Source: Candidatus Bathyarchaeia archaeon (GTDB taxonomy: Archaea > Thermoproteota > Bathyarchaeia > Bathyarchaeales > Bathycorpusculaceae). Taken from it: 24,964 nucleotides of DNA. The notes under the pieces were generated by a model. The model saw only the letters and a program-made list of their open reading frames with translations. It was not told the origin of the DNA and ran no database searches. Both the position numbers and the translations under genes were made by a program. Positions within the stretch are counted from its first letter, which is position 1. Each line of letters begins with the position of its first letter. Positions 1 to 24,964 of this stretch are shown here, one piece after another. The DNA is taken from NCBI GenBank assembly GCA_038869575.1, contig JAWCQV010000001.1, forward strand, positions 1-24,964, given 5' to 3'.

Positions 1-130
1 CAATACCAGAACGTAAACTCCCCTCACTATGCTTCTCCGCTTGTAAACTACTATTGTCATACCATTTCAAAATTTCGCTAACAGCTTTTTCAGAATATCC
101 CATTTGTTTCAGCATTCTTCGCAATCCCAT
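1..130 (-). CDS. Small hypothetical protein, runs off the window edge (3' partial)
   Basis: Own translation: ATG at 130, open to base 1, MGLRRMLKQMGYSEKAVSEILKWYDNSSLQAEKHSEGSLRSGI. Amphipathic helical pattern, purine-rich GAGTGGGG upstream. Not in the ORF track (short and truncated). Confidence 0.5.
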   Translation of the reverse strand, partial: MGLRRMLKQMGYSEKAVSEILKWYDNSSLQAEKHSEGSLRSGI

Positions 131-217
131 TTTCGAAACCCCACTCAAGCAAATACACCGCGGTTTATTGCAATGCCCTTTAGGTTTAGATTTTCAGAAC
201 TATTTAGCTTTTAGAGC

Positions 218-1348
218 TTAACAATAACGCATATAAGAATTCACAGCCTCCAAGTCGAATTTTTCATATTGCAACACGTTACGCGCAAAGTTTAGCAATT
301 TCCTTCGAACATCGATGCTTAAGTTTGGGTACCACGTCGGCGAAGCTACCACTAAACTCCGCCAGGCGTAAAAGGGCTGAACAACTTCTAAAATTTCCCA
401 GTCCCCAGTTTTCTCCACATAGTTTTTCCAAAAAAGCCTAAACAGTCTATCGAAAATGCCGGCTAGTTCGCCGTACTTTTGCAACGAGTAGAATATGTAA
501 TTTATCGTCATGGCTGTCACATCGTCCGCTGGTTCACCCCACTCGCCTCTGCTGCGGTCGAGAACTGTGAAGTCGGTGCCTTCACGGAACATGACGTTCC
601 AAGGGTGAAAATCGCCGTGAACTTGGCTGAGCCTATGGGTCTTCCTTTTAAGACGCCAGCGCCAAACAACGCAGTTTCTTTCGATATCAATTAACTCGTT
701 TTCTTGTACAAAGTCCTGGTGTGGTGGATAACTATCAAGTAACCCCATTATGCACTCACCATGTCCAATAAGTTCACGTGCCCTTCTAATGTAAAGCCAG
801 GGGGCATCACGTTTCACGCTGTGGATTTTGATTAGGTAGTCTGAAAGAGCTAAACAGCGCTTCTCGTCTAGATCAGTCATCTCACCCTTAGCCTTGATGC
901 GGTCTAAGTCAAAATGGTATAGGGTGCCATCGACATACTCGGTTAGGAGGAAGAATTCACCACAATTCCCAAGGGACCGCATTCTCCTACCATCAGTAGT
1001 AAAGGCGCCAACATCAATTGAGCGCACATGCCTCGGAAGTTTGTTAAATGCTGAGTATTGCCATAAGAGAATCTGAGCGCGATCCGATGCATAATCGTGT
1101 CCGAAACCTTCGGGCCGCATTGTCTCTAACACAACGCGTCGAACATCGTTCTTAACCTTGAACTCAATTACATATGGCACTCCATAGCCAAACCCTTTCA
1201 AATCTTGGACGCCCTTAGCTTGATCTTCTCCAAGCCTCCATACCCCACAAATTTCAACATCAGAACCGTATAAGCTTGAAAGATATTCAAGTAGGCCCTC
1301 TGCTGAAAATTCGATGCGAAACGTATTGCTTTGTTTTCCCTCATCCAT
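218..1348 (-). CDS. APH/choline kinase-like phosphotransferase (protein-kinase-like fold)
   Basis: 376 aa ORF with Brenner-type catalytic loop HGDFHPWN, a downstream metal-binding Asp in VLDRSRG, hinge-like LLTEYVDG and GEPADDV. Confidence 0.8.
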   Translation of the reverse strand: MDEGKQSNTFRIEFSAEGLLEYLSSLYGSDVEICGVWRLGEDQAKGVQDLKGFGYGVPYVIEFKVKNDVRRVVLETMRPEGFGHDYASDRAQILLWQYSAFNKLPRHVRSIDVGAFTTDGRRMRSLGNCGEFFLLTEYVDGTLYHFDLDRIKAKGEMTDLDEKRCLALSDYLIKIHSVKRDAPWLYIRRARELIGHGECIMGLLDSYPPHQDFVQENELIDIERNCVVWRWRLKRKTHRLSQVHGDFHPWNVMFREGTDFTVLDRSRGEWGEPADDVTAMTINYIFYSLQKYGELAGIFDRLFRLFWKNYVEKTGDWEILEVVQPFYAWRSLVVASPTWYPNLSIDVRRKLLNFARNVLQYEKFDLEAVNSYMRYC

Positions 1349-1384
1349 ATCTCACACCAAAACGAACATACATAGGGAAACCGA

Positions 1385-1415
1385 CTTAATATAAATTGAG
1401 GCTGAAGCATTAAGA
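1385..1415. promoter_or_regulatory. Candidate divergent TATA region between the phosphotransferase and RNase III-like genes
   Basis: AT-rich CTTAATATAAATT (TTTATATTAAG on the minus strand) about 40 nt upstream of the ATG at 1348, inside a 78-bp divergent intergenic gap. Confidence 0.4.
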
Positions 1416-1426
1416 AACTTTAAGGG

Positions 1427-1825
1427 TTGGGAATGAAGAGTCATAATAAACCATTCTTTTTCATAAAACCTTACGGAAGCTTAACAGAAGTGCTCAAAGA
1501 CCATAAGTTGGCGGCCTTAGGCGATGCATACATAAATTTTGTCTACTCCGTTGCATTATCAATAAAAAAAGGTCAGCCCTTGGGGGCAAAAGTTAAGGGG
1601 ACGATGCTGGCAAAAGCCTTTAAAAAAGCCGGTTTAAGAAAACACATGCCTACTAGAGTTTCAAGCCATGTCATGGCTGATGCCGCTGAGGCCCTCATAG
1701 TTTATGCTTGGATTCATGGGTGCATGTCACTAGAGGAGTGCGTGTCAATACTGATTGAATCTGAAACCTCTGTTGAAGGCCTTACACAGCTATTATCAAC
1801 GATAAGGGATAGAATCACTTTTTAA
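1427..1825 (+). CDS. Archaeal ribonuclease III-like protein (Mini-III type, no dsRBD)
   Basis: RNase III signature-like LAALGDAYINF and second acidic motif ADAAEAL in about 130 aa. Start may be ATG 1433 rather than TTG 1427. Confidence 0.75.
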   Translation: MGMKSHNKPFFFIKPYGSLTEVLKDHKLAALGDAYINFVYSVALSIKKGQPLGAKVKGTMLAKAFKKAGLRKHMPTRVSSHVMADAAEALIVYAWIHGCMSLEECVSILIESETSVEGLTQLLSTIRDRITF

Positions 1826-2096
1826 GGGCTTTTTTAAGGACTTTGCCAAACTCCTCATTCATTTCGCAGGCTTTTTCCAACGCTTTTAGTAGAGCCTCTT
1901 CTGGTTTTACTTTGCCCTTTGTCCGAATATAAATGACCGGAACCGGCGTGAGGGGATGAGAAATATCGTAGCCAGCCAACTCTACATTTTCATCTTCTAA
2001 AAGTCTTTTCTGAAGGAGGTTACAGATGGTGTGACCAACCCCTTCAACCTCAATTTTAAGCTCGTTTTCTGTTCTTTTCAAAATGTTAACTTTCAT
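1815..2096 (-). CDS. rpoL: DNA-directed RNA polymerase subunit L (Rpo11)
   Basis: Rpb11/RpoL motifs EGVGHTICNLLQ and AGYDISHPL. Directly downstream of csl4. Start placed at ATG 2096 (MKVNILK) behind GGTGGT; the track's 2111 start overlaps this SD-like element. Confidence 0.95.
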   Translation of the reverse strand: MKVNILKRTENELKIEVEGVGHTICNLLQKRLLEDENVELAGYDISHPLTPVPVIYIRTKGKVKPEEALLKALEKACEMNEEFGKVLKKALKK

Positions 2097-2118
2097 ATCG
2101 CGTACCACCAACCATTCC

Positions 2119-2700
2119 TTATATTATTCCTCGGCCATAGTCTATGGCTGTTTTCCGTTTTTCAATTTTCCCACATCTTGGACACTGCAATCCCCGACCC
2201 TTTAGCTCTAATACCTCGCCACATTGAGAACAAAATGCGTAAACAACGCCTAAGCTTTTGTCCTTAGTTGTTAGATGATAAGCCCTATTCTTTTCGCTGA
2301 CCACCTTTGCTCGAAGTATGTCGCTGGGCTTACAAATGTCAAACATAGATTCAACAAACCTTAAATGCGCATCTGAAACATGCAGTAAGCCTGTGAAAAA
2401 CCCTGAAAGCAATCTTTTTCCTATTTTAAAGATGCGGACCGTGGCTATTTGCGTCTGAACGTTTGAAACCTGCCCTATAACAATGCTCCCAACTTTTGGA
2501 ACCCGAACCCCATGAACTAAAGGGAAAACCGAAACCCGTTTATTAAGGAAGTCGAGGAGAGAGCGCCCAACAACCTTTGAATATATAACCCCATCCTTAA
2601 CATATGTGCCAGCGTCTGGAACAAACTCTTCGATAACGCCTAGGGGTTCTCCGGGTAAAACCAATTGCCCACTGTCTCTTTTTGAAGATTGCAAACTCAT
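2119..2700 (-). CDS. csl4: Exosome complex RNA-binding protein Csl4
   Basis: N-terminal VLPGEPLGVIEEF, S1 domain (GLLHVSD...DILRAKV) and C-terminal Zn ribbon CSQC...CPRC followed by EKRK. Start placed at ATG 2700; the longer track ORF overlaps the upstream gene. Confidence 0.93.
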   Translation of the reverse strand: MSLQSSKRDSGQLVLPGEPLGVIEEFVPDAGTYVKDGVIYSKVVGRSLLDFLNKRVSVFPLVHGVRVPKVGSIVIGQVSNVQTQIATVRIFKIGKRLLSGFFTGLLHVSDAHLRFVESMFDICKPSDILRAKVVSEKNRAYHLTTKDKSLGVVYAFCSQCGEVLELKGRGLQCPRCGKIEKRKTAIDYGRGII

Positions 2701-2704
2701 GTTG

Positions 2705-2742
2705 TCATCATCCCAAATATAGGGCTTATTAGAATACTTAAA
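2705..2742 (-). promoter_or_regulatory. Candidate internal promoter (TTTAAGTA) and SD (GGGATGAT) for csl4-rpoL
   Basis: Minus strand reads GTTTAAGTA about 35-40 nt upstream of ATG 2700, with GGGATGATGA ending 4 nt before the ATG. Confidence 0.45.
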
Positions 2743-2746
2743 CAGC

Positions 2747-3475
2747 TCAATAAACCTTTCCCAGCTCATTGTAAGCTTGCAACACCTTAATAATGTAACG
2801 CGTATGCAACCTCTCATGGTCCACAAGCCTCCTCAAAATCTTCCTTGCAGTCCAAAGGTTGCATAACGGGCTTTTATCTTTCATAGGCTGGAAAACTCCT
2901 TGCATTCTGTCCTTTGGTATATCCTTTAAATAATCGACAACGACTTTTCTGGTGTGGTTTAACAGCTCAAACACGTTTCTCGGATATCGTATTGGCAGTT
3001 CAACGTTTAAACGTGTTATATACCAAGGCTCAACGTAAGCTATGTGTCGCAAACAGTTCCTAATGGTGCGCGGCTTTCCAGGAGGCAGCCAGTTAAGAGC
3101 TTTGCTGTTCAAATTTGAAACAAGCTTCAAAAGATCTTCTCTAGAATACTCCATCAGTTTTAAAGTCCATGTAACATCTTTTTTTGCGATAGGAGCCACT
3201 TCAGACCAGAAGAGTGGTTCTGGCTTCCCAGCCTCGACAGGGTTGTAAGTCACCCTTAAAACTTCTGCAACCTCGATATCAAAATCTTTTGCTTCGACTG
3301 GAACATGTTCACCGTGTCTCACTAGCCAATCGAACCATTCAGCAACAGCAGTTCTTACCTTTGCGAGGGCACTTTCTGGAGAGCTCCCGAAAACCCAGCA
3401 CCCCGGGCATTCAGGAACAAAAGCGCTTGTTCCTTCCGGCCCAACTTCTAAGCAAACCGCTATCTTTCTTGTCAT
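2747..3475 (-). CDS. HicB-like N-terminal domain fused to a DinB/YfiT-like metal-binding four-helix domain
   Basis: N-terminus SAFVPECPGCWVFGSSPESALAKV...W matches the HicB antitoxin fold pattern. C-terminus RTIRNCLRHIAYVE and WTARKILRRLVDHERLH matches the DinB three-His pattern. Confidence 0.78.
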   Translation of the reverse strand: MTRKIAVCLEVGPEGTSAFVPECPGCWVFGSSPESALAKVRTAVAEWFDWLVRHGEHVPVEAKDFDIEVAEVLRVTYNPVEAGKPEPLFWSEVAPIAKKDVTWTLKLMEYSREDLLKLVSNLNSKALNWLPPGKPRTIRNCLRHIAYVEPWYITRLNVELPIRYPRNVFELLNHTRKVVVDYLKDIPKDRMQGVFQPMKDKSPLCNLWTARKILRRLVDHERLHTRYIIKVLQAYNELGKVY

Positions 3476-3487
3476 ATGCTTTCGCTT

Positions 3488-4483
3488 CTAGAAGAATCCC
3501 CTCTTGCAAAGTTCCTTCCATGAAACTTCGCCTGTAATCACAAGCGCTTCGTTCATGGTTAGCATCGGCTTTAAGAGCTTGGAAGGGGCGTCGATAGACA
3601 CACGGGGACATGCCGTGTTAACATATGCGTCCACCGTTGGAAAGTTCATGACCATTTCGGGCGTTATTTCTCTGACAGCAAATAGGTAAGCGTCCTTGCC
3701 AACCTTTTCAAGCTTTTCCCTGAGGGTTAGGGCCTCTTCAACCCGCTTCTGCCCGAGTTTAAGCCCTACAAGAACTGCGAAGGTTTTTGCTCTTTGGGCT
3801 TCTTGGATGCTCGCCCACCTTTGCCTTTGAACTTTTTTAGCTTCATCGTCTATTGAGTAGGCTCTCTTCTCATAAGGCTCTGCAACCACCGTTGGTCTGG
3901 AAGTTGTAAGGGCCAAGCCCAAAGCGTGGAAGCGTCCACCACCTATAAAAAGGAAGCCTTCAACGTCTTCTGCTATAGATTTAGCGTTACTATAGTCGCA
4001 TCCAATAACCTGCCCCGGATAGTTTAGACGCCCAGCGTCGCCAACCATGACCGTCTTTCCGGCGCGAACTAGCATTTCTTTTGCCTCGTCAAGGGTTTGT
4101 ACATGCTGAACTGTTGTGGCTAAGCCTACGTTATGCCAATTCGCCATTAATGGCAGTGCTTTTTCAACAACCTCTGTCACGCTTATGGCAGCTCGTGCTT
4201 CAATGTATATCGTTGGCACTTTCTCATACTTCAAGAGCTTCGAATGCCCATAATGTGCTATCAAGTCTACATCTAAGCTTTCAGCCTCGGATGTTGCCAA
4301 GTCACAAGCACCGTAACATGGGTCAGCAGAAACTATGGGTAAGGCGCCAGCCTTCTCAATAACTTTAGATAGGCGCGTTGCCTCACTTTTTAATCCGTCC
4401 GGCAGCTGTATTAAAACGCGTCTGGCTCCAAGCTTAACGATTTCCTGCTTTAACCTTTCTTCTTCAAAATCAAACATCCTCAT
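3488..4483 (-). CDS. dph2: 2-(3-amino-3-carboxypropyl)histidine synthase (diphthamide biosynthesis)
   Basis: LIQLPDGLK, CYGACD, HYGHS, GQVIGCD, GGGRFH and NTACPR; the three Fe-S cysteines are present. Confidence 0.95.
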   Translation of the reverse strand: MRMFDFEEERLKQEIVKLGARRVLIQLPDGLKSEATRLSKVIEKAGALPIVSADPCYGACDLATSEAESLDVDLIAHYGHSKLLKYEKVPTIYIEARAAISVTEVVEKALPLMANWHNVGLATTVQHVQTLDEAKEMLVRAGKTVMVGDAGRLNYPGQVIGCDYSNAKSIAEDVEGFLFIGGGRFHALGLALTTSRPTVVAEPYEKRAYSIDDEAKKVQRQRWASIQEAQRAKTFAVLVGLKLGQKRVEEALTLREKLEKVGKDAYLFAVREITPEMVMNFPTVDAYVNTACPRVSIDAPSKLLKPMLTMNEALVITGEVSWKELCKRGFF

Positions 4484-4546
4484 GGCGGAACACCAAACAC
4501 CCTTTAGAGAACATTGACATAGAAAAGAGAGAGTTTAACCGATTGC

Positions 4547-7027
4547 TTATTTTAGGCTTTCATCCCATTGGGGCGTCCATTCCCAATCTTCCTTTGGTCT
4601 TTTAACCGGACGCCCTAAGGCTCGCTCGTGCTGTTCTGCAAGCTTTTCTAAGATTATTTTTTGTTCTATGCTTGCAACAAGCTTTTTTGTAGCTACTACG
4701 GCGTCGGGGTTTACTGATATACTGTCTATTCCAGCTCTTACTAAGAATTCGGTAAAGTCTGGAAGGTTTGACGGCGCTTCACCACAGATGGAAACTGTAC
4801 AGCCGTTTTCATGTGCCACCTTAATTAGATGGGCTATTATCCTTTTGACAGCCGGGTCTCTCTCATCGAAGTACCCCATCTGCCCTAGGCGTTCGGAGTC
4901 TCTGTCGATCATTAGTATGCCTTGCGTCATGTCATTTGAGCCTATGGAGAAGCCATCGCACAATTTCGAAAACTCGTCGGCCATGATGGCTATTGAAGGC
5001 GTTTCAGCCATAAACCAAACCTTAAAGTCCTTCGACCTTTCTAAGCCTTCTTCGCGCATTATTTCAAGACACTTTTTAGCTTCCCAGAGAGTGCGCACAA
5101 CTGGGAGCATAACCCAAACGTTTTTCAGTCCCCACTCTTCACGGCACTTTCTTATGGCTTGACATTCCAGACGGAAAGCCTTCTCATACCATAGGCTTAT
5201 GTAGCGACTGCATCCCCTCCAGCCCAACATGGGATTGCTTTCGACAATCTCGTATTTCTCTCCACCTTTCAGTTCGCGGTACTCGTTCGTTTTAAAATCA
5301 CTAAAGCGCACAACAACTGGACGGGGCTGTATAGCCCTGGCAACGGTGGCTACGCCCTCTGCAAGTTTATCTACAAACTTTTGCCCCTGCCCAATTTCGA
5401 TAAGATAAAGCGGGTGTTCACCAATGTAGCTGGCCAAAATAAACTCGATGCGCATAAGTCCTATGCCCTCAAAGGGCAGGTCTTTATAATCTTCAATTTT
5501 CTCTGGAACCCCCAAATTCATGTAAATTTTTGTCGCAGTTACCGGAACTGATTGGAAGATGCCACCAGCAAAAGCTGCTGGAGAAGACGCTAGTGATTGT
5601 GTCGGTGTTAGATGTTCAGTCATTGCTTGTAATATACCTTCATAAACAACTCCGCTTCTCGCATCAACAGTATATTCTTCACCGCTAACCATAAGTTTTG
5701 TAGCGTTTTCAGTGCCAACAACACATGGTATACCTAGCTCACGGCTCACAATGGCTGCGTGGCATGTTATACCACCCTTGTCGGTGACTATAGCGCCCGC
5801 AAGCCTCATGAAAGGCACATAATCTGGATTTGTCATGTCTGTAACGAGGATGTCGCCCTTCCGCATAACCTTCGCAGCTTCCTCAGGGTTTAGAACAACC
5901 TTTGCCACGCCGAAACCAATTCCCCTCTTGCCAGCTGGTATGCCCTTAACAACAACTTTTAAAGCCTCTTCAGGTTTGGCTAAACTAACCTCAACCTTCC
6001 TTTCAGGCACTTCAGCAGCCTTCAAGCTCCAAACGGTTTCTGGTCTGGACTGCACAATGAAAACATTTTCTGGAAAGCCGAGTTCGCTGTCAATAGCCCA
6101 TTCAATGTCTTGGGGCTTGCCATAGTGCTGCTCTATGCTTTTAGCTAGCTCAGCAAGTTTTAGAACCTCCTCATCCGTTAGGCATGGCTGGTTCTGCTTT
6201 TCAGTCGGCACATCCAAATGCACAGTTTTGCCGGTGGCGGGGTCGCGAGCATACATCACTTTTTTGGTGGCGATACGCCTCTCAATAATTTTCATGGTTC
6301 GCTTGTCAACTATAAACTCGTCTGGAGTGACAGCTCCAGAAACAACAGCCTCACCCAAACCATAATTGCCTTCAATAACAATTTGGTTTGGGTCTCCAAT
6401 AACGGGGTTTATTGTGAACATGACGCCGGCGGCTTTGGCATGAACCATTTTTTGAACGCCAACACTTATGAGAACCCTTTCATGTGCAAAGCCCTTCTGG
6501 GTGCGATAGAATATGGCGCGGGGCGTGAAAAGACTAGACCAGCATTTAACGGTTTTCTCAATAACCTCGTTTTCGCCCCTAACATTCAAATATGTTTCCT
6601 GCTGCCCAGCGAAAGAAGCGTCCGGCAAGTCTTCAGCCGTGGCGCTAGATCTAACAGCCACAAAAACATCATTCAAATTTAACCGTCTGCACAGCTCCCT
6701 GTAGGCAGCTCTTATGGCTTCTTCTATATCTTTAGGCATGGGCGTAGACTCAATTAAGGCGCGGATCTTTTTTGAGGCTTCCTCATACTGTTTGGGGTCG
6801 TTTGGGTCTTTAACAGTCTCCTTTATGATTTTGTAGATTTCGCTGGCTATGCCAGTCTCCTCAATGAAACGTTTGTAGGCGTAGGCTGTTATTGCAAAGC
6901 CGTGGGGTATTGGAACGCCAGCGTTAAGCATCTCGCCTAAATTCGCGTTTTTCCCTCCAACAAGAGGTATGTCCGTTTTCCTAAGGTCTTCAAACCATAT
7001 CACGAAGTCTGTTTTCATCTCTGTCAT
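4547..7027 (-). CDS. ppsA: Phosphoenolpyruvate synthase (pyruvate, water dikinase)
   Basis: VGGKNANLGE, AVRSSATAEDLPDASFAGQQET, phospho-His motif GGITCHAAIVSRELG, NPMLGWRG, SIGSNDMTQ and catalytic SICGE. Confidence 0.96.
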   Translation of the reverse strand: MTEMKTDFVIWFEDLRKTDIPLVGGKNANLGEMLNAGVPIPHGFAITAYAYKRFIEETGIASEIYKIIKETVKDPNDPKQYEEASKKIRALIESTPMPKDIEEAIRAAYRELCRRLNLNDVFVAVRSSATAEDLPDASFAGQQETYLNVRGENEVIEKTVKCWSSLFTPRAIFYRTQKGFAHERVLISVGVQKMVHAKAAGVMFTINPVIGDPNQIVIEGNYGLGEAVVSGAVTPDEFIVDKRTMKIIERRIATKKVMYARDPATGKTVHLDVPTEKQNQPCLTDEEVLKLAELAKSIEQHYGKPQDIEWAIDSELGFPENVFIVQSRPETVWSLKAAEVPERKVEVSLAKPEEALKVVVKGIPAGKRGIGFGVAKVVLNPEEAAKVMRKGDILVTDMTNPDYVPFMRLAGAIVTDKGGITCHAAIVSRELGIPCVVGTENATKLMVSGEEYTVDARSGVVYEGILQAMTEHLTPTQSLASSPAAFAGGIFQSVPVTATKIYMNLGVPEKIEDYKDLPFEGIGLMRIEFILASYIGEHPLYLIEIGQGQKFVDKLAEGVATVARAIQPRPVVVRFSDFKTNEYRELKGGEKYEIVESNPMLGWRGCSRYISLWYEKAFRLECQAIRKCREEWGLKNVWVMLPVVRTLWEAKKCLEIMREEGLERSKDFKVWFMAETPSIAIMADEFSKLCDGFSIGSNDMTQGILMIDRDSERLGQMGYFDERDPAVKRIIAHLIKVAHENGCTVSICGEAPSNLPDFTEFLVRAGIDSISVNPDAVVATKKLVASIEQKIILEKLAEQHERALGRPVKRPKEDWEWTPQWDESLK

Positions 7028-7539
7028 TACACCTTCGCCTCCTCAACCTGTAATTTCTCAATAACTATTCTGCAAGGTGTCGGAAGCTTTGCAGCTCCCC
7101 GTCTCAATGCTTCCTTTGCGACCTCAACACCGTTGGCATTCACCCTAATAGTCATAATCGTCTGGTTTGGCTCCACACGTGCCGCAGTGCCAATTGGCTT
7201 TCCAAAAGCCCGTCTCATACCATCCTGGAGGCGGTCCGCATGGGCTCCAAAAATCATCTTGTTTTCCCGTAGAATGACATGAGGGTACGGATAAACTTGT
7301 AAGAAGTAATTGTTTGAGAGCTTATCCATTAAGAGGCGGTTTGTAGCCACACGGGCAGCTTCTAAAGCGTTGTGCCTAATTTGGGCTCTTTCAAGGGCTA
7401 CGAGCCTTGCCTCATACTCAAATTTGGCATTGGGGTCCCCCATAGTAAACTTGGTTATTTTTGGCTGGGGAAAACCCTTAACAAACTCCCGTCGAGTGTA
7501 GGGTTGACCCTTAACCTCTCTGTAGTTGCGAGCGCGCAT
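7027..7539 (-). CDS. rpl10e: 50S ribosomal protein uL16 (L10e)
   Basis: QIRHNALEAARV, YPHVILRENKM...GADRLQDGMRRAFGKPIGTAARV and KLPTPCRI. Stop overlaps the ppsA start (TAATG). Confidence 0.97.
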   Translation of the reverse strand: MRARNYREVKGQPYTRREFVKGFPQPKITKFTMGDPNAKFEYEARLVALERAQIRHNALEAARVATNRLLMDKLSNNYFLQVYPYPHVILRENKMIFGAHADRLQDGMRRAFGKPIGTAARVEPNQTIMTIRVNANGVEVAKEALRRGAAKLPTPCRIVIEKLQVEEAKV

Positions 7540-7646
7540 GATGCATCCCTTTCAGCATATACAGTGGCGGTATTTAAGCAGTTTGTTAAGCAAACCTAAC
7601 GCTACGATACTTGATTAGGATTATGAATTTTAAATATAGTTTAAGG

Positions 7647-8180
7647 CTATACGTGTACAATATTAGGGGCTGATCTATTTTTAAACCATATTTTCGCCAG
7701 TTCTTCATAATTCGGAAAAACCCGCTTTAAAATTGGAATGTACATTTTAATCTCTTCCTCTGTTAGATATTGAAACTGGTATTCGCCCATGTATGGTGAT
7801 GGCTCACCCTCCCTTGTTATAAACTCAATATGCATGAAAGGGTCTCCCCGCTTAATAGTTATTGGGCAACGATCATTGCTCAAATTCACAATCTCAAGAG
7901 CTAATCTACCCACAAAGCCGCTGTGAACTTTCGCCGCGTTAAGAAAGGATAAGCCCATCCGTCCGTACTTACTTTTGGCCGTTAGATGGGCAACATAATT
8001 CGGCGGGGTGAAAACTATCTCGTAAGATATTAGGTTTTTATGCTCCAGGTAATTTAGCGTCGTCTCATCTTTTACTGTTAGCACGTAGCTATCGCCGTCA
8101 AGAAGGTTATAGTCGTAGGGGTATATGCACTTATAATTTTCAATAAGCTCCTTCAACTTGTCCTTCCCAATAATGCACAT
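7647..8180 (-). CDS. dcd: dCTP deaminase / trimeric dUTPase superfamily protein (divergent)
   Basis: AKSKYGRMGL (cf. RSSLARLGL), VHSGFVGRLALEI (cf. IDPGxxGxxxLE), GDPFMHIEF and YMGEYQFQ (cf. YxGxYQxQ). Start placed at ATG 8180 (track uses TTG 8198). Confidence 0.75.
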   Translation of the reverse strand: MCIIGKDKLKELIENYKCIYPYDYNLLDGDSYVLTVKDETTLNYLEHKNLISYEIVFTPPNYVAHLTAKSKYGRMGLSFLNAAKVHSGFVGRLALEIVNLSNDRCPITIKRGDPFMHIEFITREGEPSPYMGEYQFQYLTEEEIKMYIPILKRVFPNYEELAKIWFKNRSAPNIVHV

Positions 8181-8229
8181 GGAATGTTCGCGCTCCAAGT
8201 GGCGTTTTCTAGCAATAGTAAAGCCTTCA

Positions 8230-8272
8230 TGTTATATAGTTTTTCAACAAAATCCTATAAAGCGGTTGAAAC
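8230..8272. promoter_or_regulatory. Divergent promoter region dcd/add with a 7-bp inverted repeat
   Basis: TATAAA at about 8256-8261, roughly 27-32 nt before the add ATG at 8288. Minus-strand CTATATAAC at about 8231-8239. TTTCAAC (8242-8248) and GTTGAAA (8265-8271) flank the plus-strand TATA. Confidence 0.45.
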
Positions 8273-8287
8273 AGCTATTAAATGTGA

Positions 8288-9313
8288 ATGAGAGACAAAA
8301 AATCCCTGGAGGCGCTTATTAAGGAAATCCCGAAGGCAGAGCTGCACCTACACATTGAAGGCACCCTTGAACCAGAAATGTTGATCGAAATCGCACGAAG
8401 GAATAATATCCGACCAAAGTATGGAAATGTTGAAGAAGCTAGGAGGGCTTACAACTTTAGAAACCTTCAAGACTTTTTAGACGTTTACTACGAGGGAGTA
8501 AAGGCTCTGCAAAAGGAGCAGGATTTTTATGATCTAACACAGGCTTATCTGGAGAAGGCACGCTCCCAAAACGTTTTACATGCTGAGGTGTCCTTTGATC
8601 CTCAAGCTCACACCAGAAGAGGCATAAAATTCGATGCTGTGGTGACAGGCATACACAAAGCCCTTAAAGATGGGGAGAAGAGATTTGGAATTTCAACAAG
8701 GCTAATCATGTGTTTTTTAAGGGATTTAGATGTGGATTCAGCTTTCAAAACATTGGAGGAGGCTTTGCCTTACAAGGACTGTATTTTGGCTGTTGGGCTT
8801 GATTCAGCTGAGGTTGGCAATCCACCATCAAAGTTTCAAAAGGTCTTTGAAAAGGCCATGGAAGAAGGCTTTTTGACAGTTGCACATGCTGGCGAAGAAG
8901 GACCCGCAGAATACGTTTGGGAGGCAATCAAACTCCTTAAAGTTTCCCGCTTAGACCATGGAAACCATGCCCTCGACGACGAAGATCTCGTTAGAGAACT
9001 AGCTAGAAAGCGGATTCCGCTAACACTTTGTCCGCTTTCAAATCTGAAGCTAGGTGTTGTAAAAAGTCTGGAGGAACATCCGCTAAAGAAAATGATGGAA
9101 ACCGGACTCTTTGTGACGGTGAATTCTGATGATCCAGCATATTTTGGAGGCTATATAAACGAAAACTACATCGCAGTACAGAAGGCTCTTGGCTTAAATG
9201 CGGACAGCATATTTGAGCTTGCCAGAAACTCTTTTCTGGCCTCCTTTTTAAGCGAGCAAAAGAAGCGGGAAATGCTCGAAAAGTTGGAAGCTTTTAGAGT
9301 TAGAGGAGGCTAG
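8288..9313 (+). CDS. add: Adenine/adenosine deaminase (amidohydrolase, COG1816-type; adenine deaminase likely)
   Basis: PKAELHLHIEGTLEPE, FDPQAHT, VGLDSAEVG, AHAGEEG, RLDHG, CPLSN and TVNSDDPAYFGGY. Confidence 0.9.
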   Translation: MRDKKSLEALIKEIPKAELHLHIEGTLEPEMLIEIARRNNIRPKYGNVEEARRAYNFRNLQDFLDVYYEGVKALQKEQDFYDLTQAYLEKARSQNVLHAEVSFDPQAHTRRGIKFDAVVTGIHKALKDGEKRFGISTRLIMCFLRDLDVDSAFKTLEEALPYKDCILAVGLDSAEVGNPPSKFQKVFEKAMEEGFLTVAHAGEEGPAEYVWEAIKLLKVSRLDHGNHALDDEDLVRELARKRIPLTLCPLSNLKLGVVKSLEEHPLKKMMETGLFVTVNSDDPAYFGGYINENYIAVQKALGLNADSIFELARNSFLASFLSEQKKREMLEKLEAFRVRGG

Positions 9314-9923
9314 CTCTTGCTTCAATGAGTATTATTGTTTCAAAGAGGGGAAGAGCTAAGCTTGCAATAATCTTCGCTTTGAAACCTTTAACCTCCAAAA
9401 TTCGCATGGTTTCATCCATATCTGCAAGTGTTGATTGCATAAGCAAAACGCGGCCATCAAGCTTAACATAATCACGAACTCTTTCCAAGAAGCGGTTTAT
9501 GACTGCTCTGCCACTTATCCCACCGGCCCACGCGCGTTCAACAAAAGTTTTGCCTTCAAACGGTTCTGTTGGCAAATAAGGCGCATTAAAAAGGATCAGG
9601 TCGAATTTTTCCCCTTTTTTTAATGGCGCAAAGAGGTCGCCTTGAATAAAGAACATTTTATGGGCAACACCATTTAGCTTGGCATTTTCTTTCGCGCATC
9701 GTACCGCTAGTGGGTTTATGTCTATTGCAACTACTTTAGAGGCTTTGTTTGCTGCGGTTATGCCGAGGATGCCACATCCAGTTCCCACGTCAAGGACGCT
9801 GTCGCCTTCTTTTATCGTTAGGTTTTCTGCGAATAGGAAAGAGTCTTCCGCTGGCTCGTAAACGTCTTGCCAAACATTAAAAATATAGCTTTTGAAGAAA
9901 ACTCGTTTAATTGGAAAGGGCAT
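9300..9923 (-). CDS. hemK: HemK2/PrmC-type SAM-dependent methyltransferase (release factor Gln methylase family)
   Basis: VYEPAEDSFL, LDVGTGCGIL, DINPLAV, LFNAPYLP and WAGG. Conserved position after rsmA. Start placed at ATG 9923 (alternative 9974). Confidence 0.88.
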   Translation of the reverse strand: MPFPIKRVFFKSYIFNVWQDVYEPAEDSFLFAENLTIKEGDSVLDVGTGCGILGITAANKASKVVAIDINPLAVRCAKENAKLNGVAHKMFFIQGDLFAPLKKGEKFDLILFNAPYLPTEPFEGKTFVERAWAGGISGRAVINRFLERVRDYVKLDGRVLLMQSTLADMDETMRILEVKGFKAKIIASLALPLFETIILIEARASLL

Positions 9924-10725
9924 TTGCCAGTTCACCAAAGTCTTCTGGCGCCAGTTCCCGCACACGCCTATCATGAAAGGGAAGCGAGTCAGCTACTTTG
10001 ACAGTTTCTTTGGAGACCTCATTTTCTCTCCTCATGAAGGGTTGAATAGCATTTCTAACCTTTCTGTTGCGTTGTGTAAAAAGGGCTTGCACAAGCTTAG
10101 CAAAAAGAGTCTCATCCTTCAGCTTAAAAGGCGACGGTAGTTTTGGTTTTAGGCATACGATTATGGAGTCTATTTCGGGCTGTGGATAGAAAAAATTCTT
10201 TGGCACCTCGTCCAGAAGCTCAACATTAAAATGATAGTAAGTTAAGACCGTTAACCAACCGTAGTCTTCGCTTCCCACAGACGCCACAAGACGGTTTGCA
10301 AACTCTTTTTGAAAAACAAAAACGGCGCACTCAAGCTTTTTATCGAAAAGCCATTGGATCAAAGCTGAAGAAATACCGTATGGTGGTACGGAAATAACTT
10401 TGTTGAATGCCCGAAGTGGAAGCTCAAACACGTCTCCCTCGATAACCTCAACGTTTGACAGAGCTCCAAGCTGCTCACGCAAAACTCTAACAAGCCTACT
10501 ATCCACCTCAACAGCCAAAACCCGCCCACACTTATCAGCTAAAAAGCGAGTAAGAAAACCCAACCCAGCGCCAATATCCAAAATAACATCGTCTTTATGG
10601 AGCGAGGCATAATTGGCTAAAAGCTGAAAAATTGATGGTTCAACCATAAAGTGCTGTCCGAGACGTTTCTTCGGGGAGATTCGATGTTTTCTAAGAAGAA
10701 GCTTCGCTTTCTCTTTCAAGCTCAT
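9907..10725 (-). CDS. rsmA: 16S rRNA m6,2A dimethyltransferase KsgA/Dim1 family
   Basis: KKRLGQHF, LDIGAGLGFLT, AVEVD, GDV, FQKEFANRL, YGWLTV, FYPQPEIDS, FTQRNRKVRN and RVREL. Motif IV reads SVPPY (see findings). Confidence 0.93.
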   Translation of the reverse strand: MSLKEKAKLLLRKHRISPKKRLGQHFMVEPSIFQLLANYASLHKDDVILDIGAGLGFLTRFLADKCGRVLAVEVDSRLVRVLREQLGALSNVEVIEGDVFELPLRAFNKVISVPPYGISSALIQWLFDKKLECAVFVFQKEFANRLVASVGSEDYGWLTVLTYYHFNVELLDEVPKNFFYPQPEIDSIIVCLKPKLPSPFKLKDETLFAKLVQALFTQRNRKVRNAIQPFMRRENEVSKETVKVADSLPFHDRRVRELAPEDFGELANALSN

Positions 10726-10746
10726 AAGGGCGTTTACCAGCCCTTT

Positions 10747-11319
10747 TTATCGAGCTCTTGTGAAAAGCCGATACTTGCTTTCGCCAGCCAACTCCTCCAA
10801 AATCCTCTTCGTGAGAAGCTTAACAGGGTTGGGGATTTCTGTTCGCCTCTGCAAGTCCTCAAAGCTTTCGAAAGGCTTTTTCTCCCGCTCGTTTATAACC
10901 TGCCACATGTATTTTTTCCCTATCCCAGGGATAAGCTCTAGGGCGTGCATCCTAGGAGTTATGGCTTGTGCGGTGTTGAAGAAATGAACAAACCACTTTT
11001 CACGGTTAAGCACTATACGGCTGACAACCGCTGGAAGCTCCATCTTGGCGGCTGAGGTCAACTCATCATAGCCTATCCGCCCAATAATGTAGGTTATCTC
11101 TTCACGCGCCTCCTTCCCAACATAAACCCGATCGTGAGGTTTCAAGGTAACACCCTCCTTAACTAAAGCTTCTAAAAGTGTGAAAAACTCCTCGCCAATA
11201 AGCTGCACCAAGGCCCCAGCCCTGTAACCAGCCTTACCAGTTATCCGAACGCCAGGGCGTCCGTGGGGAAGAAAGTCTAAGACGTGAGCATATTCTTCGT
11301 AGCGTTTCTCCTTCTCCAT
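10747..11319 (-). CDS. DUF655 family putative RNA-binding protein (OB fold plus helix-hairpin-helix)
   Basis: EEYAHVLDFL, GEEFFTLLE, RMHALELIPGIGKK and FESFEDL. Canonical position between rpoF and rsmA. Confidence 0.9.
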   Translation of the reverse strand: MEKEKRYEEYAHVLDFLPHGRPGVRITGKAGYRAGALVQLIGEEFFTLLEALVKEGVTLKPHDRVYVGKEAREEITYIIGRIGYDELTSAAKMELPAVVSRIVLNREKWFVHFFNTAQAITPRMHALELIPGIGKKYMWQVINEREKKPFESFEDLQRRTEIPNPVKLLTKRILEELAGESKYRLFTRAR

Positions 11320-11369
11320 TACATCCCCTTTTAAAACCCATCACGTTTTTAAAAATACGGTTTGAAGAG

Positions 11370-11717
11370 CTATTTCAACCTGTGTTCGTTTAAAAGTTTA
11401 ACCATAGCCTCTAATTTAGAAGTTTCGATAATTTTGCGACCGCCTCCGAGAAAAACCCTAAGTTCCTCCACAGTTCCAGGCATACAATTAACTATCTGAA
11501 CAGCTTCGGTTTCTTCTAAACCGAATTCTTTAACGAGTTTTTCAATAAGCATTTCGGCAGTTTCAGAGTCAACTTTCGAAAACTTGGATGCGTAGTCCAG
11601 CACGCGCCTCTGGAACTGGTCCAATTTTTCCTCGCCAAGCCCTTCAAGCAACTTCTTGACTTGAGGGATTGTGAGGCTTTTCTCTTTAACCTTTTCAGTT
11701 GCGGCCTTTTCCAGCAT
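11370..11717 (-). CDS. rpoF: DNA-directed RNA polymerase subunit F (Rpo4)
   Basis: LTIPQVKKLL, QRRVLDYASKFSK and AVQIVNCMPGTVEELRV. ATG 11717 follows the rpl21e stop (TAA-A-ATG). Confidence 0.93.
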   Translation of the reverse strand: MLEKAATEKVKEKSLTIPQVKKLLEGLGEEKLDQFQRRVLDYASKFSKVDSETAEMLIEKLVKEFGLEETEAVQIVNCMPGTVEELRVFLGGGRKIIETSKLEAMVKLLNEHRLK

Positions 11718-11718
11718 T

Positions 11719-12015
11719 TTAACCACCCTTGTAGGGCTCCAAGTGCTCCGGTCTAACAATAATTTCCTTGCAAGCGTCGCCTTGCGTGACGCTTACAACG
11801 TAGCTTTTCCCGCGCATGCCCACAACCTTGCCCACTTTTCCGTGGTACCTTCTATGAGGCATCCCCTCTTGAACGCTTGGATCAATTTTTATAACTACAC
11901 TGTTTCCCGGCTGATATTCCTGGAGCAGTTTGCTTAGTCGCATCTTACCTCTTTCTCTAGGGTTTTTCTTAAGAAGACGCCGTGTTTTTGACCTGTATCC
12001 CTTTGACTTCCTCAA
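11719..12015 (-). CDS. rpl21e: 50S ribosomal protein eL21
   Basis: SKGYRSKTRRLL, IDPSVQEGMPHRRYHGKVG and IVRPEHL. TTG start. Confidence 0.96.
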   Translation of the reverse strand: MRKSKGYRSKTRRLLKKNPRERGKMRLSKLLQEYQPGNSVVIKIDPSVQEGMPHRRYHGKVGKVVGMRGKSYVVSVTQGDACKEIIVRPEHLEPYKGG

Positions 12016-12017
12016 TT

Positions 12018-13355
12018 TTAAACCTTCCCTACAATTACTTTCAAAACATCAAGTTTTATAGGCTTCGCTTTGTTACCGAGAATCTCTGAAACGCTTGGGG
12101 TTGTTCTTCCTCCATCACCAGTCACCAGCTCTTTTACATATAGTCCCCCTTGACATCTAACCTTAAGTTCAGCCCTGTTCGGTGACAATCTCTTAGCTTT
12201 AACCTCATATATGTACTTTTCCCGCGTTAAATCCGCCCGCCTGTGCAAAACCCGCAAAGGCGTCCTCTGCTTAATAACAGAGCCGCTAAGTTTCCCCTCT
12301 AACAGCCTTAAGTCTGCGTTTGAAACTTCTCTTTCAAATTCCACAGTAACGCGGTACTCTTTTTGTGCTAACTCCGCCTTTTTCAATTTCCGCACAAAGT
12401 CTTTGTCGACAAAACGAAGCTCTGAAACTTCAACCTTACCCTTTGCATTGGCGTTCACATTATCTTCAATTTCCTGAAGGTTCAGAAAACGCCTTTTAGG
12501 CTGTGCTACCTCTATAACAAAGGGTCTGCCCTTTCCAAGCATGCGAGCGTCAACGTCTTCCCTTCCAGAAGCATGAAATGACGTTTTAACACCGTCCGTA
12601 GCCTTCAAAATGGGTTCACTTATCAGCTCCTCAACGGATTCTAGATATCTTTTACCAGTCCAATTGCACTTCTCGCAGCCTTTCCCGCGGCAGTCGGTGC
12701 AGAACCACTTTGACTGCGGTATACCCCTAACAAGTTTCTTGTAGAGTCCGGCAATATAGAGCGGGTTAATCTGGACACTTATTTCGCCTGTTATGGGATT
12801 TAGGAGCAAAACAATGTCTGGTTTTCGATGTTCCACAGGCTTTTGACTGTATGTGGCGATCTTCTTACTTAAGATTCTCCCAAATTCCAGCCTAATATTT
12901 TCACCGTATTCCACGCCAAAGCAAGCTCTAAACTCGTCCTCGCGTTCCTCAACCTCAACTGGAAGTTCTATGCCGACCAGAAAGTTGCTGTATTCGTATT
13001 CTCGTAGCTTCTCAACAGCCCTTTTTGCCAGATCGTCAACGTTTTCAAAACTGTTCTCGCATAGAAAACAAGTCTTTGCCACTTTTTTCTCAGAGAAGCG
13101 CCTTCCCATTTTACGGAGAGTTTCCAACGCCTTTTCGCAGAAACCGTTTACCGCTAGGGTTTTGAGGATTCGCGTCCCTTCATCCCTTTTAATGCGGGCA
13201 AGAGCTTGGGCTTCCATAAACAAGACATTTTTTATGGCTCTTCCTCTTTCATCGTTTTCTATTCCACGCCCCAGAAAGGCGAATTGTCTTCCTAGACAAT
13301 GGTCACATAAGGGGTGTTTTCCAAGCATTTCTAGGGCTTTTTCCAATATGCCCAT
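12018..13355 (-). CDS. pus10: tRNA pseudouridine(54/55) synthase Pus10
   Basis: LCDHCLGRQF, YIAGLYKKLVRGIPQSKW, catalytic HASGREDVDARMLGKGRPF, QRTPLRVLHRR and GGLYVKELVTGDGGRT. Confidence 0.95.
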   Translation of the reverse strand: MGILEKALEMLGKHPLCDHCLGRQFAFLGRGIENDERGRAIKNVLFMEAQALARIKRDEGTRILKTLAVNGFCEKALETLRKMGRRFSEKKVAKTCFLCENSFENVDDLAKRAVEKLREYEYSNFLVGIELPVEVEEREDEFRACFGVEYGENIRLEFGRILSKKIATYSQKPVEHRKPDIVLLLNPITGEISVQINPLYIAGLYKKLVRGIPQSKWFCTDCRGKGCEKCNWTGKRYLESVEELISEPILKATDGVKTSFHASGREDVDARMLGKGRPFVIEVAQPKRRFLNLQEIEDNVNANAKGKVEVSELRFVDKDFVRKLKKAELAQKEYRVTVEFEREVSNADLRLLEGKLSGSVIKQRTPLRVLHRRADLTREKYIYEVKAKRLSPNRAELKVRCQGGLYVKELVTGDGGRTTPSVSEILGNKAKPIKLDVLKVIVGKV

Positions 13356-13390
13356 AAAAGACTCCTTTTCAACAACTCTTATGAAAGATT

Positions 13391-14725
13391 TCAGCTCACG
13401 TCCACTGGCAGCCCTTTCCCAAAGAAGGGAAGCCTCTTCTTCCTCCTCAAGGTTTTCAGCATTTTCCGCATGAGAACATATTGTTTCAAAAGTTCCTTCA
13501 CATCTTTCTCGTTTGTTCCAGAACCCCGCGCCACACGCCTAATTCGTGAAGCGTTAAAGATCTTGGGGTTCTCCCGCTCCGCCGGAGTCATCGATTGAAT
13601 TATGACTCGCCACCTTTCCAGCTTGTCCTCAGCGGTGTCAAGCATTTCTTCTGGCACATTGTAGGACATGCCAGGAAACATTTTCAAGAGTTTGCGGAAG
13701 GGTCCCATGCCCCTCATGGCCTCAAACTGTTCATACATGTCCGTTAGCGTAAACTTGCCACTTAAAATAGCCTTAGCCTTCTTTTCCGGAACCTTAATTT
13801 CGGCTTCGCGAACCTTCTCGATGAGAGTTTCTAGATCGCCCATGCCTAAGAGCCTGCCAACAAAACGGGATGGAACAAAAGGTTCAACGTCCTCAACTTT
13901 TTCGCCAGTGCTTATGAACTTGATTGGTGCGCCGGTCGCCACTACAGCGGACAAGGCGCCCCCGCCCCTAGCTGAGCCGTCAAGCTTTGTCACAAGTATG
14001 GAGCCTATGGATGTTGCCTCGTTGAAAGCTTTAGCTTGCACAAGAGCTTGCTGACCAATGGTTCCGTCAATAACAAGCATAACCTCGTCCGGCTTGATTT
14101 TCTCCTCAAGCATCTTCATCTCTTTGATAAGCTCGCGTTCTTCCTTGTGGCGCCCAGCCGTATCAACTATTACTATGTCTTTGTCGCCGAACTGCTTCAG
14201 CCCTTCAAACGCTATTCTGACCGGATCTTTAGCTTTTGGGTCACCATAAATCGGCACATTTATTCTGTTGGCAAGTTGCTGAAGCTGGTCGAAGGCGCCA
14301 GGGCGATAGGTGTCAGCACATATCAAGGCGGGTTTTAGGCCTCTTTTTTGAAAGTATCTTGCAAGCTTAGCTGCAGCCGTGGTTTTTCCAGAACCTTGAA
14401 TGCCAACAAGCATCAAAACCTTCCTTTTGCCAGGCTCAACCTTTAACGGGACAGGTTTTTCACCCAGAAAGCGGGTCAATTCTTCGTAAACAACTTTAAT
14501 AACGTGTTCGCGGCGCGAAATCCCTGGCGGAACCTTCTCTTGAAGAGCCCTCTCCTCTATGCGTTTAGAAATGTCCAAGACAAGCTGAACATTCACGTCC
14601 GCTTGCAGCAGTGCCCGCTGAACATCCCTCACAAGCTCCTTAACAGCAGCCTCGTCGATAACGGCAGCTCTGAAAAGCTTCCTTAAAGCCTCGTGAAGCG
14701 AAGCGCCAAGCCTTTCTAACGCCAT
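13391..14725 (-). CDS. srp54: Signal recognition particle protein SRP54
   Basis: RALLQADVNV, GIQGSGKTT, DTAGRH, TKLDGSARGGGALS and M-domain IIQSMT...SRIRRVARGSG. Confidence 0.97.
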   Translation of the reverse strand: MALERLGASLHEALRKLFRAAVIDEAAVKELVRDVQRALLQADVNVQLVLDISKRIEERALQEKVPPGISRREHVIKVVYEELTRFLGEKPVPLKVEPGKRKVLMLVGIQGSGKTTAAAKLARYFQKRGLKPALICADTYRPGAFDQLQQLANRINVPIYGDPKAKDPVRIAFEGLKQFGDKDIVIVDTAGRHKEERELIKEMKMLEEKIKPDEVMLVIDGTIGQQALVQAKAFNEATSIGSILVTKLDGSARGGGALSAVVATGAPIKFISTGEKVEDVEPFVPSRFVGRLLGMGDLETLIEKVREAEIKVPEKKAKAILSGKFTLTDMYEQFEAMRGMGPFRKLLKMFPGMSYNVPEEMLDTAEDKLERWRVIIQSMTPAERENPKIFNASRIRRVARGSGTNEKDVKELLKQYVLMRKMLKTLRRKKRLPFFGKGLPVDVS

Positions 14726-14730
14726 AATAT

Positions 14731-14772
14731 CCTCCTGACTTAAGACCGCTTACGCACTTAAATACATTTAAA
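14731..14772 (-). promoter_or_regulatory. srp54 SD (AGGAGG) and TATA-like element
   Basis: AGGAGG at 14736-14731, 5 nt before ATG 14725. TTTAAATGTATTTAAG about 30-45 nt upstream. Confidence 0.55.
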
Positions 14773-14808
14773 CGTTTACGGCATTAAATCATCATGGCAT
14801 AAGGAACG

Positions 14809-15015
14809 TTAATGTTCCAGACCCACTTTCAAGAACCTTATAATTTTACGCATCGCAAAAGACTTGACATGGTAAAAAGAGAACGCGAAATATGCGAAGT
14901 GCAAGAAGCAGTAAAGCGGTTTATCCCAAAAAATGATAATCGATTGGGCTGTCCTGGCTCCTTGAAAAATACACTTGCAGAGCGGAAAAATGAAATGCGA
15001 AGAGGGCCCACTCAT
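14809..15015 (-). CDS. Possible small hypothetical protein (68 aa); a competing ORF lies on the plus strand
   Basis: Fills most of the 330-bp gap between xpf and srp54 and is co-oriented with both. Contains CKC...YCFLH. No recognisable family. Confidence 0.25.
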   Translation of the reverse strand: MSGPSSHFIFPLCKCIFQGARTAQSIIIFWDKPLYCFLHFAYFAFSFYHVKSFAMRKIIRFLKVGLEH

Positions 15016-15058
15016 AGAGCGATGTGACTGCGGAAGCAAACCTAAACAAGGATGGGCG

Positions 15059-15724
15059 TTACTGCTCCAAGCCTGGATATTTTGTGTCTAAAACCTCAAT
15101 TATAGCCTTAACAGTTTTTTCGCCCAACCCTTTGACGGATAACAGTTCCCTCTTTGAAGCTTGAAAAACTCGCCGCACACTTCCAAAACGCCTTAAAAGT
15201 TCCTCTGCCCTTTCCGGGCCTATCTTTGGTAGGCTTTGCACCGCGAGTAGTTGCCTTTGCCTTAGCGTGTAAGTTTTCGGCTTGTGCTTAACAGCGATTT
15301 TTCGCTTTTCCTCCTCTTGCAGTTTCTTAGCCAAAGCATACAAAAAAATTGCCGTATGAGCCTCGTTAGGAGTGAACACCACTGAGATGTTATGATCAGC
15401 CATAACCTTAGAAAGTGCTCCCCAGAAAGCTTGCGGAGTGCGAACATACTTTACGGCGTTGACAAAGTCTCCCTCAACAATGATGCAGGCGTTTTCATAT
15501 GTTTTAGTAAGCCTTTCAGCTTGCTCGAAAAGTCTACCGTCAAAGACCGAGCGGAAAAAGTCGTGAAGTTCTTTCCTTTCAACGGCGTAGTCTTCAGCCA
15601 CAACATAGTCCGCCGGAGCCAAAGCCTTCTCCAAAACCTCGCAGCCAAGCTCCTTCAAATGGTCTTTTACATCCATGCTCTCGCGTACATCAGCGAAAAC
15701 TGTTGGTCTAAACTCGATGGACAC
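15059..15724 (-). CDS. xpf: Short-form XPF/ERCC4 structure-specific endonuclease
   Basis: VFADVRES, ADYVV, ERKELHDFFRSVFDGRLFEQ (ERKx3D motif) and tandem HhH (LPKIGPERA, VKGLGEKT). No helicase domain. GTG start. Confidence 0.93.
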   Translation of the reverse strand: MSIEFRPTVFADVRESMDVKDHLKELGCEVLEKALAPADYVVAEDYAVERKELHDFFRSVFDGRLFEQAERLTKTYENACIIVEGDFVNAVKYVRTPQAFWGALSKVMADHNISVVFTPNEAHTAIFLYALAKKLQEEEKRKIAVKHKPKTYTLRQRQLLAVQSLPKIGPERAEELLRRFGSVRRVFQASKRELLSVKGLGEKTVKAIIEVLDTKYPGLEQ

Positions 15725-15846
15725 AGCCTATACGCCTCAATCAAAGTATTGGCTTATGCAGAACTTAAACATAACATCTCACAATGCGTTGCTAGGCAAA
15801 CTTCTTTTACCACAAAAAGCATTAGTGACATAGTGAAGTTTAGCTA

Positions 15847-17970
15847 ATGGAAACGGTTTACATCTGCCGCCGATGCAGAAAAACTTACTCCGCCGAAGAA
15901 TATTTGAGGAACCATTTCTGTGCAAAATGTGGTACCTTTTTAATAAGGGCAATGGCACATCAAACTGCAACGGAAAAAAGAGTTTCAGAGGCTGAAGAAC
16001 ACTTTGAGAATTTGGTTAAGGAATTCTTCCCATACCAAAGTTTCCGTCCCTTCCAGCTTGAAGCTATAAAATTTGCCTATCAAGTGATTAAAGACGGAAA
16101 AATCGGTTTGCTATGTTCCCCATGTGGCACCGGAAAATCCATCTCAATTTTAACAGCTTTTTTCGTGGCTAAGAAACAAAATCCTTCAATAGGAAGGCTT
16201 ATAGCCCTAACTAGAACGAAAAATCAGCTTGAAATCTACTCAAGAGAGCTAAAAAACATAAAAGACCATTGTGGCACAAGCTTTGCCGCATCCATCTTCA
16301 AAAGCAAGAAGGAGATGTGCCCCCACGCCTTCGAAGACCCCAAGCTCAGGGACATAGCCTACCGAGACTTTCTTTACTACTGCAAGGGCTTGAAGGAAGG
16401 ATTGTTCGGCAAAAAATGCGAATACTATGATAGGACATATGATGGGTGGAAGCCAAGCTGGCAAGCCTACAATTTGGTGGGCAAAATAAAGAAAATTGGA
16501 CCTCTACTGCCAGAGGAAACCTATGACATATGCCGCGACGCAGGGTTATGCCCATATGAAGTTACAAAGATTTTGACACGTTACGCAGACATCGTCATAG
16601 GCAATTACAACTACATTTTGGTGGATGCCATACGTGGCTCAATTCTAGGAAAGGCCGGAATACGCATGAAGGCGATTAACTGCGTCTTTGATGAGGCTCA
16701 CAGCCTCCCATACTATGCAAGCGGCATATTTTCAGAAGAGCTTTCATCAAGGTCTGTTAGAAGAGCCTATAAAGAGGTTAAAAATTTCGAGGTCGACGAT
16801 TTGGGCTTTTTGGAAGCCTTATACACGATCATGATGAATTTTGGCAAAAAGGTTTACAGGAACTATGGATTGGACGTTGAACACATAATCAATGGAGAAA
16901 TACTAATTGAAGCATTAACCGAGAAACTTAAAATCGATCATCGAAAACTGGGGAAGGTGCTGCTAGAACTCGCTGAGCAGGGTGAACAAATCCGCGTTAA
17001 AAGGAGTGAAATGGGAAAAAGTCCATCATCGTATCTCTCACGCTGCGTGGAATTTCTCTCCAATTGGGTAAATTTAACCGGCTCAAGCTACGTACGATAT
17101 GTTAAGGTTGAAGCGGACAGAAACCAGAAAAAACGAGTGAGACTTGGAATTAGATGCCTTGATCCATCGTTGGCGGCTGCCATCATTAACGAGCTTCGCT
17201 CCACCATACTTATGTCAGGCACTTTGTGGAACATGGACTATTACATGGATGTTTTAGGTCTTGACAGAGGTCGCTGCCAAAGCCTAGAGCTCCCAAACCC
17301 TTTTCCACCAGAGAATAGGCTTATTATCGTGGATGAGGCGGTTACGACGAAGTTTGAAAAACGCAACGAAATACAATGGAAACGCATGGCAGCCCATCTC
17401 AGCCAAATAATTCAAAAGGTTGGTGGAAGAGTTGCCGTATACTTCCCATCATACGAGGTTATGAGAGACATAGCCCATCTAGTCAAACTGGAACAGCCGC
17501 TGCTGGTGGAAGAGAAGCGAACAAAAATTCTGGACGTGCTCAAGTTTTTAGAAGAAAATGGTAGCTGTGCTGTTTTCGGTGTGGCGAGAGGAAAAATAAG
17601 CGAGGGCGTTGACATGACAATGGATGGAAGAAGCCTACTTTCTGCAGTCATAATTGTTGGGCTTCCGTATCCAAAAAAGACTGAACTTCAAGCGGCCTTA
17701 TACAAATATTTTAAGGAGAAATTTGGGACTAGAGCTATGGAATACGCCAATAACATGCCATGCTTAAATGCGTTAGCTCAATCAGCAGGAAGACTCCTAC
17801 GCAGTCCAGAAGATCGGGGCATAATAGTCATTATGGATAGGCGTGCTACTGGAAGATTTAAACGTAAACTACCGGAAGAGTGGCAAAAAGAGATGAAAGC
17901 TTATTTGCGGATAGAGAGAATCATCGCAAGAATCGAGCAGTTTATCGCCAATAACCCTTTAAGCTTGTAG
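15847..17970 (+). CDS. xpd: XPD/Rad3/DinG-family SF2 Fe-S DNA helicase with N-terminal Zn ribbon
   Basis: Q motif FRPFQ, Walker A SPCGTGKS, Fe-S Cys cluster (MCPH, YYCK, KCEYY, CRDAGLCPY), NYNY, DEAH, SGTL, FPSY, SEGVD, GLPYP and QSAGRLLRSPEDRG. Confidence 0.9.
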   Translation: METVYICRRCRKTYSAEEYLRNHFCAKCGTFLIRAMAHQTATEKRVSEAEEHFENLVKEFFPYQSFRPFQLEAIKFAYQVIKDGKIGLLCSPCGTGKSISILTAFFVAKKQNPSIGRLIALTRTKNQLEIYSRELKNIKDHCGTSFAASIFKSKKEMCPHAFEDPKLRDIAYRDFLYYCKGLKEGLFGKKCEYYDRTYDGWKPSWQAYNLVGKIKKIGPLLPEETYDICRDAGLCPYEVTKILTRYADIVIGNYNYILVDAIRGSILGKAGIRMKAINCVFDEAHSLPYYASGIFSEELSSRSVRRAYKEVKNFEVDDLGFLEALYTIMMNFGKKVYRNYGLDVEHIINGEILIEALTEKLKIDHRKLGKVLLELAEQGEQIRVKRSEMGKSPSSYLSRCVEFLSNWVNLTGSSYVRYVKVEADRNQKKRVRLGIRCLDPSLAAAIINELRSTILMSGTLWNMDYYMDVLGLDRGRCQSLELPNPFPPENRLIIVDEAVTTKFEKRNEIQWKRMAAHLSQIIQKVGGRVAVYFPSYEVMRDIAHLVKLEQPLLVEEKRTKILDVLKFLEENGSCAVFGVARGKISEGVDMTMDGRSLLSAVIIVGLPYPKKTELQAALYKYFKEKFGTRAMEYANNMPCLNALAQSAGRLLRSPEDRGIIVIMDRRATGRFKRKLPEEWQKEMKAYLRIERIIARIEQFIANNPLSL

Positions 17971-18026
17971 GAATTTCTCCGCAAGCTTTTTACAGTTCGC
18001 CCCAGAACATTTCAAAGGGGATAGTT

Positions 18027-18773
18027 TTGAGCGAAGAAATCAAAATTATTGAGAGGAAGGAAATCCAAAAAGGGGCAGTTATGATTTTCGGTTTTCCAGA
18101 CGTTGGACTCGTCGGCGTCATAGCAGCGTCCCACTTGATTTCAGAGTTGGGGTTGGAGGAAGTTGCCTACATGGATTCAAGGCTTCTGCCCCCAGTAATT
18201 GTCCTACACGAAGGGCTCCCCCATTCGCCAATAAGGATTTTTGGAAACCACCAAATTCTCTTAGCAGTGTCAGAAACAGCCTTACGAGAAGATCTCATCT
18301 ACCCAATAATGCACACACTAATCGACTGGGGGAAGGATAAAGGGACAAAAATGATGATTTCGCTGAGCGGCATACCAGTTCAAGATAGACAAGACCTAGA
18401 CGAGCTGAAGGTTTTCGCGGCAGCCTCAAGCCTAGAAATGCTGAAAATGGCTGAGGGCAAGGGCTTAGAAATTTTGAGGGAGGGCTACATGGTTGGCCCT
18501 CAAGCGGTAATGCTTCAGTACTGCGCCACCCTTGGAGTCCCAGCCTTGACGCTTTTGGCACAGTGTTTCTTCAACTATCCAGATCCAGAAGCGGCAGCCA
18601 AAGCGCTGGAGCAGTTAGCGAACCTAGCTGATGTGAAGGTGGATGTTTCAAAGCTTTTGGAAAAAGGCGAGGAAATACGTCTAAAAGCGAGAGATATGAT
18701 GAAAAGGACCCAGCAGGAACTGGCGAAGATGCGGAAGACACAGGAATACGACATACCATTATACATTTCCTAG
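18027..18773 (+). CDS. PAC2-family proteasome assembly chaperone-like protein
   Basis: GFPDVGLVGVIAASHLI, PHSPIRIF, GPQAVML and YPDPEAAAKAL; about 250 aa. Confidence 0.88.
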   Translation: MSEEIKIIERKEIQKGAVMIFGFPDVGLVGVIAASHLISELGLEEVAYMDSRLLPPVIVLHEGLPHSPIRIFGNHQILLAVSETALREDLIYPIMHTLIDWGKDKGTKMMISLSGIPVQDRQDLDELKVFAAASSLEMLKMAEGKGLEILREGYMVGPQAVMLQYCATLGVPALTLLAQCFFNYPDPEAAAKALEQLANLADVKVDVSKLLEKGEEIRLKARDMMKRTQQELAKMRKTQEYDIPLYIS

Positions 18774-18782
18774 GGGGGTCTG

Positions 18783-19238
18783 ATGAAAATGTCGGATTAC
18801 AGCCGCAGAAGACGCTCAATCTTCGACATAATAAATGAGTATTTTGAAAACTTTGAAGCATTGGCTGAAAGGGTAAGAGAAACCATTATGGAGAGACCCA
18901 GCTGGAACTGTAGAACATGCACCATGGAACCTTTAAGAGATATTATGGTAACAGCCAACGAAGTAGTAGTGACTGTTGACTTGCCCTACGCTGAGCAAAA
19001 CACAATAGAAGTTAAACCCATTGGCAAAGATATTATAGAGATTTCGGCTAAAATGAGGCGTAAAATAAGTTTTGACGATTTCGGTATAACTCATCATAGA
19101 GGCGAGTTCCAGAAGTTTTACTGCCAGACGAGGATTCCGGTGCCCGTCTACATGAACCGCATGGAAATCCGATTCAAGCGGGGACTATTAGAAATTCGCT
19201 TCCCGAGAAAACACGAGTACGAAATTCCGATAGAATGA
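18783..19238 (+). CDS. hsp20: Small heat shock protein (Hsp20/alpha-crystallin)
   Basis: EPLRDIMVTANEVVVTVDLP and RIPVPV...FKRGLLEIRFPR (alpha-crystallin GxLxI motif), C-terminal IPIE (IxI motif). Confidence 0.85.
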   Translation: MKMSDYSRRRRSIFDIINEYFENFEALAERVRETIMERPSWNCRTCTMEPLRDIMVTANEVVVTVDLPYAEQNTIEVKPIGKDIIEISAKMRRKISFDDFGITHHRGEFQKFYCQTRIPVPVYMNRMEIRFKRGLLEIRFPRKHEYEIPIE

Positions 19239-19300
19239 AGCCTCAGCTCTCCTCAGTCGTCGTCACAATTCAGACGGCTCTTCTTGCATCATTGGCTTCA
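19236..19300 (-). ncRNA. Box C/D 2'-O-methylation guide sRNA
   Basis: Minus strand 5'-UGAAGCC A AUGAUGC AAGAAGAGCCGU CUGA AUU GUGACGA CGACUGAGGAGAG CUGA GGCUUCA-3'. It has a 7-bp terminal stem, C box (6/7), 12-nt guide, perfect D', C' (6/7), 13-nt guide and perfect D. Confidence 0.85.
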
Positions 19301-19355
19301 AAAAAACAAAAGCAAAACAGACAAATAAGCTTAATGAAAAATGTAAATAAAAACT
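19301..19355 (-). terminator. U-rich tract downstream of aIF5A (candidate terminator and/or sRNA promoter region)
   Basis: Minus strand TTTTTATTTACATTTTTC...TTTTGCTTTTGTTTTTT immediately upstream of the sRNA. Confidence 0.35.
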
Positions 19356-19451
19356 GGCTATCTTGCTGAACGAGAAAAACAATTCTTGAGGTTTATAAGG
19401 ATCAAGTACAAAGGCGCTACACTAACATGAACTAGAGCAGTAGTGATCAAG

Positions 19452-19844
19452 CTATTTTGCTCTTACAATCTTAATTTTGCCAAGTATTTTCCAATATTCG
19501 ATTTCAACGCCGGGAGATAGCTTAGCCTTAAGCTCTTCCTCTTCAGGGTATGGCGCGTCCAAATATTCGTAGGTTTCTAAGTCCATAATCTGGACGCTCG
19601 TGGGTGTGACGGCGAAAATTTGCCCGCTTCTCTTTTCTATTATAGGCACTTCAGCTGTTGCATCTACAGGTTTAACGATACTTCTTTTAACACCGTCGAA
19701 GACGCCTATAGCAACTATTCGAGCCTTGGCGGAGCCATGCTTTCCCGGCTTAGATTTCGTTATCTCAACTATTCTGCATGGTTCACCATCAACTATAAGG
19801 TAGCCGCCTTCTCTTAGGCTTCCAACATCAACAGGCTTGCTCAT
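19452..19844 (-). CDS. eif5a: Translation factor aIF5A (eIF5A)
   Basis: Hypusination motif SKPGKHGSAKAR and IDGEPC-like region. SD GGTGATGAT upstream. Confidence 0.97.
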   Translation of the reverse strand: MSKPVDVGSLREGGYLIVDGEPCRIVEITKSKPGKHGSAKARIVAIGVFDGVKRSIVKPVDATAEVPIIEKRSGQIFAVTPTSVQIMDLETYEYLDAPYPEEEELKAKLSPGVEIEYWKILGKIKIVRAK

Positions 19845-19875
19845 ATCATCACCAGCTTAACCGTTCCACCACAGC

Positions 19876-19934
19876 AATTTTAAACAACACCCATATATAA
19901 GTTGAGGTTAAAGATTTCGCTGTCGAAGGAGGAG
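19876..19934. promoter_or_regulatory. Divergent promoters aIF5A / nadK, plus the nadK SD
   Basis: TATATAA at 19894-19900 (+), TTTAAAATT at 19884-19876 (-), and GGAGGAG at 19928-19934 before ATG 19938. Confidence 0.55.
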
Positions 19935-19937
19935 AAA

Positions 19938-20786
19938 ATGTTCAAAAGCGCCGGCATAGTAGCCCGCTATGATAAACGAAACGCCATAAAACTTGCCGAG
20001 GACCTAATGGATTACATAGAAAAAAAGGGTTTAAAGGTTTACATCGAAGAAACGTTGAAGGGGAAAATGAAGAAGGGAGGGAATTTCCGTCCACTAGAAG
20101 ACATGAAAACAGACTTAATAATAACGATTGGCGGGGATGGAACAATTTTAAGGACATGTGTAGCGGTTCCAAAGCCGGAACCTCCAATATTGGCAGTTAA
20201 TATGGGTGTTCGAGGCTTCCTAACAGAGGTAACACCGAAAGATGCGCACACGGCCATTGAAAGATGCCTTAAGGGCGACTACATCATGGAAAGATGCGCA
20301 AAGCTCTCCATTAAAGCAGGCGATATAATAATTCCGGATGCATTAAATGAGGTTTTAATAGCTGTGGACGAACCAGTTAAACTGTTATACGCTAGAGTTT
20401 CAAAAAACGGTGAGCACATTTTAGATTGTCAAGCAGACGGATTGATGGTGGCCACCCAAACTGGTTCAACGGGCTATTCGCTTTCAGCCGGGGGACCCGT
20501 TCTAGACCCGCATGTTGATGCTTTCGTTTTCACCCCGGTATGCTCCCTAAGTGTTTTACGCTCAATAGTTTTCCCTAGTGACTCTAAAATAACTATAGCA
20601 GTCTTAAGACCCAAACGGGTGATGATTGTTGTTGATGGGGCTTATAAGCACGTTTTAGAGTCTAAAAATATACGCATAACGGTTACACGTTCAAATAACT
20701 GGACAAAATTTATCAGATTCCGGGAAAACTTCTATAGCCGTCTGAGAAGTAGGCTTATTTTCCGCGGGTTTGGAGGAAAAATCTAA
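19938..20786 (+). CDS. nadK: NAD(+) kinase
   Basis: GGDGT, GVRGFLTE, ALNE and ADGLMVATQTGSTGYSLSAGGP. Start placed at ATG 19938 (strong SD); the track TTG 19902 abuts the TATA box. Confidence 0.94.
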   Translation: MFKSAGIVARYDKRNAIKLAEDLMDYIEKKGLKVYIEETLKGKMKKGGNFRPLEDMKTDLIITIGGDGTILRTCVAVPKPEPPILAVNMGVRGFLTEVTPKDAHTAIERCLKGDYIMERCAKLSIKAGDIIIPDALNEVLIAVDEPVKLLYARVSKNGEHILDCQADGLMVATQTGSTGYSLSAGGPVLDPHVDAFVFTPVCSLSVLRSIVFPSDSKITIAVLRPKRVMIVVDGAYKHVLESKNIRITVTRSNNWTKFIRFRENFYSRLRSRLIFRGFGGKI

Positions 20787-21310
20787 CGGCGATTTCTGGC
20801 AAAAAAATCGTTGTGCTAGACACTTCAGCTTTTGTGGCCGGCTTCGATCCATTCTCGATAAGTGAGGAGCAGTATACGGTCCCGATGGTTAGGGAGGAGG
20901 TTGCGGGAAGCCACATAGCTAGAATACGGTTTAAAACAGCCATCGAAAGCGGACGCCTAAAAATTAAGGCGCCAGAAGAAGTCTACGTTGAAAGAGTCAA
21001 GGCAGCAGCTAAAGCCGTTGGCAATGCTTTCTGGCTTTCTGAAACAGACATACAAGTTTTGGCTTTCGCGTTACAGCTGAAAATGCAAGGTTTTACGCCG
21101 GTTGTGGCCACAGACGATTATTCCATTCAGAATGTAGCGCGACATCTAGGCATAGAGTTTGCACCCCTTGCAACTTTTGGCATACGCTTAAAATTGAAGT
21201 GGGTAAGGTATTGTCCTGCATGTCATAAAAAATACCCATCGGACTACAGGTCAAGGAAATGTCAAGTCTGCGGAACAGAGCTTAAAAGGAAACCTTTAAG
21301 AAAAACCTAA
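20786..21310 (+). CDS. nob1: Nob1 PIN-domain endoribonuclease with C-terminal Zn ribbon (16S 3'-end processing)
   Basis: KKIVVLDTSAF, LSETDIQVLA, TDDYSIQNVA and CPAC...CQVCG. First standard start is GTG 20813, but coding-like sequence extends to ACG 20786 (see findings). Confidence 0.9.
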   Translation, partial: TAISGKKIVVLDTSAFVAGFDPFSISEEQYTVPMVREEVAGSHIARIRFKTAIESGRLKIKAPEEVYVERVKAAAKAVGNAFWLSETDIQVLAFALQLKMQGFTPVVATDDYSIQNVARHLGIEFAPLATFGIRLKLKWVRYCPACHKKYPSDYRSRKCQVCGTELKRKPLRKT

Positions 21311-21340
21311 CAAAAAAGTTGACTGCTTGGGCGAACTAAT

Positions 21341-21916
21341 ATGGGTTATATCGAAAGAAAAGTTGTATACTTTAAAGGTGCTGGAAAGGTGAATACGGAC
21401 ACGCTGTTAGATATCGTTAAGGAGTACGCTGAAAAGGAGGGCATAAGAGACATCGTTGTTGCGTCGACAACTGGCGAAACAGGAGCTAAAGCCTCAAAGA
21501 TTTTCAGGAGTTATAATGTTGTGGTTGTAACCCATCATGTCGGTTTCCAGAAGCCCGGAGAAAGCGAACTAAAAGAGGAATTCAAAAAAGAAATCTTAAA
21601 TAACGGTGGCAAAATTTTCGCAGGAACTCATGCCCTTAGCAGTGTTGAGCGGGCTATACGGAAAAATTTTGGAACTCTTCAGCCCCTTGAGCTTATAGCG
21701 AATGTTTTAAGACTTATGGGCGAGGGCACAAAAGTATGTGTGGAAATAGTTCTCATGGCGGCTGATGCTGGACTAATCCCAGTAGACAGGGACGTCATAG
21801 CCATGGCCGGAACTGGAAGTGGTGCAGACACTGCATTGCGTATTCAACCGGCAAACAGTGCAAGTTTTTTCGATTTAAAAATAAAAGAAGTTATAGCAAA
21901 GCCTTCCAGCTTTTAA
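21341..21916 (+). CDS. Pyruvate kinase C-terminal-like domain protein (MTH1675/DUF1867 family), function unknown
   Basis: IVVASTTGETG, VVVTHHVGF, HALSSVER, GEGTKVCVEIVLMAADAG and AGTGSGADTA. Confidence 0.85.
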   Translation: MGYIERKVVYFKGAGKVNTDTLLDIVKEYAEKEGIRDIVVASTTGETGAKASKIFRSYNVVVVTHHVGFQKPGESELKEEFKKEILNNGGKIFAGTHALSSVERAIRKNFGTLQPLELIANVLRLMGEGTKVCVEIVLMAADAGLIPVDRDVIAMAGTGSGADTALRIQPANSASFFDLKIKEVIAKPSSF

Positions 21917-22341
21917 ACATTACTGGATTCGCGTTTACTGAAGTAAATTATATCGTGATGCTCAATATATCCACATTTTCTAAAAAGTTTCTTGGAAGCT
22001 TCATTCTCGTTCTCAATTAACGCACAAAAGATCTTGACACCGTGATCCCTAAGCACTTTTTCGGCTTCAGCAATTAACGCGCTTGCAATGCCGCGGCGCC
22101 TAAAGTCAGAATCTACTGCCAGCCGGTTTATCCAACCCTTCCGACCATCAGAACTGGCAACGACTGCGCCGACCAAACGGTCATTTTCAAACGCCCCTAA
22201 GAAATATTCCGGGTTTGCACTTATCTGTCTCGTTACAGCCTTCTTGCTGTCTCTCCCTTTTGGTTTATAAGGTAGACCTGCCCTACGCCAAAGATTAATG
22301 AGCTCTTCATAATGGTCTATTGTTAATTTCCGAATTTCCAT
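21913..22341 (-). CDS. GNAT family N-acetyltransferase (YpeA-like)
   Basis: DGRKGWINRLAVDSDFRRRGIASAL (acetyl-CoA binding motif A) and NEASKKLFRKCGY. Confidence 0.9.
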   Translation of the reverse strand: MEIRKLTIDHYEELINLWRRAGLPYKPKGRDSKKAVTRQISANPEYFLGAFENDRLVGAVVASSDGRKGWINRLAVDSDFRRRGIASALIAEAEKVLRDHGVKIFCALIENENEASKKLFRKCGYIEHHDIIYFSKRESSNV

Positions 22342-22356
22342 GGAAAATTTTAGCCT

Positions 22357-23694
22357 CTACCTCTCTTTTTCAACTTCCTTTATAACGTCCTCAATTATTT
22401 CTAGTCCGGCGTCTACAAGCTCCCTGGTAATGTTAAGAGGCGGCATAATCCTTATGGTTGAGATCCCACAAGTGATAACAGCTACCCCACGCTTCCATGA
22501 CCTTATCATAATTTCATTTGCTTTTTGAGGCGCTGGTTTCTTGCTATCCTTGTCTTCAACAAATTCAACACCAATCATTAAACCCTTGCCTCTAACGTTC
22601 CCGACTATTTCGCTCCTTTCTTCCAGATCTCCGAGCCTTTTCAGTATATAAGTCCCTTGCTTGGTGGCGTTATCCAACAGGCGCTCCTCTTTAATGGCAT
22701 CTATAACCGCGATTGCTGCAACGCATGAGAGCGGGTTCCCGCCGAAGGTGCTGGCGTGCGAACCTCCAACCCAATCCATAATTTTTGCTCTGGCAATAGT
22801 TGCGCCCAGCGGCAGACCAGACGCCAATGCTTTAGCGCTACATATAATATCTGGTTCAACATTCCAGTGTTCAATGGCGAACCATTTTCCAGTTCTCCCA
22901 ATTCCGGACTGAACCTCATCGTCTATCAAGAGAATACCGTATTTGTCGGCAAGCTTTTTTAGGCGTTGGAAGTATTCCGGCGGCGGGATTACATATCCTC
23001 CTTCACCTTGAATTGGCTCAAAAACTATTGCGGCGACATCTTCTGGTGGTGCATACTTTTGCAGCACAAACTCGTCTATAAAGTCGACGCACCAATAGTG
23101 GCATTCAGGATATGTCTGTTTAAAGGGGCAACGATAGCAGTAAGGGTATGGAACATGGTTAACTCCCGGCATTAAGGGGAAGAAATAACGCCTTTGGGTT
23201 GGCTTGCTGGACGTCAAAGACAAGGAGCCAATAGTCCTCCCGTGAAAAGCGTTGATAAAGCTTACGAATAGCTGTTTCCGCGTGTGCCACTTTGCCAGTT
23301 TAATCGCCGCCTCAATAGCCTCTGTTCCGCTGTTGCCAAAGTAGACTTTTTTCTCAAAATTCCCAGGAGTGACTTCCGAAAGTTTCTCCGCAAGTGCGAT
23401 AACCTCGTTATAGTAGAAGTCGGTATTAGAATAGTGAAGGAAGCGGTCGCACTGCCTTTTAATAGCGTCAATAACTTTTGGATGGTTATGTCCGACGTTT
23501 AAGCATGCCAACCCAGAGTTGAAGTCGATGTATTCATTTCCATCAACATCCCTCACTATACAACCTCGACCGGACTCAACGACAAGAGGATAGAAGCGCA
23601 CGTAAGAAGGCGAAATGAACCTCTCATCCTTCTTTACGAGTTCTCTCGCTTTTGGTCCCGGCGGGGTTACAACAATTTTCGGATAATCAGCCAT
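22357..23694 (-). CDS. Class III PLP aminotransferase (GABA/ornithine aminotransferase-like)
   Basis: DVDGNEYIDF, SGTEAIEAAIK, AFHGRT, EPIQGEGG, DDEVQSGIGRTGK, PLP-Lys AKALASG, HASTFGGNP and RGKGLMIG. Start placed at ATG 23694 (GTG 23706 alternative). Confidence 0.92.
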   Translation of the reverse strand: MADYPKIVVTPPGPKARELVKKDERFISPSYVRFYPLVVESGRGCIVRDVDGNEYIDFNSGLACLNVGHNHPKVIDAIKRQCDRFLHYSNTDFYYNEVIALAEKLSEVTPGNFEKKVYFGNSGTEAIEAAIKLAKWHTRKQLFVSFINAFHGRTIGSLSLTSSKPTQRRYFFPLMPGVNHVPYPYCYRCPFKQTYPECHYWCVDFIDEFVLQKYAPPEDVAAIVFEPIQGEGGYVIPPPEYFQRLKKLADKYGILLIDDEVQSGIGRTGKWFAIEHWNVEPDIICSAKALASGLPLGATIARAKIMDWVGGSHASTFGGNPLSCVAAIAVIDAIKEERLLDNATKQGTYILKRLGDLEERSEIVGNVRGKGLMIGVEFVEDKDSKKPAPQKANEIMIRSWKRGVAVITCGISTIRIMPPLNITRELVDAGLEIIEDVIKEVEKER

Positions 23695-23839
23695 ATGCTT
23701 CACCAAACTGGATTTAACGTTTTAGCCAAAATAAGTTATATAGCTATCTGTTATATCCGCCCGAAAAACATCATTTACAGTATAAAATAGTGTAAATACA
23801 GCGCATGGTCACGATGCGGGATTGTTAGTTACAACTTTT

Positions 23840-24172
23840 TTATGGTTTTACGACGGTTATTTCGATGGTTGAAACGTTGGTTCTCTGTCCTTCGCCGCGG
23901 GTGACCTCTTCAGTGCCTATTTTGATTTCTTTTAGCTGTAAGTCCTTCATGAAAGCTCTTCTTAATAATTCAACAGTGTCGACTGCTCTGCTAATCGCCC
24001 GCCCCCTAGCCTTCACAACAATTTTTTGAGCGCCGGTGTTGAAGAAAGTTAGGCAGGCGACCACATAGTTCATTATTGGTTTCTTACCGATCAACACTGT
24101 ATTTTCGTTTACTTGCGCTGGTTTTGCAATTTTTTCCTCTTTGGCGGCCTTCTTAGGCTTTTCTTCTGCCAT
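23840..24172 (-). CDS. albA: DNA/RNA-binding protein Alba
   Basis: VLIGKKPIMNYV, VKARGRAISRAVDTVE and VSTIEI. SD GGAAGGAGGT upstream. Confidence 0.97.
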   Translation of the reverse strand: MAEEKPKKAAKEEKIAKPAQVNENTVLIGKKPIMNYVVACLTFFNTGAQKIVVKARGRAISRAVDTVELLRRAFMKDLQLKEIKIGTEEVTRGEGQRTNVSTIEITVVKP

Positions 24173-24266
24173 TTACAACCTCCTTCCAGTCATTTAAACG
24201 CAACAGTAGCAATTGAATGGTATCATTATGCTGTCGGAGTTCTTATATTTTTCCATAAAGGCTTAA

Positions 24267-24964
24267 TTAGACACAATAGTTAGAAGCTAATTTTCGGTAG
24301 TATTCCCAGTCTTCATCGACCCATCGCTGAATCTTTTCAATGTCAGCTTCTGTTAAGTGGCGGAACCTATCCTGCATAGCCAAATATTCCTTTACAGGTT
24401 TACGCTTTGACTTATCAATTAAACGATCGCTAGGAGAGTTAAGCCTAAAATCTCCGTTTTCGATTTCATAAAGAGCCCATATGCCAGTTTGAACTGCAAG
24501 CCGTCCAATCTCTATAGTTTTGCTCGGGTCGTAGCGCCATCCAGTCGGGCACGGAGCCAAAACATGGATATATTTGGTTCCCTTAATCTCTCGGGCTTTT
24601 TTCAACTTGCTAACAAAGTCCACAGGATAGGAAGGACATGAGGTTGCAACGTATGGTATCCGATGCGCCGCCATTATCAACGGCATATTCTTTTTCCTTT
24701 CCTTCTTACCAGTAGGCGTTGTAGTCGTCCAAGCACCATAGGGCGTAGCTCCACTCCGCTGTAGCCCCGTATTCCCGTAAGCCTCATTATCATAGCATAT
24801 GTAAATGAAATTGGTTTCCCGTTCGGCAGCACCAGAAAGAGCTTGGATACCTATGTCCACCGTTCCACCATCGCCAGCCCACCCCACCACTGTTACATCC
24901 TCTAAACCTCGAATTTTAAGAGCTGCCGCTATGCCAGAGCATGTCGCGCCTGTAGCCTCAAAAA
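24267..24964 (-). CDS. porB: Pyruvate/2-ketoisovalerate:ferredoxin oxidoreductase beta subunit (5' truncated by window edge)
   Basis: TPP-binding [10 protein letters not shown]...[25 protein letters not shown] and APCPTGW. Frame stays open to the window end ([16 protein letters not shown]...). Confidence 0.92.

Follow-up and report, generated by a model that had tools for sequence, protein, structure and literature searches.

The interval between an Hsp20-like gene and the gene for aIF5A raises the question of whether the 65 nt at 19236-19300 (minus strand) specify an RNA of their own and, if so, how that RNA is transcribed and what it acts upon. A preliminary description of the window (the whole 24,964 nt stretch of DNA analysed here) had proposed a minus-strand box C/D layout, with a perfect 7-bp terminal stem and guide spacers of 12-13 nt. 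The sequence reads exactly so: from 19300 to 19236 it is UGAAGCC-A-AUGAUGC-12 nt-CUGA-AUU-GUGACGA-13 nt-CUGA-GGCUUCA. The parts of this element and the genes on either side of it are as follows.

19236-19300, minus strand: putative box C/D sRNA gene, 65 nt from stem to stem, delimited by its sequence and as the sole match in the genome for the architecture
19294-19300, minus strand: 5' strand of the terminal stem, UGAAGCC, pairing with 19236-19242; canonical (C) stem of the predicted k-turn
19293, minus strand: A between the 5' stem strand and box C, read from the sequence
19286-19292, minus strand: box C, AUGAUGC, in which position 7 is C and not the consensus A
19274-19285, minus strand: D' guide, 12 nt, AAGAAGAGCCGU; positions 2-10 from box D' can pair with LSU rRNA CGGCUCUUC
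19270-19273, minus strand: box D', CUGA, read from the sequence and homologues
19267-19269, minus strand: D'/C' loop, AUU, 3 nt (k-loop), read from the sequence and homologues
19260-19266, minus strand: box C', GUGACGA, departing from the consensus with C at position 5
19247-19259, minus strand: D guide, 13 nt, CGACUGAGGAGAG, giving no match in the target search
19243-19246, minus strand: box D, CUGA, read from the sequence and homologues
19236-19242, minus strand: GGCUUCA, 3' strand of the terminal stem; the convergent Hsp20-like ORF has its stop codon antisense to the final 3 nt
19452-19844, minus strand: aIF5A gene, upstream and on the same strand, with Pfam IF5A-like_N and eIF-5a domains
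18783-19238, plus strand: convergent Hsp20-like ORF

The naming of the neighbours as aIF5A and hsp20 is borne out by Pfam for the first and stands only in part for the second, as the match to Pfam HSP20 is weak (E 0.004, 17.6 bits) and falls below the 20.8-bit cut-off. The overlap in antisense between the end of the element and the hsp20 stop codon was described correctly; the TGA at 19236-19238 lies inside the 3' stem strand, and the two genes share 3 nt only.

The sequence contains the elements by which box C/D RNAs are recognized. The RUGAUGA of the class is represented near the 5' end by box C, and CUGA is found near the 3' end, with the GA dinucleotides of the sheared pairs intact. The internal C'/D' motif (CUGA, a 3-nt loop and GUGACGA) is also in place and is common to the homologues, and the terminal helix, followed by a 3-nt bulge (A-A-U) and then by box C with its GA, would provide what a k-turn requires in sequence. 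The minimum free energy fold has the perfect 7-bp stem as its outer helix, and its energy does not stand out (z = -1.5), which is usual for RNAs of the C/D kind. A regular expression for the box architecture matched once in both strands of the 757,644-bp assembly, at the locus itself, and not at all in 40 genomes simulated with a first-order Markov model. At three stringencies, no further C/D sRNA was detected by this means in the 757-kb assembly, and in the simulated controls two of the patterns gave no matches while the loosest gave 0-2. A chance origin of the box arrangement is excluded.

The preliminary description had called for an Rfam scan, and no family reached its gathering threshold anywhere in the window. 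Below that level, all 18 matches in the region were to C/D families on the minus strand, and the only five matches with E<=1 in the whole window were all located at the sRNA locus. The best models were sR2 (RF01139; 26.2 bits, E 5e-4, gathering score 42) and snoPyro_CD (RF00095; 24.5 bits, gathering score 45), while SNORD49 (RF00277) scored 21.5 against a gathering score of 37. Both sR2 and snoPyro_CD matched over the full length of the model with boxes and spacing aligned, but their guides have no similarity to those of the bathyarchaeal sRNA. The latter would appear to function like members of the sR2, snoPyro_CD and SNORD49 families, yet falls outside every curated one.

A search of related Bathyarchaeia, also suggested earlier, recovered 104 distinct homologues, nearly all from Bathyarchaeia metagenome-assembled genomes (MAGs), and the covariance model of the family (R1) matches exactly 19236-19300 (minus strand) with 82.7 bits. 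Boxes, D' guide, 12-nt D' spacer, 3-nt loop and terminal stem are conserved among the homologues, whereas the D guide and the sequences on either side of the element differ, a pattern typical of a guide RNA. Box C is AUGAUGC in 97 of the 104, box D' is CUGA in 91 and CGGA in 13, box C' is GUGAAGA or GUGACGA in 89, and box D is CUGA in 103. The D'/C' loop measures 3 nt in 91 homologues, and the A at position 7 of box C' is able to pair with the U preceding D' in 102. The D' guide core GAAGAGCCGU occurs in 103, and the D' spacer is 12 nt long in all 104, close to the length considered optimal (about 12 nt); the D spacer, 13 nt at this locus, departs from that optimum with a range of 9 to 31 nt, and the D side is atypical in many homologues. 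In an alignment of 63 sequences, 92.7% of the cells of the terminal stem are paired, compared with 29-56% when the partner columns are slid, and two-sided changes are found at four of the seven pairs, including CG to UA and AU to GC. RNAalifold prefers to pair the D' guide with box D and the 3' stem strand; this helix was rejected as the functional fold because its columns are all invariant and show no two-sided changes, and in one sequence (G030) compensation occurs in the terminal stem instead. Conservation is sharply confined to the 65 nt across families, with both flanks diverging.

These data bear on the view that there is no functional RNA here, and that the locus consists of chance boxes, a hairpin terminator or a conserved 3' element of hsp20 or aIF5A. 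The modest fold z-score and the lack of a gathering-level Rfam match would suit that view, which is nevertheless extremely improbable given the absence of the pattern from all simulated genomes, the limits of conservation just described, the compensatory changes in the stem, the shape of the element (a 7-bp stem around 51 nt is not that of a terminator) and its occurrence in some genomes without either neighbouring gene. Support for an archaeal C/D guide sRNA, as first proposed, comes from the sub-threshold Rfam matches, the 104 homologues and the presence of the cognate protein genes in the genus, where an adjacent Nop5-fibrillarin pair is encoded by 10 of 13 relatives and L7Ae by 12 of 13. 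In the MAG itself, which is 65% complete, genes for Nop5, L7Ae and rRNA were not found and the fibrillarin-like match is weak, absences that are probably attributable to its incompleteness. These 65 nt very probably constitute a real archaeal gene for a box C/D guide RNA that had escaped annotation; they add a new guide RNA to a well-known class and are a sound gain for annotation, though the gene is ordinary in kind.

To identify the target of the D' guide, the rRNAs of relatives stood in for those missing from the MAG. Nine of nine contiguous Watson-Crick pairs can form between the D' guide and LSU rRNA CGGCUCUUC of relatives G005 and G021, in agreement with the complementarity of at least 8-9 bp, with a nucleotide at N+5, that is needed of a guide; the D guide shows none. 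The target site is identical in all 12 LSU sequences of relatives that cover it. The N+5 nucleotide is the C of CGGC*U, which is C2651 in G005 and corresponds to E. coli C2510 and to C2784 of the published alignment (Dennis et al. 2015, PMC4644070). The D' guide most likely directs ribose methylation of the C2510 equivalent, in helix 90 of the peptidyl-transferase centre. Shuffled guides equalled the LSU score in 110 of 2000 trials, so that complementarity to LSU rRNA alone is only modestly significant.

A second candidate for the D' guide was weighed seriously, namely SSU rRNA at ACGGC*UUUUC (C432 in the 16S rRNA of G005, in the helix 16/17 region), which would leave the RNA a genuine C/D sRNA with a different substrate. 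The duplex with ACGGCUUUUC of the genus relatives starts at position 1 and comprises 10 pairs (9 Watson-Crick and one G-U); it scores slightly above the LSU duplex, and shuffled guides did as well in just 39 of 2000 trials. However, the SSU stretch varies under an identical guide (AUGGCUUUUC, AUGGCUUUUG, GUGGCUUUUG, AUGGCUUUUA), with changes that introduce G-U pairs and mismatches and are compensated within the SSU helix, not in the guide, whereas the LSU site is invariant, and guides to that LSU nucleotide or stretch exist in humans and in several other archaea. On these grounds of conservation, the SSU site is disfavoured and considered unlikely to be the target.

The LSU site itself is not new, as its guiding is already known in other archaea and humans. 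Guides to the same LSU stretch are present in the sequences of S. acidocaldarius sR7, M. kandleri sR7 and sR45, T. tenax sR150 and I. hospitalis sR165. The human equivalent of E. coli C2510 is presumably Cm4456, from its offset to Um4498/Gm4499 in the human sequence. Human 28S Cm4456 (Cm4426 in older numbering) is assigned to SNORD49 (U49, RF00277) (PMC9941101, PMC11550049). The D' guide and D' box of the Rfam SNORD49 consensus, GGAAGUGCCGUCAGA, align with AGAAGAGCCGUCUGA of the bathyarchaeal sRNA, but SNORD49 is a eukaryotic nucleolar snoRNA and the similarity is limited to what a shared target would force. Among archaeal RNAs, M. kandleri sR7 and I. hospitalis sR473 are listed for C2784, i.e. 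predicted methylation of exactly the same nucleotide, E. coli C2510 (Dennis et al. 2015, PMC4644070). In M. kandleri sR7 it is the D guide, not the D' guide, that carries GGAGAGCCG, and in both RNAs, which come from other phyla, the partner guides and overall sequences are unrelated to the bathyarchaeal sRNA. The closest overall design, compared by layout, is that of S. acidocaldarius sR7, with box C, a 12-nt D' guide, D', a 3-nt loop, a C' starting GUGAC, and CUGA (PMC4644070). Its D' guide contains AAGAGCCG against the same LSU stretch, and its D spacer is long (19 nt); the register of the guide is shifted by one, so that the predicted site is G2783 (E. coli G2509), adjacent to C2510, and it differs further in having a canonical box C (GAUGAUGA), UGGA as D', no 7-bp terminal stem and another D guide. 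T. tenax sR150, which the target tables of Dennis et al. 2015 name sR50/T50, is a dual guide directed at the rRNA regions used by most Bathyarchaeia copies, helix 90 (CGUCUCUUCC) and helix 89 (CCAUCGACCC), but with the guides swapped (D' to helix 89, D to helix 90) and in different registers (U2783, U2753).

The D guide gave a less uniform picture. Its element GAGGAGAG is kept in genera g1, g5, g6, g12 and g13, but CGACUGAGGAGAG found no match better than those of shuffled guides in the LSU and SSU rRNAs of G005 and G021, and no target among the six tRNAs that aragorn found in its own genome or in the flanks of rRNA operons. In the genomes of five relatives, the pattern CTCTCCTYAG returned only the antisense of the sRNA itself and chance-level sites. 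Two clustered sites in G005 were discarded, since they lie in antisense within a 534-aa ORF where Rfam recognizes no RNA, as was a 6-bp match to CUCUUC beside the D' target, which is too short. The D guide of the genus (...UGAGGAGAG) is best regarded as an orphan, without a detectable rRNA or tRNA target. Elsewhere in the Bathyarchaeia, D guides match nearby parts of LSU domain V, either GCUG*GGUUUA, which judging from the sequences is able to pair with the D' target stretch, or CCCCAU in helix 89, and in other genera there are matches to LSU GCUGGGUUUA over 10-11 bp. For genera with the AAACCCAGCG D guide, a Gm is predicted at GCUG*GGUUU. The target is CCCUAU and the guide AUAGGGA in G023, where elsewhere they are CCCCAU and AUGGGG. 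The register of the AUGGGG element relative to box D varies across the family, and the predicted N+5 nucleotide drifts with it. Dual guides often bracket one rRNA region, and D guides directed near the D' target in other Bathyarchaeia fit this arrangement.

Whether the sRNA is transcribed by itself or as part of a longer transcript was left as two alternatives in the preliminary description, processing from the aIF5A transcript or a promoter of its own. Two features upstream of the sRNA are relevant.

19322-19336, minus strand: predicted BRE/TATA promoter, CATTAAGCTTATTTG, with position-specific conservation in 102 homologues
[quoted passage not shown]

The BRE/TATA-like element precedes the first stem base by about 26 nt, and at this locus the TATA-like sequence is CTTATTT (-29 to -23 from that base). 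Across the 102 homologues there is an A-rich stretch at -33 to -31 and TTT(A/T)TTT at -29 to -23. This conserved element at -33 to -23 points to an own promoter, from which the sRNA gene would be transcribed, and of the two earlier alternatives it is the one that is favoured. Cleavage of a promoterless sRNA from the 3' UTR of the aIF5A transcript has in its favour that aIF5A lies upstream on the same strand at 71 of the 104 loci, and that archaeal C/D sRNAs are known that are co-transcribed and processed (Lui et al. 2018, PMC6009581). It appears quite unlikely, since 102 homologues share the element at the canonical distance whereas the rest of the spacer shows no conservation even within the genus, the T-rich tract comes just before the sRNA, no aIF5A is seen upstream at 33 of the 104 loci (11 of the 104 had less than 600 nt of upstream sequence), and in G029 the sRNA and the aIF5A match are on separate contigs. 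The T-rich tract could act as a stop signal for aIF5A transcripts. In metatranscriptome run X9, a 262-nt contig, 100% identical, spans 19061-19322, and there is no contig over aIF5A; such contigs are undirected and carry no strand or size, and this one could represent hsp20 read-through, as it also spans the 3' half of the Hsp20-like gene. Expression of the ~65-nt sRNA is only hinted at.

The position of the Hsp20-like gene invites other readings of function. A homologue of it is found tail-to-tail with the sRNA at 44 of the 104 loci, at a median distance of at most 8 nt. The RNA might form a C/D RNP whose main role is not methylation, acting instead as a folding chaperone that clamps helices 89/90 or as a cis-antisense partner of the hsp20 mRNA. 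This arrangement, the RNA contig that covers the 3' half of hsp20 together with the sRNA, the orphan D guide at this locus, and the variable length and register on the D side speak for such a role, and it has been discussed whether C/D sRNAs that overlap gene 3' ends in antisense might have a regulatory effect (PMC6009581). The D' side, on the other hand, is fully canonical, with its 12-nt spacer, invariant guide and, at N+5, a nucleotide known to be methylated in other organisms, while the linkage to hsp20 is missing at more than half of the loci and the overlap is just 3 nt; a main role other than methylation is accordingly held to be distinctly improbable. A related and speculative idea, itself unlikely, is that the conserved placement of the sRNA gene tail-to-tail with a small heat-shock gene serves a function and couples methylation of the peptidyl-transferase centre to stress. 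A terminator would not fit between the Hsp20-like gene and the sRNA gene, so hsp20 read-through transcripts would be fully antisense to the sRNA and, on heat shock, could titrate the sRNP, become methylated or block sRNA transcription. In a milder variant, only the drifting D side would serve as a folding clamp on helices 89/90 and not as a methylation guide.

The best explanation, held with good confidence, is that an archaeal box C/D guide sRNA is encoded at 19236-19300 (minus strand) by a gene that is transcribed independently, and that its D' guide directs methylation of the C2510 equivalent. Following the established mechanism of the class, the terminal stem and A-A-U bulge, with the GA of box C facing that of box D, would form the k-turn, and the D' CUGA, 3-nt loop and C' GUGACGA the k-loop; two L7Ae molecules would bind these motifs, and dimers of Nop5 and fibrillarin would assemble on the L7Ae-bound RNA. 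The D' guide would then pair with the 5' strand of helix 90 in 23S rRNA, and fibrillarin would 2'-O-methylate the nucleotide opposite guide base five, counted upstream from D'.

No papers on C/D sRNAs in Bathyarchaeia were found in the literature searched. The finding adds a class-wide non-coding RNA gene to the annotation of the Bathyarchaeia, abundant uncultured archaea, for which there is no matching Rfam family, and the alignment (A2) and model R1 may serve as a seed for a new one. As the only canonical C/D candidate in 757 kb, the locus suggests a small guide repertoire that retains the C2510-equivalent site. The sRNA predicts a specific ribose methylation at this position in the ribosomal catalytic centre of Bathyarchaeia, and would add one more lineage at one of the few rRNA positions for which guided methylation is shared by Euryarchaeota, Thermoproteota and eukaryotes (SNORD49).

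The minus strand from 19300 to 19236 reads exactly as in the preliminary description of a 65-nt candidate box C/D guide RNA gene (here sRNA). Its elements are listed below with the neighboring genes and an upstream element.

Features of the sRNA locus (window coordinates; sRNA elements from the sequence read)
19452-19844, minus: aIF5A ORF (Pfam IF5A-like_N, eIF-5a)
19336-19322, minus: BRE/TATA-like element CATTAAGCTTATTTG (conservation in 102 homologues)
19300-19294, minus: 5' stem strand UGAAGCC
19293, minus: single A after the 5' stem strand
19292-19286, minus: box C AUGAUGC
19285-19274, minus: D' spacer, 12 nt, AAGAAGAGCCGU
19273-19270, minus: box D' CUGA
19269-19267, minus: loop AUU
19266-19260, minus: box C' GUGACGA
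19259-19247, minus: D spacer, 13 nt, CGACUGAGGAGAG
19246-19243, minus: box D CUGA
19242-19236, minus: 3' stem strand GGCUUCA
18783-19238, plus: Hsp20-like ORF (weak Pfam HSP20 match)

The perfect 7-bp terminal stem closes the minimum-free-energy fold, which has an unexceptional energy (z = -1.5), and ordinary fold energies are normal for the C/D RNA class. The reported overlap with the hsp20 stop codon was also found, the TGA of the plus-strand ORF lying within the 3' stem strand, and the upstream minus-strand ORF is aIF5A as described. The hsp20 assignment held in part: the match covers the whole alpha-crystallin profile, but the Pfam HSP20 match is weak (E 0.004, 17.6 bits against a cut-off of 20.8 bits), and its sequence marks the product as a divergent alpha-crystallin-like protein, whose C-terminal ...HEYEIPIE motif many relatives share.

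Searched on both strands with a regular expression of the four boxes that tolerates variable spacing, the 757,644-bp assembly gave a single match, at the sRNA site, and 40 first-order Markov genomes of equal length gave 0. With two looser patterns the sRNA site was again the sole match in the assembly; in simulated genomes the first of them had 0 matches and the second 0-2. The sRNA is the only canonical C/D candidate in this genome (757 kb assembled) at three pattern stringencies, which suggests either a very small C/D repertoire or further guides with degenerate boxes and without a terminal stem. At gathering scores, an Rfam scan attained no family at the sRNA, which is in no curated Rfam family. 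A permissive scan of 19150-19460 gave 18 matches, every one to a C/D-box family, in minus-strand orientation and aligned to the boxes, with sR2 (26.2 bits, E 5e-4) and snoPyro_CD (24.5 bits) scoring highest; across the entire window, the five matches at E <= 1 all lie at the sRNA locus. This check, proposed in the preliminary description, returned C/D-box families only, yet all below gathering score.

In a DNA search of 60 relatives, the 65-nt sRNA proved to be kept far outside the genus, with match ends that often coincide precisely with its own, and 39 copies were extracted and aligned. An exact pattern consisting of part of box C, the D' guide (the spacer 5' of box D') and D' matched at least 120 stretches in the genomes of 185,579 species. 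Among the matches listed, those with the full architecture were all in Bathyarchaeia/Bathyarchaeota MAGs, bar a few otherwise-labelled contigs. The bacterial matches are GC-rich coding sequence in which the rest of the motif is absent. Four loci with Bathyarchaeia sRNA copies (L067, L127, L113 and L117) are filed as Candidatus Sulfotelmatobacter, Candidatus Acidoferrum, Nitrososphaerota and 'uncultured archaeon', and are probably mis-binned or coarsely labelled contigs; the copy in L067 runs off the end of the locus.

Pooling the relatives' copies with the exact-pattern matches listed gave 104 distinct sRNA sequences. Box C is AUGAUGC in 97 of these, the D' spacer is exactly 12 nt in all 104, the D' guide carries GAAGAGCCGU in 103, and box D' is CUGA (91) or CGGA (13). 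The 3-nt loop is found in 91, C' is GUGAAGA or GUGACGA in 89 and box D is CUGA in 103; the D spacer ranges from 9 to 31 nt. In the terminal stem, which was left out of the exact-pattern search, 92.7% of cells are paired, sliding the partner columns lowers this to 29-56%, and four of the seven pairs show changes on both sides (e.g., CG to UA, AU to GC), with G-U intermediates. The comparison with related genomes therefore came out in favor of the original proposal: boxes and stem are conserved in Bathyarchaeia, while the flanking spacer between aIF5A and the sRNA diverges even within the genus. A covariance model (R1) built from the homologue alignment (A2) has one match in its own genome, exactly at 19236-19300 on the minus strand (82.7 bits). 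Across genomes sampled evenly from the class, searched with stricter filters by which weak matches were lost, R1 matched 30 of 151, including 14 of 15 in its own family. The copy in G026, a relative with a single-contig 0.9-Mb genome, looks degenerate (L039:1505-1569; box C AUGAAAC, box D CUAA, D' guide GAAGAAUCGU, one stem mismatch) and could be an sRNA gene undergoing decay in a reduced genome.

There are no rRNA genes in the MAG, so targets were sought in the LSU (23S) and SSU (16S) rRNAs of relatives. Numbered from D', positions 2-10 of the D' guide are Watson-Crick complementary to LSU CGGCUCUUC (nine pairs), and position 1 (U) is able to pair with A7 of box C', as it is in 102 of the 104 homologues. 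The LSU stretch GAUGUCGGCUCUUCC is identical in all 12 relatives' LSU sequences covering the site. The base methylated by C/D guides is that paired with the fifth guide nucleotide from D' or D, and by this rule the predicted methyl group falls on the C of CGGC*U, or C2651 in the relative G005. In Dennis et al. 2015 (PMC4644070, supplementary alignment with a numbered E. coli row), this C occupies column 84 of its block, which is E. coli C2510 and alignment C2784. The D' guide could instead act on SSU rRNA, where ACGGCUUUUC in genus relatives offers a slightly better match (ten pairs, one of them G-U), and among 2000 shuffled guides, 39 reached the real guide's score on SSU and 110 that on LSU. 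However, the SSU stretch varies (AUGG..., GUGG..., ...UUUG, ...UUUA) where the guide is identical, and its changes are compensated inside an SSU hairpin, not in the guide. Because of this variability under an identical guide the LSU target is preferred, and the LSU is very likely the rRNA on which the D' guide would act.

For the same nucleotide, 23S C2784, M. kandleri sR7 and sR473 are predicted guides, sR473 being assigned to I. hospitalis by the I473 marker in the alignment, and the same LSU stretch is addressed by guides of S. acidocaldarius sR7, M. kandleri sR7 and sR45, T. tenax sR150 and I. hospitalis sR165 (PMC4644070). In S. acidocaldarius sR7, UGGA comes after the D' guide CAAAGAGCCGAA, and a 3-nt loop then leads to a C' box that begins with GUGAC; Dennis et al. 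describe helices 90-93 as a methylation hotspot (PMC4644070). Human 28S Cm4456 (Cm4426 in older numbering) has been assigned to SNORD49A/B (PMC9941101, PMC11550049). The guide and D' box of the Rfam SNORD49 consensus align with those of the sRNA, consistent with 4456 being C2510. We take Um4498/Gm4499 to be the equivalents of A-loop U2552/G2553, so that human 4456 would be C2510.

The D guide (the spacer 5' of box D) has a conserved core, (U)CUGAGGAGAG, in the genus and four neighboring genera. It had no match beyond shuffled guides in LSU or SSU and no target in the six aragorn tRNAs of the MAG or the rRNA operon flanks, and in five relatives' genomes it found the sRNA's own antisense and chance-level matches only; from these searches, it is an orphan in its own genus. 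In other genera, the D guide AAACCCAGCG forms 10-11 bp with LSU GCUG*GGUUUA, where N+5 is the E. coli G2581 equivalent. CGGCUC and GAGCUG are able to pair mutually, with one G-U, and are presumably the two strands of helix 90. A D guide (A)AUGGGG(AA), also in other genera, is complementary to LSU CCCCAU in helix 89, which lies about 30 nt 5' of the D' target, and in G023 rRNA CCCUAU and guide AUAGGGA form a compensatory pair of changes. AUGGGG lies at varying distances from box D (GGGG, GGGGA, GGGGAA, GGGGAAA, longer), so that the base predicted to be methylated shifts. In Pyrobaculum, ancestral dual-guide sRNAs with orphan guides, dual guides to sites <100 nt apart and 3'-antisense overlap of sRNAs with protein genes are described (PMC6009581). 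The LSU match of the genus relative G010 (L183, G010:C11:40085-43928) is 3,844 nt long against about 3,020-3,080 nt in other relatives, implying roughly 760 inserted nt 5' of the peptidyl-transferase region, which may be an rRNA intron.

With A2 as input, RNAalifold favors a different 7-bp helix, joining the D' guide (GAGCC-GUC) to box D and the 3' stem strand (GA-GGCUU), or 19236-19246 with 19272-19280 of the minus strand in the consensus. What allows this pairing is the likeness of the 3' stem strand GGCUUC to the rRNA target CGGCUCUUC. The helix lacks covariation, every column being invariant, and in G030 it is the 5' stem strand, not the guide, that compensates for a change in the 3' strand. 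It was rejected as the functional fold, the compensatory change being in the terminal stem instead, and may be a competing or self-masking conformer.

Two origins had been proposed for the transcript, a promoter of its own or processing from the aIF5A transcript, and the first of these is favored. The 60 bases 5' of 102 homologues show position-specific conservation, with an A-rich triplet at -33 to -31 and TTT(A/T)TTT at -29 to -23, numbered from the first stem base. Archaeal TATA boxes are canonically centred near -26, and since the TATA-like element lies at this distance, we infer that the sRNA has its own promoter, from which transcription would start at or beside the terminal stem. Processing from aIF5A is disfavored, as the remainder of the intervening spacer is unconserved even among members of the genus, a T-rich tract (19317-19301) lies directly 5' of the sRNA, and in G029 the sRNA and the aIF5A match sit on separate contigs. 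Moreover, the synteny is common, not obligatory: of the 104 loci, 71 have aIF5A upstream on the same strand and 44 have a convergent Hsp20-like gene (median 8 nt away). A second conserved motif, approximately TTGTTAAAAGATTTTCC, lies just 5' of the BRE/TATA-like element at about -56 to -36 (window about 19336-19356) and recurs across genera and families at many loci (e.g., L019, L020, L024, L027, L028); it could be an aIF5A terminator or a regulator site.

A true RNA-seq metatranscriptome (X9) contains a 262-nt contig, 100% identical, over 19061-19322, a second contig with a relative's version of the sRNA, and no contig over aIF5A, a pattern that argues for transcription and not DNA carry-over. 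In the metatranscriptome check suggested in the preliminary description the sRNA region is thus covered, but the read evidence is weak: the 262-nt contig is strandless, also spans the 3' half of hsp20 and may be hsp20 read-through. Depth peaks over the sRNA in sequencing runs X2 and X4, probably DNA libraries, represent many relatives sharing the conserved sequence. A 2026 size-fractionated metatranscriptome (X14, raw reads) belongs to the same hot-spring study as the DNA-like runs containing the window.

Recognisable Nop5 and L7Ae were not found in the MAG (65% complete) and its fibrillarin-like match is weak; among genus relatives, 10 of 13 have an adjacent Nop5-fibrillarin pair and 12 of 13 have L7Ae. 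A literature search listed no paper on Bathyarchaeia C/D sRNAs, and every aspect of the sRNA has precedents. Its identification as a box C/D guide is borne out by the boxes, the stem, the Rfam C/D-family matches and the conservation throughout Bathyarchaeia. On this comparative sequence evidence, it is very probably a real gene for a box C/D methylation guide, transcribed from a promoter of its own, and would most probably direct Cm at the 23S rRNA nucleotide equivalent to C2510.

Follow-up and report, generated by a model that had tools for sequence, protein, structure and literature searches.

Genomic setting of the locus

The window, by which we mean the whole stretch of 24,964 nucleotides analyzed here, stems from a hot-spring Bathyarchaeia MAG (757 kb in 120 contigs, 65% complete), and the sequencing runs containing it are hot-spring metagenomes. 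Its minus strand carries the gene for aIF5A (19452-19844; Pfam IF5A-like_N and eIF-5a), a neighbor conserved across Bathyarchaeia whose closest protein relatives, reaching 96% identity, belong to Candidatus Bathyarchaeia MAGs, many of hot-spring origin. On the same strand, and starting 152 nt downstream of this gene, lies a box C/D sRNA of 65 nt (19236-19300), as read from the sequence. A convergent ORF of 151 amino acids (18783-19238, plus strand) approaches from the other side, and its stop codon overlaps the final 3 nt of the sRNA. The ORF matched no Pfam family at E<=1e-3; in one genome of the same order it is kept beside a PAC2 gene, with 44% identity.

The spacing between the aIF5A stop codon and the sRNA ranges from ~40 to ~870 nt among close relatives (L047, L049, L053-L057 and others), compared to 152 nt in the window, with the sRNA standing at locus positions of about 1930, 2200 or 2750, a difference implying that about 0.3-0.7 kb has been inserted or lost between the two genes. 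A Bathyarchaeia-like aIF5A gene (82% identity) followed by this C/D sRNA is also present on L096 (DATHCJ010000047.1), which is labelled Candidatus Limnocylindrales bacterium and is probably a mis-binned archaeal contig.

Upstream of the sRNA, a promoter-like element, cAUUAAG-CUUAUUUG (19322-19336, minus strand), resembles a BRE plus TATA box. In an alignment of the upstream regions of genus and family homologs the motif TTCATTAAGCTTATTTGG is conserved in the genus and recognizable in neighboring genera, while the flanking bases vary, and the T/A-rich core of the element is centered ~25 nt before the first base of the terminal stem. We infer that this element is a BRE/TATA promoter, on which reading the sRNA would be a transcription unit of its own. 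One Logan contig of one metatranscriptome run spans 19061-19322, and no contig of the same run covers aIF5A. This contig could alternatively stem from the 3' terminus of the convergent mRNA or from carried-over DNA. The library was not size-selected, and, Logan contigs being strandless, the contig was not taken as evidence of transcription.

Architecture of the sRNA

Read on the minus strand from 19300 to 19236, the sequence is UGAAGCC-A-AUGAUGC-AAGAAGAGCCGU-CUGA-AUU-GUGACGA-CGACUGAGGAGAG-CUGA-GGCUUCA, i.e., a complete canonical archaeal box C/D sRNA, with C and D boxes joined by a terminal stem, internal D' and C' boxes and spacers of 12 and 13 nt. In the stem, UGAAGCC (19300-19294) pairs with GGCUUCA (19242-19236), and the MFE fold keeps all 7 bp. 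The C box AUGAUGC (19286-19292) differs from the consensus RUGAUGA by its final C; the whole box AUGAUGC is found in 76 of 94 homologs. It is followed by the 12-nt D' guide AAGAAGAGCCGU (19274-19285), the D' box CUGA (19270-19273; CUGA in 80/94 homologs and CGGA in 14/94), a D'-C' loop of 3 nt (AUU, 19267-19269), the C' box GUGACGA (19260-19266; homolog forms include GUGACGA, GUGAAGA and GUGAUGA), the 13-nt D guide CGACUGAGGAGAG (19247-19259) and the D box CUGA (19243-19246), which reads CUGA in 91/94 homologs. The plus strand at 19274-19285 is ACGGCTCTTCTT, so that the minus-strand RNA has AAGAAGAGCCGU and then CUGA; the D' guide that the first-pass annotation had proposed here is confirmed; it sits between C box and D' box inside a full C/D'/C'/D set closed by the 7-bp stem.

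At gathering thresholds, no Rfam family matched the window. A permissive scan of 19150-19400 returned sR2 (RF01139; 26.2 bits, threshold 42) and snoPyro_CD (RF00095; 24.5 bits, threshold 45), both sub-threshold and both over the full model length. Both families share their overall architecture of 55-60 nt with the window sRNA, and the likeness is one of boxes and spacing only. The sRNA is assigned to no curated Rfam C/D family, the best scores being sub-threshold and the matches those of generic C/D RNAs. An sR41 match of one distant homolog was likewise rejected as a box-level likeness.

Pairing of the D' guide with 23S rRNA

A search of the 65% complete source assembly for 23S and 16S rRNA found neither of them assembled, so that pairing was judged on the 23S rRNAs of congeners. 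Three of these (G005, G010, and G012) read GAUGUCGGCUCUUCCC, and, together with all other relatives recovered, they carry GGUACCUCGAUGUCGGCUCUUCC(C/U)AUCC. When the 23S and 16S rRNAs of G005 were scanned with the D' guide, the best match was 23S 2647-2658, UCGGCUCUUCCC. Here, guide positions 2-10 form nine consecutive Watson-Crick pairs with CGGCUCUUC (E. coli 2507-2515), the U at position 1 meets another U (U.U mismatch) and positions 11-12 face C and C (A.C). Guide position 5 (G19278) stands opposite C2651 of the G005 23S rRNA in a perfect G-C pair, and the place of C2651 within the universally conserved GAUGUCGGCUC context identifies it as the equivalent of E. coli C2510. The paired stretch CGGCUCUUC lies next to the PTC central loop; in the 23S secondary structure it forms the 5' strand of helix 90 and immediately follows the PTC nucleotides G2505 and U2506.

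In the same-genus 23S rRNAs, three elements of the first-pass annotation thus hold, namely the perfect pairing of positions 2-10 with a stretch of the PTC region, the unpaired nucleotide beside the D' box and the assignment of the C2510 equivalent by the D+5 rule. The extension of the duplex to 11 bp, which it had made dependent on UU at residues 2516-2517, fails: these residues are CC in the 23S rRNAs of congeners, and the duplex remains at 9 bp.

Dennis et al. (2015; PMC4644070) required of a target at least nine consecutive Watson-Crick pairs including N+5, and such a run is found at the 23S site as judged on same-genus 23S rRNA. The duplex of -16.6 kcal/mol is the best rRNA duplex found, compared to -15.0 and -13.2 kcal/mol for a site in 16S rRNA. 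A better target elsewhere, which the annotation had named as a possible refutation, was not encountered in rRNA, with the 16S site at -15.0 kcal/mol being nearly equal. Perfect 9-bp matches of positions 2-10 to the 4.6 kb of rRNA arose for 0.8% of shuffled and 1.5% of random guides.

We consider it probable that the D' guide directs 2'-O-methylation of the C2510-equivalent cytidine beside the PTC, a reading with good computational support. Speaking against this prediction, the duplex comprises only 9 bp, with positions 1, 11, and 12 unpaired, and the 65% complete source assembly itself is without rRNA, fibrillarin and Nop5. Searches for the latter two proteins did not find them in its assembled part; fibrillarin is present in all five near-complete genomes of the same genus (E about 1e-98).

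The rRNA genes of the relatives showed features of their own. In L009 (G010:C11:40085-43928), a same-genus 23S rRNA gene, the match extends over 3,844 nt compared to about 3,050-3,080 nt in other relatives, and the PTC motif is shifted by about 770 nt towards the 3' end, which suggests that ~0.8 kb, possibly an rRNA intron, has been inserted ahead of the PTC region. In the near-complete same-genus genome G005 (contig C1), the 23S (377263-380343, minus strand) and 16S (396773-398267, plus strand) genes are unlinked, ~16 kb apart. The 16S rRNA on L128 (G009:C119), from a MAG assigned to this genus, shares only ~88% identity with congeners over 190 nt and may belong to a mis-binned contig.

Conservation of the sRNA and its D' guide

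A recognizable copy of the sRNA, downstream of aIF5A, is present in 94 of 108 related loci, amounting to 77 unique sequences, and 66 of the 80 aIF5A loci of Bathyarchaeia have it downstream of the gene in the same orientation. The genome collections behind the two locus sets overlap, and some genomes are possibly counted twice. By DNA similarity, it was recovered from 12 of the 13 genomes of the genus, from most genera of the family and from other families of the order.

Conservation within the sRNA is uneven. The 10-mer GAAGAGCCGU is identical in 90/94 homologous loci, while guide positions 11-12, the 5'-most ones that face CC in 23S rRNA, vary between GA, AA, and AU. The C' box occurs in at least nine forms among the 94 loci (GUGACGA or AUGACGA in 44 of them, UGAAGA and UGAUGA in others), and the D guide appears as more than 40 different 8-mers across the same homologs, with boxes and D' guide retained. 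The invariant guide nucleotides (90/94) are hence those pairing with 23S rRNA plus position 1, and the remainder of the guide regions drifts. A fixed GAAGAGCCGU next to freely varying positions 11-12 and a freely varying D guide fits selection on the 23S target, and among the sequence comparisons made here this conservation is the strongest evidence for the predicted 23S target.

The same division is seen within single habitats. Many short metagenome contigs from the same springs (runs X1, X3, X5, and X9) match the window at 19259-19303 only, i.e., over the 5' half comprising stem, C box, D' guide, D' and C', and diverge exactly at the D guide, where some of them carry AAACCCAGCG. Coexisting relatives consequently share the frozen half of the sRNA and differ in the other.

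For a wider survey, 401 genomes of the phylum were searched for the exact 14-mer of guide and D' box alongside a reversed control pattern. Of 25 genomes sampled from the window's own family, 20 contain the 14-mer. Since the reversed control was also common, the 14 matches outside this family were inspected singly: four of them have C/D architecture, one in the same order (G326) and three outside the class (G385, G409, and G418), and the other ten were discarded as chance matches without C/D boxes around them. C/D sRNAs with this guide therefore also occur in three Thermoproteota families outside Bathyarchaeia. In the latter three genomes no aIF5A was found within 2.5 kb of the sRNA, and we abandoned the notion that aIF5A and a PTC guide have been functionally linked since ancient times.

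The near-equal 16S site has to be weighed against this pattern. The real or additional target of the D' guide could be 16S ACGGCUUUUC (428-437 in G005), with methylation of C432, and the D guide would then lie loosely on 433-444, its best rRNA match, in which position 7 is mismatched and two pairs are G:U. At 16S 428-439, ACGGCUUUUCCC, guide positions 1-10 are all paired with a single G:U at position 7 (-15.0 kcal/mol), and an A there, but not in 23S rRNA, offers a partner to the conserved U at position 1, so that 16S rRNA explains this position better. It also speaks for the 16S site that the sole near-match of the D guide in rRNA is directly adjacent to it. Moreover, the Ignicoccus target rows adjoining sR473 list 16S C443 beside 23S C2784, the same cross-match as that of the window guide (PMC4644070; the supplement text has no column layout).

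The 16S site lacks, however, nine consecutive Watson-Crick pairs, and the overlap of both 16S sites would keep D' and D guides from binding simultaneously, quite apart from the position-7 mismatch of the D guide. The ACGGC of the 16S site further sits in an apparent local hairpin, GCCGUCC...GGACGGC. Most other genera have AUGGCUUUU(C/A/G) at this site, which introduces a second G:U or a mismatch at position 10 (-13.2 kcal/mol or worse) although the guide is unchanged, and guide position 7 is always G, a Watson-Crick partner of 23S C2512 and a mere G:U partner of the 16S U. As the 16S site varies under a fixed guide with this position-7 G, we rank 16S ACGGCUUUUC as a possible, weaker second target and not as the selected one; as the real or additional target of the guide it appears rather unlikely.

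The D guide and a possible role in 23S folding

The second guide behaves differently from the D' guide. In the window's genus, the D guide (..UGAGGAGAG) is conserved in 32 loci, and a comparison with 23S and 16S rRNA yielded no 9-bp site. Neither did it match any of the 12 tRNAs found in the source MAG, and none of its perfect 10-mer matches in five same-genus genomes falls into a tRNA gene; these matches appear to lie in coding sequence. On these comparisons the D guide is an orphan in the genus, without a convincing rRNA or tRNA target.

Several other genera (G019, G020, and others) carry AAACCCAGCG as their D guide, which matches 23S GCUGGGUUUA perfectly over 10 bp, with the equivalent of G2581, 71 nt downstream of the D' target, as predicted target. 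Judged by these predicted targets, the AAACCCAGCG-bearing genera display a classic double-guide pattern, independently pointing to domain V. Going by the E. coli secondary structure, we take GCUGGGUUUA to be the opposite strand of helix 90, and the two sites of these sister genera would presumably be the two strands of this helix.

Such an arrangement could indicate that the sRNA mainly assists the folding of 23S domain V as a chaperone, holding the helix 90 strand open during assembly, with methylation secondary or absent. Archaeal double guides have in fact been proposed as chaperones (PMC4644070, section 11; PMC7994747), and the 23S sites of both guides in the sister genera are 71 nt apart. 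Against a chaperone as the main role, guide position 5 forms a perfect G-C pair and nothing suggests that methylation is blocked, and bridging is impossible in the window's genus, where just one of the guides matches 23S rRNA. We therefore hold this role to be improbable and retain guided methylation of the C2510 equivalent as the preferred interpretation.

Relation to known archaeal guides

As a predicted target, the site is not new for archaea. Both Methanopyrus kandleri sR7 and Ignicoccus hospitalis sR473 are predicted to act on 23S rRNA at alignment position C2784 (PMC4644070, Additional file 1), and because alignment position 2880 is E. coli C2606 in the same study, C2784 corresponds to C2510. 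Both sRNAs resemble the window sRNA in this predicted target, in RNP type and in the N+5 logic. They come, however, from different phyla without synteny shared with the Bathyarchaeia family, which is linked to aIF5A and differs from them in its second guide, and M. kandleri sR7 uses its D guide (GGAGAGCCGG-CGGA) where the window sRNA uses its D' guide. Guides containing AGAGCCGA in Sulfolobus acidocaldarius sR7 and M. kandleri sR45 pair with the same PTC-adjacent stretch of 23S rRNA; they are shifted by one nucleotide, so that their predicted target is G2783 (the G2509 equivalent) instead of C2510 (PMC4644070), and S. acidocaldarius sR7 combines this guide with one for the A-loop (U2552 equivalent).

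Relation to eukaryotic U49/SNORD49

In several eukaryotes, the corresponding nucleotide carries a 2'-O-methyl group. Human 28S Cm4456 (formerly Cm4426) is assigned to SNORD49A/B (PMC9941101), and Arabidopsis 25S Cm2880 was mapped by RiboMeth-seq and assigned to AtU49 (PMC8583080, PMC8053127). A review table lists the same site for tomato, tobacco and Ostreococcus and has no entry for yeast or Pyrococcus abyssi (PMC11542601). The equivalence of C2510, Cm4456, and Cm2880 follows from the shared GAUGUCGGCUCUUCC context and from the offset to the Um of the A-loop, which is 42 nt both in human (4498-4456) and in Arabidopsis (2922-2880).

That the window sRNA shares its site with human SNORD49 was claimed in the first-pass annotation and is supported here, as its predicted target is the equivalent of Cm4456. 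The annotation had also named a SNORD49 guide ending in GCCGU and a UGACGA C' box, and the Rfam consensus of SNORD49 (RF00277), GGAAGUGCCGU-CAGA followed by a C' box CUGACGA, bears this out. It had left open whether a shared guide or convergence accounts for the likeness; of these suggestions, the common target nucleotide stood and orthology did not. The SNORD49 model scores 21.5 bits on the window compared to a gathering threshold of 37, which is below two generic archaeal C/D models, and in the cmscan alignment only guide, D', C', and D are matched, with the C box of the model placed on non-box sequence. Seven distant homologs with the same guide reach 15.6 bits or less, and only one of them attains E<=1.

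U49/SNORD49 and the window sRNA agree in the rRNA nucleotide, in the guide lying upstream of D' and in the guide end GCCGU. The UGACGA C' box of U49 is also present in the window's genus; it is a trait of only part of the archaeal family, and the SNORD49 likeness is lost in other family members. Differences concern the guide, where the SNORD49 consensus has U at position 6, giving U.U with the target, and the archaeal guide has A, as well as the D' box, which is CAGA in SNORD49 and CUGA in the window sRNA. Eukaryotic U49 is moreover nucleolar, whereas the Bathyarchaeia sRNA is apparently served by an archaeal promoter of its own. Beyond the universal boxes and a guide dictated by its target, no similarity between SNORD49 and the window was found.

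A true U49/SNORD49 orthologue, inherited from an archaeal ancestor of eukaryotes, would readily account for the predicted identity of the modified nucleotide, the position of the guide upstream of D' in both RNAs and the similar guide cores (archaeal GAAGAGCCGU and SNORD49 GAAGUGCCGU). It would also agree with the age of U49 in eukaryotes, where it is known from human and Arabidopsis and the site is methylated in Ostreococcus as well, and with the presence of the guide in Bathyarchaeia and three other Thermoproteota families. The guide likeness is, however, dictated by a universally conserved target, the SNORD49 score is sub-threshold and vanishes in other members of the archaeal family, and the model C box is not placed on the C box of the window. 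Methanopyrus, in turn, hits the same site with its D guide and not with D', so that guides for the C2510 site can evidently arise or move independently, and archaeal guides evolve fast (PMC7994747). On these comparisons U49 orthology is not supported, as positive evidence beyond the shared target was not found, and we regard descent of the sRNA family from a common ancestor with U49 as improbable. Equally slim is the chance that the Bathyarchaeia sRNA, the same-guide sRNAs of the three other Thermoproteota families and U49 all go back to one ancestral C2510-methylating guide. If true, this guide would belong to the very small number of snoRNA lineages that can be followed across the divide between archaea and eukaryotes.

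Proposed function and significance

Starting from what was directly observed, i.e., the RNA architecture, its conservation, its complementarity to the 23S rRNA of relatives and fibrillarin in the genus, the sRNA would be transcribed from its own promoter downstream of aIF5A and would assemble with L7Ae, Nop5, and fibrillarin. In this RNP, the D' guide is predicted to pair with the nine 23S nucleotides CGGCUCUUC (E. coli 2507-2515), upon which fibrillarin would 2'-O-methylate the cytidine opposite guide position 5, the C2510 equivalent. In the window's genus, the D guide may be inactive or directed to some other RNA.

By its features and predicted target, the sRNA is an ordinary, well-conserved archaeal box C/D guide, and methylation of its C2510 site is already known or predicted elsewhere. 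A literature search found no Bathyarchaeia C/D sRNA described. The present one is a clean example from this class, conserved across much of it. One frozen PTC-adjacent guide next to a repeatedly replaced second guide also makes the family a good illustration of guide turnover.

A shared ancestral guide RNA is not shown by the Bathyarchaeia sRNA alone. What it would add is a broad archaeal lineage to the apparent methylators of the C2510 equivalent, which include human, Arabidopsis, and Ostreococcus on experimental grounds and Methanopyrus and Ignicoccus by prediction. Given that few Nm sites are common to archaea and eukaryotes, the predicted methylation in Bathyarchaeia would strengthen the case for C2510 as a functionally favored site.
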